From Halarcobacter sp. (lineage in GTDB: Bacteria; Campylobacterota; Campylobacteria; Campylobacterales; Arcobacteraceae), in assembly GCA_048571215.1 (NCBI GenBank), contig CP182352.1:992001-1056000 (forward strand): 64,000 bases of DNA, given 5' to 3'. Made by a program: the position numbers and the translations under genes. The notes below the pieces were generated by a model that ran no database searches, had not been told where the DNA came from, and saw nothing but the letters and a program-made list of their open reading frames with translations. Below are positions 1 to 64,000 of the stretch, piece by piece (positions within the stretch are counted from its first letter, which is position 1; the number at the start of each line of letters is the position of its first letter).

Positions 1-64
1 TTTTTATGGTATGAATAAATTTAACAACGTATAATAGCTAATTTTTTCTTTATTTATATTTTTT

Positions 65-94
65 TTGACAAAAACATCAAAAATTTTGTATAAT
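65..94 (+). promoter_or_regulatory. Sigma70-type promoter of the flaG-like gene
   Basis: TTGACA (65-70), 18-nt spacer, TATAAT (89-94); AAGGAGG RBS at 111-117 before ATG 123. Confidence 0.7.
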
Positions 95-122
95 AATATA
101 AAAGTTATTTAAGGAGGTCGTT

Positions 123-527
123 ATGGAATATGGACTAATCCCAACAATTAATCAGTATGCTGATAATAATCAAGTATTAATTCAACAAGTGCAACCTTCT
201 AGTGAAATAACAAATGCAAAACTTAGAGAGGGTGATGAGGCAAAAGATATTGCAAAATCAAACTTTCTAAAACCTAAAGATGAGATTCAGAAAAATGGTG
301 AAACTCAAGAAACAAAGCAAGTTGATGCAAAAACTATTTCACAATACCAAGAGGTTGTACTTACAAATCTAAATTTTGGTTTTAATAATAAATCAAAAGA
401 TTTTTATGTAAAAGCAATTAGAGGTGAAGCTGAAAATCAATACCCAACTGATGAAATGATGAAACTAAAAGCATATTTAATGGCTCAATCAAAAGCTGAA
501 CTTGAGCAACAAATAGCGGCAAGTTAG
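123..527 (+). CDS. FlaG-like flagellar accessory protein
   Basis: C-terminal LNFGFNNKSKDFYVKAIRG...QYPTDEMMKL resembles the FlaG pattern (LxF...VKV...RQIPxEE); strong RBS. Confidence 0.6.
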   Translation: MEYGLIPTINQYADNNQVLIQQVQPSSEITNAKLREGDEAKDIAKSNFLKPKDEIQKNGETQETKQVDAKTISQYQEVVLTNLNFGFNNKSKDFYVKAIRGEAENQYPTDEMMKLKAYLMAQSKAELEQQIAAS

Positions 528-892
528 TCTAAGTTTATTGTTGAGTTGATTTTTATTAATAAATCTCTAGCTTCATAATACTTTTGTATATTATCTATTT
601 CAATACAATCAAGTAATGACTTATACTTTTCAAAGACATTCCAAATTTTTTTATAACTTTCTGGTCTTTTTTTTATAAAATACAAAGCTAATGCTGTGGC
701 ACCATTTATTAAACCTTGAACTGCTTTTGCTTTTAGTCTATACTCCTCTTGATTTGTTTTTTTCCAGATAGTTTTATATTCTCTCCAATCCTCTTCTAGA
801 AGTTCATGGGCTTCTACATACATACCTTTTTCTACAGCATAAATAAATCTATCAATAGATGTTTTTTGTGTAAAGATAGATTTATCATACAC
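524..892 (-). CDS. DUF309-family protein
   Basis: YVEAHELLEEDW...QGLINGATAL matches the DUF309 EAHExLExxW / QGLI motifs; overlaps the uvrA stop. Confidence 0.75.
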   Translation of the reverse strand: MYDKSIFTQKTSIDRFIYAVEKGMYVEAHELLEEDWREYKTIWKKTNQEEYRLKAKAVQGLINGATALALYFIKKRPESYKKIWNVFEKYKSLLDCIEIDNIQKYYEARDLLIKINSTINLD

Positions 893-3701
893 CGTTTAGC
901 TCTTTTTCAAGATAATATCCAGTATAAGAGTTAGTTTCTTTATGCTCTTTTGCTAAGGTTTCAGGAGTTCCTTGGGCAATGATTTTACCACCTTTGCTTC
1001 CCCCTTCTGGTCCCATATCAATCACCCAATCAGAGTTTTTGATAATATCAAGATTGTGCTCAATCACAAGTACTGAGTTTCCAACTTCAACTAGGTGGTG
1101 TAAAACTTTTGTTAGTCTATCAACATCTGCAAAGTGTAATCCCGTTGTTGGTTCATCTAATATATATAAGGTATTACCTGTATCTTTTTTACTAAGTTCT
1201 TTACTTAGTTTTATCCTTTGAGCTTCCCCACCTGATAGGGTAACTGCATTTTGTCCTAATGTAATATATCCAAGTCCCACATCACTTAGTGTTTGTAGTT
1301 TTGCTTTTATTTTAGGTACTTTAATAAAAAACTCTAAGGCTTCATCTACACTCATATTTAAAACATCAGAGATATTTTTACCTCTATAAAGTATCTCTAA
1401 GGTTTGGGCATTATATCTACTACCATGACAATCGTCACACTTAACCATGATATCTGGTAAAAAGTGCATCTCTATTTTGATTTCCCCTTCACCTTGACAC
1501 TTCTCACATCTACCACCCTTTACATTGAAAGAGAATCTTCCTATTTTATAACCTCTTAGTTGTGCCTCTTTTGTTTTAGTAAATAGGGTTCTAATCTCAT
1601 CCATAAGTCCTGTATAAGTTGCAGGGTTTGATCTTGGTGTTCTTCCAATTGGACTTTGATCTAAATAGATAACTTTATCAAGTTTCTCTAAACCTTCTAT
1701 CTCAACCCCATCAATTTTTTTTACTTTCCTTGCATGATTTAAAAGCTCTTTTGCTACAGGGAGTAGGGTTTGTAAGATAAGTGAAGACTTACCACTTCCA
1801 CTAACTCCTGTTATTGAACATAGGTTTTTAAGTGGTATTTTTACATCTAAATCTTTTATATTATTGATATTTACATTTTTTATCTCTATAAACTCTTCTT
1901 GAGGTCTATTGTGAACATAATCAATTACTTTTTTACCATTTATATATTGAGCTGTTAAAGTTTTAGCCTTGTTCATCTGTTTTAATGTACCAGCAAAAAC
2001 TATTTCTCCACCATATTTACCAGCATTTGGTCCAATATCAACTATAAAATCAGCTTCTTTTATAGTCTCTTTGTCATGCTCAACCACAATAACAGTATTA
2101 CCTTTTTCTTGTAGTGCTTTTAAGGTTTTGATTAGTTTATTTGTATCTCTTTCATGAAGACCAATTGAGGGTTCATCAAGTACATACATAACTCCTGTTA
2201 GTCCAGAACCTATTTGTGAAGCTACTCTAATTCTTTGGGCTTCTCCTCCACTTATGGTTCTTGCATCTCTTCCTAAAGTTATATATCCAAGTCCAACATC
2301 ATATAAAAAGAATATTCTTTCTCTGATCTCTTTTAATATAGGAGCAGAGATCATTTTATATTGATCATTTAGATAATCAAAATTTGATTCATCATGAAAA
2401 AACTTATAAGCTTCTTCTATTGGTTTATTTATAACATCTGAAATAGTTTCATTTGCCACATAAACACTTTGTGATGAGGGCTTTAGTCTATTTCCATTAC
2501 AATCAGAACATACTTTTTCTGTCATAAATTCAGCCATCTCTTTTTCATCTTTTATCATGTCGTAGGCTATTTTTACTATACCTTCCCATTTTCTAGTTAG
2601 TCTGTGTCTTTTCCAAGTAAATACAGCATCTTCAACTCCACCATGTAAAACTGCTTTTTGTTGGTGAGGTGGTAACTCTTTAAATGGAATAGTTATATCT
2701 ATTGAAGCCGCCTGACAAAAGGCTATTAGCATCTTAAAATAAAACCCTTTATTGAAACCATATATGATTCTAATGGCACCATCTTCAAGTGGTAACTCTT
2801 CATTTACAACTTTTTTCATATCAAGGGCATATCTTATTCCTAATCCATCACAAGATGGACAAGCACCTTTTGGTGAATTAAATGAGAAAGATAATGGTTC
2901 TAAGGGCTCGAAAGAGATTTTACAATCAAAACAAGCCATATGTTCAGAATAATGGATATGTTTTTCTACACCCACCTCTTCATGGTTCATAACTTCAATT
3001 TCTAACTCACCGAAGCTTTCTTTTAAACCTTTTTCAACATCTTGTGCAATTCTATCTTTATTTTCATCTTTAATAACCACTCTGTCAATAACCACTTTAA
3101 TTGTGTGCATTTGTGTTTTGGATAACTCTATATCCTCGTCAAGTCTTACCATAACACCGTCAATCATAGCTCTTACATAACCTTTTGCTCTTAGACTATC
3201 TAGTAAATCTGCAAAGGTACCCTTTTTTCTATTTATAAGTGGAGCTAGGATTACAGTTTTAGAATTATCAGGAAGGCTTAATACTTGATCAATAACGTCA
3301 GAAGCGCTCATCTGAGAGATTGGTTTTCCACATTTATGACAGTGTTGTTTTCCAATTCTTGCATATAAAAGTCTAAAATAATCATAAACTTCTGTAATGG
3401 TACCCACCGTTGAGCGTGGATTTTTTGAAGTTGTTTTTTGATCAATTGCAATTGCAGGGGTTAAACCCTCAATTCTTTCAACATCTGGTTTACCAACTTT
3501 ATCTAAAAATTGTCTTGCATAAGCAGAAAGTGATTCTATATATCTTCTTTGACCTTCTGCATAAAGTGTATCAAATGCAAGAGTTGATTTACCAGAACCA
3601 CTAAGTCCTGTAAATACTATTAATTTATTTTTTGGTATCTCTAAATCTATATTTTTTAAGTTATTCTCTTTTGCATTATATATCTTGATTGTATCAGTCA
3701 T
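885..3701 (-). CDS. uvrA: Excinuclease ABC subunit A
   Basis: Two Walker A motifs (GLSGSGKS, GVSGSGKS), two SGGEAQR signatures, CxxC zinc fingers, 938 aa. Confidence 0.98.
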   Translation of the reverse strand: MTDTIKIYNAKENNLKNIDLEIPKNKLIVFTGLSGSGKSTLAFDTLYAEGQRRYIESLSAYARQFLDKVGKPDVERIEGLTPAIAIDQKTTSKNPRSTVGTITEVYDYFRLLYARIGKQHCHKCGKPISQMSASDVIDQVLSLPDNSKTVILAPLINRKKGTFADLLDSLRAKGYVRAMIDGVMVRLDEDIELSKTQMHTIKVVIDRVVIKDENKDRIAQDVEKGLKESFGELEIEVMNHEEVGVEKHIHYSEHMACFDCKISFEPLEPLSFSFNSPKGACPSCDGLGIRYALDMKKVVNEELPLEDGAIRIIYGFNKGFYFKMLIAFCQAASIDITIPFKELPPHQQKAVLHGGVEDAVFTWKRHRLTRKWEGIVKIAYDMIKDEKEMAEFMTEKVCSDCNGNRLKPSSQSVYVANETISDVINKPIEEAYKFFHDESNFDYLNDQYKMISAPILKEIRERIFFLYDVGLGYITLGRDARTISGGEAQRIRVASQIGSGLTGVMYVLDEPSIGLHERDTNKLIKTLKALQEKGNTVIVVEHDKETIKEADFIVDIGPNAGKYGGEIVFAGTLKQMNKAKTLTAQYINGKKVIDYVHNRPQEEFIEIKNVNINNIKDLDVKIPLKNLCSITGVSGSGKSSLILQTLLPVAKELLNHARKVKKIDGVEIEGLEKLDKVIYLDQSPIGRTPRSNPATYTGLMDEIRTLFTKTKEAQLRGYKIGRFSFNVKGGRCEKCQGEGEIKIEMHFLPDIMVKCDDCHGSRYNAQTLEILYRGKNISDVLNMSVDEALEFFIKVPKIKAKLQTLSDVGLGYITLGQNAVTLSGGEAQRIKLSKELSKKDTGNTLYILDEPTTGLHFADVDRLTKVLHHLVEVGNSVLVIEHNLDIIKNSDWVIDMGPEGGSKGGKIIAQGTPETLAKEHKETNSYTGYYLEKELNGV

Positions 3702-3951
3702 TAACTATCCATTCTAAAAAAATTAAGCGGGCATTATAACATAATAAGCTATTAAAACAATGGGTGTTTTAATATATAAATATATAATTTAAAAAAAGTT
3801 AAATTTATATGTTTTTTAATTACTTAAAATTAGTAATTTTTCAACAAATTATAACTAGAATATAATATTTTAATAACTTCCTTACAATCAATGTGCTAGT
3901 ATATATGAAAATAATATTGGATTATAATAACTATATCTAAGGTGATTGCTA

Positions 3952-4320
3952 ATGGGTAAAAAAATATTAATAGTAGATGATTCTTCTATGATGAGATTGG
4001 TTGTTAAAAAAGCAGCTGCAAAAGAGGAATATGAAGTTATTGAAGCAGCTGATGGGAAAGAGGGCTTAGAGCAACTTCTAAAACATAATGACATATCTTT
4101 AATTTTAAGTGATATTAATATGCCAGTTATGGATGGTATGGAGATGGTTTCTAAGATTAAACAAAATGATGCTTTAAAATATATTCCAATTGTTATGCTT
4201 ACAACTGAAAGAAGTAATGAAGCAAAAGAGGAAGGTAAGCAATTAGGGGTAAAAGCTTGGATGGTAAAACCTTTTAATGAAGCAACCTTTATAAAAGCTA
4301 TGAAAAAACTAATTGGATAG
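3952..4320 (+). CDS. cheY: Chemotaxis response regulator CheY
   Basis: Stand-alone receiver (VDDS, SDINMP, LTTE, VKPF); ATG 3952 follows AAGGTG; first gene of the che operon. Confidence 0.88.
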   Translation: MGKKILIVDDSSMMRLVVKKAAAKEEYEVIEAADGKEGLEQLLKHNDISLILSDINMPVMDGMEMVSKIKQNDALKYIPIVMLTTERSNEAKEEGKQLGVKAWMVKPFNEATFIKAMKKLIG

Positions 4321-4323
4321 ATA

Positions 4324-4599
4324 GTGAAAATAGAGTTTGATGAGTTAACTATTAGTGAAGCTGAGGCTTTTTATAAATTATTAACTGAAAATATAGATAA
4401 TTTGGAGAATAACGAACTGACTTTAGATTTTAATGATGTTGAAAAAATAGATTTAAGTTGTGTTCAGGTTTTATTTTCACTTAAAAAGTTTTGTACTAAT
4501 ACGAATATTAATTTATCATTTACTAATCTTCAATCTAAGCAACTACAAAAAACCATAAAAACATATAATTTAGAAAAACTTTTAGGGCTTACTCAATGA
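4324..4599 (+). CDS. STAS-domain protein
   Basis: ELTISEA...LTLDFNDVEKIDLSCVQVL is a STAS signature; lies between cheY and cheA. Confidence 0.85.
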   Translation: MKIEFDELTISEAEAFYKLLTENIDNLENNELTLDFNDVEKIDLSCVQVLFSLKKFCTNTNINLSFTNLQSKQLQKTIKTYNLEKLLGLTQ

Positions 4600-6635
4600 C
4601 AGAAGAGATTCAACTATTTTTAGAAGATATGGATGAACAGCTCTCTTATATGGAAGAGGCTCTTTTAGATTTAGGTGAAGGTTCATTAGAAGATATTGAT
4701 GAGGAGTTAGTCAATAAACTATTTAGATCAATGCATACTATGAAAGGTAATGCAGGGATTTTTGGATATGAAATAATAATTGAACTAGCCCATCTATCAG
4801 AGAGTTTATTAGATGAAATTAGAAATAGAAAAATATCTTTAAACGATGAGATATTAGAGCTTCTTATGCTTGTAAATGATCACGCTAAGGTTTTAGTTGA
4901 GCTTTGTACAAGTGGAAAGAGTTTAAATAAAGAGCAAAATGATATACATCAAGATTTATTAGTAAGATTATCTAACTTTTTAGATGAAGAGGTAGATTTT
5001 TCTATTGATGAAGAACAAAACTTAGTTTCTTGTAAATATCATATTGAAGTAAAACTAAAAGATGATTTTTTTGTTTCTGGTATGGATATGTCTTCAATCA
5101 TAAAATATTTGGATTCTATTGGGGATGTAAAAGATGTAAGTATAAAAGATGGGTCTATTCCTCCATTAAATGAGTTAAATCCTTTGAAATCTTATCTAAG
5201 TTTAGAAATCTTATATAATACAAAAGAGCCAATTAGTGAAATAGAAGAGGCTTTTGAATTTGTTGAAGAGGATATAGAACTAAAGATTGAAAAACTTGAA
5301 AACTCTTTTGAAGATGAAACTTCTTCAACTCAAAAAGAGTTTCAAGTTTTTAAAAAACCATCTAAAAATAAAGTAGTAGAAAATAAAAAAGAACTAGATT
5401 CAGATTTTAGAGTATTTAAAAAGTCAAAAAAAGTTGAAGCTGAAAAAAAGGTGCCAAGTTCTAATGGCTTTACCCTAAGAGTTGACTCTACAAAAGTAGA
5501 TAGATTGATAAATCAAATTAGTGAGATGGTAATTGCAAATGCAAAAATTACTCAATATTCACTAAAAAGTAATGATACTGATTTTGAAGAAGCAGTTACT
5601 GTTATGTCAGAGATGCTTGAAGAGATTAGAAATGGTATTATGAATATAAGAATGGTTCAAGTTGGAGATTCTTTTTCTAAGTTAAGAAGGGTAGTAAGTG
5701 ATAGTGCCAAAAAAGTTGGCAAAGAGATAGGTTTTGAGATAATAGGAGGGGAAACAGAGCTTGATAAAACTGTTATTGAAAAAATCTTTGATCCCTTAGT
5801 ACATATGTTAAGAAACTCAGTAGACCATGGTATAGAATATCCTGAAATTAGAGAAGAAAAAGGGAAACTAAAAAAAGGAAGTATTATTTTAAAAGCCTTT
5901 CCTGATTCGGGTTCTATTGTTATTGAGATTATAGATGATGGAAATGGTATCAATAAAGATGTGATTTTAAAAAAAGCTATAGAAAAAAACTTAATAAAAC
6001 CCAATGAGCATTTAAGTGATGAGGAGATACTCCATCTAATATTTTTGCCAGGTTTTTCTACAGCCCATGAGATTTCTAATATCTCTGGACGTGGTGTAGG
6101 AATGGATGTAGTAAAAAGAAATATTGAAGATTTAAGAGGTAGTGTTGATATAGAAAGTACTTTGGGTGTAGGTACAACTTTTACTATAAGGCTTCCTTTG
6201 ACTTTAGCAATTATTGATGGATTTTTAGTTCAAGTTGGTAAATCAAAATATATAGTACCTTTAGATAATATACAAGAGTGTATAGAGTTAAATCAAAAAG
6301 CAAAAGAGCAGATGAAATCAAAAGGTTATATTACACTTAGATCACATATTTTACCTATTTTGGATATTGCAGAGCATTTTGAAGAAGATAAATGTGAAAA
6401 TATAAGACAAAATATAGTTATTGTACAATATGGAAAATCTAGGGTTGGATTAAAAGTGGATGAGCTTTTTGGAGAGTTTCAAACAGTTATAAAACCTTTA
6501 GGTGATCTTTTTGAAAATATTTCAGGAATTTCAGGTGGTACAATTTTAGGAAATGGAGAAATAGCACTTATATTTGATGTGCAAAAATTGATTGAACATA
6601 AAATAACGCATAAGGATAATAAAAATGGAAATTGA
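4596..6635 (+). CDS. cheA: Chemotaxis histidine kinase CheA (no fused receiver)
   Basis: Hpt LFRSMHTMKG, N-box HMLRNSVDHG, G-boxes DDGNG and SGRGVGMDVV, C-terminal CheW-like domain. Confidence 0.96.
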   Translation: MTEEIQLFLEDMDEQLSYMEEALLDLGEGSLEDIDEELVNKLFRSMHTMKGNAGIFGYEIIIELAHLSESLLDEIRNRKISLNDEILELLMLVNDHAKVLVELCTSGKSLNKEQNDIHQDLLVRLSNFLDEEVDFSIDEEQNLVSCKYHIEVKLKDDFFVSGMDMSSIIKYLDSIGDVKDVSIKDGSIPPLNELNPLKSYLSLEILYNTKEPISEIEEAFEFVEEDIELKIEKLENSFEDETSSTQKEFQVFKKPSKNKVVENKKELDSDFRVFKKSKKVEAEKKVPSSNGFTLRVDSTKVDRLINQISEMVIANAKITQYSLKSNDTDFEEAVTVMSEMLEEIRNGIMNIRMVQVGDSFSKLRRVVSDSAKKVGKEIGFEIIGGETELDKTVIEKIFDPLVHMLRNSVDHGIEYPEIREEKGKLKKGSIILKAFPDSGSIVIEIIDDGNGINKDVILKKAIEKNLIKPNEHLSDEEILHLIFLPGFSTAHEISNISGRGVGMDVVKRNIEDLRGSVDIESTLGVGTTFTIRLPLTLAIIDGFLVQVGKSKYIVPLDNIQECIELNQKAKEQMKSKGYITLRSHILPILDIAEHFEEDKCENIRQNIVIVQYGKSRVGLKVDELFGEFQTVIKPLGDLFENISGISGGTILGNGEIALIFDVQKLIEHKITHKDNKNGN

Positions 6636-7476
6636 AAAAATATTAGGAGATAGAGACCTAATTGTTAGTTCAACAGATAAGAAAGGTTTTATAACCTATG
6701 TAAATAGTACATTTAGTGAAGTATCAGAATACACAAAAGATGAATTATACGGAAAACCTCACAATATAATAAGACACCCTGATATGCCAAAAGCTATTTT
6801 TGAATATGCTTGGAAAAACTTATTAGATCATAAACCAGTTGTTGCTTATGTTAAAAATTATATAAAAGGGAAAAAACAATATTATTGGGTAAAAGCTGTA
6901 ATGTATCCAAAGGTTATTAATAATGATATAGATTCAATCACTTCATATAGAACCAAAGCAACAAGTTTTGAAGTACACCAAATCAAAGAGATATATAAAG
7001 TTTTAATAGAGTATGAAAAAACTCACAATGCTCAAGAGTCTTTAGCCTATTTTATTGAATACTTAAAAGATAAAAGCCTTTCATATGATAAGATGATAAA
7101 TAGATTAAATGATAATAAACAAGTATTAAATAAAGCCTTGTTAAATATAGATATTACAAAATACAGAACAGATCATAAGATTTTTAGAAGTAGAATTGAA
7201 AGTTTAGTTGAAAAAGGGTTTGAAAATATAGAGATTAAAAAACCAACTTGTTGTAATTTTGGTAAAAAACTAGCTGAACTTGAAGATGAACCATTTGCAA
7301 AAGATAGTAAATTTTTAGAAATTAAAAAAGTACATAATAGAATTCATGCTAAATTAGAAGAGTATGTAAATGCAGATGAAACAAATAGAGGTATACATAT
7401 GAATGAAGTTTATAAAGATATAGATAAGTTGTTTGGTATAGTTGAAGATTTACAAAATGATCATAAATATGAATAG
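6625..7476 (+). CDS. Aer/CetB-type FAD-binding PAS domain fused to a CZB zinc-binding domain
   Basis: N-terminal IVSSTDKKGFITYVN...GKPHNIIRHPDMP (Aer PAS); C-terminal DH...CCNFG...HNRIH (CZB His/Cys/His/His pattern). Confidence 0.8.
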   Translation: MEIEKILGDRDLIVSSTDKKGFITYVNSTFSEVSEYTKDELYGKPHNIIRHPDMPKAIFEYAWKNLLDHKPVVAYVKNYIKGKKQYYWVKAVMYPKVINNDIDSITSYRTKATSFEVHQIKEIYKVLIEYEKTHNAQESLAYFIEYLKDKSLSYDKMINRLNDNKQVLNKALLNIDITKYRTDHKIFRSRIESLVEKGFENIEIKKPTCCNFGKKLAELEDEPFAKDSKFLEIKKVHNRIHAKLEEYVNADETNRGIHMNEVYKDIDKLFGIVEDLQNDHKYE

Positions 7477-7507
7477 TATTAAAAGATGTGAGCTTAAAGG
7501 TTAAAAA

Positions 7508-9202
7508 ATGGGAAAAATTAAAATAGACGAAAAAGAGTTTGATAAAATACTTAAAGCGTTAGATGATATCGAAGATGGTAAGTTTGATATTTCATTAAAA
7601 TCTGATGATAAAAAAGTATCAAAACTAGTGGATAAAATCAATAAGATAGCAAAAGAGATGGGTAATATGGAGATACATGCAAAAAGGATGTATGATGAAG
7701 TTGCCCAAGGTAATATGGATTATAGAGTTGATTCTAGAAATTTCCATAATGGATATGAAAATATTTTAGAGTCAATAAACTCAATGGTTGATGTTCCTGT
7801 TTCTGCTATTAGAGATTTTAATTATGCTATGACAAAACTTTCAGGTGGTGATTTTGATTCAAGAGTTTCAAATAACTATTTAGGAGAGTTTGAAGATATG
7901 AAATACTCATTTAATGCTATTTCAAATATCTTAAGAGATATACAAAATGATAGTTATATGTTAAATCAAGCTGCCCTTAGTGGACAATTAAGCATTCAAG
8001 TAGATAAATCAAAATATTATGGTGATTTTGCAATTATAATTGAAACTATTAATAACCTTACTATGGTTACAAGAAATGTTTTTAATGAAACTATTTTTGG
8101 TCTTAGAGCTTTACAAAGAGGTGATTTTGATTCACGAATTCATACAGAATATAAGGGTGATTTTGATATTGTAAAAGAGTCTGTAAATAATACAGCAGAG
8201 ATATTAACTAGGTTTATAACTGATATTGGAAGTTTAAATGAAGAGGCTTCAAATGGTAATTTGAAAGCTAAAATTGATGAAAGTGTATATACTGGTGGAT
8301 ATACAGAAGTTGCACAGGGGATTAATAGTTTTTCTTCAAAAGTTGAACAAATAGTAGATACTGTTAAAACTGCATCAACAGAGGTTTTAGTTGCAGCAAA
8401 TATTGTAAATAAATTGGCCCAATCTATATCAGCTGGTGCAGAACAACAGGCAAGTTCTTTAGAAGAGACTACAGCTTCAATTGAAGAGATTAGTGCAAAT
8501 ATTTCTGAAACAGCAAAAAATGCCACTAGAACAAGTCAAGTTGCTGAGGTAACTTCTGGGGTTGCTAAAAAAGGTGGTGAATCTGTAGCTCAAACGGTCG
8601 AAGCTATGAATATAATATCTGAAAAAATCATTATTATTGAAGATATTGTTTATCAAACAAATCTTCTGGCACTAAATGCAGCAATTGAGGCTGCACGTGC
8701 AGGGGAGCATGGGAAAGGATTTGCTGTAGTTGCAGCTGAGGTTAGAAAACTAGCCCAACGTTCAAAGGTTGCAGCTGAAGAGATAAGTAAAATCATAAAA
8801 AATAGTGTGGGTATATCAAAAGAAGCTGGGGAGTTAATCCAAAGTTTAATCCCACAAATTAGTGAAACTGCAAACTTAGTAACAGATATTTCGGAAGCTT
8901 CAAAAGAGCAAGAGATAGGTATAGAGCAAATTAATGTTGCAATGAGTGAATTAGATTCTGTAACACAAACCAATGCTAATGCTTCTAGTGAATTATCCTC
9001 TTCAGCTGAAGAGTTAGATGCCCAAGCAGGAGAACTTAGTAAAATGATGTCCCATTATACAACATCAGGTACAGATAAGTCACCTTTAAAAATACCATCT
9101 ATGGATTTAAGTGATATAGAAGTAAAGGTTTTTGATAAGAAAAAAGATGAATCAGAAGATAATGAAGAAGAGATAAATCTTAGAAATTTTGAAAGATTCT
9201 AG
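7508..9202 (+). CDS. Cytoplasmic methyl-accepting chemotaxis protein with poly-HAMP chain and C-terminal pentapeptide
   Basis: [34 protein letters not shown] hairpin tip; about six GxFxxR...N HAMP-like repeats; no transmembrane segment; ends NFERF. Confidence 0.93.
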
Positions 9203-9210
9203 GAATATTT

Positions 9211-9690
9211 ATGGAAAATATAAATTCAAACTCTACAAAACAATATCTAATTTTTGTTTTAAATAATGAAAAATATGCAACAAAAGCAGATAATGTTCAA
9301 GAGATTGTGGATTTTATGAATATAAGAAGAGTTCCAAAGTCAAACCCCTGTGTAAAAGGAATAACCAATGTTAGGGGAGATTTGATTGCAGTTGTTGATC
9401 CTAAAATTAGATTTGGAATTGGTAGTATAGATATTCAAAAGAGGACATCATTTATTATATTTAATATTTTAAATAATAAAAAACAAACTATTTTATCAAT
9501 TGCTTTAATGGTAGATATGGTAATTGAAGTTGATGATATTTTGCCAGAAGATATTTTACAAACTCCAGAGTTTGGCTCTAAAATTGAGCAAAAATATATT
9601 GAGAATATAATTAGATTTGATGATGAATATATTACTGTTTTAGATATGGATATGGTTTTAAATATTCCAGAGTTATCGCAAATAAGTTAA
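9211..9690 (+). CDS. cheW: Chemotaxis coupling protein CheW
   Basis: YLIFVL..E.YA, VPKS..CVKGITNVRGDLIAVVD. Confidence 0.92.
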   Translation: MENINSNSTKQYLIFVLNNEKYATKADNVQEIVDFMNIRRVPKSNPCVKGITNVRGDLIAVVDPKIRFGIGSIDIQKRTSFIIFNILNNKKQTILSIALMVDMVIEVDDILPEDILQTPEFGSKIEQKYIENIIRFDDEYITVLDMDMVLNIPELSQIS

Positions 9691-9699
9691 GGATTTTTT

Positions 9700-10638
9700 T
9701 TGGAACTTGAATATAATGACGATTTAGATAACAATGATGATTTAGATTTACTTGAATTGATTACAAGTGATTCAAGTACTACAAATAAGTATTTAGTATT
9801 TGAAGGCTCTAATAAAGAGTATTATGCAATAAATGTTGCAAAAGTTATTGAGGTTTTAGTTTATAAAGACCTAAAAATGGCAAAAAATGGTAGTAGTGAA
9901 AGTATTATTAGAGCAACTGCACAAATTAGAGATGAAATGGCTACTATTATAAACTTTGATCAATGGTTTGGAAATGAAGTTTTAGATGATAGTGAATACG
10001 AATATGTTATTCTAGCAGGTTTTGGTGGATACAATTTGGCAATTATGATAAAAAGTGTAGAGTATATTGTAAGTATTGATTCTAAAGATATGAAAGATAA
10101 CTCAATGAATAATCCAAAGACAAATTTTATCTCTGATATAAAATTAAATGGGGAGCATAAACTTTGTACAGTTTTTGATTGTGATAAATTACTTTTAGAC
10201 ACCTTTGAAGATGTTGGCAAAAAAAACAATCTTGAAAAGATTGAATATAAAAAGAATATAAATAGTGATAAACTTGTACTTTTTGCAGATGATAGCAGGT
10301 TTATAAGAATAACTGTACAAAAACTTTTGGAGAAACTTGAATTAAGATATAAAATCTTTGATAATGGTTTAGCGTTACTAAATGAGATTAAAACATTAAA
10401 CCCAAGTGATATTGGCTTGGTTATTACAGATTTAGAGATGCCAATAATGGATGGTAATGAGCTTGTAAAGAGTATCAACGAACTTGATGGTTATGAGGCA
10501 ATAAGTATTATAGTACATACAAATATGAGTAACTTTATAATGAAAAGTTCATTGACTAAATTGGGAGTTGATGAAGTGATTGCAAAAATAGATATGAATC
10601 AGTTATCTAAAGGGATTAGTAAGTATTTTATTCCATGA
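9700..10638 (+). CDS. cheV: CheV-like protein (CheW plus receiver)
   Basis: YYAINVAKVIEV CheW-like N-terminus; C-terminal receiver FADDS...TDLEMP; TTG start after AAGGA. Confidence 0.82.
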   Translation: MELEYNDDLDNNDDLDLLELITSDSSTTNKYLVFEGSNKEYYAINVAKVIEVLVYKDLKMAKNGSSESIIRATAQIRDEMATIINFDQWFGNEVLDDSEYEYVILAGFGGYNLAIMIKSVEYIVSIDSKDMKDNSMNNPKTNFISDIKLNGEHKLCTVFDCDKLLLDTFEDVGKKNNLEKIEYKKNINSDKLVLFADDSRFIRITVQKLLEKLELRYKIFDNGLALLNEIKTLNPSDIGLVITDLEMPIMDGNELVKSINELDGYEAISIIVHTNMSNFIMKSSLTKLGVDEVIAKIDMNQLSKGISKYFIP

Positions 10639-11441
10639 AAAAAGATATTATAGAATTAAGTGATAAAGAGTTTGAACTTTTTCAAAAGCTTGTATTTAGT
10701 GAAATAGGGGTTTTCTTAGGGAACTCAAAAAAACACTTAGTAAAAAATAGATTATTAAAACAGCTAATAAAGTATGAATTAAACTCTTATAGTGATTATT
10801 TTAGATTAATACAAGTTAAAAAGAGTGAAAAAACTGTAATGTTAAATTTAATCACTACAAATGAAACATATTTTTTTAGGGAATATAGCCATTTTGAGTT
10901 TTTGCAAGAATATATTATATCAAAACAAAAAAACAATAATATTCGTGTTTGGAGTGCAGCAAGTTCAGTTGGTGCAGAGGCTTATAGTGTTGCAATGATG
11001 TTTGACAATGAGAATTTAAATTTTGAAATTGTTGGTAGTGATATAAATACAGAAGTTGTTAAAAAGGCTAATGTGGGTTTATATCCTATAAAATGGATGG
11101 ATAAAATTCCAGATGAACTTAAATTTAAATATTGTTTAAAAGGAAAAGGTAGCCATGAGGGGTGGTTTTTAGTTGATAGATGTTTATTAAAATATATGAA
11201 ATTCCAGCAAAGAAATCTAATAGAAGAACAGGGTGATTTAGGTTTGTTTGATGTAATTTTTTTAAGAAATGTATTAATATATTTTGATGATGAAACAAAA
11301 GAAAAAATTGTAAAAAATGTACTAAAGAATTTAAAAAGAGGTGGTTATCTAATCATCTCTTTAACAGAACATATTTATAATTTAGATAAGTATGGTTTAC
11401 AAAAAGTGCAAAGTTCTATATTTCAAAAGGTAAGTAGATGA
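10635..11441 (+). CDS. cheR: Chemotaxis methyltransferase CheR
   Basis: TTNETYFFRE, RVWSAASSVGAEAYS, FDVIFLRNVLIYFD. Confidence 0.95.
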   Translation: MKKDIIELSDKEFELFQKLVFSEIGVFLGNSKKHLVKNRLLKQLIKYELNSYSDYFRLIQVKKSEKTVMLNLITTNETYFFREYSHFEFLQEYIISKQKNNNIRVWSAASSVGAEAYSVAMMFDNENLNFEIVGSDINTEVVKKANVGLYPIKWMDKIPDELKFKYCLKGKGSHEGWFLVDRCLLKYMKFQQRNLIEEQGDLGLFDVIFLRNVLIYFDDETKEKIVKNVLKNLKRGGYLIISLTEHIYNLDKYGLQKVQSSIFQKVSR

Positions 11442-12238
11442 AAGATTTAAAAGTTTTAGTAGTATCAAGTAAGGGTGGAGTAGGGAAAAGTACAGTTTCA
11501 ATGCAAGTTATAGCACCTTTTTTATATGAACAAAATAGTAAACAAACTGTATCTTTTTATGAGTTTGATGATGAAAATATAGATTCCCTTAGTTATGGGG
11601 GAAGTAATCTAACAAAAAGAGAATCTATTGATGTTGAAGAGTTTGTTATTATGGACAAATTTATGGAGATACTTTCTAAAGATGAATTTGCATGTATTGA
11701 TGTTGGAGGAAATAAATCAACAAGCTTATGTTTAGATACCTTGAATGATTCAGGAATGATAAGTCAAATAGATTTAGCTGTAATTCCCCTTTTAGATGGA
11801 GAACAAGATGCTATAAATGCAAAAAGTGTTTATAAAAGATTAAAAGAGTTTGATTCTAGTATAAAAATCGCTTTTGCTTTAAATAGGGTAAAAAATCAGA
11901 AATTTGTAAAATATCAATTTGATAATTTCTTTGGAGATATTAGAGAGATTTTTAGTGATGAAGATGCTGTTATTAATATAATCAAAGAGGATGAAAAAGA
12001 GAACTATTTTTGTATAGAAGATGGTGATATTATAAAATATAGTAGAAAATTTGGAATGACAATTTATGAAATAGCTGAACAAGAAAGGGATTTTATATCA
12101 GAATTTAAAGATGCTAGTGAAGAGAAAGCTAGAAAATTAATAGCTTTTAAGAATTATGTTTACCAAAATGGTAAAAAGTATTATGAAAGTGTATTGAAAA
12201 ACGCTTTTAAAAAACTAGATACAATAATAAAAGGATAA
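11438..12238 (+). CDS. ParA/MinD-superfamily P-loop ATPase
   Basis: Deviant Walker A KGGVGKST, Walker B-like CIDVGG, ALNRV; coupled to cheR by an ATGA-type overlap. Confidence 0.75.
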   Translation: MKDLKVLVVSSKGGVGKSTVSMQVIAPFLYEQNSKQTVSFYEFDDENIDSLSYGGSNLTKRESIDVEEFVIMDKFMEILSKDEFACIDVGGNKSTSLCLDTLNDSGMISQIDLAVIPLLDGEQDAINAKSVYKRLKEFDSSIKIAFALNRVKNQKFVKYQFDNFFGDIREIFSDEDAVINIIKEDEKENYFCIEDGDIIKYSRKFGMTIYEIAEQERDFISEFKDASEEKARKLIAFKNYVYQNGKKYYESVLKNAFKKLDTIIKG

Positions 12239-12241
12239 GAT

Positions 12242-13135
12242 GTGATTAGTAACGTTTCAAATAAAGTATCTCTTCTTGCAGCTAATTCAAATATACTAGT
12301 TGTGGGTAATGTAAGTGAACAAATACACAATATGATTGATATCTCATTTTCAAATAAAGAGTTTTTTGATATCACTGCTGATTCATTAGAGATATTTAAT
12401 AACTCTTTGTTTGAACAGTTTGATATTGTTATAATCTCTTTTGATAGATATAGTTTTGAACTCTTTGAAAAGAATAATATAACAATACCAAAAGGGGGGA
12501 TTTATATTATTGAAGATGATGTGTATATTGATTTTAAAAAATATATAAATATCTCTTTTGCTACTCTTTTATCACCTATTGATGAAGATACCTTACTTTA
12601 TAAAATATACGCACGATTAGCAATAATAGAAACAAATGGATTTTTAAAAACAAAAGAAAAAGTTTTAAATAAATATAAAAACGATAGTATAAATAATGAG
12701 ATTGATACCTTCTTAGATCAATATAGTGGTAGCATCATGTTTATTAATGATGATTTAAATGATAGTTTAAAACGTTTAAAAGATTTAGAAATATCAAAAG
12801 AGGTGTTTTCAGATATTTCAGCTAACTTAGTTGAACTATCAAATATATTTGCTCAAAATAAAAAATTAGATCAATTATCTACACTCTTCTTAGAGTTTAG
12901 TCAGTTTTTAAACTCTTTGGATTTTGAGTCAATTGAACCATCCAGATTTGAAGCTTTTGATTATTTGACTACAATTGTTGAGGAGACAACTTTATATATT
13001 GATGAGCTTTTTGTATATAGACTTTTTAAAGATGTATCAGTTTTTGAGTATTCTATAGCAAACAACATCGAATACTTTGAATCAAAACTGTTTGGAAATG
13101 ATGAAAAAAATGAAGATAATTTGGAGTTTTTCTAA
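12242..13135 (+). CDS. Hypothetical protein (possible degenerate receiver plus helical bundle)
   Basis: 297-aa ORF inside the che operon, AAGGA RBS, stop overlaps cheB start; acidic tail DEKNEDNLEFF. Confidence 0.7.
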   Translation: MISNVSNKVSLLAANSNILVVGNVSEQIHNMIDISFSNKEFFDITADSLEIFNNSLFEQFDIVIISFDRYSFELFEKNNITIPKGGIYIIEDDVYIDFKKYINISFATLLSPIDEDTLLYKIYARLAIIETNGFLKTKEKVLNKYKNDSINNEIDTFLDQYSGSIMFINDDLNDSLKRLKDLEISKEVFSDISANLVELSNIFAQNKKLDQLSTLFLEFSQFLNSLDFESIEPSRFEAFDYLTTIVEETTLYIDELFVYRLFKDVSVFEYSIANNIEYFESKLFGNDEKNEDNLEFF

Positions 13136-14160
13136 TGATAAAAGTATTTATTATTGATGATTCAATGCTTATAAGAAATAGTATTAAAAAGATTTTAAAA
13201 AATGAAAAAAATATTATACTAATAGGGGAGGCACAAAACCCTGTTGATGCAATAGATGAACTTAAAAAAGTTGGTTTCCCTGATGTGTTTATTTTAGATA
13301 TTGAGATGCCTAAAATGGATGGAATTAGTTTTTTAAGAAAATTAAAAGAGCAAAAACCAATACCAACAATAGTATTCTCTTCAATCGTAGGAAACAATTC
13401 AACAAAAGCTATAGAAGCTTTAGAGTTTGGTGCATGTGAAGTTATAGAAAAACCAATAAATATGAATAAAATTGATAAAGATGATTTTGTAGATGAGTTT
13501 ATACAAAAAATAAAAGCAGCATCAAAATCAAAACATGTTGAGAATGATGTTATAATTAATAAAAATACAAGTAAAACAAATCTACTAGCAAGTAAAGTAA
13601 TTGCATTGGGTGCATCAACAGGTGGTGTTCAAACTATTGAAAATATTATTACAAACCTAAATAAAAACCATCCACCAATTGTGATAACACAACATATGCC
13701 AGCTGGATTTACAAAATCTTTTGCAAAGAGATTAAATAATATTTGTCCAAATTCAACTGTAGTAGAGGTGCAGGGTGATGAACTTTTAGAAGTATCTTGT
13801 GTTTATATTGCCCCTGGGAACTTGCATTTGGAAATAGAAAAAATAAGTAAAGGTAAATATAAGGCTATTTTAAAAGATTACCCAAAGGTTTCTAATCATA
13901 AACCAAGTGTAGATGTACTTTTCAAATCTGTTGCAAAAGAGGCTAAAAATGACTCAGTAGCTTTTATTCTAACAGGTATGGGTAAAGATGGAGCAAATGG
14001 AATAAAAAAGATTAAAGATGCAGGTGGAAGAACTTATGGTCAAGATGAAAATAGTTCAATAGTTTATGGCATGCCAAAAGTTGCATATGAGATGGATGCT
14101 ATTGAAAAACAAGTAAATCTTAATGAGCTTGTTGAGATAATAAATTCTATTGATAAGTGA
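13135..14160 (+). CDS. cheB: Chemotaxis methylesterase CheB
   Basis: Receiver (IDDS, LDIEMP) plus esterase triad motifs GASTGG, TQHMP, GMGKDG. Confidence 0.96.
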   Translation: MIKVFIIDDSMLIRNSIKKILKNEKNIILIGEAQNPVDAIDELKKVGFPDVFILDIEMPKMDGISFLRKLKEQKPIPTIVFSSIVGNNSTKAIEALEFGACEVIEKPINMNKIDKDDFVDEFIQKIKAASKSKHVENDVIINKNTSKTNLLASKVIALGASTGGVQTIENIITNLNKNHPPIVITQHMPAGFTKSFAKRLNNICPNSTVVEVQGDELLEVSCVYIAPGNLHLEIEKISKGKYKAILKDYPKVSNHKPSVDVLFKSVAKEAKNDSVAFILTGMGKDGANGIKKIKDAGGRTYGQDENSSIVYGMPKVAYEMDAIEKQVNLNELVEIINSIDK

Positions 14161-14161
14161 A

Positions 14162-15088
14162 CTAAACTTTAGCTAAAATAGATTTATTTCTCCCTTTATC
14201 TTTTGCTTCATATAAAGCATAATCAGCTCTTGTGATAGTGTGTTCTATATTGTCACTATCAAGTTCTAAATCAAATTGTGCTATTCCAAAACTTGCAGTA
14301 AATTTTATTATATCTTTATTTTTTGTAATAATTTTACTCTCTTCAAGTCTTATTCTAATCTTTTCTGCAACATCAAATCCAGCCAAACTATTACTATTTT
14401 GAAGAAGAACAACAAACTCTTCACCTCCAAAGCGAGCAACCACATCACTGCTTCTTACAGCTTTCTTAAGTTCACTTGCTACTTTTTTGATCACATAATC
14501 ACCAATTAAATGTCCATAGGTATCATTTATATTTTTAAATTTATCAATATCTAAAACTATTATCGCGATATTTTGATTATTTCGTTTTGCTAAGGATTTA
14601 ATTTTTTCTGATTCTTCTTTAAAATATCTTCTATTATAAAGATGAGTTAGAGGATCACGATGTGACATATCTTCCAATTCTTTATTTAGCTTTTTTAGTT
14701 TTGCATTGGTTTCACAAAGGCTAGTATGGTTATAAATATAGATACATACTTGTTCTTTTTCAATATCATAAGGTACTATTGTTACACTTTGTTGCATAGA
14801 GGTAAAAGTGGTATTAATAATATTATTTAAAGGTATTTCTATCAAAAAATGGTGAGGATCTATTGAATAAAAGGATGGGTTTTTTGTAATTAGTACAGAT
14901 TTTATTTTTCTTTGTAATCTTTTTTTATCTACATAAGTAAAGAGTTCACAAAAATTTTTACCTATAACTTCCTCTTCATATTTTTTTGTAAATAGTTCAA
15001 GCCAATTATTCCAAGCTAAAATATTTAACTCTTTATCTAAAATAACAATTCCATTATCAACTGTATTAAAGATCACACTATCTATCAT
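14162..15088 (-). CDS. PAS-containing diguanylate cyclase
   Basis: DPLTHLYNRR, DIDKFKNINDTYGH, RxxD I-site (RSSD), RFGGEEF. Confidence 0.93.
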   Translation of the reverse strand: MIDSVIFNTVDNGIVILDKELNILAWNNWLELFTKKYEEEVIGKNFCELFTYVDKKRLQRKIKSVLITKNPSFYSIDPHHFLIEIPLNNIINTTFTSMQQSVTIVPYDIEKEQVCIYIYNHTSLCETNAKLKKLNKELEDMSHRDPLTHLYNRRYFKEESEKIKSLAKRNNQNIAIIVLDIDKFKNINDTYGHLIGDYVIKKVASELKKAVRSSDVVARFGGEEFVVLLQNSNSLAGFDVAEKIRIRLEESKIITKNKDIIKFTASFGIAQFDLELDSDNIEHTITRADYALYEAKDKGRNKSILAKV

Positions 15089-15092
15089 TGTT

Positions 15093-15713
15093 TTAATACT
15101 CTTCTAATACGATATTAAGAGCTTTCTTAAGATATATAGAAGACTCTTTATTTGTCATAACAACAAGTTCACCATTTATTTGTTGATCCTCAAATTTAAG
15201 TTGGGTAGATATTATTATAATATTTTCATAGTTACATTGAAACTGCTTATTAAATTCACTTAAAGAGTCAAAAAAGCTAACTTTTGGAGATGAAAAGGAG
15301 ATTGAAGCTTTAATCAAGTCTGCAAGTTTTGCTGAAGTTGTAGAAGATAAGATATTTGTTATTTCTAATACTATATCTTTTATCTCATTTTCATCGATTT
15401 CATCTTCATCTAAATCAAACTCTTTTGCCAAATTTTTACTAGATTTACTATCTATAATAAATAAATTTTCACCTGATATTTGGCCATTTATTAATTGGCT
15501 TGCCATATAAAAAGAGTTATTAGTTACTAGACTTTCGATTAAATGTTCTTTTAATTTAGTTGCGGATATTGTTTCAATTTTTGGTATCCCAAGAGTTGCG
15601 AATTTATCAATAATTTTTGATACAGCAGCAGTCGCTGAAGCAAATGAGATATTCATCAATTCTTGTAAGCAATCTCTTTCATCTTCATTTAATCTGATTT
15701 GATTCTTGTCCAT
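15093..15713 (-). CDS. cheC: CheC-family phosphatase
   Basis: Two ExxN motifs (DCLQELMNIS; DIVLEITNIL). Confidence 0.82.
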   Translation of the reverse strand: MDKNQIRLNEDERDCLQELMNISFASATAAVSKIIDKFATLGIPKIETISATKLKEHLIESLVTNNSFYMASQLINGQISGENLFIIDSKSSKNLAKEFDLDEDEIDENEIKDIVLEITNILSSTTSAKLADLIKASISFSSPKVSFFDSLSEFNKQFQCNYENIIIISTQLKFEDQQINGELVVMTNKESSIYLKKALNIVLEEY

Positions 15714-15715
15714 TT

Positions 15716-16081
15716 TTAAAGTAAGCCTAGTTCTTCCATCATAGATTTTAAGTTATTTGCATCAATAGGTTTTTTTATAAAACCCATAGCTCCACTTTCT
15801 TGTGCTTTTGTTAAAGAATGTTCTTGGATATCAGCACTTACAATAATTATTTGTGCATCTGGATTTATACTACATATTTCTTTTGTTGCTTCAAATCCAT
15901 TTACTTCAGGCATAGTTAAATCCATAAAACATACTTCAGGATTATAAGTTTTATAGTATTCTATTGCTTCTTTTCCATTTGTAGCTTCAATAACCTCAAA
16001 CTCTTTATTTATTACCGCTTTTAAACTTTTTATTGTCATCTTTCTAGCAAGTTTTGCATCGTCTACTACTAAATATTTCAT
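15716..16081 (-). CDS. CheY-like single-domain response regulator
   Basis: VVDD, FMDLTMP, VSAD, KKP; start ATG 16081 (or TTG 16084). Confidence 0.9.
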   Translation of the reverse strand: MKYLVVDDAKLARKMTIKSLKAVINKEFEVIEATNGKEAIEYYKTYNPEVCFMDLTMPEVNGFEATKEICSINPDAQIIIVSADIQEHSLTKAQESGAMGFIKKPIDANNLKSMMEELGLL

Positions 16082-16302
16082 CAATTTTTCCTATTACAAA
16101 TAATGTATATATGCTATCTAAAATCAGCTTAACATAACTATTAATAGTATTAGTGTTTTAATTATTTATTAATTATTTTAATTTTGTAACATGTGTAAAA
16201 ACTTGTAATATTGTAAATAAATATCAAAATAAACTTACTTTTATATGAATAATTAAACAATCATACGCTATTTTATTGTTTAGATTATAATAAGGGTGAA
16301 TA

Positions 16303-18858
16303 TTGGATATTGTAAATAGTTTTGAAATAGAAGATGAAATTTTATATTATTATGACTTAAATAAAGTAATAAGTAAAAATTTAAAATTAAAAAAGTTACC
16401 TATTGTATTAAAAATACTTTTAGAATCCAATCTCAGAAAAGTAAACAATAATGAAGAGTTTGAAAATATAATTAATATTTTTTCAAATAGATTAAACCAT
16501 AAAATTGGTTTTTATCCTTCTCAAGTTATATTACAAGAGTTTACAGGGATTCCTGCTTTAGTTGATTTAGCATCAATGAGAGAATCAATAAAAGACCAGG
16601 GTGGAGATGTAAGTAAAATAAATCCTCAAATCTTAGTTGATTTAGTTATTGACCAATCCTTAAACACTACAAATATAGGTTCTATTGACAATTCTATAAA
16701 CAATACAAATAAAGTACATTTATCATACAAGCAAGGATATGAGTTTGTTAAATGGGCACAAAATACATTTTCTAATTTTAGAGTAGTTCCCCCAGGTTCA
16801 GGAATTTGTCATCAAGTTAATTTAGAATATTTATCAACAATTCTGCATGTAGAAAAAATAGAAGATAAGTATTTTTTATATCCAGAAACAATACTTGGTA
16901 CAGATTCTAACACTACTTTGATAAACTCTTTGGGTGTTTTAGGATGGGGAGTTGATAGTATAGAAGCACAAAGTGCTATGTTGGGTTTACCTATGTTTTT
17001 AAATCTACCTAAGGTTGTTGGTATTAATCTACATGGAGAGTTAAAAGAGGGAATCAATTCTACTGATTTGGTACTAACCCTAACAAAAAAATTAAAAGAG
17101 CATGATGTTACAGATAAATTAATTGAGTTTTATGGAGAAGGCTTAAGGTATTTAACTTTAGAAGATAGATCCACTGTTTCAAATATGGCTCCAGAATATG
17201 GTGCAAAGTGTTCTTTCTTTGCCATAGATAATCAAACAATATCATACTTTAATAAAACAAGAGATAATGAAAATTATGGAAAATTGATTAAATCATATTT
17301 ACAGAAGCAACATCTATTTTATGATGATAATGAAATATTAGATTATGATGAAGTGATTGATTTAGATTTATCCACCCTAGAACCCACAATTGTGGGACCA
17401 AAACGAGCCCATGATAGTGTTGATATAAAAACTTTAAAAGATATAGTTATAACAAAAGAATCAAAAGATTTAAAAGATGCAGATATTGTAATAGCTGCTA
17501 TTACCTCTTGTACTTCGTCTTCAAATCCTTACCTTTTAATTCACGCTGCATTGGTTGCTAAAAAAGCTCATGAATTTGGACTACATATAAGTGAACATAC
17601 AAAAGTTTCACTTGCACCAGGTTCTTTAGTAGTAAAAGAGTATTTAGAGAAGTTAGGCTTACTTAAATATTTAGAGATATTAGGTTTTCATATAGTTGGG
17701 TATGGGTGTACTACTTGTTATGCAAATCAAGGTACTTTAGATGAAAATTTAGAAGAACAAATAAAAACAGATAATTTAAATGTTTGTTCAGTTAGTTCTG
17801 GAAATAGAAATTTTGAGGCTAAGATGAACCCTTTAGTTAAATCAAATTATTTAATGTCTCCCTCTTTGGTAATAATTTATTCATTAATAGGAACTATGAA
17901 GTTTGATTTATTTGAAGATGTTATTGGTGTGATTGATGATAAAGATATATATTTAAGAGATTTATGGCCTACAAACAAAGAAGTAGGGGAGTATATGCAA
18001 AAACTCGATTATACTTTATATAAAGAGATATATAAAGATATATTTAAAGGTGATAAGTTTTGGCAAGATTTAAAAGTAGAAAAATCTGATACTTATAATT
18101 GGGATATAAACTCAACTTATATTCAAGCTTCAAAACTATTTGAAGATAAGGATACAGAAAAAACAGATATTAAAAATGCTCAAATTCTTGCTTTGTTTGC
18201 AGATAAGATTACAACAGAATATATTTCACCTTTAGGACAAATATCTTTATACTCTCCAGCTGCTAAATATTTAGAGAGTAAGGGAGTTAAATCTTTTGAG
18301 TATAGTACTTTTGCAAGTAGAAGAGGAGATGCAGAAGTTATGACAAGAGGAACTTTTGATGATAATAGAATACAAAATGCAATGGTAACAAAAGAGGGTG
18401 CTTATACTATGGATTATGAGACAAATGAGATTGTCTCAATCTATGATAAAGCTATGAAGTTTAAAAAACAAAATATACCTCTTGTGATATTTGCAGGGGA
18501 AGAGTATGGTAAAGGTGATTCAAGGGATTGGGCAGCAAAAGGAACAAAACTACTTGGCATAAAAGCAATAATTGCAAAGTCATTTTCAGAACCCCATAGA
18601 AAAAACCTAATAGAGTTTGGTGTTTTACCTTTACAGTTTATTGATGATGATATAAAGAGCTTAAAACTAAAGGGGAGTGAAAGTATCACAATTGAATTTG
18701 ATGAACTAAAGGTAGAAAGTAAGGTTTTAGCAACTATACATAAAAAAGATTTAGATATAAAAATCGAGTTGAGATGTAGAATTGATACTTTAACAGAGCT
18801 CAATTTTTATAAAAGTGGTGGGGTATTATCTTATTTGCTAAATGAAATGATAAAATAA
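16303..18858 (+). CDS. Aconitase A / IRP-family protein with substituted catalytic residues
   Basis: Colinear with AcnA (GICHQVNLE, NMAPEYGA, AAITSCT, GYGCTTC, SGNRNFE, SRDWAAKG), but DHS>DQS, DSHT>DSNT, GSSR>GDSR. Confidence 0.88.
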   Translation: MDIVNSFEIEDEILYYYDLNKVISKNLKLKKLPIVLKILLESNLRKVNNNEEFENIINIFSNRLNHKIGFYPSQVILQEFTGIPALVDLASMRESIKDQGGDVSKINPQILVDLVIDQSLNTTNIGSIDNSINNTNKVHLSYKQGYEFVKWAQNTFSNFRVVPPGSGICHQVNLEYLSTILHVEKIEDKYFLYPETILGTDSNTTLINSLGVLGWGVDSIEAQSAMLGLPMFLNLPKVVGINLHGELKEGINSTDLVLTLTKKLKEHDVTDKLIEFYGEGLRYLTLEDRSTVSNMAPEYGAKCSFFAIDNQTISYFNKTRDNENYGKLIKSYLQKQHLFYDDNEILDYDEVIDLDLSTLEPTIVGPKRAHDSVDIKTLKDIVITKESKDLKDADIVIAAITSCTSSSNPYLLIHAALVAKKAHEFGLHISEHTKVSLAPGSLVVKEYLEKLGLLKYLEILGFHIVGYGCTTCYANQGTLDENLEEQIKTDNLNVCSVSSGNRNFEAKMNPLVKSNYLMSPSLVIIYSLIGTMKFDLFEDVIGVIDDKDIYLRDLWPTNKEVGEYMQKLDYTLYKEIYKDIFKGDKFWQDLKVEKSDTYNWDINSTYIQASKLFEDKDTEKTDIKNAQILALFADKITTEYISPLGQISLYSPAAKYLESKGVKSFEYSTFASRRGDAEVMTRGTFDDNRIQNAMVTKEGAYTMDYETNEIVSIYDKAMKFKKQNIPLVIFAGEEYGKGDSRDWAAKGTKLLGIKAIIAKSFSEPHRKNLIEFGVLPLQFIDDDIKSLKLKGSESITIEFDELKVESKVLATIHKKDLDIKIELRCRIDTLTELNFYKSGGVLSYLLNEMIK

Positions 18859-18861
18859 ATT

Positions 18862-19599
18862 TTATAAAACAGTATTATAAAGCATCACACTAAGAATTAT
18901 AAGATTCATTATAAGTATAAATATTTTATAGTTCTTAACACCTGTTGTATTTTTAGTTTTAATTCCAAAATATACTCCAACTAAAGATGCAAGACCTATG
19001 ATTAAGCCTTCATGATAAAGCATTTGACCACTCAAAGATAGTGAAGCAAAACCTGCAATTGATGAAAAAATCACAAAAAATAGGCTAAGACTAGTAGCTA
19101 CTTTTAATGGATACTTCATAACTCCAACTAAAATTGGTATAAGTAAAATAGCTCCGCCAACTCCTATACTCATAGCAATAACTCCAACAAAAAAACCTAA
19201 TATAAAAAGAATGAACTTATTATGGTGTTTTATTTCACAATCAGGTTCAGCAGGAGAGATAAATAGTTTGATAATTGAAAAAACTACTATAATAATAAAT
19301 ACATATTGTAAAAATTGGTTAGATACTAAAGAGTGTATAAAGCTATTTAAAAGCCCTCCACAAGAACCTCCAATACCTAAAATAAACCCATCTTTGACTA
19401 GATTTTTTACCTTTTTTGAGTTTAAGAAAGAGCCATAAATAGAACTAAATACCATTTGCATTATTGCAATTGCAATCGCTTCTTTCATTAAAAAACCACT
19501 TGTTACTAACATTGGAGTTAGTATTGTTCCTCCACCTAATCCAAAAAAACCAGATATGAAACCTGCAATTAGCCCAAATGATATAAGTTCTAAAGTCAT
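18862..19599 (-). CDS. Sulfite exporter TauE/SafE-family membrane protein
   Basis: Repeated GFFGLGGG / SIGVGGA..IP motifs, about 8 hydrophobic segments. Confidence 0.88.
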   Translation of the reverse strand: MTLELISFGLIAGFISGFFGLGGGTILTPMLVTSGFLMKEAIAIAIMQMVFSSIYGSFLNSKKVKNLVKDGFILGIGGSCGGLLNSFIHSLVSNQFLQYVFIIIVVFSIIKLFISPAEPDCEIKHHNKFILFILGFFVGVIAMSIGVGGAILLIPILVGVMKYPLKVATSLSLFFVIFSSIAGFASLSLSGQMLYHEGLIIGLASLVGVYFGIKTKNTTGVKNYKIFILIMNLIILSVMLYNTVL

Positions 19600-19600
19600 A

Positions 19601-20368
19601 TTATTTTGTTTTTATAGAATTCATTGCACTAATGAATTTAGTATAAATACACTCTAAATCATGATCTTGATTTGATAAATCAATTCCATCATGGTCTTTT
19701 ATGGCATGTTCAAGTAGTGCAACTCTTTTTAAAAGGTACTCAAACATCTCTTTATTTATATCTGGTAAATCACCATGATTTAGTCTTTCACTTTTATCTT
19801 CTCTTTTTATAACTTTTGCTGGAACTCCAACAGCTGTTGAATTCTTAGGTACATCACAGATTACTACAGAATTAGCACCAATTTTACCATTTTTACCAAT
19901 TGTGATATTTCCTAAAACCTTTGCACCACTTCCTATAACTGAGTTTGCTTTTATGGTTGGATGACGTTTACCTTTATTTAGACTAACTCCACCTAGGGTT
20001 ACCCCTTGATAGATTAGTACATCCTCCTCTATAATAGCAGTTTCTCCAATAACAACCCCAATACCATGGTCTATAAAAACTCTTCGTCCTATTGTTGCTG
20101 CTGGATGAATATCCATATTGCAAAAAAACTGTGTTAAACCCATTATAACTCTTGCAATTTTTTTAAATCCTCTATTATAAAGTCTATTTGCAAACCTATG
20201 ATTGATTATTGCCCAAACACCTGGGTAGTTAAAAAAAAGTTCTAGGGTTGAGTTTAGTGCTGGGTCATTTATTTTTGGAACAATAAAATCTTCTTTTATT
20301 TGTTTCCATAAACCCATATCTTTTGCTTCATTTAATATATCTTCTTTTAACTCTTCATTTGTTTTCAT
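19601..20368 (-). CDS. cysE: Serine O-acetyltransferase
   Basis: DIHPAATIG, FIDHGIGVVIGETA, KRHPT; ATG 20368 follows GGAG. Confidence 0.93.
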   Translation of the reverse strand: MKTNEELKEDILNEAKDMGLWKQIKEDFIVPKINDPALNSTLELFFNYPGVWAIINHRFANRLYNRGFKKIARVIMGLTQFFCNMDIHPAATIGRRVFIDHGIGVVIGETAIIEEDVLIYQGVTLGGVSLNKGKRHPTIKANSVIGSGAKVLGNITIGKNGKIGANSVVICDVPKNSTAVGVPAKVIKREDKSERLNHGDLPDINKEMFEYLLKRVALLEHAIKDHDGIDLSNQDHDLECIYTKFISAMNSIKTK

Positions 20369-20370
20369 TA

Positions 20371-22167
20371 TTAACTCCATGCTGTCTTCAAATAACTATT
20401 TTGATCTAAATAAGATTCTAACATCTTGTATGTTTTTTTATCAAGACTTTGCTTAAGTATTGATTTTATCTCTTTAGTATCATAATCAATATCTTCTAGA
20501 ATATCGATTATTTTTTGTGATTCTAAGACTTTTTCTAAATTTACTTCATTGTTCTCAAAAACTACATTAACCTCAGTAGGATGGGAAAATAGATTGTGTT
20601 TCATACCTAATATATCTTGATATGCCCCAACATGAAAAAATCCCAAAAAGTATTCCTCTTTTTTCAAATCAACATCATGTAGATATAGTGGTTTATTTTC
20701 ATCAAACTCCATCTCCCCATCACTATCACAAGTGATATCCCATATTGAAGCACTTCTTGTTGGCTTTTTATCAAGATGAGTGATTGGCATTACTGGAAAC
20801 TCTTGATTGATACCCCAAAAATCCGGTAATGATTGAAAAATTGAAAAGTTTACTAGATATTTTTCTTGAATTTTGTTATCTATTCTTTTTAACTCTTCAA
20901 AATCATCAACCTCTAAAAGCCAAATAGCTTTTTTAATAATAAGGTTTGTTAAAAGTTCAGCATTACTTCTATCTTCTAAATCAATATACCCTAAATCAAA
21001 TAGTTTAAGTAGTGATTCTAAGTGATCCATACTATCATGCATATACTCTAATGCTGTTTTACTATTTATATCATTGTATAGAGCTGTTAACTCCTCTATT
21101 AAAGGGGGATTCTTATCTTTAAGTCTTAAGTGTTCCTCTTCATATTCAGCTGAAAAGAGTTCTAATACAGGTGCTATTAATACTGTAGATGCAGCTGAGA
21201 TAAACCTTCCTGATTCTGTGAAAATATTTGGTTCATCAACACCCTTTTGACGAGCAATATTTTTTAGTGTAAATACAACATCACTTGCAAACTCTTGTAA
21301 ATCGTATTGGGCAGTTCGTTTAAATTGGGAATATTCAACAGCTAATCCACCACCAATATTTATTGCCTTAAGGTTAATTGCTCCTAAGTTTTTAAGTTCT
21401 GCATAAATATGACCCGATTCTTTTAGTGCATTCTTAAGTGGTTTAATTGTACTCATAGCAGAACCTATATGGAAGTGAATCATTGTTAAGATATGCTCTA
21501 ATTTATTCTCTTCAAGCATCTCATAGGCTTCAAGTATTTCTGTAGAACTTAGACCAAATTTAGAATCAATTCCACCTGATTTTGCCCAAGCTCCACTTCC
21601 ACTATTAAATAGTCTAACTCTAAGACCTATATTTGGGCTTGGTAAAGAGGTTTCTTTTTCAACTTCCAAGATTGTAATAAGCTCATTTAAACCCTCAATA
21701 ATAACAGTTATATTATGCCCCATTTGTTTTGCAATAAAAGCTAAATGAATCATCTCTTTATCTTTAAAACCATTTACAGTTATTGGTGCACCAATCTTGT
21801 TATATGTCATTGCTAAAAAAAGTTCAGCTTTACTACCAGCTTCTAATCCATAGTTATACTTTTCTGCTGATTTAATTAATGGGTGCAAAAAGTTAGGTAG
21901 CTGATTTACTTTTAGTGGGAAAACTGCATTAAAAGTTCCTTTATAGTCATACTCTTTAAAGGCATTGTTGTATATACTAAAAAGTTTATCAATTTGCTTT
22001 TGTGTTATATGGGGAAATCTAAATAGAAGTGGTCCCTTATAATCTTTCCCTCTAATCTCTTTTACTAGTTCAATTAATGAAGGCTTTGAGGCATAATTTA
22101 TTTTAACAACACCATCTTCTATAATAAAATTATCATCTGCCCAAATATCAATTCCATAATCTTCCAC
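20371..22167 (-). CDS. speA: Biosynthetic arginine decarboxylase
   Basis: FPLKVNQ (PLP Lys), GLEAGSKAEL, HFHIGS, TESGR, DITCDSDG. Confidence 0.95.
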   Translation of the reverse strand: MEDYGIDIWADDNFIIEDGVVKINYASKPSLIELVKEIRGKDYKGPLLFRFPHITQKQIDKLFSIYNNAFKEYDYKGTFNAVFPLKVNQLPNFLHPLIKSAEKYNYGLEAGSKAELFLAMTYNKIGAPITVNGFKDKEMIHLAFIAKQMGHNITVIIEGLNELITILEVEKETSLPSPNIGLRVRLFNSGSGAWAKSGGIDSKFGLSSTEILEAYEMLEENKLEHILTMIHFHIGSAMSTIKPLKNALKESGHIYAELKNLGAINLKAINIGGGLAVEYSQFKRTAQYDLQEFASDVVFTLKNIARQKGVDEPNIFTESGRFISAASTVLIAPVLELFSAEYEEEHLRLKDKNPPLIEELTALYNDINSKTALEYMHDSMDHLESLLKLFDLGYIDLEDRSNAELLTNLIIKKAIWLLEVDDFEELKRIDNKIQEKYLVNFSIFQSLPDFWGINQEFPVMPITHLDKKPTRSASIWDITCDSDGEMEFDENKPLYLHDVDLKKEEYFLGFFHVGAYQDILGMKHNLFSHPTEVNVVFENNEVNLEKVLESQKIIDILEDIDYDTKEIKSILKQSLDKKTYKMLESYLDQNSYLKTAWS

Positions 22168-22169
22168 TA

Positions 22170-23393
22170 TTAAAAATCCTCTAATTTAATTGTATTCTCT
22201 TCTTGAGTTTCAATATTTTTAACGTAAACTGTTCCAGTATTCAATTCATTTTCACCAATTAAGGCAACAATTGTTGCCCCTTGTTTCTCTGCTATTTTAA
22301 AATGTTTACCAAATCCTCTTGGAGTATATTCAATAATTGTTTTTGTTGTTTTTCTTTTTTCATTTGCAATTTTTGTTAAAAGATTTAATGCCTCTTCACT
22401 CATTGCACCTAAATAGATAATATCCTCTTTTGAGTTTTTCATTTTAACAAGTTCAAGTAAACGTTCGATTCCAATGGCAAAACCAATGGCAGGAGTTTCT
22501 CTTCCACCTAAAAATTCAACCAATCTATCATATCTTCCTCCACCTGCAATTGCACTTTGTGCTCCAATCTCAGCAGAGCTAAATTCAAAAGCAGTTTGTG
22601 AATAATAATCAAGTCCTCTAACAAGGTTTGAGTCAATCTCATATTCTATTTTGTTATAGTCTAATATCCCTTTTAGCTTTACAAAATCATCATCACATTT
22701 TTGACATAAATTATCTGTAATTCTTGGAGCATTGTATAAGAGTTGTTGACATTTTTCTATTTTACAGTCAAGCACTCTTATGGGGTTTGTCTCAATTCTT
22801 CTGTTGCAATCACTACAAAGCTCATCTTTGAAGTTTGTTAAATGCTTAACTAGCTTATCTCTATACACTGGCATACACTCTTTACACCCTAAAGAATTAA
22901 GCTGCAATTTGAATTTTATTTCAAAGAAATCTAAGATATCTTTTATCATCATTATGATGTTTGCATCTTCATAAACAGAGCTTACTCCAAACACTTCACA
23001 ACCAAATTGGTGGAACTGTCTTAGTCTTCCTTTTTGAGGTCTTTCATATCTAAACATTGGTCCATAATAGTACCATCTATATGTTCCCCCAGCTCTGTCA
23101 AATTTATTTTGTATAAAGCCTCTAACAACTCCCGCAGTTCCCTCAGGTCTTAAACAAACATCATTTTCACCTTTGTCAATAAACTGATACATCTCTTTAT
23201 TTACTATATCAGAACTCTCTCCCACACTTCTTTTAAATAGTGCAGTTTCCTCTAAAATAGGTGTTTCCAAATACTCAAATCCATAGTTTTTTGCGATTCT
23301 TGAAGCATTATCAACAAAGTAGGTAAATAGTTTACTATCATTCCCTAGGATGTCGTTCATACCTCTTAAACTTTGGATATTTTTATTACTCAT
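22170..23393 (-). CDS. hisS: Histidyl-tRNA synthetase
   Basis: LRPEGTA, FRYERPQKGRLRQFHQ, VRGLDYY, GGGRYD. Confidence 0.98.
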   Translation of the reverse strand: MSNKNIQSLRGMNDILGNDSKLFTYFVDNASRIAKNYGFEYLETPILEETALFKRSVGESSDIVNKEMYQFIDKGENDVCLRPEGTAGVVRGFIQNKFDRAGGTYRWYYYGPMFRYERPQKGRLRQFHQFGCEVFGVSSVYEDANIIMMIKDILDFFEIKFKLQLNSLGCKECMPVYRDKLVKHLTNFKDELCSDCNRRIETNPIRVLDCKIEKCQQLLYNAPRITDNLCQKCDDDFVKLKGILDYNKIEYEIDSNLVRGLDYYSQTAFEFSSAEIGAQSAIAGGGRYDRLVEFLGGRETPAIGFAIGIERLLELVKMKNSKEDIIYLGAMSEEALNLLTKIANEKRKTTKTIIEYTPRGFGKHFKIAEKQGATIVALIGENELNTGTVYVKNIETQEENTIKLEDF

Positions 23394-23952
23394 TTATAAA
23401 TTCCTCAATTTTTTTTGCAATTTGCTTTATATCTAAACTTGCATCTATAAAAAGATGATTAATTTTTAACATCTCTACCGTTTTTTTCATTCTGTCTTGA
23501 ATATCTAAAAGATACTCTATACCTCTTGATTCGATTGAATCATGCTTTTTCTCACCTAATCTTCTAATAAGTTCTTCTTTACTAAGCTCTAATAGTATTA
23601 CATGGCTTGGTAAAATGTTTTGTGTAGCAATCAAATTTAATGATACTACAATCTCTAATGGTAGATTAGATGCATATGCTATACCACTTATGACACTTCT
23701 ATCACTAATTACAAGTTTTGATTCATTTGGTTTTATAATCTCTTCCATATGTTCAGCACGATCTGCCAAAAATAAGAACATCTCAGCAACTTTACTTTTT
23801 GCTTCACCATTTAAAGCCATTTGTCGTAGTTTAAGACCAATTTTAGTACCACCAGGCTCTTTTGTAAATATAGCTTCTTTATATTTTTCTTTTAAAATAT
23901 CAAGTTGGGTTGACTTGCCAGCTGTATCAATCCCCTCTACTACTACATACAT
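23386..23952 (-). CDS. tmk: Thymidylate kinase
   Basis: EGIDTAGKSTQ, TKEPGGT, ISDRS. Confidence 0.95.
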   Translation of the reverse strand: MYVVVEGIDTAGKSTQLDILKEKYKEAIFTKEPGGTKIGLKLRQMALNGEAKSKVAEMFLFLADRAEHMEEIIKPNESKLVISDRSVISGIAYASNLPLEIVVSLNLIATQNILPSHVILLELSKEELIRRLGEKKHDSIESRGIEYLLDIQDRMKKTVEMLKINHLFIDASLDIKQIAKKIEEFINE

Positions 23953-24413
23953 TCTAATACCTCTTTAGGAACAAGATGTTGAAACTTACCCTCAAATCTA
24001 ATAATCTCTCTTACTATGGTAGAGCTTACAAAGGCATTTTCTAATGTGGGCATCAAATAAAGTGTTTCTAAATTTTTATTTATTGATGAATTTGCATAAC
24101 CCATTTGAAGTTCATACTCAAAATCAGAAACAGCCCGAAGACCTCTAATTATGGTATTTATTTTAAGGTCTTTAGCTAAATCAACTAATAAAGTATCAAA
24201 GCCAATCACTTTAACACCCTTTATATCTTTTGTAGCTACTTGTACAAACTCCACCCTTTGCTCATGGTTAAACATTGGGCTTTTTAATTCACTTTGTGCT
24301 ACTGCAATTACTACTTCATCAAATATATTAGCAGCTCTTCTAATAATATCCATATGACCATTTGTTATAGGATCAAAAGTACCACTATATATTGCTTTTT
24401 TATATGATTCCAA
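23943..24413 (-). CDS. coaD: Phosphopantetheine adenylyltransferase
   Basis: YSGTFDPITNGH, IRGLRAVSDFEYE, VSSTIVRE; TTG start. Confidence 0.96.
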   Translation of the reverse strand: MESYKKAIYSGTFDPITNGHMDIIRRAANIFDEVVIAVAQSELKSPMFNHEQRVEFVQVATKDIKGVKVIGFDTLLVDLAKDLKINTIIRGLRAVSDFEYELQMGYANSSINKNLETLYLMPTLENAFVSSTIVREIIRFEGKFQHLVPKEVLECM

Positions 24414-24438
24414 GTTCTCATCCTCTCTTTAATATTCT

Positions 24439-24993
24439 TTATTTCCATCTTTCGTATAGATTATGTTCTATTTTTAACAAGTCAAGATATTTGCCTATTA
24501 AATACTCTTCCATATCTTCTAAGGTAGATTGATTTGAATAATAAGCTAGTATTGGTGGAGCAATTGTTATGCCTAAGTTTGATAGCTTTAGCATATTTTC
24601 TAAAGCTATTGATGATAAAGGCATCTCTCTAGTAGCTAAAACAACATCCCTTTTCTCTTTTAACATAACTGTAAAGGCTCTTGTAATTAAGGAGTCTGAT
24701 ATACCTACTGCACATTTAGCCAAAGTGTTCATAGAACAAGGAAGTATTATCATTTTATCAGTTTTAAAAGAACCAGAAGATATTGGTGCTTCTATTTGAG
24801 ATTCTTTAAATAGGTGAGTATTTTCCCTTTTCTTTAAAATAGCTTTAAAGTCTAAATTCTCTTCAAGTTTTAAAGATTTTATTGCACTCTTAGAAACAAC
24901 GGCAAACACCTCTATTTCTTTTGGCAATTTCTGTATAAGTTTTAGACCTAGTCTAGTTCCACTAGCTCCCGTAATAGCAACAATTAATTTCAA
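24439..24993 (-). CDS. ubiX: UbiX-family flavin prenyltransferase
   Basis: AITGASG, ISSGSF, PCSMNTLA, REMPL. Confidence 0.92.
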   Translation of the reverse strand: MKLIVAITGASGTRLGLKLIQKLPKEIEVFAVVSKSAIKSLKLEENLDFKAILKKRENTHLFKESQIEAPISSGSFKTDKMIILPCSMNTLAKCAVGISDSLITRAFTVMLKEKRDVVLATREMPLSSIALENMLKLSNLGITIAPPILAYYSNQSTLEDMEEYLIGKYLDLLKIEHNLYERWK

Positions 24994-25216
24994 TTTAAAA
25001 CCTTTGTAACTCTTATTAAGAAATAGATATTACCTAAAAAAATCTTTATTTTCAAAAGTATTCAAAAAAAAAGTAAAAATATTATGAAATAAAACTGTTT
25101 TTTAATCTAATATTAAGATAAAAGAAACTATCATTTTGTATAAGTTTTAAATAAAATAATTAAACAAATTGTTTTATTTATATTTTAAAATAATATTAAT
25201 TGTAGAAGGATTAAAG

Positions 25217-25858
25217 ATGTCTAAAATTTTCACTTTCGTAAGAGTAAACAGTAATAATGATGAGTATACAAATGAACAAAAAAACAAATTGGATTCTTAT
25301 ATTTCAAAAAACAATTTTTCAATTTATCAAGCAATTGAGATTGAAATAAATACACCTAATGAAGAGGAAAAAATTTTAGATTTACTTAAAAAATGTGAAT
25401 CACAATCAACTTTGATTATCTATGATTTAAATGTATTTGGTAGAACAATTGAAACTATTTTAGAGATAATAAAATTTTTACTTTCAAATAAAATTAGAAT
25501 TTTAGTGATAAAACAAAATCTTGATTTGATTAGTGATAAAGATATGTTAACTCAGATGATTCTTGGAATGATATCTATGACTTTATCTTTAGAAAAAGAT
25601 TTAATGAGTCTTAGAACAAAAGAGGCCTTAACTGCAAAAAAACTGAAAGGTGAAAGTTTAGGTAAACCAAAAGGTACCATTCAAAAATCTAAGTTTGATA
25701 AGCAAAGAGATAAAATTGAAGAGTTATTATCTGTAGGATTATCTGTTAGAAAGATTTCAAAACTTTTAGGTTATAACAATCATATTGGTCTAAATAATTA
25801 TGTAAAAAAGAGAAATATTAGAAACACTTTGCCAAATACTCTAGACATAGCTAGTTAA
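25217..25858 (+). CDS. Serine recombinase (resolvase)-like protein with degenerate active site and C-terminal HTH
   Basis: Resolvase layout (FVRVNS, LNVFGR, E-helix LEKDLMSLRTKEAL, LGKPKG, HTH GLSVRKISKLLG); ATG 25217 follows AAGGA. Confidence 0.8.
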   Translation: MSKIFTFVRVNSNNDEYTNEQKNKLDSYISKNNFSIYQAIEIEINTPNEEEKILDLLKKCESQSTLIIYDLNVFGRTIETILEIIKFLLSNKIRILVIKQNLDLISDKDMLTQMILGMISMTLSLEKDLMSLRTKEALTAKKLKGESLGKPKGTIQKSKFDKQRDKIEELLSVGLSVRKISKLLGYNNHIGLNNYVKKRNIRNTLPNTLDIAS

Positions 25859-25859
25859 C

Positions 25860-26501
25860 ATGTTTGCTATATACAATAACAGTGGCTTAAACTTTAGAAG
25901 TACCATAGACAACCTATATAATCTTCCAAATTTAGATGCTATTGCTAGAGTAAGAAACAATGTGGAGGAGGGTCTTCCTAAAGACCACACCTTAAAAAAT
26001 AAAAAAAAGCTTTATGATAGTAAGGATAATAAAAAAGCAGAAGCAATTTATAAAAAAATTGCAAATATTGATACAAAAGCTCCAATTTATAATGTCTCTG
26101 AAATTATGACAAATGATGTTATAAGTCTAAATGAGAGTAATACTTTACAAGAAGCTTATAATCTAATGGAAGAACATGATATAAATCAAATCCCTGTATT
26201 AAATAATGAAAACACTCATATTATGGGAATGATTACTTATAAAATGATATTAGATATTTTGATTAATGATATTGAGTTTGTAGAGTTTAATCTAAATAAA
26301 ACTTTAGATAATTTAGACTTTACTGATGTACTTACAACTGATCCAATAACTGATATTAGAAGAGTGGCTAAGGTTATGGTTGATTTTAAATTGGGTGCAA
26401 TACCTATAGTTGACCAAGATGACAAGCTACAAGGAATAGTATCAAGATCTGATATATTGGACGCAGTATCAAATAAACCACCTATGCAAATCTATGGATA
26501 A
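25860..26501 (+). CDS. Tandem CBS-domain protein with N-terminal extension
   Basis: VSEIMT...IPVL..GMIT and AIPIVD...GIVSRSDIL CBS pair. Confidence 0.88.
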   Translation: MFAIYNNSGLNFRSTIDNLYNLPNLDAIARVRNNVEEGLPKDHTLKNKKKLYDSKDNKKAEAIYKKIANIDTKAPIYNVSEIMTNDVISLNESNTLQEAYNLMEEHDINQIPVLNNENTHIMGMITYKMILDILINDIEFVEFNLNKTLDNLDFTDVLTTDPITDIRRVAKVMVDFKLGAIPIVDQDDKLQGIVSRSDILDAVSNKPPMQIYG

Positions 26502-26640
26502 AATTTAATATTTTATACATTCCAATTTAAATTATAAAAGCAATTTACTCAAATAAATCATCTTAATACTCACTTCAAACTAATTATAGTAAAATATCCA
26601 AATTTAAAAAATTTAGACTAATTATTGGAATGGAGATTAT

Positions 26641-27087
26641 ATGAAAGTATTATTATTAAAAGATGTAAAAGGTACTGGTAAAGCAGGTGAAGTAAAAGAT
26701 GTTAAAGATGGATATGGAAAAAACTTTTTAATCTCAAAAGGTTTTGCACTTCACGCAACGGATGAAGTAATTGCTAATTATGAAGAGGAACAAAAACTTA
26801 TTGCACAAAAAGAAGCAGAAGAGATGGCAGAGGCTAAAGAATTAGCTGAAAAAATTGAGTCAACAAAATTAACTATAAAACACCAATTAGGAGCAAATGG
26901 ACATTTAATTGGTTCTGTTACAAATAAAGAGATTAGTGAGGCTTTAAAAGAGCAGTTTGATATAGAAATAGATAAAAAATCAATCTCACTAAAAGAGAAA
27001 ATAAAAGCTGTTGGTATTTTTGAGGTTGATTGTAAATTAGGTCATGCAGTACATGCAAACCTAAAAGTCGATATTATTGGAGCATAA
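26641..27087 (+). CDS. rplI: 50S ribosomal protein L9
   Basis: [38 protein letters not shown]. Confidence 0.97.
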
Positions 27088-27090
27088 TTA

Positions 27091-27627
27091 ATGTTTGAAG
27101 CAACAACAATACTTGCATACAAAGGTCAAGGGGAAGCTGTAATAGGTGGAGATGGTCAAGTAACCTTTGGAAATACAGTTTTAAAAGGTAATGCAACAAA
27201 GATTAGAACACTTTATAAAGGTGAAGTTTTAGCAGGATTTGCAGGAAGTACAGCTGATGCTTTTAATCTATTTGATATGTTTGAAACCCATTTGGAAACT
27301 ACAAAAGGTGATTTACTTAAAGCAGTTATTGCATTTTCAAAAGAGTGGAGAAAAGATAAGGTTTTAAGAAGACTTGAGGCTATGATGATAGTTTTAAACA
27401 AGGAACATATTTTTATCTTAAGTGGTACAGGTGATGTGGTTGAACCAGAAGATGGAATGATAGCTTCAATTGGAAGTGGTGGAAACTATGCTATTTCAGC
27501 AGCTCGTGCACTAGCTAAACACTCAAAGCTAAAACCAGTTGATTTAGTAAAAGAATCTTTGATGATAGCAGGTGAACTTTGTATATATACAAATCAAAAT
27601 ATTAAAATTTTAGAATTAGAGGATTAA
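27091..27627 (+). CDS. hslV: ATP-dependent protease subunit HslV
   Basis: TTI N-terminal nucleophile after [26 protein letters not shown]. Confidence 0.97.
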
Positions 27628-27633
27628 TCAAGT

Positions 27634-28962
27634 ATGGATATGACACCAAAACAGATTGTAGAATACTTAGATGATTATATCATAGGTCAAAACAATGCAA
27701 AAAAAACAATTGCCTTAGCACTTAGAAATAGATATAGAAGAATGAGAGTTGAACCAGAACTTCAAGAAGAGATTATGCCTAAAAATATTCTTATGATTGG
27801 AAGTACAGGGGTAGGTAAAACTGAAATTGCTAGAAGATTAGCAAAAATGATGGGATTGCCATTTATAAAAGTTGAAGCATCAAAATATACAGAAGTTGGT
27901 TTTGTAGGACGAGATGTTGAATCTATGATTAGAGATTTGGTTTATGAATCAATCAACTTAGTTACCCATGAGTTTGAAGATGCAATTAAAGATAAAATTG
28001 ATCAAGAAGTAAATAGATTAATAATTGAAAAATTAGTACCTCCTCTTCCTGAAACTGCAAGTGAAAGTGCAAAAGATTCTTTTATCAAAACTTATAACAA
28101 AATGGAAGAGAAATTATTATCAGGTGAGATTGATGATAGAAAAATAGAGATTGAAGTTCCTAAAAAAACCCATGTAGAGATTATTGATAGCTCTTTCCCT
28201 ATGGATATGAGTTCTATGCAAGAAAGCCTTAATAAAATGCTAGGTGGGATGAACAAAGAGAAGATAAAAAAAGAAGTTAAGATAAAAGATGCCAAAGTTT
28301 TACTAAAAGAGAGTGCTAGTGATAAATTGCTCGATAGGGAAGCTATTAAGATTGAAGCTATTAAAAGAGCAGAAAATGGTGGTATTATCTTTTTAGATGA
28401 GATTGATAAAATAGCAACAAGCTCTAAAGCTCAAAATCAAGATCCAAGTAAAGAGGGTGTTCAAAGAGATTTACTTCCTATAGTTGAAGGAAGTTCAGTT
28501 CATACAAAATTTGGACAAGTAAAAACTGATCATATTTTATTTATTGCAGCTGGAGCTTTTCATGTTAGTAAACCTAGTGATTTACTTCCTGAACTTCAAG
28601 GAAGATTTCCATTAAGAGTTGAATTGGAAAATCTAAATGAAGAAGCTTTATATAAGATATTAACAAATACAAAAAATTCACTTCTAAGACAATATAAAGC
28701 ATTATTAAAAGTTGAAGATGTAGAATTAGAATTTGATGACGAATCAATAAAAGCTTTTGCAAAATACGCAGAAAGTGCAAACCAGAAGACTGAAGATATA
28801 GGTGCAAGAAGACTTCATACTGTTATTGAAAAAGTTATAGAAGATATATCTTTTGAAGCTGATGAGAAACAGGGTGAAAAAATTATTATTACAAAAGAAC
28901 TTGTTGAATCGAAGCTTGATGATATAATTGAAGATGAAGATACTGCAAGATATATCTTGTAG
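27634..28962 (+). CDS. hslU: ATP-dependent protease ATPase HslU
   Basis: PKNILMIGSTGVGKTEIARR, FLDEIDK, GVQRDLLP, C-terminal RYIL. Confidence 0.97.
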   Translation: MDMTPKQIVEYLDDYIIGQNNAKKTIALALRNRYRRMRVEPELQEEIMPKNILMIGSTGVGKTEIARRLAKMMGLPFIKVEASKYTEVGFVGRDVESMIRDLVYESINLVTHEFEDAIKDKIDQEVNRLIIEKLVPPLPETASESAKDSFIKTYNKMEEKLLSGEIDDRKIEIEVPKKTHVEIIDSSFPMDMSSMQESLNKMLGGMNKEKIKKEVKIKDAKVLLKESASDKLLDREAIKIEAIKRAENGGIIFLDEIDKIATSSKAQNQDPSKEGVQRDLLPIVEGSSVHTKFGQVKTDHILFIAAGAFHVSKPSDLLPELQGRFPLRVELENLNEEALYKILTNTKNSLLRQYKALLKVEDVELEFDDESIKAFAKYAESANQKTEDIGARRLHTVIEKVIEDISFEADEKQGEKIIITKELVESKLDDIIEDEDTARYIL

Positions 28963-28987
28963 TAATTTAATTATTTTTTAGATAAAA

Positions 28988-29003
28988 TTAGGAAGTTTCC
29001 TAA
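28988..29003. promoter_or_regulatory. Candidate operator palindrome
   Basis: TTAGGAA-GT-TTCCTAA perfect 7-bp inverted repeat just downstream of a TAAAAT -10-like hexamer (28983-28988). Confidence 0.4.
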
Positions 29004-29022
29004 AAATACAATGGAGTAATTT

Positions 29023-29328
29023 ATGAAAATAGTAACCTTTAATGATTTAGATGAATCTTTAATAGAGAGTAAACATACAGTTGAACACTTTCAAAGTGGT
29101 TCTAGTGGTGAAGCACAAATAGCAATCTTAGATATTAACACTATCTTTGATTTTGAAGAGAACAAACATGAAACTTGTGCAGATAAGTTTATCTCTATTG
29201 CGATAATAGAAGATGATAGTGATTATGACGCATTTAAAAACTTTGGTGTTGATGCATGGATAAAACATGAAGATCTTGCGGATATTAATGGATTACTTAA
29301 TTTAATAGAAAAAAGGTATTTTTCATAA
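29023..29328 (+). CDS. Hypothetical protein (possibly a degenerate receiver fold)
   Basis: GGAG RBS; 101 aa with IAILDI and FGVDAWIK segments reminiscent of a receiver. Confidence 0.7.
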   Translation: MKIVTFNDLDESLIESKHTVEHFQSGSSGEAQIAILDINTIFDFEENKHETCADKFISIAIIEDDSDYDAFKNFGVDAWIKHEDLADINGLLNLIEKRYFS

Positions 29329-30113
29329 TTATCGATACCCATTGTCATCTTGACAACAGCCAATTTTATGAAGATGTAGACCTCGTAATAAACCGTGCCG
29401 TAGAAAATCAAGTTAAAGGTTTTTTAATTCCAGGTGCAGATTTAGTTGATTTACCAAGGGCTGTGAAGCTTGCTGAAAAATATGAAGAGGTATTTTTTTC
29501 AGTTGGAGTCCATCCTTATGATATTGATGGCTACGATGAAAAAATTATGCAAGAGTATATCAATCACCCTAAATGTATTGCAGTTGGAGAGTGCGGATTA
29601 GACTATTTTAGGCTTCCAGAAAATGAAGATGAAAAAAAAGAGAATATAAAAAAACAAAAAGAGGTTTTTATAGCTCAAGTTGAGTTTGCAAAAAAAGTTA
29701 ATAAACCTTTGATTGTCCATATAAGAGAAGCTTCAAATGATTCAAGACAGATACTTATAGATTATAATGCAAAAGAGGTTGGGGGAGTATTGCACTGTTT
29801 TAATGCAAGTGAACATCTACTTCCTTTAGCTGATCATAATTTTTATTTTGGAATAGGTGGAGTTTTGACTTTTAAAAATGCAAAGAAACTTGTAGAGATT
29901 CTTCCTAAAATTCCAAAAGAGAAACTTATCTTAGAAACTGATTGCCCATATTTAACTCCCCATCCACATAGAGGGAAAAGAAATGAACCTTTTTATACAA
30001 CATTTGTAGCTAAAAAAGTCTCTGAACTCTTAGAAATATCTGAAGAGGATGTTGAAGAACTTACTACTTTAAATGCACAAAAGTTATTTAAGCAGTTTTC
30101 TACCATAATTTAG
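29325..30113 (+). CDS. tatD: TatD-family nuclease; non-canonical ATA start
   Basis: The frame of ORF 29463 extends upstream to ATA ATT ATC GAT ACC CAT TGT CAT (xIIDTHCH); also GVHP, VGECGLDY, LHCF, LETDCPYL; AAAAGG RBS at 29311-29316. Confidence 0.88.
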   Translation: MIIDTHCHLDNSQFYEDVDLVINRAVENQVKGFLIPGADLVDLPRAVKLAEKYEEVFFSVGVHPYDIDGYDEKIMQEYINHPKCIAVGECGLDYFRLPENEDEKKENIKKQKEVFIAQVEFAKKVNKPLIVHIREASNDSRQILIDYNAKEVGGVLHCFNASEHLLPLADHNFYFGIGGVLTFKNAKKLVEILPKIPKEKLILETDCPYLTPHPHRGKRNEPFYTTFVAKKVSELLEISEEDVEELTTLNAQKLFKQFSTII

Positions 30114-30150
30114 ATAAAATCTTACCTATTTCATAAAATTAGGATTTTAT

Positions 30151-31554
30151 TTGAAGATAATTTTTTTATTTATAACTGTTTTTACATTGAACCTTTATGC
30201 TTCGCTTATAGGTTCAAGTTTCTCACAAAGAGATTTACAAATTTTGGAAGATCTAGATATCAATGCAGCTTTTATAACTGATTATAAACTTCAAGAGGTT
30301 TATCAGTATTTATCAAATCGAAAAAGTACAAATTATTATTTAGAAAAATATAATGATGCAACACTTTTTGTGCCAAGAATCAGAGATATCTTAAGACAAG
30401 AAAATATTCCTGACGTTTTTATATATATGGCTATGGCAGAATCATATTTTACAATAGATGCCAAATCAAGTGCAAGGGCAATAGGTCTTTGGCAGTTTAT
30501 GAATGGAACTGCAAAGATTTATGGGCTAAGAAATGATTTATATGTTGATGAGAGAATGGATTTAGTTAAATCAACATACGCTGCCACAAAATATCTTAAT
30601 AGATTACATGACTTATTTGGTAAATGGTATTTAGCAGCTATTGCTTATAATTGTGGTGAAGGTAGGGTAATAGAAGCTATTACTAGAGCTACAATTGATA
30701 TGTATGTTGCAAAATTTCCTAAAATGAAATATGATAAACAAATTAAAAAATATCGTAAAGTAATTAGTGATTATCAACATAGAAGAGTAAGGTTTAGTAA
30801 GTTATCAAAAATATATAGGGAAGTTAAAAAGTGGAATTTAAAACCTGATGTAGATTATCTACTAAGGGAGCAAAAAGGTTTAAACAGACAATATCTGCCA
30901 AGAGAGAGTAGAAAATATATAAGAAAGATAATCTCTCTTGCTATGTTAAACTCTCAAAACTTTATTAAACATGAAGATAATTCACATCTTTTAAATCTTG
31001 GCATCTCTACTACTGTTGCTACTATTCCTGTAAAAGGTGGAACTCATCTAAAAGATATAGCAAAAACTATAGGTATGGACTATAAAAAACTTTTAAAACT
31101 AAATAGCCATATTAAACAATCAATTATTCCGCCAAATGAAAAGTATTATACTATCAACATTCCATACAGTAGACTAAATAGATTTAATCAAAATAAAGAT
31201 AAAATTAAAACAACAAAATTTGCAATTCATGTGGTTCACAGAGGAGATACTCTTTATGGTATTTCAAAAAAATATAAAGTTCCTTATAAAGTTATAAAAA
31301 ATTATAATAAACTTAGAAGTAATAGATTATCATTAAGACAAAAGATTATTCTACCAATTCCTGAAGATATGATAAACAAATTTAGTTCAAATACAAAAAA
31401 ATCTAGAAATTCAAAAAGACATTATGTTGTAAAAAGTGGAGATTCTTTGTATTCAATTGCAAGAAAACATAAGATTGATATAAAAAAGATTATTAGAGAT
31501 AATAACTTAAAAGATACACAACTTAGAATTGGAGATAAACTTGTTATTAGATAA
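30151..31554 (+). CDS. MltD-like lytic transglycosylase with LysM domains
   Basis: AMAES...AIGLWQFM...AYNCGEG SLT motifs; VHRGDTL and VKSGDSL LysM repeats. Confidence 0.9.
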
Positions 31555-32344
31555 AAAACTTAGATATTCATATATATTATTACCTTTAGTTGCTTCTTTA
31601 TTTGTTGGATGTTCATCAAAAACAACAGTTCCTTATTCTGGTAATTATGGTGGTGGATATAAAAGTATTCCAAGTCAAAATATAAAAAATTCTAAAGCGA
31701 TGCATAGGGCAACAATGAGACCTTATAAGATTGCAGGTAAATGGTATTATCCAACTTTAGCAAAAGTTGGTGATGAACAAAGAGGGATTGCTTCTTGGTA
31801 TGGACCAAACTTTCATTCAAAAAAGACTTCAAATGGGGAAATATATAATATGTATGCCATGACAGCTGCACACAAAACCCTTCCTATGAATACTATGGTA
31901 AAAGTTGATAATTTAGAAAATGGAAAGTCTGTAGTAGTTAGGGTAAATGATAGGGGACCTTTTGTTAGTGGAAGGATAATTGACCTTTCTAATAAAGCTG
32001 CCCATTCAATAGATATGGTTAAAAAAGGTACAGCAAAAGTTAGACTTACTGTACTTGGTTTCCATGCAAAAATTGCAAAAACAAAAGTTGAAAAACAAGA
32101 AGTTGCAACTGTTGGTAAGTATTATGTTCAAGTTGGAGCCTTTAGAAGATATGAGGGTGCTAAAATAACACAAAGAAAATTTGAAATGATATTAGATAGT
32201 AGGTATAATGTGGTTATTAAAGAGGGTATTTATTTAAATAAACCTATAAATAGGGTTTGGGTTGCAGGATTTAGATCTGAAGAGGAAGCAAAAGATTTCA
32301 AATCTAAAAATGGATTAAATAGTGCTATGATTATTGCAGAATAG
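31541..32344 (+). CDS. rlpA: RlpA septal lytic transglycosylase lipoprotein with SPOR domain
   Basis: Lipobox [39 protein letters not shown] 31541 follows GGAG. Confidence 0.92.
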
Positions 32345-32352
32345 GAAAATTT

Positions 32353-32925
32353 ATGGCTGAGATTAATAGAAAAACAAAAGAAACAGATATTAAATGTAAA
32401 GTTGATATTTATGGAGATGGTACTTCAAGTATAGATACTGGAATTGGTTTTTTTGACCATATGTTAGAAGCTTTATCTAAACATAGTGGAATAGATATAA
32501 GTTTAGAATGTAAAGGTGATTTGCATATAGATTTTCATCATAGTGTAGAAGATTGTGGAATTGTATTAGGAAAAGCACTAAAAGAGGAGATTTTCCCAAT
32601 ACAAAAAGTTGAAAGATATGGAAATGCAACTGTAGTTATGGATGAAGCAGCTACAACTTGTGCCCTTGATTTATCAAATAGACCTTTTTTGATATATAAA
32701 ATAAATGTTAGTGGAAAAGTAGGGGAGTTTGATACTGAATTAGTTGAAGAATTTTTTAATGCTCTTGTTATGAATTCAGGTATCACTTGCCATCTAATTC
32801 AAGATAGAGGTAGAAACAAACATCATATTATTGAAGCTAGTTTTAAAGCCTTTGCCGTTGCATTAAGAAGAGCGTTAGTTAAAAATGAGAAGTTAGGAAT
32901 ACCAAGTACTAAAGGTGTGTTATGA
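32353..32925 (+). CDS. hisB: Imidazoleglycerol-phosphate dehydratase
   Basis: RKTKET, GFFDHML, DFHHSVED, NKHHIIEA, PSTKGVL. Confidence 0.97.
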   Translation: MAEINRKTKETDIKCKVDIYGDGTSSIDTGIGFFDHMLEALSKHSGIDISLECKGDLHIDFHHSVEDCGIVLGKALKEEIFPIQKVERYGNATVVMDEAATTCALDLSNRPFLIYKINVSGKVGEFDTELVEEFFNALVMNSGITCHLIQDRGRNKHHIIEASFKAFAVALRRALVKNEKLGIPSTKGVL

Positions 32926-33419
32926 TCGAATTAATTGTACTTGATGTGGATGGTACCTTAACAAATGGACAAATAACATATACGAATAGTGGAGATGAGA
33001 TAAAATCATTTGATGTGGCAGATGGTTTATCTGTAGCAACATGGACTAAAAAGTTAGGTAAAAAAGCTGCAATTATAACAGGTAGAAACTCTTTAATAGT
33101 AAAAAGAAGAGCAGAAGACTTAAATATAAAGCACCTTTATCAAGGTGTACATAATAAAGATGAAGTTTTAGAATCTATTTTAAAAGAGGAAAATCTTTCT
33201 TGGAATCAAGTTGCAGCTATTGGTGATGATTTAAATGATTACAAGATGCTAAAAAAAGCTGGTTTATCATTTACTCCAGCTAATGGTTCATCTTATATAA
33301 AAGAGATAGTAAATGTTCAGTGTAAAAATTATGGTGGAAGTGGTGCTGTAAGGGAGATGATTGAATATATCATAAAAGAAGATGGAATTGAAGAGGATTA
33401 TTTAAACGCATGGTTATAA
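32922..33419 (+). CDS. kdsC: KDO 8-phosphate phosphatase (HAD family)
   Basis: LDVDGTLT, IITGR, IGDDLND, GGSGAVRE; upstream of lptC/lptA. Confidence 0.92.
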   Translation: MIELIVLDVDGTLTNGQITYTNSGDEIKSFDVADGLSVATWTKKLGKKAAIITGRNSLIVKRRAEDLNIKHLYQGVHNKDEVLESILKEENLSWNQVAAIGDDLNDYKMLKKAGLSFTPANGSSYIKEIVNVQCKNYGGSGAVREMIEYIIKEDGIEEDYLNAWL

Positions 33420-33934
33420 GAATCTTTTTTTTGGGTATGCTATTCCTAGCTACTTTAAGTTATTTTATACCAGTAAATAATAAAAAAGTAGATGATAATA
33501 TAGATGATATAGCACTTTTAACTTTTGATGATGCTACAATGTATACTCTAACAACTGAAAGTATGAATAGAATAATCTATACAAAAAAAGCTGTTAGATA
33601 TAAAACAAAAGATATGATGTATGATGGAGCTTTAACTTTAAAAAGTAAAGATAAAGCTAATAATCAAATCACAGATGTTTTATATGCAGATTTGATTATA
33701 AAAAGAGGTGATAACTTCAAATTTATAAATAATGTTAAATATAAAAGAGATGATTATATAACTTTATATACTAATGAATTAGTATATAATGCTAAAAATA
33801 AAATAGCAACAAATAGTGTTCCTTTTAATGGAACCTATTACAATAATAGTTTAAGTGGTGAAAAAATTTATCTAAATTTAAATAAATATCATTTAAAAGC
33901 AGATAATACCCATTTTGAAATAAATATTAAATAG
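33410..33934 (+). CDS. lptC: LPS export protein LptC-like
   Basis: N-terminal membrane anchor then beta-rich region; kdsC-lptC-lptA order. Confidence 0.7.
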   Translation: MVIRIFFLGMLFLATLSYFIPVNNKKVDDNIDDIALLTFDDATMYTLTTESMNRIIYTKKAVRYKTKDMMYDGALTLKSKDKANNQITDVLYADLIIKRGDNFKFINNVKYKRDDYITLYTNELVYNAKNKIATNSVPFNGTYYNNSLSGEKIYLNLNKYHLKADNTHFEINIK

Positions 33935-33946
33935 ATGAGGAAATAG

Positions 33947-34435
33947 ATGAAATATATATTAGCTTTAGCTTTTTTTATATCTTTAAGTTTTGCACAACAA
34001 GAAAAACTTGTAATTGATGCAAATAGTTTTGAAGCAGATGATAAAAGAGGTATCTCGGTATTTACTGGTAATGTAAAATTAAAAATGGGTAATGATAGAT
34101 TAAATGCCAACAAGTTAGAGATATATGTGGACACAAAAAGTAAATCAAAATCAAAAACTCCTACAAAATATATTGCAACAGGTGCTGTTGACTTTGAGAT
34201 TCATTCAAAAGGAAAAATATTTATTGGAAATGGAAATAGAGTAATATATAACCCAAGTAAACAAGAATATACAGTTATTGGTAAAGGTTATATAAAAGAA
34301 AAAGTTGAACAAAGAGAAATCTATGCAGATAAAATATTTATAAATCAGTTAACAGGTAGTGCAAGGGTTAGTGGTAGTGAAGATAAACCTGTTAGATTTA
34401 TTTTAAATATTGACAATAGTGGAAAACAACAATGA
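33947..34435 (+). CDS. lptA: LPS transport periplasmic protein LptA
   Basis: Signal peptide; IDAN..FTGNV..A.GAV, RV.G..KPVRFI OstA-like pattern. Confidence 0.85.
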   Translation: MKYILALAFFISLSFAQQEKLVIDANSFEADDKRGISVFTGNVKLKMGNDRLNANKLEIYVDTKSKSKSKTPTKYIATGAVDFEIHSKGKIFIGNGNRVIYNPSKQEYTVIGKGYIKEKVEQREIYADKIFINQLTGSARVSGSEDKPVRFILNIDNSGKQQ

Positions 34436-35034
34436 AAATAGTTGATGCTAAGTTTTTAACTTCTGCTCAAAGTATAAGTGATTCTCCCAGTCCTGATTGT
34501 GCAGAAGTTGCTTTTTTAGGTAGAAGTAATGTTGGTAAATCTTCATTATTGAATACTTTAACAAATAGAAAAGGTTTAGCAAAATCCTCATCAACTCCAG
34601 GGAAAACCCAATTGATAAACTATTTTGATATAAAATTTAAAACAACAAATGAAGAAACACCATATCTTTTTTCAAGATTTGTTGATTTACCTGGATTTGG
34701 ATATGCTAAAGTTTCTAAAAGTTTAAAAAAAGAGTGGAATAGAAACTTAACTGAGTATTTAGAGCAAAGACCAAACTTACAAATCTTTGTACACTTAATA
34801 GATGCCAGACATCCACAACTAGAGATTGATAAAAATGTAGATATGTTTTTAGATAGTATAAAAAGGGGTGATCAGATTATTTTACATGCTTTTACAAAAA
34901 CTGATAAGTTAAAGCAAAATGATTTGGCAAAATTAAAAAGGGAATATCCAGAAGGGATATTTGTATCTAACCTTAAAAAAAGAGGTTTGGACCAACTTCA
35001 AAATAGAATTACAGGATATTTATTTGGAAATTAA
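34432..35034 (+). CDS. engB: Ribosome biogenesis GTPase EngB/YihA
   Basis: GRSNVGKSS, TPGKT, DLPGFG, TKTDK. Confidence 0.95.
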   Translation: MKIVDAKFLTSAQSISDSPSPDCAEVAFLGRSNVGKSSLLNTLTNRKGLAKSSSTPGKTQLINYFDIKFKTTNEETPYLFSRFVDLPGFGYAKVSKSLKKEWNRNLTEYLEQRPNLQIFVHLIDARHPQLEIDKNVDMFLDSIKRGDQIILHAFTKTDKLKQNDLAKLKREYPEGIFVSNLKKRGLDQLQNRITGYLFGN

Positions 35035-35485
35035 TTTTTTTAAACCAGATGTAAGTCATATTATAGCAATGCAAGCACTAGTAAAAGAAGAGGTTGATAA
35101 TGGAACTATTCTTTTACGAACAGAAGATGAAATGGCTAATACTATTAGATCATATACTGTAGTTGAAGTGGATGGTGAACTAGCAGGATTTACTGCACTT
35201 CATATCCATTCAATTAGGTTATCAGAGGTAAGAAGTTTAGTTGTCTCAAAAAAATTTAGAGGCTTAAACTTAGGTAGAAAATTGGTTGAAGCTTGTATAA
35301 CAGAGGGGAAAAAACTTCAATTACAACAGATTTTGTCTTTAACCTATCAAAGAGAGTTCTTTTTGAAATTAGGTTTTAAAGAGATTGAAAAAGAGAATAT
35401 ACCTGAACATAAAATTTGGGCAGACTGTATTCGATGTAAACATTTCCCTATATGTGATGAAATTGCAATGGTTTATGATTTGTAA
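35024..35485 (+). CDS. GNAT acetyltransferase, short ArgA-type N-acetylglutamate synthase-like
   Basis: LSEVRSLVV..FRGLNLG, LSLTYQREFF, KIWADCIRC..FPICDE; TTG 35024 follows AGGA. Confidence 0.8.
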   Translation: MEINFFKPDVSHIIAMQALVKEEVDNGTILLRTEDEMANTIRSYTVVEVDGELAGFTALHIHSIRLSEVRSLVVSKKFRGLNLGRKLVEACITEGKKLQLQQILSLTYQREFFLKLGFKEIEKENIPEHKIWADCIRCKHFPICDEIAMVYDL

Positions 35486-37640
35486 AAATATAGTATTATA
35501 TTTTTTACTATCAACAATAATACTCACAAACTCTACAGCAGATAATAGTATTGAGCAAAAAAATGAGACCATTACACAAGAATATAAAACAAAAATTGTA
35601 AGTTTAAGCCCTGAAGAGAGAGCCTTTCTAATAAAAACAAAACTTAATTGTGTAATCTCTTCTGATTGGAATCCTTTTAATTTTAAAGAGAATGGAAAAC
35701 TAGTTGGAATCTCTCTTGATTATTGGAATTTAATAAAGAAAAAAACTTTAATTGATTCTGATTGTAAAGAGGTTTCATCTTTCGATAAAGCAGTTAATTT
35801 AATCAAAAATAAAAAAGCTGATGTTACTTTATCAATAGCTGTATCAGAAGATAAAGTAGAATATGGACTTTTTTCTCTCCCTTATGCTTCATATCCAATT
35901 GCTATAGCAACAACAAGTGATAAAAGATATATAAGTGATATAACTATTTTAAATGGAAAAAAAATTGCAGTTGGAAAATCTTATAATACATATACAATCT
36001 TAAAAAACAAATATCCCAAAATCAATTTTTTCCAATATTCAAATAATGTAGAAGCTTTAAAGGCTTTAAGTAAAGGTGATGTTTTTGCAGTTATTGATAT
36101 ATTGCCAGCTTTATCACAAGTTATCTCAGATAGTGGATTTAAAAATATTAAAATCTCTGGTACAACAGAGTTTAACTTTGATATTAGAGTTATGGTAAGA
36201 AGAGACTATGAAGTATTAATGCCAATTATTAACAAAGGAATTTTATCTATTAGTAAAGAAGAGATGAAAAAAATAAAAAATAGATGGTTTTCTGTAAAAG
36301 TTGAAAAGCTTGTACATTTCCAATATTTATGGGAAGTAGTTTCAGTTATAGCATCTTTTCTTTTTATTCTTTTTTATAGACAACTGATATTAAATAAACA
36401 CAATAAAAAGTTGCAATTAGCAAATGAAGAGATTGAAAAAAAGAGTTTTGAACTACAAAAAAAGACGCAAGAGTTAGTAAAACAAAAGATTTTATTTGAA
36501 AAAATTTATTATGAATCTACAGATGGAATTATTCTTGTAAAAGCTGATGATATATCGGTGTTAGATTGTAATAACTCCGCTTATAAACTTTTATCGTATA
36601 CAAGTAAAACAGAGTTTCTTATAGAAGAGTTTTTTAATTTTTTTCCAGAGTATCAACCAAATGGTTTTAAATCTAAGGCAAAATTTATAGAGATGATTCA
36701 AATAGCTGTTAAAACAGGTTCCTATCTTTTTGAATGGGTTCATAAAACAAAAGCTGGTACAAATATATGGATAGAGGTTGTTATTACAGCTATTAATATA
36801 AACCATGAGTCTATTTTACATATTGTTTGGAGAAATATAGATAATAGAAAGAAAATTGAGAATGAATTAAATAATTTAACTCATACCTTAGAAGATAGAG
36901 TTAAAAGTGAGATTAAGAAAAATGAAGAGAAAACCAATCAACTAATGCAACAATCAAGGCTTGCTCAAATGGGGGAGATGATATCTATGATTGCCCACCA
37001 GTGGAGACAACCTCTAACAGCTATCTCTGCAACAGCAAATAATATGTTGATTAGGTTTATGTTAGATGAAAAAATAAAAAAAGAGGTGATAGAAAAGGAG
37101 CTAACACGTATCTCTGAATATTCTCAACATCTATCTTCAACAATTGATGATTTTAGAAACTTCTTCAAAAGTGATAGAAAAAAAGTTAAAATTGCTATTG
37201 ATACAATCATTGAAAACTCTTTATCTATTTTAAGTAATTCTTTAATCTCAAATGATATCAAAATAAAAAGAGATTATAGATGTAATAAGTTGATAAATCT
37301 TAACCCTACAGAGATAAATCAAGTTATATTAAATATAATAAAAAATGCAGAAGATACCATAATAGAAAGAAAAATCCAAGCTGGAAAAATTGAAATAAAA
37401 ACTTTTAACGATGAAGATAATGTTTATATTGAAATTTCAGATAATGCTATGGGAATAGAGGATGATATTATTGAAAAAATCTTTGATCCATATTTTTCAA
37501 CAAAACTTTCAAAAGATGGTACTGGATTGGGATTGTATATGAGTAAGATTATAATAAATGATCACTGCCAAGGTAATTTGTATGTTGAAAATATAGAAAA
37601 TGGAGCTGTTTTTAAAATTATACTACCAATATCTAATTAG
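35475..37640 (+). CDS. Sensor histidine kinase (periplasmic solute-binding domain, TM, PAS, HisKA/HATPase)
   Basis: DWNPFNF...GISLDY PBP domain; IAHQWRQPL H-box; NIIKNA, DNAMGI, GTGLGL; start refined to ATG 35475. Confidence 0.9.
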   Translation: MICKNIVLYFLLSTIILTNSTADNSIEQKNETITQEYKTKIVSLSPEERAFLIKTKLNCVISSDWNPFNFKENGKLVGISLDYWNLIKKKTLIDSDCKEVSSFDKAVNLIKNKKADVTLSIAVSEDKVEYGLFSLPYASYPIAIATTSDKRYISDITILNGKKIAVGKSYNTYTILKNKYPKINFFQYSNNVEALKALSKGDVFAVIDILPALSQVISDSGFKNIKISGTTEFNFDIRVMVRRDYEVLMPIINKGILSISKEEMKKIKNRWFSVKVEKLVHFQYLWEVVSVIASFLFILFYRQLILNKHNKKLQLANEEIEKKSFELQKKTQELVKQKILFEKIYYESTDGIILVKADDISVLDCNNSAYKLLSYTSKTEFLIEEFFNFFPEYQPNGFKSKAKFIEMIQIAVKTGSYLFEWVHKTKAGTNIWIEVVITAININHESILHIVWRNIDNRKKIENELNNLTHTLEDRVKSEIKKNEEKTNQLMQQSRLAQMGEMISMIAHQWRQPLTAISATANNMLIRFMLDEKIKKEVIEKELTRISEYSQHLSSTIDDFRNFFKSDRKKVKIAIDTIIENSLSILSNSLISNDIKIKRDYRCNKLINLNPTEINQVILNIIKNAEDTIIERKIQAGKIEIKTFNDEDNVYIEISDNAMGIEDDIIEKIFDPYFSTKLSKDGTGLGLYMSKIIINDHCQGNLYVENIENGAVFKIILPISN

Positions 37641-39306
37641 ATATTGGTTTTTTTAACAATTTTTTTATTTGATTTTTTATAATTACTGGCACAAAAAACA
37701 TAGAAACTACATATGATATTAAGGTTCCACCAATTAATGCAACTCCAAGTCCTCCAAATACTGCATCTGTTGCTAGTAAAGAAGAAGCAAATACCATAGT
37801 TAGAACTGTTAAAATAATAGGTTTTGATCTAGTTGCTGTAGCTTTTGCAATAGCCTCATTTATACCCATATTTTTCTCTTCTATTAACTGTTTTGTAAAA
37901 TCAATAATAAGAGTAGAGTTTCTTGAGTTTATTCCAATTAAGCCTATAAATCCTATCAAAGATGTTGCTGTTAGGTAAAAGGTATCTGTAGTAAATATAT
38001 CCATAATTAAGTGAGCAAATATTACTCCAATAATGGAGATAAAACTAGATAATACAATTCCCCCTGAAATAGCAAAACTTTTATAATATATAACCATTAA
38101 AAAGAATATTAGAACCAGTGCAATTATAAAAGCACCACCCAAATCTATAAAGGTGTCAATTGTTACTTTTAACTCTCCATCCCAAACTAGTTTAAATTTT
38201 TCTTTAGTATTTTTATTTATAAACTCTAGATTTAACATATTAGATTTTACTACTTTATAATTCTTGTCAAAGTACTTAAGCATTTGATTTCTTGCATCAA
38301 GAAGAGGGTATATTTGACTATCTTTATTTGTTTCTGCTATCACATTAATCATTGGTGTAAGATTTTTTGAGGTCAATGTTGGTTCTTTAATACTCTCTTG
38401 TACTGTTACAAGTTCATTTAAAGGTACCATTAGTCCAGATTTATTCATAACTTTTAGTGTAGAAAGTTTATTGATAATAGATTTTTTATCATTTGCTTCA
38501 AAAATTCTATTTTTATCTAATCTCAAAAATATTGGTACTTGGTTTTGTGTATCATTTTCATTTACAGCTGCTATTTCCATCCCATTGTATGCCATAAAAA
38601 GGATATTTTTTACTTGCTGTATTGAGAGATTACTTTTTATGATTTTATTGTTATCTAATTTTATCTCAAACTTTTTTTCCTTATCATCTGCAAGGGTATC
38701 CACATCTACTAAACTTTTTTGCTCTTTTAAAATAGCTTCAATTTTTTTTGCAAATTCTCGTCTTGATTCAAAACTATTACCACCATAAATCTCTGCAACT
38801 ATTGAAGCCAAAACAGGAGGACCTGCAGGTAATTCAATAAGTTTAATATTGGCATCATGCATACTACAACTGCTTTGAAGTTGATCTCTTATAGAGCTTA
38901 CAAAGTTATAACTTCTTATATCTCTGTTGTGAGATTTTTTTATGTTTACCATAATCTCAGCTTGAGATTCTTTATCTTTTAATGCACTTTGTTTAACCAA
39001 ACCAGCAAAATCAAGGGGTTGACCTTGAGCTAAGAAAACAGATACATCTTCAACTAACTCTTTTTTTATCAAAATCTTAGAGATACACGATGTTACCTCT
39101 TTTGTTTGTGCAACAGAGGAACCATCTTTTAAATCCACATAAACAGAAAAAGTATCTGAATCTTTACTTGGTAACATCTTCGCTTTCACAATCTCAGTTG
39201 GAAAGCTTATAATTGATAATATAAATAATCCTAAGGTTATCAAATAAACAAAGAGTGATTTAGAAGGATTTTCTAAAATATTGTAAATAAACTTTTCTAA
39301 TTTCAT
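37633..39306 (-). CDS. RND efflux permease, C-terminal half
   Basis: MLPSKD, PAGPP, GFIGLIGINSRNS, RSKPIILT; own AAGGA RBS. Confidence 0.88.
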   Translation of the reverse strand: MKLEKFIYNILENPSKSLFVYLITLGLFILSIISFPTEIVKAKMLPSKDSDTFSVYVDLKDGSSVAQTKEVTSCISKILIKKELVEDVSVFLAQGQPLDFAGLVKQSALKDKESQAEIMVNIKKSHNRDIRSYNFVSSIRDQLQSSCSMHDANIKLIELPAGPPVLASIVAEIYGGNSFESRREFAKKIEAILKEQKSLVDVDTLADDKEKKFEIKLDNNKIIKSNLSIQQVKNILFMAYNGMEIAAVNENDTQNQVPIFLRLDKNRIFEANDKKSIINKLSTLKVMNKSGLMVPLNELVTVQESIKEPTLTSKNLTPMINVIAETNKDSQIYPLLDARNQMLKYFDKNYKVVKSNMLNLEFINKNTKEKFKLVWDGELKVTIDTFIDLGGAFIIALVLIFFLMVIYYKSFAISGGIVLSSFISIIGVIFAHLIMDIFTTDTFYLTATSLIGFIGLIGINSRNSTLIIDFTKQLIEEKNMGINEAIAKATATRSKPIILTVLTMVFASSLLATDAVFGGLGVALIGGTLISYVVSMFFVPVIIKNQIKKLLKKPISN

Positions 39307-39314
39307 TTTAATCC

Positions 39315-40850
39315 TTATAAAAACTTTTTAACTAAATATGGGGTGAAAACATAAGCAATAATAAGTGAAACCACTAAAGCTATAGGAACAAATACAGGAA
39401 GAGGGTGCATAAATTGACCCATCATACCACCCACAAAAAACATTGGAATAAAGGTCATGATAATTGCAATCGTGGCAATATTTGTAGCATTTCCTATCTC
39501 ATTTGTAGCATTTATTGAGATGGTTTTTAAATCATTTTGGTCTTTATCCTCTTTTTTATGTCTTACAATATTTTCTATTACAATAATAGCAGCATCAACT
39601 AGCATACCTAAACTAACTATTAGTGCAAAAAGGGTGATTCTATTTATGGTTTCATCCATTATAAAGCCTATAAATAGAGTAAGGGATAAGATCATAGGAA
39701 CTAAAAGTGATACTATCATTGCTTCTTTAAAGCCTAATGAAAAAATCAATAAAATAGCAATAATCAAAATAGAGATAAGTAGGTTTTGAACTAAAGAGTT
39801 TACTGCATTGTTTGCTGTATATCCATCATCTCTTGTTATTACATATTTTATACCTTGTTTTGCTAAGTCATCTTTCATTGAATTTATATATTTAAAGATA
39901 TTTTCATTTATGGTTACAGAGTTTGCACCTTTAAGTTTTGATACACTTAAGGTTAATTGTTCTAAGCCTTCTTGATGCTCTTTAGTATAAAGGTAAGCAC
40001 TTTTTTTATTTTGTATATCATAACCTCTAGAGATCTCTGCAACATCTTTTAGATATATTGGAGTACCAAAATTATATGAAATAATAATATTTTCTAAATC
40101 CCTTTTAGACTCTATAGCATTTTTTATACCCAATATGGTTAGACTTGACTTTTTATTATCAGTTTTAATATTTGGCATAGTCAAAGATAAGGCTTTGATT
40201 TGTGAAGCTATTTGTCCTAAAGAGAGGTGATAAGCTGATAATCTATTTGGGTCAATTTGTACATTATATTGTACTTTTTTCTCACCTTTTAAATCGACCA
40301 ATGCCACTTGGTCTATTTTATTTACCTCATAGGCTATTTTACTTATCTTATTATATAGTTCAGTTTGAGAGATTTTATTTCCATCTGCATAAAAGGCTAT
40401 TGTAGCAATAGGAATATCTGTATCTATATCCATAGTTTTTATTATAGGTTGCATAGCACCTTTTGGAAGCATATCCATATTTCTCATAACTTGGTCATAA
40501 AGTTTTAGATTTGATTCCTCTTTATCTTCCCCTATAAAGTACTGAACCTGCACAATACCAACTGAATCTTTTGCAAAAGAGTAGATATGTTCCACCCCTT
40601 TAATCTCTCGTATTTTTTTCTCTAGTGGTTCAATTATTACTTTTTTTATTTGACTAGGTCTAGCACCAGGAAGTGCTACTATAACAGCACCACCACTAAC
40701 TTTTATTTGTGGGTTCTCTTCCCTTGGCATAAACTCCAAAGAGATAGCTCCTAAACAAAGAATAAAAATAGAAAGTATAAAAGTTAGAGGATGATTTATA
40801 AATGTTTTTGCAAGTTTTCCAGCAATATTTAAATCATTATTGTTGTACAT
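39315..40850 (-). CDS. RND efflux permease, N-terminal half
   Basis: PREENPQI, PLEKKI, GMLVDAAIIVIENI, GGMMGQFM. Confidence 0.88.
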   Translation of the reverse strand: MYNNNDLNIAGKLAKTFINHPLTFILSIFILCLGAISLEFMPREENPQIKVSGGAVIVALPGARPSQIKKVIIEPLEKKIREIKGVEHIYSFAKDSVGIVQVQYFIGEDKEESNLKLYDQVMRNMDMLPKGAMQPIIKTMDIDTDIPIATIAFYADGNKISQTELYNKISKIAYEVNKIDQVALVDLKGEKKVQYNVQIDPNRLSAYHLSLGQIASQIKALSLTMPNIKTDNKKSSLTILGIKNAIESKRDLENIIISYNFGTPIYLKDVAEISRGYDIQNKKSAYLYTKEHQEGLEQLTLSVSKLKGANSVTINENIFKYINSMKDDLAKQGIKYVITRDDGYTANNAVNSLVQNLLISILIIAILLIFSLGFKEAMIVSLLVPMILSLTLFIGFIMDETINRITLFALIVSLGMLVDAAIIVIENIVRHKKEDKDQNDLKTISINATNEIGNATNIATIAIIMTFIPMFFVGGMMGQFMHPLPVFVPIALVVSLIIAYVFTPYLVKKFL

Positions 40851-41613
40851 TATCTTGATCCACTTTCATAAAAATTTTACTATACATACCAGGATATATT
40901 CTTCTGTTTTTTGTATCAAAACCAATTTTTAAGATAAAGGTATGGGTCATATTTTGTGTATTTGGAAATATAGCTAAAATCTCCCCTTTTGTTTTAAAAT
41001 CAATTGATTCAATATATAAATCAACACTTTGACCTATTTTTATACTATTTAAGAAACTTTCTGCAATCTCTGCTTTTACCTTAAGACTGCTTAAATCAGA
41101 TAAAATCATAGCAGGACTTGAAGGCATTGCCATCTCTCCACTTTTAATACTTTTTTTAAGAATCAGTCCATTGTTTGGAGCTTTTATCTTTAGATATTGG
41201 TATTGTTGTTTTACTTCTTTGAGTTTTGCTTTTGCAATTTTAAGCATATTTTTTACATTTTCAAGTTTCAATTTCAATTGTTCCACATCATATTTTGGAA
41301 CTAAATCTTTTTTATAAAGTCTTTTATATCTATCATAATTTATTTGAAGATTATTTAGATTGTTTTCTAGTATTTGTATATTTAGTTGAGCCTCTTTTTT
41401 ATTGCTATCAATATTTGAAGAATCTATCTCATATAAAAGCTCTCCTTTATTTACAAAATCCCCTTCATTTACATAAACATTTTTTATAAATCCCATATAT
41501 CTACTTGTGATTATTTTCTCATTATCAGATATTATTGTACCGCTTATCTCAAGGGCATTTAAACTATTTGAAAATAGTATTACAAAAAATAGTGTTATTA
41601 TGTTTTTTTTCAT
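40837..41613 (-). CDS. RND periplasmic adaptor (membrane fusion protein)
   Basis: VNEGDFVNKGELL and IKAPNNG lipoyl halves, coiled hairpin, YPGMY. Confidence 0.9.
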   Translation of the reverse strand: MKKNIITLFFVILFSNSLNALEISGTIISDNEKIITSRYMGFIKNVYVNEGDFVNKGELLYEIDSSNIDSNKKEAQLNIQILENNLNNLQINYDRYKRLYKKDLVPKYDVEQLKLKLENVKNMLKIAKAKLKEVKQQYQYLKIKAPNNGLILKKSIKSGEMAMPSSPAMILSDLSSLKVKAEIAESFLNSIKIGQSVDLYIESIDFKTKGEILAIFPNTQNMTHTFILKIGFDTKNRRIYPGMYSKIFMKVDQDNVQQ

Positions 41614-42969
41614 TTATAAGTTTCCTTTTTCATTTAAACTTTTTCCAATTGCCAAATATAATTTCCCTAAGGCAATTGTTGTTTCATATTTTGCATTTAA
41701 CATAGAAGCTTCAGTTTGTCTATATAAAGTTTCTTGTTTAAGTAAATCTATCATCGATATAAGTCTATTTTTATACATCTGTTTTGATTGATCTAAAACC
41801 TCATTAGATAACTGTAAGGCCTCAATCTTTTCTTTATAGATTTTTTGTTTTGTTTGAAAATTTAGTATAGATTGTTGAAGTTGTAGTTTAATAGCATCTT
41901 CTAGTTGGTTTTGTTTTAAAACTGTTTTATTAAATTCAATTTTACTTTTTTGTACGTCATATTTTCTGCTAGCATCAAAAAGGGTGATTTTTACTCCAAG
42001 TAAAGCCATATAATAGTCTTTATCTTCATTAAAATCTACAACTCCATCATTTACCCCATATTCTAAGTGAGAATATACCTTAGGGTAGTATGATGATTTG
42101 TTTAAATCAATATTTTTTTTCATCCCTTTTTTATACTCTTCCACCATCTTTAAATCATCCCTAGTATTTAAAGCTTGCGTATATAGTTTTTTTAAATCTT
42201 TATCTTGAAACTTAACTATTTTTAAATCTTTTACATCATCGATATTATCATTAGAAGTTAAAAATTTTAGGTAAGCAAGGGCTAAACTAAATCTATTTTC
42301 AGCTTCAGTTAGTTTACTTTGAATATTAAGCTGATGAACTTTTGCTTGCTTTACATCTATTTTAGTTACATAACCCTCTTTATAAAACTCATCTGCTGAG
42401 ATTACAACTTGTTTTATGGTTTTTTTTGCTTTTTTAACAGCTTTAATAAACTCTTTTGCTACAATAGCTCCATTGTAAGCTTTTAAAACTTCAAACTCTA
42501 AAGATTTTTTATCTAAGTTTAGTTGAAAAAGTTCAGCCTTATGTTTAAGTTTTAATATCTCTTCTTGATTTGAGAGTTGAAAACCTGTAAATAAAGGTAT
42601 ATCATAGGTTATTTTAGAGTTGAAGTTGTTTCTATCTTTGGGATAGTTTAAATCACTTGGTTGAGTATTTATTGGTTGACCAAACTGTGAAAATCCAAAG
42701 TCTTTAAATGAAGCTTCCCTTGATGATAACTTTGAATTAAAAACATAACCAGCATGATTTGTTCTACTTAGTTCATTTACGAAGTTAAGTTCTCCATATG
42801 AAAAAGACTTTACTTTTTCTATGTCACTATTTACTGATTTTAAATTTAATTTTTGAAGTTTTATTTTTTTATTATTTTTTAATGTTTCTTCTAAAACTTC
42901 ATCAAAATTAAATGTTTTAGAATATAAGTTAATAAATATTAATAATACTAATAATAAAATCTTATGCAT
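41614..42969 (-). CDS. TolC-family outer membrane efflux protein
   Basis: Signal peptide, two OEP repeats (PLFTGF, YYPKV), first gene of the MFP/RND operon. Confidence 0.88.
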   Translation of the reverse strand: MHKILLLVLLIFINLYSKTFNFDEVLEETLKNNKKIKLQKLNLKSVNSDIEKVKSFSYGELNFVNELSRTNHAGYVFNSKLSSREASFKDFGFSQFGQPINTQPSDLNYPKDRNNFNSKITYDIPLFTGFQLSNQEEILKLKHKAELFQLNLDKKSLEFEVLKAYNGAIVAKEFIKAVKKAKKTIKQVVISADEFYKEGYVTKIDVKQAKVHQLNIQSKLTEAENRFSLALAYLKFLTSNDNIDDVKDLKIVKFQDKDLKKLYTQALNTRDDLKMVEEYKKGMKKNIDLNKSSYYPKVYSHLEYGVNDGVVDFNEDKDYYMALLGVKITLFDASRKYDVQKSKIEFNKTVLKQNQLEDAIKLQLQQSILNFQTKQKIYKEKIEALQLSNEVLDQSKQMYKNRLISMIDLLKQETLYRQTEASMLNAKYETTIALGKLYLAIGKSLNEKGNL

Positions 42970-43160
42970 TACCTATCCTATAGCTTTTTTAGTCTGATAT
43001 TATACATAAATTATTATAAATAAAACTTATTTAGTAGTATTAGATTTATTTATTTTAAATTATATTATTCTATTATAGATATCTTATATTAGATTATTAT
43101 TTAACACTCAATATATTAGTTTCCATTAAATATTGATATAATTAGCAAAAAAGGATAAGA

Positions 43161-43508
43161 ATGTATTGTAAAGATTCAAATAGTTTTGAGAAAAATAATA
43201 TACCAAAAACTGTTAATGCCGAGATTTCAGTTTTAACTCCAAAAGAGGATAAAGATTTTATTGTAAGAAAAATAGTATTAAAAAATGGTGGTTCTATGCC
43301 AAACCATACAAATATGATTCAACATCAACAATATGTTTTAAGTGGTAGTGCAAAGGTTGTAGTAGGAAATGAAACCTATAAAGCAAAACAAGGGGATTTT
43401 ATATATATTCCAGCAGGAGTTAGTCATTATTATGAAGCATGTTACGATAGTGACTATGAGTTTTTATGTATGATTACTACAAAAGAGGATGAAATAGCAT
43501 TTATTTAA
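43161..43508 (+). CDS. Cupin-domain protein
   Basis: PNHTN..QHQQYVLSG...GDFIYIPAGVSH; AAGGA RBS; TGnTATAAT upstream. Confidence 0.88.
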   Translation: MYCKDSNSFEKNNIPKTVNAEISVLTPKEDKDFIVRKIVLKNGGSMPNHTNMIQHQQYVLSGSAKVVVGNETYKAKQGDFIYIPAGVSHYYEACYDSDYEFLCMITTKEDEIAFI

Positions 43509-43568
43509 GATATTAAATTATTAGTTAATTAAATACTTTTATTATAGATTAAGGCTTCTTATTATATA

Positions 43569-43593
43569 TTTTAGTAATAAAATATTACTAAAA
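43569..43593. promoter_or_regulatory. Perfect 11-bp inverted repeat (candidate operator)
   Basis: TTTTAGTAATA-AAA-TATTACTAAAA, abutting the RBS of the small ORF at 43603. Confidence 0.5.
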
Positions 43594-43602
43594 GGAATAA
43601 AA

Positions 43603-43722
43603 ATGAGAAATTTACAATATTATGACTCATCATTTAACTCAAAATTTTCATCAAAAGATATCTTTAGATTTTGTGAAATTGAGTTAGGTATTATAGTTTT
43701 ACTTATGATTGTTTTTTTATAG
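43603..43722 (+). CDS. Putative 39-aa small protein with hydrophobic C-terminus
   Basis: AAAGGA RBS then ATG; MRNLQYYDSSFNSKFSSKDIFRFCEIELGIIVLLMIVFL; below the ORF-track size cutoff. Confidence 0.5.
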   Translation: MRNLQYYDSSFNSKFSSKDIFRFCEIELGIIVLLMIVFL

Positions 43723-43746
43723 AGTTGGAAGGTATTTATAGTGATG

Positions 43747-44481
43747 TCACTTAAAGGACTGGGCTAAGTTTCCAATAATCAATGCCCAACCATCAATCAC
43801 AATAAAAAAGATGATTTTTATGGGTAGGGATATCATTACAGGCGGTAACATCATCATACCCAAAGACATAAGTATGGAAGCCACAATAATATCTATTACA
43901 AGAAAGGGTAGGAAGATTAAAAATCCTATCTCAAATGCTGTTTTAAGCTCACTTACTATAAATGCTGGCATTAGAAGTGTAGTAGGTACATCATCAATAT
44001 TTTTTGGATTTTCCTCTTTTTTTATTCTATAAAATAAAGCTAAATCAGCTTCTCTTGTATTTTTTATCATAAAATCTTTGAAAGGTTTTATCCCTTTTTC
44101 TAAGGCAACTTCATAGTTTATTTGTTCATCCATATAGGGTTTTATTGCATCATTCCAAGATTTTTTAGCATAGGGTTCCATAATAAAGATTGTTAAAACA
44201 AGTGAAATAGATATTATAATTTGATTTGGAGGGGTTTGTTGAAGTCCCATTGCTTGTCTTAATAATGAAAACACAATCATAAGTCTTGTAAAACTTGTAA
44301 CCATCAAAAGTAGGGTAGGTGCAAGGGCAAGAAGTGCTAGAAGGATTGCTATATTTATTGTTTTTACAAATTGTGCAGGTTCATCAAGAGCTGATACTGA
44401 AAGATTTATAATTGGCGGTCCATCTTGTTGTTGAGCAAATAACGAAGTAGCAAAAATTAATAAAACTATAATATATTTCAA
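43747..44481 (-). CDS. fliP: Flagellar export protein FliP
   Basis: TSFTR..IVFSLLRQAMGLQQTPPNQ, SELKTAF, LGMMMLPP. Confidence 0.97.
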   Translation of the reverse strand: MKYIIVLLIFATSLFAQQQDGPPIINLSVSALDEPAQFVKTINIAILLALLALAPTLLLMVTSFTRLMIVFSLLRQAMGLQQTPPNQIIISISLVLTIFIMEPYAKKSWNDAIKPYMDEQINYEVALEKGIKPFKDFMIKNTREADLALFYRIKKEENPKNIDDVPTTLLMPAFIVSELKTAFEIGFLIFLPFLVIDIIVASILMSLGMMMLPPVMISLPIKIIFFIVIDGWALIIGNLAQSFK

Positions 44482-44542
44482 AAAGTATCCTCAGACAAAA
44501 TAAAAGTTGATAATATCTAAACTATCATTAAATATAAAGAAA

Positions 44543-46318
44543 TCAGTTTTTCTTTATATATCCCAAATCTAAAAGTTTATTATAGATTTTTGTAACAATT
44601 TCACCTGCAGCACTACCACCATGTCCCCCATGTTCAACTAAAACTGTAACTACATATTGAGGGTTTTTATATGGTCCATAGGTTGTTAGCCAAGCGTGAG
44701 ATCTATGGTAATATTCCAATTCACTCTCTTTCATTCTTTTCTTTTCAGATTGTGGTATAGAGATAACTTGTGCTGTACCTGTTTTCCCTGCTATTTTGAT
44801 CTTTAGATTTTTTGTATAGTGACTTCCTGTACCTTTTTCATGATTCATAACATCATACATACCTTGTCTAACTATATTCATATCTTTTTGATTAAAATCA
44901 ACATCTAAAGGCTCTTCGTAATTTAAATCTGAAAAGTGGGGTTTTGGAAGTTTTCCTGTAGCTAAAAATGCTGTATATCTAGCAATTTGCATAGGAGTTA
45001 CCAACATCTGTCCTTGTCCTATAGAGGTGATTACAGTTTCCCCAATATACCAAGGCTCATGATATTTATTCTCTTTCCAAGTTTTATTTGGGTTTGTACC
45101 ATAATGCTCATTATTTAAATCTATCCCTGTTTTTTCTCCAATTCCAAATTTACGTAGTGTTTTTGAGATTTTATTTATACCAACAACTAAACTACCTTTA
45201 TAAAAGAAGTCATCACAACTCTCTCTAATAGCTTTTCTAAAACCAACTATTCCATGTCCTTCATGTTTCCAACATCTAAATTTTCTTTTTCCTAAAGTTA
45301 ATGAACCACTATCATAAACTGTATAATTTGGTTTAATTCCATTTTCTAAAAATGATAGGGCAACACCCATTTTTATAATAGAACCAGGTGGATACATACC
45401 GTTAATTAATTTATTTGTAAAGGGATGATTAAAATCGTTAATCATCTTATTCCAATCAGTAACAGAGATACCATCAACAAAAATATTTGCATCAAATTCT
45501 GGGTATGATGCGGCAACAAGAATTTCGCCTGTTTTTGTATCCATTACAATTACTGAACCACTTTTATGATGAAAAATATCTTTTACATATTTTTGTAATT
45601 CTATATCTAAACTTATTCTTAAATCGTTATTTGAAGAGACCTCTTTTTCATCTAATACCTCTAACTCTTTATTTAAAGCATTTACTTTTATATCTTTATA
45701 ACCTAACTCTCCTTGAAGATGGTTATTGTAATATTTTTCTAATCCCATTTTTCCAATAATATCACTATGTTTTGAAAAGGGGTTATTATTTATATCTAAT
45801 CTTGTAGCCTTACCAACATAACCAATTATATGCACAGCATTCTCTTTATATGGATAGATTCTTTTTACTTCTGATTCTATTTTTATAGTATCCAAAGAGT
45901 TAAATAGGGTATATTTTTCAAAGAATACTTCATAAGGAATATAATCAACAATCTTAACAAAATCGTGTTTATAAGGGGAATCAAGCTTTTTATATTTTTT
46001 TAGTAATTCCTCTTTTGTATATTCAGGAAAATGTTTATTTATCAAAGATATAAGGCTTTCTAAAAGGGCTCTTTTTCTAACTGATTGCAAATGGGGTTTT
46101 ATATTAATTGAAAAACCTAATTTATTCATAGCAAGTGGTTTTCCATTTCTATCACTAATTATACCCCTATTTGGTATAGTATAAACTCTTTTTATATAGT
46201 TGTTCTTTGATAACTCTTCATAATAGGTATTTGATTTGATACTTAAAAAATATACCCTTAATAAAAGTGTTAAAAGTATTAAAGATATGATAATAAATAG
46301 GAAGTTTAATCTTTTCAT
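44543..46318 (-). CDS. mrdA: Penicillin-binding protein 2
   Basis: RGIISDRNG, SxxK (PGSIIK), ESCDDFFY, KTGTAQ. Confidence 0.93.
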   Translation of the reverse strand: MKRLNFLFIIISLILLTLLLRVYFLSIKSNTYYEELSKNNYIKRVYTIPNRGIISDRNGKPLAMNKLGFSINIKPHLQSVRKRALLESLISLINKHFPEYTKEELLKKYKKLDSPYKHDFVKIVDYIPYEVFFEKYTLFNSLDTIKIESEVKRIYPYKENAVHIIGYVGKATRLDINNNPFSKHSDIIGKMGLEKYYNNHLQGELGYKDIKVNALNKELEVLDEKEVSSNNDLRISLDIELQKYVKDIFHHKSGSVIVMDTKTGEILVAASYPEFDANIFVDGISVTDWNKMINDFNHPFTNKLINGMYPPGSIIKMGVALSFLENGIKPNYTVYDSGSLTLGKRKFRCWKHEGHGIVGFRKAIRESCDDFFYKGSLVVGINKISKTLRKFGIGEKTGIDLNNEHYGTNPNKTWKENKYHEPWYIGETVITSIGQGQMLVTPMQIARYTAFLATGKLPKPHFSDLNYEEPLDVDFNQKDMNIVRQGMYDVMNHEKGTGSHYTKNLKIKIAGKTGTAQVISIPQSEKKRMKESELEYYHRSHAWLTTYGPYKNPQYVVTVLVEHGGHGGSAAGEIVTKIYNKLLDLGYIKKN

Positions 46319-46755
46319 ATAAATATCCCAAACACAATAAAATCTATTATTAAATTTATAAATAATATATAATTTAATTGGGAAGTGATTTCATTGTTAA
46401 AAGACCATAAAATAAATATTGCTAGATAAAAAACTGACATATAGATATATGGGGTTGCACTTTCAAAAGATAGAACTCTTTTAATGTACGGTTTTACAAA
46501 AAAGTAGAGAAAACCTGCCAATAAAGATAAAGATAAGGGTTTAAAGCCATTATTTAACTCTATAAACAAAAAAGTTAAAATTACAAAAAACAAAGAGTAA
46601 TAATATTTTTGTTTTATACATAAAAAAAACAGTAAAACTAAGATACCCAAAAACATAATTGGAAAAAAATAAATAGATGAAAGTATATTGATTATTATTA
46701 TATAAAGGCAAAGTATAATTACAAAAATTGGACTATCGTGGTTTGTGACTTTCAT
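46315..46755 (-). CDS. MreD-like membrane protein
   Basis: About 5 hydrophobic segments, coupled to mrdA by an ATGA overlap. Confidence 0.55.
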   Translation of the reverse strand: MKVTNHDSPIFVIILCLYIIIINILSSIYFFPIMFLGILVLLFFLCIKQKYYYSLFFVILTFLFIELNNGFKPLSLSLLAGFLYFFVKPYIKRVLSFESATPYIYMSVFYLAIFILWSFNNEITSQLNYILFINLIIDFIVFGIFI

Positions 46756-46820
46756 TATTAATAGGTACTTTAAGTTTTTTATGGATTATATTGAAAAACG
46801 ACTTATATAATAATTGTTTC

Positions 46821-47114
46821 TCATTTAATATTGGATTCTTTTCTTTTTCTTTCTAGGGTTGTCAAATCATAAATATATGAGAAGATTTCTGAAACAGCTT
46901 TATACATCCCTGGAGGAATCTCTTTATCTATATCAATTGCACTAAGAAGTTCTATTAAATCCTCATCTTTTTTTATAGGAATATTATTGTCTTGGGCAAT
47001 TTTTATGATATTTCCTGCAATTTCTCCCTTTCCTTTTGCAACAACTTTTGGTGCATTATCTACCTCTAAGTCGTATTTTAAGGCTGCAGCTTTTTTTATT
47101 TGATTTTCTTCCAT
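46821..47114 (-). CDS. FlhB C-terminal-like protein (FlhB2/FlhX, HP1575 type)
   Basis: AAALKYD..APKVVAKGKG..A..I...A...IPI, EIPP.MYKAV.EI. Confidence 0.9.
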   Translation of the reverse strand: MEENQIKKAAALKYDLEVDNAPKVVAKGKGEIAGNIIKIAQDNNIPIKKDEDLIELLSAIDIDKEIPPGMYKAVSEIFSYIYDLTTLERKRKESNIK

Positions 47115-47115
47115 T

Positions 47116-49152
47116 TTAAGCCTTTATATTAACCCCAAAACCTAGATCTAAATCATCTTGGTTAAAAACTGCTTGTTGTTTCTCTTGTACACTTATCTCT
47201 TTGTCTTTTTTTAAATCTACTATTTTTATATTTACAGGGATTAAATCTGCATTATTTAATGCAACTCTTAGTTTTGAAAAGTTTTCTCTGATTGCTTGTT
47301 TAAAACTCTCTTTTGATGCATGGATAGTTAAATCTATTTTATTTTTATCATATATAGATAATAAAAGTTGTGTTTGACCAAACTCTTTTAGATTTAGATT
47401 AATTTCACAATAAAACCTATCTTCACTAAGTTTTTTCATTGAGATATCACCTTCTTCTAACATATCCCAAAAAAATGGAATATATACAGAGTTACTATTT
47501 GTACTTAAGCCTAAAAGTTGATAATATTCTAAATGGGTCACCATTTTATCTACATGTTTTAAAAGTTCAGTAGATTTTGGGTCTGCTTTTGAAGATAACT
47601 CCTCTTGCATTTGCAATAAAAGTGTTTTCATATCATTTTGTACATTATTTTGGGCAGTTTGTTTTGCATCAAGCTTATTATTTATATCTAAGGGGAGATT
47701 ATTTAGTATATTTTCAAGTTTTTCTATAGTTTTTACGATATTTTGTTGCAGATTTAGAGTGTTTGGATTGTTTGCTGAGTTTATTATTGATTCTTTTAGA
47801 TTTAAAATCAAGTTATCAATGTTTGAGCTAAAAAGATTTTGAAAATTGTTTAGGTTTGTACCTTGGTTTTGTATTGCTTGTTGTAGATTTTTTAAATCCA
47901 TTGGTAGTTCTATTTTTGAAAATAGATTTTGAATGTTTAAAAGTTTATCTATGATTTGATTAGCAATTTTTGAATCTATATTTTTCATAGTTGCTAATTC
48001 ATTTTTTAGATTTGTTAAACTCTCTTTTAAGTTTTGTGTTAGTTCAAGCTTTTCATTTACCACAGGCTTATTAGATAGGGTTTTAGCCTCTAAATTTGCA
48101 ATATCTTCACTTAGATTTTTTAGATTATTAACAATATTAGAAAGATTGCTATTTCCATTTTCTGCTGTTTTTATCTCACTTAAATTAACAAGTTGATTTA
48201 GTAAAGCTTTGGGCTCAACTTGGTCTGTATTTTTGGAAAATAGATTATTGTTTATAAGTAGATTATCTATTTGTTTTATAAGTGTTTGTGAGTTTTTTAT
48301 ATTTGGATTGTTTAATAACTCATTTTTTAATTGAGTTAAGGTTTCTCTTGTTTGTGTTACAACTTCATTTTTGATATTGCTTAATTTAGCATTTTCATTA
48401 GTTTTTTGTATATTTTGTGTTTGATTGTTAGTATTTTCAAGTTTTGATTCAACTAATTGGGCATCTAAGGTTATAGATTTTAGTTGGTTTGTTAAGTTTG
48501 TTAGATTTGCCACTTGTTTATCTGGTATATTTTTTGATAAATCTTGAAGTAGTTTTACTAAAAATTTCAAATCAGAACTATTTTGTAAATTAGATGTTTG
48601 ATTTGGGTTCTTATTATTTTGAATTATTTTATCAATTAGGGTTTCTATATTTTTTGCTTCAATACTTGGCATATCTTTTATAATAGTTTTTATTTGATTT
48701 AGAACTTGTTCTAAGTTTTTAGGTAATGCACCTTTTGTTTCTAAACTATTTAATACCTTTGCTTCTTGGAACACTCCAGATTTTGTAATCATCTCCTTTA
48801 AGGATTTTTCATCTAGTGTAGAGATATCTTTAAGTAGATTTTCTAAAGCTGGTTTGAATTTTGCTAAGGAAGGGTCATTTTTCACATTATCTAAAAGTGT
48901 TTTTAGGGAGTTTGTAAAATTACCTAAGTCTTTAAATAGATTTGAGTTTTTTAAGATATTTTCAATAGATGCATTACTTTTGTTTCCAGTTTTTAAATCA
49001 CTAAATAGATTTTTTAAAATATCACTAACATTTTTACTACTATTTTTCAGATTATCTAAGGTTTTTGAGTCAGCCTCTTTCAAAACTTCTTTTAAAACCT
49101 TGTTATCATTGGGAAGTAAAATATTTAATATGCTATTATTAGAAACTATCAT
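47116..49152 (-). CDS. Long N/Q-rich FliK-like protein
   Basis: Low-complexity helical body, C-terminal FYCEINLNLKEFG...IDLTI T3S4-like domain; directly upstream of the FlhB-C gene; start uncertain (ATG 49152 preferred). Confidence 0.6.
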   Translation of the reverse strand: MIVSNNSILNILLPNDNKVLKEVLKEADSKTLDNLKNSSKNVSDILKNLFSDLKTGNKSNASIENILKNSNLFKDLGNFTNSLKTLLDNVKNDPSLAKFKPALENLLKDISTLDEKSLKEMITKSGVFQEAKVLNSLETKGALPKNLEQVLNQIKTIIKDMPSIEAKNIETLIDKIIQNNKNPNQTSNLQNSSDLKFLVKLLQDLSKNIPDKQVANLTNLTNQLKSITLDAQLVESKLENTNNQTQNIQKTNENAKLSNIKNEVVTQTRETLTQLKNELLNNPNIKNSQTLIKQIDNLLINNNLFSKNTDQVEPKALLNQLVNLSEIKTAENGNSNLSNIVNNLKNLSEDIANLEAKTLSNKPVVNEKLELTQNLKESLTNLKNELATMKNIDSKIANQIIDKLLNIQNLFSKIELPMDLKNLQQAIQNQGTNLNNFQNLFSSNIDNLILNLKESIINSANNPNTLNLQQNIVKTIEKLENILNNLPLDINNKLDAKQTAQNNVQNDMKTLLLQMQEELSSKADPKSTELLKHVDKMVTHLEYYQLLGLSTNSNSVYIPFFWDMLEEGDISMKKLSEDRFYCEINLNLKEFGQTQLLLSIYDKNKIDLTIHASKESFKQAIRENFSKLRVALNNADLIPVNIKIVDLKKDKEISVQEKQQAVFNQDDLDLGFGVNIKA

Positions 49153-49239
49153 AAGTTTAAGTATATCATAAAATATACTCAATCTAATTGACATGAAAAG
49201 TAATTTTTTGTACAATTTTGTCTTTAAATAAGGTTTTAA

Positions 49240-49614
49240 ATGAGTTATAAAGTAGTAGTACCTATCGATGGATGTGAAGAGGAAACAGAGTTTACCTTTA
49301 CAAAATTAGATGATTTTTTTTCTTTAATACAAGGAATTGATACTGGTGTAAAGTTAAGATTGATGAGCTTTGGGGCTTTAAAATCACTTGCATATGAGTT
49401 TCCAGATGATTTTAAAGAGAAACTAGAAATTGAATCTTTAGATGATATCTCCATGTACTATATTTTTGTTTTACAATCGCATGTTTCAGACTCATCTTTA
49501 GATGTCTCATCTCCAATAATCATAAATAATAAGTCAAAGAAAATGGGTCAAATCCACGTAAATCTTTCAGAATTAGGCATAGATATACTAAACGACAAAC
49601 TACCAAAAAATTAA
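49240..49614 (+). CDS. FliW-like flagellar assembly factor (divergent)
   Basis: YKVVVPIDG.E...FTKLDDFF, YEF, PIIINNKSKKMGQ. Confidence 0.7.
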   Translation: MSYKVVVPIDGCEEETEFTFTKLDDFFSLIQGIDTGVKLRLMSFGALKSLAYEFPDDFKEKLEIESLDDISMYYIFVLQSHVSDSSLDVSSPIIINNKSKKMGQIHVNLSELGIDILNDKLPKN

Positions 49615-49624
49615 GGAAGTAAAA

Positions 49625-49972
49625 TTGAATAATATTATAATCTGGCATAATCCTAGATGTTCAAAATCTAGAAATGCTTTGAATTATCTAGAAGAAAAAG
49701 GTATAAAACCACAAATCATAAAATATTTAGATGAAACACCAAGCTTTGAAGAGTTAAAGGAGATTTTAAAACTTTTAAATATGGATGCAAAAGAGCTTAT
49801 GCGAAAAGGTGAATCAATCTATAAAGAGTTAAATCTTAAAGAAGTAGATGACGAAGATAGTTTAGTAAAAGCTATGGTGGAGAATCCAAAATTAATAGAA
49901 AGACCAATTATCATAAATGGTAACAAAGCTGTTGTTGCAAGACCACTAGAAAATATTGATACAATCTTATAA
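49625..49972 (+). CDS. arsC: Arsenate reductase, ArsC family
   Basis: HNPRCSKSR, LMR, LIERPI, ARP. Confidence 0.85.
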   Translation: MNNIIIWHNPRCSKSRNALNYLEEKGIKPQIIKYLDETPSFEELKEILKLLNMDAKELMRKGESIYKELNLKEVDDEDSLVKAMVENPKLIERPIIINGNKAVVARPLENIDTIL

Positions 49973-50325
49973 TGCATGATAAACAATTAAGAATAAGATA
50001 TATTAGAGTTCTTGAAAAGTTTTTCACAAGAACCTTATCTTTACTAAAATTAGAAAATTTTGATAAACAACTTTTTATAGAAAGAACTCTTAAAAACTAC
50101 GAAGATTTAAAAAGAGTTAAGGCAATAGAGCTTAATTCTCAATATCTAACAGGTTTAATAAACTTTATAAATAAAACTTTAGATTACACACAAAACTCTT
50201 CGGATAGTTTTGAAGATGAGCGAAATACCTTATTAAAAGATGCAAATCTCTTACAAAAAGAGAAAAATCAAAGTGCTTACAAAAAAGAGAAACACAAAAA
50301 AGCTAAATTTGATGATGGCTATTAA
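49972..50325 (+). CDS. Hypothetical protein
   Basis: 117-aa ORF coupled by TAATG overlaps on both sides. Confidence 0.75.
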   Translation: MHDKQLRIRYIRVLEKFFTRTLSLLKLENFDKQLFIERTLKNYEDLKRVKAIELNSQYLTGLINFINKTLDYTQNSSDSFEDERNTLLKDANLLQKEKNQSAYKKEKHKKAKFDDGY

Positions 50326-52628
50326 TGCAAAAAAAACAAAACAATCAAGAAGAAAAACTATTTAATCTATCTGGAGTTATTAAAAAAGTTCTTTATACAA
50401 ATGAAGAAACTAAATATACAATTGCAGTTTTAGAAAACAATCAAAAAATATGTGGAACATACTTTGATACTGACATAGAGAAAATTGTTGGTGAAGAGAT
50501 TATCTTAACAGGTAATTGGATTACCCATAAAAAATATGGAGTACAGTTTGAGTTTCAAACTCTAGAACTAAAAGAAGCAGAACTATTTTTCTTTTTAACA
50601 AAGATTGTAAAAGGTGTTGGGAAAAAGTTTGCCCATGAATTACTTGAAAAATATGATGAAGATGAATTGGTTGAGATACTCAATGAAAACCCAAATGAAC
50701 TTTTAAATTTCAAAGGAATAAAAGAGAAAAAACTGCAAAAAATAGTTAGTTCTTGGCAAAAGTTCAAACACTTAAGGGAGTTAGGAAGTTTTTTATCAAA
50801 ATTTGGTGTAACTTCAAACCTTATTAATAAAATCTATTCAAATTTTAGTGAGGTTGATAATCTAATTGAAAAGATAAAAACAAACCCTTATATGTTAATC
50901 AATATAAAAGGTATAGGTTTTAAAAGGGCAGATGAGATTGCTAAGTCTTTAGGCATTGACCCAAAATCGGAGTTTAGAATCAATGCTTGTATAGATTATA
51001 CTTTAAGGGAGTTTTGTGATAACAATGGAAACTCTTCAATTGATAAATCCCATTTATATAAACTTTTAGATGAGGCATTAAATTTTTCAAATGAAGATAT
51101 TTTATATGAAACTTGCGTAACTAAAATGTTAGCTCAAGAGGATATTTTTCAAACCTCTCAATATAGACTTTCTCCTGCTATGCTGTATTTTGCAGAAAGA
51201 AGAGTATTGGAGTTCTTTCAAAGAAGGGAAAATGAACTTAATCCTAAAATCATATCTTCATTTGATAGCTATGTTGAAAAAAAAGAGCAAACCCTTGGGT
51301 TTAAACTAAATGATGAGCAAAAAAAAGCGGTAGAGCTTATAAATGGTGGACATAAAACACTTTTTTTGATTGGATATGCAGGAACTGGTAAATCCACATC
51401 AAGTAGGGCGATATTGGAGCTTCTTGAAGAGATAGTTGCTTTTGATGATATTATAACCATAGCCCTAAGTGGAATAGCAAGTCAAAGGATTTCTGATACT
51501 ACTGGATATAATAGCTCTACAATTCAATCATTATTTGTAAAACATGAGGATAAAGAGTTCTTCCCCCATAAGGTGATACTTTTAGATGAAGCTTCAATGG
51601 TAAACTCTGTAATGTTTTATAATCTAACAAAAAAGATAAATGATGACACTGTTTTTATTGTTGTAGGTGATGATGGACAACTTCCTGCAATTGGGGCTGG
51701 AAATATCTTAGCAGATGCAATAAAACACAACTTGGCTCCTATTTGTAAATTAGAAAAAATCTATAGACAAAGTAGCGATCAAGCAATCGCAGTGATTGCA
51801 AATGATATTAGACAAGGTGTTGTTCCTGAGTATAATGGAGAATATAAAGATTTCAAATTTATTGATGTATCTCAAAATAATTATTATGCAGTAAAAAACT
51901 CCTCTTCTAAAAGTGAGTTTTCTAATTTAAGAACACAAATAAGTGAAAATATACTTAACACAATTTTAAATATCTCTTCCCATTATATACAAGATTATTA
52001 CGATTTTATAAAAGATAAAAAGATATCAAAGGCTTTAACTTTATTTCAAGTGATAACTCCTATGAAAGCTGGAATTTTAGGTGTTGAAAACCTAAATATG
52101 CAACTTCAAATACTTTTTAACCATGTCAAAGCAAAATCACATAAAACAAAACTTTATGAGTATAAAGTAAGTGATAAAGTTATACATATAAAAAATGAAA
52201 ATATGAAAGCACAAACAATGAAGATGTATAAAACAGCTTCAAGTGAATATATTGAAAAACGGGTTTTTAATGGACAACTTGGGCTAATAATAAAACTTGA
52301 TTTTGAAGAGAATCAATGTATAGTTTTATATCCAACTGATGATATGGTTGTGTTTTATGATTTTGATGATTTAAGTTCACTTCTTAGTCTTGCATATTGT
52401 TTAACCATACATAAAACCCAAGGTATGGAGTATGAAAATGCACTTATACCTATGAGTTTTTCCCATTATATCATGCATAATACAAAGCTTTTATATACAG
52501 CAATCACAAGAGCAAAAAGTATGTGTTTTATTGTGGGAGAGGAAGAAGCTTTTAAAAGTGCTTGTAAAAGAATTGAGACAACTAGAAGAGAATCTGTAAT
52601 AAATGATTTATTATCTAAAACAAATTAG
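50325..52628 (+). CDS. recD2: RecD2-like ATP-dependent helicase
   Basis: HhH KGVGKK / GIGFKRAD, Walker A GYAGTGKS, LDEASM, GDDGQLP, TIHKTQGMEY, YTAITRA. Confidence 0.9.
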   Translation: MQKKQNNQEEKLFNLSGVIKKVLYTNEETKYTIAVLENNQKICGTYFDTDIEKIVGEEIILTGNWITHKKYGVQFEFQTLELKEAELFFFLTKIVKGVGKKFAHELLEKYDEDELVEILNENPNELLNFKGIKEKKLQKIVSSWQKFKHLRELGSFLSKFGVTSNLINKIYSNFSEVDNLIEKIKTNPYMLINIKGIGFKRADEIAKSLGIDPKSEFRINACIDYTLREFCDNNGNSSIDKSHLYKLLDEALNFSNEDILYETCVTKMLAQEDIFQTSQYRLSPAMLYFAERRVLEFFQRRENELNPKIISSFDSYVEKKEQTLGFKLNDEQKKAVELINGGHKTLFLIGYAGTGKSTSSRAILELLEEIVAFDDIITIALSGIASQRISDTTGYNSSTIQSLFVKHEDKEFFPHKVILLDEASMVNSVMFYNLTKKINDDTVFIVVGDDGQLPAIGAGNILADAIKHNLAPICKLEKIYRQSSDQAIAVIANDIRQGVVPEYNGEYKDFKFIDVSQNNYYAVKNSSSKSEFSNLRTQISENILNTILNISSHYIQDYYDFIKDKKISKALTLFQVITPMKAGILGVENLNMQLQILFNHVKAKSHKTKLYEYKVSDKVIHIKNENMKAQTMKMYKTASSEYIEKRVFNGQLGLIIKLDFEENQCIVLYPTDDMVVFYDFDDLSSLLSLAYCLTIHKTQGMEYENALIPMSFSHYIMHNTKLLYTAITRAKSMCFIVGEEEAFKSACKRIETTRRESVINDLLSKTN

Positions 52629-52695
52629 TTAACTTTTACCTATTTAAAAGTAACTTTTAAGTAATATATCTAAAATTTTAAAAAGGTAATATTTA

Positions 52696-54156
52696 ATGAT
52701 AACTTGGATGCAAAGACACAAAAAATGGCTTGTAATAACTATTTGGGTAAGTACTATCGCGTTTGTCGGAGCAGGATTTGTTGGCTGGGGGTCTTATGAT
52801 TATGGTTCAAAAAGTGGTGCAGTAGCTGTTGTTGGAGATAGAAAGATATCTGTTGAAGAGTATCAAAGAGAGTATTCATCTTTATATGATCAATACGCAA
52901 AAATGTTTGGTGCACAGTTTAACAAAGAGTTAGCAGATAAGTTAAATCTTAAAAAAGCGGCATACGACCTTGCAATACAAAAAAATCTTATCTTATCTTA
53001 TGGTGATGAGTTAGGTTTAGATGTTACAGATGAAGAGATTGCAAAACAATTAGTAAAATATGAAGCTTTTAAAAAAGATGGCAAATTTGATAAAGATACA
53101 TATATAAAAGTATTAAGACAGAATAGAACAACTCCTAAAGAGTTTGAAGCTTCTCTAAGAAGAGATCTTTTATTACAAAAAATTGAATCAATATTTAAAA
53201 TCGAAGTAAGTAAAAATGAGCTTAAAAACTTAAATAAATTGCTATTTTCAGAAGATGAATTATCTATAAAAATTTTAGATGCAAATAGTTTTTCTGTAGA
53301 TATAAAAGATAAAGATTTAAAAAACTATTGGGAAACAAATAAAGATAATTATAAATCAAAACCATCAATTCAGCTAGATATAGATGAATTAGCTATCTCT
53401 AATAATACATATACTCAAGAAGAGATTGCAGAATATTACAAAAACTTTAGAACAGATTTCAAAAAAGATGATGGTAAGATAAAATCTTTAGATGAAGCAA
53501 AAGAAGATATTATAAGAGTTTTAAATGCAAAAGATAGTAAAAAAATGGCACTTAAAAAGTATCTAAAACTTAAAAAAGGTGAAGAAAAATTTTCAAGCTC
53601 TAAAAAATATCTTGAAGAGAATTTACCATACTCTGTGGAAAACAATAAAGAGATTTTATCTCAAGTTCCAGGAGATGTTCTAAAACCATTTTTAGAAGGT
53701 GATAAATATATCATTGTAAAAATTTTAAATAAAACTTTACCAAAAACTTTATCATTTGAAGATGCAAAGGCTATGGTTTTAAAAGATTATGAGAAAGTTG
53801 CAAAGTCTCTAAAAGTTGAGCAAGAGGCTACTAATATGTTAAAAGATTTTAAAGGACAAGATATAGGTTATGTGTCAAGAAACTCGTTTAACAAGATTCC
53901 AGGGCTTAACAAAGATGAAGCCTTGTCATTTTTAAATAAACTTTTTGCAAAAACAGAAAAAAAAGGTAAAATAACAATTGGAGATAAAGTAGTTTTATAT
54001 AAAATTGATAATGCAAAACTAGCTTCATATGACCCAAAGAAAGATGAAGCTGTAAAAACTACAATGAATAATCTATTAAATCAAGAACTTATGAATAATT
54101 TTATAAAAAGTTTAGAAAAAAGATATGAAGTTCAATCTACAGAATTTAAGGAGTAA
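52696..54156 (+). CDS. ppiD: PpiD/SurA-N-domain periplasmic chaperone
   Basis: MITWMQRHKK TM anchor, AVVGDRKIS, DGKFDKDTY; upstream of ftsA as in Campylobacterota. Confidence 0.82.
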   Translation: MITWMQRHKKWLVITIWVSTIAFVGAGFVGWGSYDYGSKSGAVAVVGDRKISVEEYQREYSSLYDQYAKMFGAQFNKELADKLNLKKAAYDLAIQKNLILSYGDELGLDVTDEEIAKQLVKYEAFKKDGKFDKDTYIKVLRQNRTTPKEFEASLRRDLLLQKIESIFKIEVSKNELKNLNKLLFSEDELSIKILDANSFSVDIKDKDLKNYWETNKDNYKSKPSIQLDIDELAISNNTYTQEEIAEYYKNFRTDFKKDDGKIKSLDEAKEDIIRVLNAKDSKKMALKKYLKLKKGEEKFSSSKKYLEENLPYSVENNKEILSQVPGDVLKPFLEGDKYIIVKILNKTLPKTLSFEDAKAMVLKDYEKVAKSLKVEQEATNMLKDFKGQDIGYVSRNSFNKIPGLNKDEALSFLNKLFAKTEKKGKITIGDKVVLYKIDNAKLASYDPKKDEAVKTTMNNLLNQELMNNFIKSLEKRYEVQSTEFKE

Positions 54157-54159
54157 TAC

Positions 54160-55554
54160 TTGAATAAAACTCTCTTAGCTATTGATATTGGTTCGTCAAG
54201 TATAACAGCAGTTATTGCAAGGAATAATTTAGAATATAAAATCAATATTTTAGGAACGGGTACATCAAAAAGTAAAGGGATTAATAAAGGTGTGATTTCA
54301 AATATTGAAGTTGCATCAAAATGTATAAGGGAAGCAGTTTCAATTGCAAAGAAAAATACAACTGAAGCAATAGATTCAACTGTTGTATCTATCTCTGGAG
54401 CTTATACAAAAGGTGTTAGAAGTGCTGGTAGTGTAAATATACCAAACGGACTTATCACAGAAAGTGAGATAAATCAAGTTCTTCAAATGGCACTTTATAA
54501 TGCGACTATTATCCCAGAATATGAAGTTATACATGTAATTCCATTATCATTTAAGATAGATGACTCTGCTGATGTTGAAAATCCATTAAATATGAATGGT
54601 TCTAGACTTGAAGCTTCTGTTTTTATAGTTACTGCTAAAAAAACAGCTCTTACAAATATCAAGTCTGCTTTTAAAATGGCAAATTTAGGTGTAAACAACT
54701 TTGTTTTAGATGCTTATGCTTCTGCAATTTCAATATTAGACGAGCAACAAAGAAATTTTGGTGCAACTGTTATAAATATAGGTGATACTACAACTGAATA
54801 TGCATGTTATAAAGGAAACTCTCTTATTTATAATGGTTTTGTTCCTGTGGGATCCCATCATATTACAAATGACTTATCTGTTATGTTACATACCCCTCCA
54901 ATTGCAGCAGAAAAAATAAAAACAGAGTATGGGGATTTACTTAAATCCTCTGAAGAATTAGTAAATAAAAAAGTTAGAACTCCAAGAATAGGTGATGAAA
55001 AGAACTCTTCTGAAGTATCATTAGAACATATCCAAACAATTATTCATGCAAGAATTGAAGAGACTTTGATTTTAGTTAGAAATAGTCTCAAAAAAAGTGG
55101 TATTCATGAAAATTTAGGTGCAGGGATTGTTATTACTGGTGGTACGGCTAAATTAGTAGGGATAAAAGAGTTAGCAACTTTAATTTTTGATAATCTACCT
55201 GTTAAAATCTCTACACCAATAAATATTAAAAATGGTTATATGAGTTTTGAAGATGAGAAGATGGCAACAATTGTTGGTTTACTTCTTTATTCATTAGAAA
55301 CAAATAGAAATTTTGAATTAGATTCAAATAAAAATCTAATTATGAAAATAAAAATGGAAGAGAATAATGTTGCAAATGAAGAGTTTATCTCTAATGAGCA
55401 GGTAAAGCCTAAAAATATTCAAAAAGAACAAAAACAAAGATCTCAAGAAGAGTTTAAGGGTAATACAAATACTACAATTTTACCTACTATATCAAAAGAT
55501 AAAAAAGGTAAAGGAGTATCAAGAATCTGGAATATGATCACGGAGTGGTTTTGA
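54160..55554 (+). CDS. ftsA: Cell division protein FtsA
   Basis: AIDIGSS, VGSHHITNDL, AEKIK, VITGG, C-terminal amphipathic RIWNMITEWF. Confidence 0.96.
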   Translation: MNKTLLAIDIGSSSITAVIARNNLEYKINILGTGTSKSKGINKGVISNIEVASKCIREAVSIAKKNTTEAIDSTVVSISGAYTKGVRSAGSVNIPNGLITESEINQVLQMALYNATIIPEYEVIHVIPLSFKIDDSADVENPLNMNGSRLEASVFIVTAKKTALTNIKSAFKMANLGVNNFVLDAYASAISILDEQQRNFGATVINIGDTTTEYACYKGNSLIYNGFVPVGSHHITNDLSVMLHTPPIAAEKIKTEYGDLLKSSEELVNKKVRTPRIGDEKNSSEVSLEHIQTIIHARIEETLILVRNSLKKSGIHENLGAGIVITGGTAKLVGIKELATLIFDNLPVKISTPINIKNGYMSFEDEKMATIVGLLLYSLETNRNFELDSNKNLIMKIKMEENNVANEEFISNEQVKPKNIQKEQKQRSQEEFKGNTNTTILPTISKDKKGKGVSRIWNMITEWF

Positions 55555-56693
55555 TGAATGATAATTTATTTAAGGTGGATGATATAAAAGTGGAAATGCC
55601 AAATCAAACGTTGTCAGATAATGTAGCTAAAATTGCAGTAATTGGAGTTGGAGGTGGTGGTTGTAATATGGTCAATCATATGATAAATGAGGGAACTCAT
55701 AAGATTGACTTAATATCAGCAAATACTGATATGCAAGTATTACACATCTCAAAAGCTCCTAAAAAAATCCAACTGGGAATCAAGCTTACAAAAGGTTTAG
55801 GTGCTGGAATGAAGCCAGAAATTGGTAGAGATTCAGCAGTTGAAAGTTATGAAGATATTAAAAATTCACTAAAGGGTGCAGATATTGTATTTATTGCAGC
55901 TGGTCTTGGTGGAGGTACAGGGACTGGAGCTGCTGCAATTATTGCTAAAGCAGCAAAAGAGATAGGTGCTCTTACTGTATCAGTTGTGACTAAACCTTTT
56001 TCTTGGGAAGGTAAAAAAAGAGCAGGGCTTGCAAATCTTGGTTTAGAAGAGATTAAAAAAGTTAGTGACTCTATTATTGTAATCCCAAATGATAGATTAT
56101 TAGAGATAATTGATGAAAATGTAGGTATGAAAGATGCCTTTAAAATCATAGATAATATTCTTTATCAAGCTGTAAATGGTATGAGTGAAGTTATCCTAAA
56201 TCCAGGAAACTCTGATATCAATACTGACTTTGCTGATGTTAAAACTATTATGCAACACAAAGGTATGGCATTGATGGGTATTGGTAAAGCAAAAGGTGAG
56301 AATGCTGCCCAAAGAGCTTTAGAAAATGCTATTGATTCACCACTTTTAGATAAGGTATCACTAGGTGGAGCAAAAGGTATTTTAATCCACTTTAATATCC
56401 ATCCACAAGTATCATTATTTGCAATCAATGATGTTATGTCTAGAATTCATGAAACAATTGATTCAAATGCTGAGATTATTTTTGGTACCACTTCTGATAA
56501 TACTTTAGAAACAGATGAAGTTAAGATAACTATTGTAGCAACTGGTTTTGAGTCTAAAAATATCTCTTCTGAAGTTGAAACAAAAGAAAATGATGAGGAA
56601 AATTCTCAAAAAGTATCAATGGATGATGAAAACTATTTAGATATTCCACCACTTATGAGAGATTATAAAGTACAATATCAAATCGAACAATAA
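55554..56693 (+). CDS. ftsZ: Cell division protein FtsZ
   Basis: GVGGGGCN, GGGTGTG tubulin signature, DINTDFAD, LDIPPLMR; start ATG 55554 (or TTG 55551). Confidence 0.98.
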   Translation: MNDNLFKVDDIKVEMPNQTLSDNVAKIAVIGVGGGGCNMVNHMINEGTHKIDLISANTDMQVLHISKAPKKIQLGIKLTKGLGAGMKPEIGRDSAVESYEDIKNSLKGADIVFIAAGLGGGTGTGAAAIIAKAAKEIGALTVSVVTKPFSWEGKKRAGLANLGLEEIKKVSDSIIVIPNDRLLEIIDENVGMKDAFKIIDNILYQAVNGMSEVILNPGNSDINTDFADVKTIMQHKGMALMGIGKAKGENAAQRALENAIDSPLLDKVSLGGAKGILIHFNIHPQVSLFAINDVMSRIHETIDSNAEIIFGTTSDNTLETDEVKITIVATGFESKNISSEVETKENDEENSQKVSMDDENYLDIPPLMRDYKVQYQIEQ

Positions 56694-56718
56694 AATCTAA
56701 CATTATGTTAGATTTTAT
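56690..56718. terminator. Bidirectional hairpin between convergent ftsZ and hspR
   Basis: ATAAAATCTAACA-TTA-TGTTAGATTTTAT perfect 13-bp inverted repeat. Confidence 0.7.
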
Positions 56719-56721
56719 AAA

Positions 56722-57102
56722 TTATTCTTCAAAAATAACTATATCGTAAGAACTTTTTTTAATAACCAAAGCTTTTGAGTTTGGAACAAGTCCAAATTTA
56801 TTTACATCTTTTAATTTAGATTTATAAGATTTTATCTCATCTTCTAAATTGCTAATCTTATCATTTAACTGTAAAATCAAATCAACACCTGCTAGATTGA
56901 TGCCTAACTCTCTTGTTAAAGTTAATACATATTTGATATGGTCTATATCTTTTTGTGAATAGAGTCTTATCTTTCCATTTGTTCGAGAGGGTTTTATAAG
57001 CCCCTCCCTTTCATATTGTCTTAAAGTCTGTGGATGAATACTAAGTATCTCTGCAACAGCTGAAATAAGGTAAACAGGTTCATTGTATGCATTTGAATCC
57101 AT
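56722..57102 (-). CDS. hspR: Heat-shock repressor HspR (MerR family)
   Basis: EPVYLISAVAEILSIHPQTLRQYEREGLIKPSRT; downstream of cbpA. Confidence 0.95.
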   Translation of the reverse strand: MDSNAYNEPVYLISAVAEILSIHPQTLRQYEREGLIKPSRTNGKIRLYSQKDIDHIKYVLTLTRELGINLAGVDLILQLNDKISNLEDEIKSYKSKLKDVNKFGLVPNSKALVIKKSSYDIVIFEE

Positions 57103-57112
57103 AAAATCTCCT

Positions 57113-57988
57113 TTAGATTGTATCAGGCAGTTTTTCTTCTAACATAGATTTAAAATCTTCATCTAAATCATCAAGTTTTGGCAATACAATATTTGCTTTC
57201 AAATATAAATCACCTTTTTGCGAAGTAGTTCTATTTAAAGCTCCAAGCTCTTTTACTCTAAATCTTTGATATTGTTTTGTATTTTGAGGAACTTTTAAAG
57301 TTATGGTTTTATAGATTGTTTTTATCTCAACTTTTCCACCAAATAGGGCAGTTTTCAAAGGTATATCAAATATTTTTGTTAGGGTATCTCCCTCCCTTGT
57401 GTACTCGGGACTAGATGCAACATTAATTTTTATAATCAAATCTCCACGTCTTCCTTGATATGCTTTACCTTTCCCTTTCGCTCTAATTTTTTGACCATCT
57501 TTTATACCTTCAGGTATTTTTATATCAAAAGAATCACCATTTAGCGAGATATGTTGTTTACCTCCTAAAATTGATACATCAAATGCTATGGTAATCTGAG
57601 CTTGTGTATCAAGATCTGGTTCATTAAATCCTCCATTAAAGCCATTGAAACCAGAAGAAGATGAAAAACCACTACCTCCAAATCCACCTTGACCAAACAT
57701 TTGTCTTAAAATATCATCTAAGTCTACTCCTGAACCTTGACCTCTTGCAAAATCATGGAAGTTTTGACCACCAAACATTGAATCACCAAACTGATCATAT
57801 TGCTGTTTTTTCTCTGGGTCTGATAAAACCTCATAGGCAGCATTTATCTCTTTAAATTTATCTTCTGCCCCAGCATCTTTATTTACGTCTGGGTGATATT
57901 TTCTTGCTAATTTTCTATAAGCTTTTTTTATCTCGTCAGCGCTAGCTCCTTCGCTAACCTCTAATGTTTCATATAAACTTTTTGCCAT
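57113..57988 (-). CDS. cbpA: DnaJ-family co-chaperone CbpA
   Basis: J-domain HPD, G/F-rich region, DnaJ_C, no zinc finger. Confidence 0.92.
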
Positions 57989-58036
57989 TTTTTATCCTAT
58001 AATATATTCTAATTTCAATAAATATTTTACCATAAA

Positions 58037-58057
58037 CTTGAGTCAATGTCAATCAAG
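58037..58057. promoter_or_regulatory. HAIR element (HspR operator) 1
   Basis: CTTGAGT-N7-AATCAAG versus consensus CTTGAGT-N7-ACTCAAG, upstream of cbpA-hspR. Confidence 0.85.
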
Positions 58058-58100
58058 TTTATAATAATTTTTAGCACATATAAAAATATGTGTAGTTTTA

Positions 58101-58121
58101 ATTGAGTCATTAAGACTAAGA
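58101..58121. promoter_or_regulatory. HAIR-like element 2
   Basis: ATTGAGT-N7-ACTAAGA, 64 bp from the first site. Confidence 0.6.
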
Positions 58122-58172
58122 GAATTAAATCCATTTTAACTACTTTTAATCAATATTTTGCAATTATTCCTT

Positions 58173-58499
58173 ATGTTTAATAAAGATGAATGGACTCAGC
58201 AAGAGTTATACAAAAATATAAAAGAGCTTCAAAAAGAAGATATAAAAGTAGTATTAGTAGATACTATATTAAAACCTATAGATAATATTGAAACAATCAC
58301 TTATAATCCTTATGAGTTAGAAAAAATGCCAAAGGGCTCAGTGTTTGTGTTTTATTGTGATACTGGCAAAACTACAAAAGAGCGATTAAATTATTATAAA
58401 AAGAGATTTCCAAATCATAAATGTGTAAGTTTGAGAGGTGGAAGAGGTTATTGGAGACCAAATTATCAACTTCAAGATGAGATAAAAAATGATCTCTAA
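58173..58499 (+). CDS. Rhodanese-like small protein
   Basis: VFYCDTGKT active-site-like loop and SLRGG..YW motif. Confidence 0.65.
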   Translation: MFNKDEWTQQELYKNIKELQKEDIKVVLVDTILKPIDNIETITYNPYELEKMPKGSVFVFYCDTGKTTKERLNYYKKRFPNHKCVSLRGGRGYWRPNYQLQDEIKNDL

Positions 58500-59664
58500 A
58501 GAGTATGATTATGTGATAATAGGTGCCGGAATTGCAGGATGTAGTGTTGCACACTTTTTAACAAAATATTCAAACTCAATACTTCTAATAGATAGAAACT
58601 GTGATATAGCACAAGGTGCAAGTGGTGCAGCAGGAGCTTTTTTATCTCCACTTTTAGGAAAACCAAATAAATTTAAAGATTTAGTTACAACTTCTCTTAA
58701 ATTCTCAACAAAACTATATAAAGAATATATCTTTGAACATATAACAAACTGTGGGGTTGTTAGAATTCCTAAAAATAAAGAAGATAGAGTTAAATTTGAA
58801 AATTATAAACCTTATATGGATTTTGAGTTTAAGCAAGAGGGTGAAGGGTATTTTTTTGAGATAGGTTCTCAAGTAAATTCATATGATATATGTAAGTATT
58901 TATCAAAAGATGTAGAAAAAAGCTTAAAGTATGAGGTGAAAAAACTAGAAAAAATAGATAATACTTGGCAAATCAATGGTGAAATCAATGCTAAAAATAT
59001 TATTTTAACTACTGGGGCTGATATTAGCTTGATAAATGAGAAGTATTTTAATATACGAGCAGTTTGGGGAGAAAAGATTGATATAAAATCTTCTACAAAT
59101 ACTAAAGTTAACTACCACAAAGAGTGTTCTTTGTCGCATAGTAGATATGATGAAAAAGAGAATATAAACTATTTATCTATAGGTGCAACTCACAATAGAA
59201 TAGATTGTAATTTCAGCATTTGTAATCATTGTTATAAAAAATTAAAACTAAGCGAGCAAGGTTTTGATACATATAATAAAGAGTTGATAAATAGTGATAC
59301 AAATAAACTTTTAAAATTAGCCAATGATATAAAAAAATTAGATGATGTAGAAGTTATTGATATAAAAATTGGAGCTAGAGCTTCAAGTGTTGATTATTTT
59401 CCAATGGTTGGCAAATTAGTAGACTCACAAAAAACTTTACAAGAGTTTCCTCATCTAGTAAATGGTTCTTTTATAAAAGATAAGATGTTAAGTGAAACTG
59501 ATAATTTATATGTTTTGAATGGAGTAGGGGGTAGAGGTTATGTTTTATCACCTTATTTGGCATATAATCTAGTAGAAAATATAATTAATAAAAAACCACT
59601 GCAAGAAGATATTATAAGTCATAGACTCTTTAAAAGATGGGTTAAAAGAGTTAAAAATACCTAA
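58489..59664 (+). CDS. FAD-dependent oxidoreductase, MnmC C-terminal-like
   Basis: IIGAGIAG, AQGASG, GATH, RASSVDYFPMVG, NGVGGRG. Confidence 0.75.
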   Translation: MISKEYDYVIIGAGIAGCSVAHFLTKYSNSILLIDRNCDIAQGASGAAGAFLSPLLGKPNKFKDLVTTSLKFSTKLYKEYIFEHITNCGVVRIPKNKEDRVKFENYKPYMDFEFKQEGEGYFFEIGSQVNSYDICKYLSKDVEKSLKYEVKKLEKIDNTWQINGEINAKNIILTTGADISLINEKYFNIRAVWGEKIDIKSSTNTKVNYHKECSLSHSRYDEKENINYLSIGATHNRIDCNFSICNHCYKKLKLSEQGFDTYNKELINSDTNKLLKLANDIKKLDDVEVIDIKIGARASSVDYFPMVGKLVDSQKTLQEFPHLVNGSFIKDKMLSETDNLYVLNGVGGRGYVLSPYLAYNLVENIINKKPLQEDIISHRLFKRWVKRVKNT

Positions 59665-59682
59665 AATTTAAAAATAATATTT

Positions 59683-59704
59683 ATTGAGACAAAATTGAGA
59701 CAAA
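59683..59704 (+). promoter_or_regulatory. Tandem direct-repeat box (OmpR/PhoB-like), copy 1
   Basis: ATTGAGACAAA repeated exactly twice with an 11-bp period, followed by TGnTACCAT (59709-59717). Confidence 0.7.
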
Positions 59705-59746
59705 AAAATGATACCATTTCTGTATATCAATTATATGGAGGATGGT

Positions 59747-59905
59747 ATGTTAAATTTAGATTTTATATTAAACGTTATACTTTTTAGTACTATTGGTATG
59801 ATAATCATTGAAGTTGGAATCCTTATTTATAAAAAAATAAAAAGTAAAAAACAAAATAGTTTAAAAAATGAAAAAAGAGATAAAAAAGAGATATTTTTTA
59901 TCTAA
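59747..59905 (+). CDS. Small single-pass membrane protein (52 aa)
   Basis: GGAGGA RBS, ATG 59747; hydrophobic stretch then Lys-rich tail. Confidence 0.65.
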   Translation: MLNLDFILNVILFSTIGMIIIEVGILIYKKIKSKKQNSLKNEKRDKKEIFFI

Positions 59906-59965
59906 AAGAGACTATTTAGAAACCTTATTAAGATAATATACATCTGAATTTTATTAAAAGGTTTT

Positions 59966-60136
59966 TTGTTTTTGAAGTTTATTTTAAAAGATTATAAATA
60001 TTTATTTAGTGTAATTTTAATATTGTTTTTAATTTATATTAATATTATTCTCGATTGGTTTTGGATAGTAACTTTATTTATTTCAACATCTATATTGATT
60101 TACTTATATATTATAGATATAAAAAAAGAGGAATAA
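59966..60136 (+). CDS. Putative small two-TM membrane protein (54-56 aa)
   Basis: AAAAGG RBS, TTG 59966 or 59972; FLKFILKDYKYLFSVILILFLIYINIILDWFWIVTLFISTSILIYLYIIDIKKEE; not in the ORF track. Confidence 0.5.
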   Translation: MFLKFILKDYKYLFSVILILFLIYINIILDWFWIVTLFISTSILIYLYIIDIKKEE

Positions 60137-60150
60137 GCTTTCCCCTTTTT
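60121..60150. terminator. Likely bidirectional intrinsic terminator
   Basis: AAAAAAAGAGGAA-TAAGCT-TTCCCCTTTTT stem with A and T tails, between convergent genes. Confidence 0.6.
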
Positions 60151-60171
60151 ATTATAAACAGGATTTAGATA

Positions 60172-60582
60172 TTAGAATCCTGCTGAATAACCTCTACTAG
60201 AGTGGCTTTTAATTAATCCATAATAAGTTTTGTCTCTTATTTGTTTAATCATATTTCTTAATGTGAAAATTGATGTATTTTTATCTTTCCATGCTGCTTT
60301 TTTAATAGTCTCAACCTCTACTATTGTATCTCTACTTTTTAATAAAGTATTGAAAATATTCATTTGAGTTTTAGTTAAACCTACATCTACATTTTTTCTA
60401 TCAAATACTTTTTTTAACACTTTATCATAGTAAAAACCTTTACCTAAATCAATTCTACTATCAATTTGTTGATTAAGTATCTCTTTTAAAGTATCTTCAA
60501 TATTTAAATCAAACTCTTTTGATTTACTTTTTAGAAATCTTTCCATGTCTTTTGTTAAGTCAATAGTTACATTGTTACTCAT
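60172..60582 (-). CDS. OmpR-type winged-helix DNA-binding protein without receiver; RHH-like N-terminus
   Basis: LTKTQMNIFNTL...ETIKKAAW...TLRNMIKQIRDK...IKSHSSRGY is Trans_reg_C-like; GAGGA RBS gives ATG 60582; TGnTATAAT at 60609-60617 (minus strand). Confidence 0.8.
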   Translation of the reverse strand: MSNNVTIDLTKDMERFLKSKSKEFDLNIEDTLKEILNQQIDSRIDLGKGFYYDKVLKKVFDRKNVDVGLTKTQMNIFNTLLKSRDTIVEVETIKKAAWKDKNTSIFTLRNMIKQIRDKTYYGLIKSHSSRGYSAGF

Positions 60583-60642
60583 AATCTTGTTCCTCATTTT
60601 TTATTGTGATTATAACATAATCTATTATAAAGAAAACCTTAA

Positions 60643-60664
60643 ATTGAGACAGTTATGAGACAAT
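60643..60664 (+). promoter_or_regulatory. Tandem direct-repeat box, copy 2
   Basis: ATTGAGACAGT-TATGAGACAAT, the same TGAGACA-N4-TGAGACA as copy 1, upstream of the wHTH gene. Confidence 0.7.
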
Positions 60665-60706
60665 ACTTACAAAAATTTAAGAAATAATAAAAATTGAGTT
60701 ATTTTA

Positions 60707-61336
60707 TTATTTTTTATATAATAAAAATCTTTTTAAGAAACTCTCTCTTGTATATACTTTAGCCCCAAGGTCAATCTTATATTGAAGTTGTGGATGCCCT
60801 AAATTCCAGAGGCTATAGCCATTATTTTTCAAAAAATCATTCAATAATACAAGTTGAAGTTTTCCCCAATTGTTGTATTTTTTACTTTTTGTGGTAAACC
60901 CAGTTAATGATGTGTATGTTGTTCCAATTCTATAACCAATTTCACCAGAAACCAAAAAATTATCATTTTTATCATAGATTTCTGCAGAAATTAATTCAAA
61001 ATCTTTTATTGGTTTTGAATAATTCCTTATATTATTCAAAATAGTTGCATATTCGTTATTTATCCAAGAATCTTTATGATAATTTCTAATCTTATTTACC
61101 ACTTTATCAAAATTTTTATTTATATAAAATTTAAAATTATCATCTTTTAAAATTTTTTTTACTTTTCTAGGTATTTTAATCTCATCGAAATCTAAAATAG
61201 CATATTCATATTGTATCTCAGGCAATAAAATAAATCTATCTTCAAAATACATAGAGGTTGTAATAAATCCAGACTTCGCAGCTTCTATATAAAACTCAGG
61301 GGAATAATCATCACTCCAATAGTAATTCTCTTCCAT
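60707..61336 (-). CDS. Leucyl/phenylalanyl-tRNA-protein transferase-like (divergent Aat family)
   Basis: INKNFDKVV..I, DSWIN, SAEIYD...LVSGEIGY..G.TYTS..GF, GKLQL, LGA. Confidence 0.65.
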   Translation of the reverse strand: MEENYYWSDDYSPEFYIEAAKSGFITTSMYFEDRFILLPEIQYEYAILDFDEIKIPRKVKKILKDDNFKFYINKNFDKVVNKIRNYHKDSWINNEYATILNNIRNYSKPIKDFELISAEIYDKNDNFLVSGEIGYRIGTTYTSLTGFTTKSKKYNNWGKLQLVLLNDFLKNNGYSLWNLGHPQLQYKIDLGAKVYTRESFLKRFLLYKK

Positions 61337-61414
61337 ATTTGGGTAGATATGATTTTTTAAAAGTTCTTTATCTTGTAAGTTTTCTAAGCTTAAATAATAA
61401 ATTATACTAAATCC

Positions 61415-63184
61415 TTATATTAGTTGGTTTTTTATAAACTCCAAATAGTGACCCTCTTCCTCTTCTAACTCTTTATGTGTTCCTCTTTGAACAATTTTAC
61501 CATTATCTAAGACATATATTCTATTTGCATTTTTAACTGTACTCAATCTATGAGCTATTGTAATCACTGTTTTATCTTCTAAGATAGGCATTAAAGAGTT
61601 AAATAGTTTTACTTCTGTATGTACATCTAAAGCAGAAGTTGACTCATCAAATATAACAATTGATGGATTGGCTATGATCATTCTAGCTATTGAGAGTCTT
61701 TGTCTTTGACCACCACTTAATCTAATCCCATGTTTACCCACTATAGTTTCAAGCTTATTATCCATATTTAAAATGGTATCTTTTAATTGAGCTATATCTA
61801 AAGCCTTATAAATATCCTCATCACTTATATTTTCTCTTCCCATTGTGATATTAAATCTCAGGGTGTTATTAAATAGTATTGGCATTTGTAATACTAAAAA
61901 GAGTTCATCCCTAAGGGATTGTTTATTTATCTCATCAACACTTATATTGTTATAAGTAATATCTCCACTATTTTTAGTATAAAAGGTTGCAATAACTTGT
62001 GCTAAAGTTGTTTTACCACTTCCACTTGCTCCAATTAAAGCTATTTTTTCACCTGCATTTATATCTAAATTTATATCATTTAATATATTTTTATCTCCAT
62101 CATAAGAGAAAGATACCTTATGAAGTTTTATATCAACACCATTTTCATTTTTATTTAATATTTTAGAACCATTTTTTTCTATATTTAAAGATAAAATTCT
62201 ATTGAGTCTTTCAATTGCTGCATTTGCCGTTGTATATGCGTATTGCATTGATAATATATCTTGTACTGGAGTCATAATAAACCATATATATCCAAACATT
62301 GCAAACATCATACCAATACTCAAATCACTATAAGCAACCATCACCAAGCCACTAGCTCGTAAGATCTCAAAAGCTACTAAAAAGATAGTAAAGGAGAACC
62401 TTTCATAAGCTACACTTTTATAGCTATAGTTGTTTGATGTTTCTTGTATCTGTTTTGCTTTATTTATTGAGTCATTAAAAAAATAGTTCTCTTTATTGCT
62501 AGCTTTTATTTGTCCAAATAGTTCTAAAGATTCTGAAATATTATCTTGAAAACTTTCTATGGAGTTGTTCTCTATTTTTTTCAAAGTTCCCACTTGCTTA
62601 GAGATTTTTTTTGATAAAACCATAATTATAGGTTGGATAAATAAAATCATCAAACCCAAAACAGGATGAATTGCTATCATTACAATTGATACTGCAATTA
62701 AAGTTAAAACAGAAGATATAAATTTACTTGCACTTGTTATTATAAAGTTATCTAAAGTAGTAACATCAGTTATTAAATTGGCTGATATTGCACCACTTCC
62801 CAAGCTTTCGTACTCATTCATACATACATTTTTAAGGTGATTTATAAGTTTTTCTCTAATCTTAAAGGTTACATATTTTGATATTTTTGTAAAAATTTTT
62901 GTTGTAATTACTCCAAAAATAAAATGAAGAACTCTTAGTATGATTACAGCTAGGGTTACTATTGCAATATAATAAAAAGCATTCCCAGCTCCAAAAAAAT
63001 TATCTATATTATTTATAAAAAAAGCGGGTTTTTTAAGAAGTACTTCATCTACAAGGGCAGGGAGCATTAAAGGGATAGGGATACTTATTAAAATCCCTAT
63101 TATAGTAGCAAACTGACCAAAGATAAGAGTTTTTTTCTCATCTAAGAGTAGTTTGAATATATATCTAAAGTTAATTTTTTCCAT
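61415..63184 (-). CDS. ABC exporter, fused permease/ATPase
   Basis: N-terminal TM domain, GASGSGKT, LSGGQRQR, FDESTSALD, IAHRLST; start uncertain (63184 or 63202). Confidence 0.92.
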   Translation of the reverse strand: MEKINFRYIFKLLLDEKKTLIFGQFATIIGILISIPIPLMLPALVDEVLLKKPAFFINNIDNFFGAGNAFYYIAIVTLAVIILRVLHFIFGVITTKIFTKISKYVTFKIREKLINHLKNVCMNEYESLGSGAISANLITDVTTLDNFIITSASKFISSVLTLIAVSIVMIAIHPVLGLMILFIQPIIMVLSKKISKQVGTLKKIENNSIESFQDNISESLELFGQIKASNKENYFFNDSINKAKQIQETSNNYSYKSVAYERFSFTIFLVAFEILRASGLVMVAYSDLSIGMMFAMFGYIWFIMTPVQDILSMQYAYTTANAAIERLNRILSLNIEKNGSKILNKNENGVDIKLHKVSFSYDGDKNILNDINLDINAGEKIALIGASGSGKTTLAQVIATFYTKNSGDITYNNISVDEINKQSLRDELFLVLQMPILFNNTLRFNITMGRENISDEDIYKALDIAQLKDTILNMDNKLETIVGKHGIRLSGGQRQRLSIARMIIANPSIVIFDESTSALDVHTEVKLFNSLMPILEDKTVITIAHRLSTVKNANRIYVLDNGKIVQRGTHKELEEEEGHYLEFIKNQLI

Positions 63185-63198
63185 AGAATTTTGGAATC

Positions 63199-63486
63199 TC
63201 AATCAGTAAGACTCTCGCAAATATCCACTTTCATTCCCTCATGATATTTACAATTAAGACCACATTTATAAGTACCGCTTGTTTCTAAACCTAACTTAAC
63301 AAGTTCTGCTTTTGAAGCTTCTTGGCACTGTTCTAATTTAGGATAAACACCGATTTTTTTACTTCTTTTTGTATTGTTCTTATCTGGATAGATTAGGGCA
63401 GACCACTCTTTTTTACTATCACCACCCCCTATGCACCCTGTAAGTAATAAGCTTAATAAAACTGAAAGTAAAACAATTTTTTTCAT
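63199..63486 (-). CDS. Small Cys-containing lipoprotein
   Basis: Lipobox LLTGC; four further Cys (LEQC, YKCGLNC, DICE). Confidence 0.8.
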   Translation of the reverse strand: MKKIVLLSVLLSLLLTGCIGGGDSKKEWSALIYPDKNNTKRSKKIGVYPKLEQCQEASKAELVKLGLETSGTYKCGLNCKYHEGMKVDICESLTD

Positions 63487-63565
63487 ATTCTCTCTTTGTA
63501 TTTTTTGATGATTTTAGTATAAACTATATTAAATTTCTTTTTAAAACTCTTTTGAAACCGTTTGT

Positions 63566-63583
63566 TTTACGATTATTCTACAA
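63566..63583 (+). promoter_or_regulatory. Candidate OmpR-family direct-repeat box
   Basis: TTTACGA-N4-TCTACAA (11-bp period) upstream of TGnTATTAT (63590-63598) and of an operon containing a response regulator. Confidence 0.4.
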
Positions 63584-63624
63584 TTTTTATGGTATTATTA
63601 CAAAAATATTTGAAGAGATTATAT

Positions 63625-63852
63625 ATGAAAAGATTTTTAGTATTATTATTTACAATTACTTTTTTTATTACAAGTTTGCATGCAGAGGATTACTCTGAAA
63701 TGAGTACACAAGAGCTAATAGCCATAATGGGATATGTGAAAAAAGAAAACCAATTTAAATTCCAAAAAGAGCTAAAAAGTAGAGTTCCTACAATGAATGA
63801 AAATGAAAAAAAGAAATATCAAGAAAATTTAAAGAAAAATAAAAACAAATGA
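63625..63852 (+). CDS. DUF1104-like secreted small protein
   Basis: Signal peptide ending SLHA; DYSEMSTQEL..MG.V...ELKSR..M; ATG 63625. Confidence 0.75.
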   Translation: MKRFLVLLFTITFFITSLHAEDYSEMSTQELIAIMGYVKKENQFKFQKELKSRVPTMNENEKKKYQENLKKNKNK

Positions 63853-64000
63853 AAACAAAACTATTACTTTTAGAGGATGATTTTACTTTAAATGAAACTA
63901 TAGTTGACTATTTTGAGGAGCAAGGTTTTACAGTTGTTCCAGTTTTCGATGGACAGGAGGCTTTAGAAGTTGTTTATGAAAATAGTTTTGATCTATTTTT
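63849..64000 (+). CDS. Two-component response regulator (5' part, truncated by window end)
   Basis: MKTKLLLLEDDFTLNETIVDYFEEQGF...DGQEAL...FDL; ATGA overlap with the previous gene. Confidence 0.88.
   Translation, partial: MKTKLLLLEDDFTLNETIVDYFEEQGFTVVPVFDGQEALEVVYENSFDLF

Follow-up and report, generated by a model that had tools for sequence, protein, structure and literature searches.

The locus and its aconitase-derived open reading frame

The window, i.e. the whole 64,000-nucleotide stretch of DNA analyzed in the current work, belongs to a host genome of 3.61 Mb with 28.5% GC and carries on its forward strand (16303..18858) a monocistronic open reading frame (ORF) of 851 codons, with a TTG start and without internal stop, which is convergent with a tauE-like gene and specifies an AcnA-derived protein of 851 aa, here named pseudo-aconitase. 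Its start codon is preceded by a Shine-Dalgarno-like AAGGGTG (16292..16298, forward strand), similar purine tracts being present in orthologues, and by a conserved upstream element (16252..16275, forward strand) which represents a putative extended -10 promoter of the sigma-70 type (TTAAA-N-TG-N-TATTTT type) and is the top-scoring site of its motif in the own genome. The motif total over 56 upstream regions was 935 as compared to 418-436 in three shuffles, the kin included not being independent; the element is located 40-70 bases upstream in most regions, and about six of the 56 are without a clear site. Judging from this pattern, the element presumably acts as a promoter. A promoter scan gave 27 sites as compared to 21.3 in shuffles and was uninformative, and a scan of the genome with the promoter motif revealed no coherent regulon. 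One RNA run, consisting of contigs only, covers all 30 bins of a 16-kb stretch, and because every bin is covered it says nothing about transcription.

In relatives, the gene is usually found in divergent orientation to uvrA and in convergent orientation to tauE-cysE-speA-hisS, with synteny across genera, and no conserved same-strand neighbour was found in the Arcobacteraceae loci examined. In the window, a 12-kb chemotaxis cluster separates uvrA from the pseudo-aconitase gene, these two genes being adjacent in many relatives. This chemotaxis-type cluster (3946-16084), in which gene names were mostly obtained by reading ORFs, has the order receiver, STAS-like, cheA, PAS, MCP, cheW, cheV, cheR, ParA/StbB-like ATPase, 297-aa protein, cheB, PAS-GGDEF, CheC/CheX-like, receiver. 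The ORF of the 297-aa protein (12242-13135, forward strand) has no Pfam or NCBIfam match and adjoins the StbB/ParA-like ATPase (11438-12238).

The initial annotation had asked for a separate acnB, and the same genome indeed contains an intact AcnB, in addition to an intact AcnD, whose gene sits in a prpB-prpC-acnD-prpF arrangement (operon names by reading ORFs), and two LeuC-like genes. The second LeuC/HacA-like large subunit (G000 C1:2896851-2898104, reverse strand) is encoded away from leuC at 2842581 and has next to it a gene for a small subunit and one for a divergent LysR-like regulator. Close homologues bear the source names Arcobacter and Halarcobacter, by which the genome is assigned to Arcobacteraceae. 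Elsewhere on G000 C1, the motif scan showed one 24-base stretch five times near 1507869-1510857 (forward strand) with spacings of 561 and 933 bases, which points to a repeat array, and the ORF list contains, near 3223898 (reverse strand), an open frame about 12,400 codons long.

The protein encoded in the window passes the NCBIfam cut-offs for AcnA (986.8 against 945 for TIGR01341; 1018 against 686 for NF006757), and both the ORF and these cut-offs agree with its initial description as an uninterrupted AcnA-family frame with three cluster cysteines. In a tree it nests among AcnA, not AcnD or AcnB, with 44-48% identity to canonical AcnA. It thus shares with AcnA/CitB (TIGR01341, NF006757) both cut-offs and the four-domain fold, but differs in that the catalytic His, the catalytic Ser and several substrate residues are replaced, in that its clade loses cluster ligands, and in that it models open. 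With AcnD (2-methylisocitrate dehydratase, TIGR02333) it shares the fold and 36% identity, but the AcnD cut-off is failed, the prp operon context is absent at this locus and a separate intact acnD is present in the prp operon. Since the curated cut-offs are passed, pseudo-aconitases are misannotated as aconitate hydratase in databases, which affects metabolic reconstructions.

The catalytic residues of aconitase are His101 and Ser642. In an alignment to human IRP1, the DH histidine, which we take to be His101 in mitochondrial numbering, corresponds to Q118 (CAA, 16654..16656), the DSH histidine to N203 (AAC, 16909..16911), the second Arg of RNFEGR to K507 (17821..17823) and the first Ser of GSSR to D739 (GAT, 18517..18519), a position occupied by Asn in IRP2; Glu-Tyr is present where TTDHISP has DH. 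The three cluster cysteines, C403 (TGT, 17509..17511) and C469 plus C472 (17707..17718, with TGT at 17707 and at 17716), are retained in the Fe-S-binding domain 3 (about residues 361-565; 17383..17997), and domain 4, the swivel (18163..18855), contains E639-Y640 (for DH), S642-P643, R674, R689 and R741-D742-W743, all of these features being on the forward strand. All six codons originally quoted (16654, 16909, 17509, 17707, 17716 and 18517) are therefore in place and in frame, and the proposed loss of both catalytic residues is confirmed. The PDB title 'S642A:citrate complex' (1c96) agrees with the role assigned to Ser642.

The motifs NFEAK, TTEYISP, GNRNF and SRRG were found in the protein. 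In 85 canonical AcnA the altered columns do not vary, apart from a single residue in a single sequence, so that the catalytic changes are not due to chance. Only the R>K exchange counts in the reported NFEGR>NFEAK change, because G>A also occurs in canonical AcnA of relatives (NFEAR). The protein has nine of 13 core residues (changes include H>N, R>K and D>E), and the full substrate-binding set (His, four Arg, Asp) is not complete; when examined as an active aconitase A, it lacks the catalytic His (DH) and Ser (GSSR) and has the three cluster cysteines. A sequencing error in the window was considered and is unlikely, the identical protein being on record on two contigs and several of the changes recurring in orthologues.

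Spread, selection and erosion of the family

Orthologues were retrieved from 58 of 184 family genomes, representing eight of 22 genera and 23 of the 25 genomes of the own genus, and the gene was not found in the other 126. Outside the family, 333 genomes of the class gave no clade-level match at E<=1e-140, three matches being at 37% identity, which is the AcnD level. The family members fall into a single clade (77 sequences, support 1.0, stem 0.57) and the gene is inherited vertically in Arcobacteraceae. Of the 184 family genomes, 173 yielded AcnB, and nearly all carriers of the gene also have AcnB; the consulted part of the A. butzleri genome paper lists only acnD and acnB (PMC2147049). Two genomes of one genus (G054 and G082) have, besides pseudo-aconitase, AcnD and AcnB, a fully canonical AcnA at another site (L038 3679-6327 and L039 3636-6284, both on the reverse strand), which groups outside the pseudo-aconitase clade.

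The 58 copies comprise 54 complete open frames, one open frame truncated where its contig ends, and three broken ones, namely two with a frameshift (G036 and G507) and one without its 5' half (G053); the G507 assembly is 81%-complete, and the neighbours of the gene are split there as well. Nei-Gojobori dN/dS values over 21 close genome pairs (one genome being used twice) ranged from 0.06 to 0.34 with a median of 0.19, as compared to 0.11 for AcnD (16 pairs), 0.085 for TauE (12 pairs) and 0.12 for a canonical AcnA pair. As dN/dS is low in 21 of 21 pairs, purifying selection maintains the gene, at about half the stringency seen in the controls. The pN of cleft codons is slightly above that of the rest (0.099 versus 0.078). 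A test for pseudogene status was negative, dN/dS not being near 1 and frames being mostly open, and frames have stayed open across a tree with about 24 substitutions per site. The view that this is not a decaying gene therefore holds (55 of 58 copies have open frames), and of the two properties for which orthologues were to be examined, purifying selection is present but the catalytic substitutions are not uniformly shared, several of the changes recurring and their columns being subject to drift.

This drift was followed in an enlarged set of 84 members, which includes some near-duplicates and excludes three fragments and two late loci. None of the 84 has all 13 core residues, as compared to 40 of 40 canonical sequences; three members (P0004, P0005 and P0012) have 12 and, judging from these residues, could be weakly active. 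Across 74 near-full-length members, the column of the catalytic Ser holds Glu (23), Lys (19), Val (8), Ser (4), Asp (4), Asn (4), Thr (4) and six other residues, and that of the catalytic His holds Asn (22), His (19), Asp (13), Gln (7), Tyr (7) and others. Clade-wide, His is retained at the Q118 position in 24% and at the N203 position in 43%, and the cluster cysteines are retained in 65% (C403), 50% (C469) and 15% (C472). Under a loss-only model the third Cys was lost about ten times on the tree, and the Ser about 12 times. Furthermore, a contig of metatranscriptomic origin, with 99% identity to the window, has AGT (Ser) at 18517-18519; this is one contig at a depth of 4.5, in which an error is possible, though exactly the canonical residue is restored. 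Such free drift of the catalytic columns, together with the Ser-bearing strain, indicates that the changes are mostly lineage- or strain-level drift, so that neither their description as targeted nor the importance attached to an Asp in the carboxylate pocket can be upheld. The cleft motifs are conserved at about half of the canonical level, and outside the cleft conservation is at or above that level (residues 1-75, 176-200, 326-350, 551-600, 701-725 and 776-825).

All three cysteines are retained in 12 of the 84 members, which correspond to two small subclades and two further sequences. The subclade of the protein under study (six sequences, branch length 0.87) retains the three Cys, the GxGCxxC loop and the Asn of GNRNF without loss, and the same applies to a separate four-member clade (length 2.13); in both, substrate residues vary. 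Since two subclades keep all three Cys, the cluster may still matter there. The protein encoded in the window is the most eroded of its own subclade beside the cysteines (S405, Y473-A474 and Q476).

In other relatives the Fe-S domain is dispensable. Three genomes have, beside tauE, one open frame without about residues 361-575 (G135, 622 aa; G144, 643 aa; G138, 671 aa), and P0136 and P0152 carry the same in-frame loss of domain 3, the domain-3-less forms being placed on three separate branches. The dN/dS of the domain-3-less pair G144/G138 is 0.34. The polar, clade-specific conserved residues F60, S178-T179, E195, D349, K697, D704, K759 and D783 are present in all three of the domain-3 deletions beside tauE, and domain 4, the linker and domains 1-2 constitute the part retained in all members read. 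An ESM Atlas search with a domain-3-less protein returned aconitase clusters only. The Fe-S ligands are, therefore, optional rather than the point of the protein.

An exhaustive profile search recovered further full-length degenerate AcnA outside the Arcobacteraceae clade. Nine of them form a clade of their own (support 1.0), two being named Alphaproteobacteria, and the sequence nearest to this clade, P0246 (674 aa), is also without domain 3. Among 71 genomes of one alphaproteobacterial order, 38 acnA loci were read, of which 27 are canonical and 11 degenerate, the latter being monophyletic. Fourteen loci were read with their flanks, and canonical and degenerate genes mostly occupy the same place, flanked by a DUF1036 gene and an AAA+ gene. 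At L330-L338 and L318 (order of G665), acnA, whether dead or canonical, is usually followed by a gene for a stand-alone ClpA/B-like AAA+ domain of about 292 aa, with the DUF1036 gene divergent; the product of this AAA+ domain gene is a possible partner of AcnA in this lineage. Citrate synthase was found in none of the 11 draft genomes with degenerate acnA and in 23 of the 27 with the canonical gene, a difference to which no statistic applies since the drafts are of untold completeness and one evolutionary event is concerned; Icd and AcnB were found in none of the four degenerate-acnA drafts tested.

The polar cleft residues lost are the same in the two clades (Spearman 0.55 over 300 invariant sites), whose windowed conservation profiles are also similar (Spearman 0.73), with the highest values outside the cleft; the two clades may serve the same function. 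Two collection scans with the second-clade alignment gave loci of <=38% identity, which were taken as ordinary AcnA, and a 401-genome sample of the class contained no clear member of the second clade. Five full-length aconitases with degenerate active sites (P0162, P0197, P0207, P0227 and P0255) fall outside both clades and suggest more independent origins.

Predicted structure and RNA-contact residues

The AlphaFold model of the protein (pLDDT 85.9; weak at the Cys loops and at residues 119-134) resembles the RNA-bound open form of IRP1 (3snp/3sn2; TM 0.82, rmsd 4.2-4.5) rather than the closed form (0.68, 9.2), whereas a control, the canonical AcnA of a same-family genome modelled with an equally deep alignment, matches the closed form (0.94, rmsd 2.1) rather than the open one (0.61). 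This comparison involves one model per side and may reflect only the loss of cross-cleft covariation. The model suggests that the closing contacts of the cleft are gone, and does not say that RNA binds.

The contact residues compared here are those given in the consulted parts of PMC4184891, PMC4693282 and PMC3048577 for the IRE and of PMC11317140 for RNA-critical CitB residues. On these lists, none of the IRP1 loop contacts is kept, Arg269, Ser371, Lys379 and Asn439 corresponding to K265, V364, S372 and S405, and the C-bulge pocket (Ser681, Pro682, Arg713, Arg780, Asp781, Trp782) is kept in six of six positions. Across the clade, S642 (61/84), P643 (66/84), D/E742 (65/84) and W743 (79/84) of this pocket are frequent, and its arginines are present in 33/84 (Arg713) and 30/84 (Arg780); both are gone in 20 of 20 members of the alphaproteobacterial clade. 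The conserved S-P and D-W residues may be structural. At the Arg269 equivalent, three of 84 members have Arg and 60 have Lys. The equivalent of IRP1 Arg728 and B. subtilis Arg740-741 is R689, so that the CitB-critical Arg is kept in the protein itself; nine of 84 members have Arg here and 33 have Lys. The clade proteins are acidic (median pI 5.4). With the strict vertebrate pattern only, two IRE-like hairpins were found in the genome, versus 0-3 in five shuffles. Domain 3, which several members lack, forms part of the IRE loop cavity. By residues and hairpins the pseudo-aconitase would stand outside the IRP family, and it may still work like an apo-aconitase.

Its likeness to vertebrate IRP2 (IREB2), as put forward in the initial annotation, lies in being an AcnA-type paralogue without enzyme function whose base position is held by a residue other than Ser (Asn in IRP2); according to the consulted part of PMC3048577 IRP2 assembles no cluster, which makes the comparison a mixed one for an Fe-S sensor. 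Pseudo-aconitase differs further in being bacterial and of independent origin, in lacking conserved IRE contacts and the 73-aa insert, in having a domain 3 that is losable within the clade, and in that its RNA binding is putative. RNA binding by cluster-free aconitase is documented for B. subtilis and S. aureus (PMC11317140) and for H. pylori (PMC8322730), and the cluster-free open state of apo-IRP1, B. subtilis and S. aureus CitB and H. pylori aconitase appears to be the best structural match of the model (TM 0.82). These moonlighting aconitases are working enzymes that switch, whereas in pseudo-aconitases the enzyme side is lost and few members keep the CitB RNA-critical Arg.

A probable non-catalytic role for pseudo-aconitase and its alternatives

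We consider it very probable that pseudo-aconitase is non-catalytic and under selection. Because the active site drifts while the rest is conserved, the protein probably works by binding something. It would be an AcnA-derived pseudoenzyme, AcnB and AcnD taking care of the enzymatic work; with the cleft-closing contacts gone it would rest in an open, apo-like shape. Domains 1, 2 and 4 together with the linker would then serve to bind a macromolecule, so that what is a second, moonlighting activity in AcnA would have become stand-alone and mostly iron-independent. RNA appears to be the likeliest ligand, considering the documented second function of cluster-free aconitases and the fit of the open state, in which case the protein would act as a post-transcriptional regulator, not via the classical IRE contact set. 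In the subclade of the protein under study, the three cysteines may still take up a cluster and close the protein, the loops around them eroding in this particular member, and a residual Fe-S switch is possible in this sublineage. Taken as a whole, this reading (non-catalytic, selected, RNA-binding) is the best we can offer, and we put it at a little under an even chance.

A doubtful but serious alternative is that the ligand is a protein (or DNA) held on the outside of domains 1, 2 and 4, the pseudo-aconitase being a non-catalytic scaffold, chaperone or regulator. Such a role would suit the conservation peaks outside the cleft in both independent clades, the survival of clade-specific polar residues in the domain-3 deletions, the acidic pI and the loss of cleft arginines, and an AcnA-IDH integrative model exists (title of PDB 9a4j). 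However, no partner was identified and no conserved same-strand neighbour accompanies the gene in Arcobacteraceae, partners from the TCA cycle are improbable for the second clade at any rate (citrate synthase in 0/11 and Icd in 0/4 drafts), and the conserved residues could be purely fold-stabilising.

The initial annotation favoured a dedicated Fe-S iron/oxidant sensor, in which an essential cluster gates the regulatory output. The two clades that keep three Cys while their substrate residues vary hint, post hoc, at selection on the cluster, but the Cys-keeping subclade of the protein under study is simply the least diverged, and this protein has changes beside the Cys where model confidence is also low. 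For the family as a whole such a role is improbable, as the full set of cysteines is kept in so few members, the third Cys was lost repeatedly, and domain 3 is deleted in relatives in which the gene is still under selection.

A residual or altered hydro-lyase, i.e. a weak aconitase or an enzyme with a new substrate, is less probable still: the nine core residues of the protein, the 12 in three other members and the Ser at the base position of the near-identical strain would speak for it, but no catalytic column has a conserved replacement, which also removes the basis for the new chemistry initially suggested, the changes are for the most part conservative exchanges of a single step (H>Q/N/Y, R>K, D>E), as would be expected from drift in an AT-rich genome, and most members lack cluster ligands. 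That a redundant gene is slowly being lost, which would be compatible with a dN/dS about twice that of AcnD and TauE, a patchy presence and three broken copies, is the most improbable reading of all and for the most part refuted, given a dN/dS far below 1 in every pair, frames kept open throughout the tree, a conserved promoter-like element and in-frame deletions that cleanly remove one domain.

Dead aconitase paralogues are known in animals (IRP2) and bacterial aconitases moonlight; to our knowledge, engineered mutants have so far been the only means of separating the second function of a bacterial aconitase from catalysis. Among the titles and the beginnings of abstracts searched, none was found to describe a stand-alone pseudo-AcnA of bacteria. 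We tentatively propose that AcnA has a so far unrecognised function located on domains 1, 2 and 4, which may be independent of catalysis, of the Fe-S domain, of the classical IRE contacts and of TCA-cycle partners, which may have become separate from the enzyme on at least two occasions (in Arcobacteraceae and in one alphaproteobacterial order), and of which the natural three-domain forms of 620-670 aa could be the minimal unit. The pseudo-aconitase genes constitute a natural series of separation-of-function alleles, which runs from almost intact forms to those devoid of the whole Fe-S domain and arose at least twice, and they make the non-catalytic role of aconitase A, and the surface behind it, directly testable.
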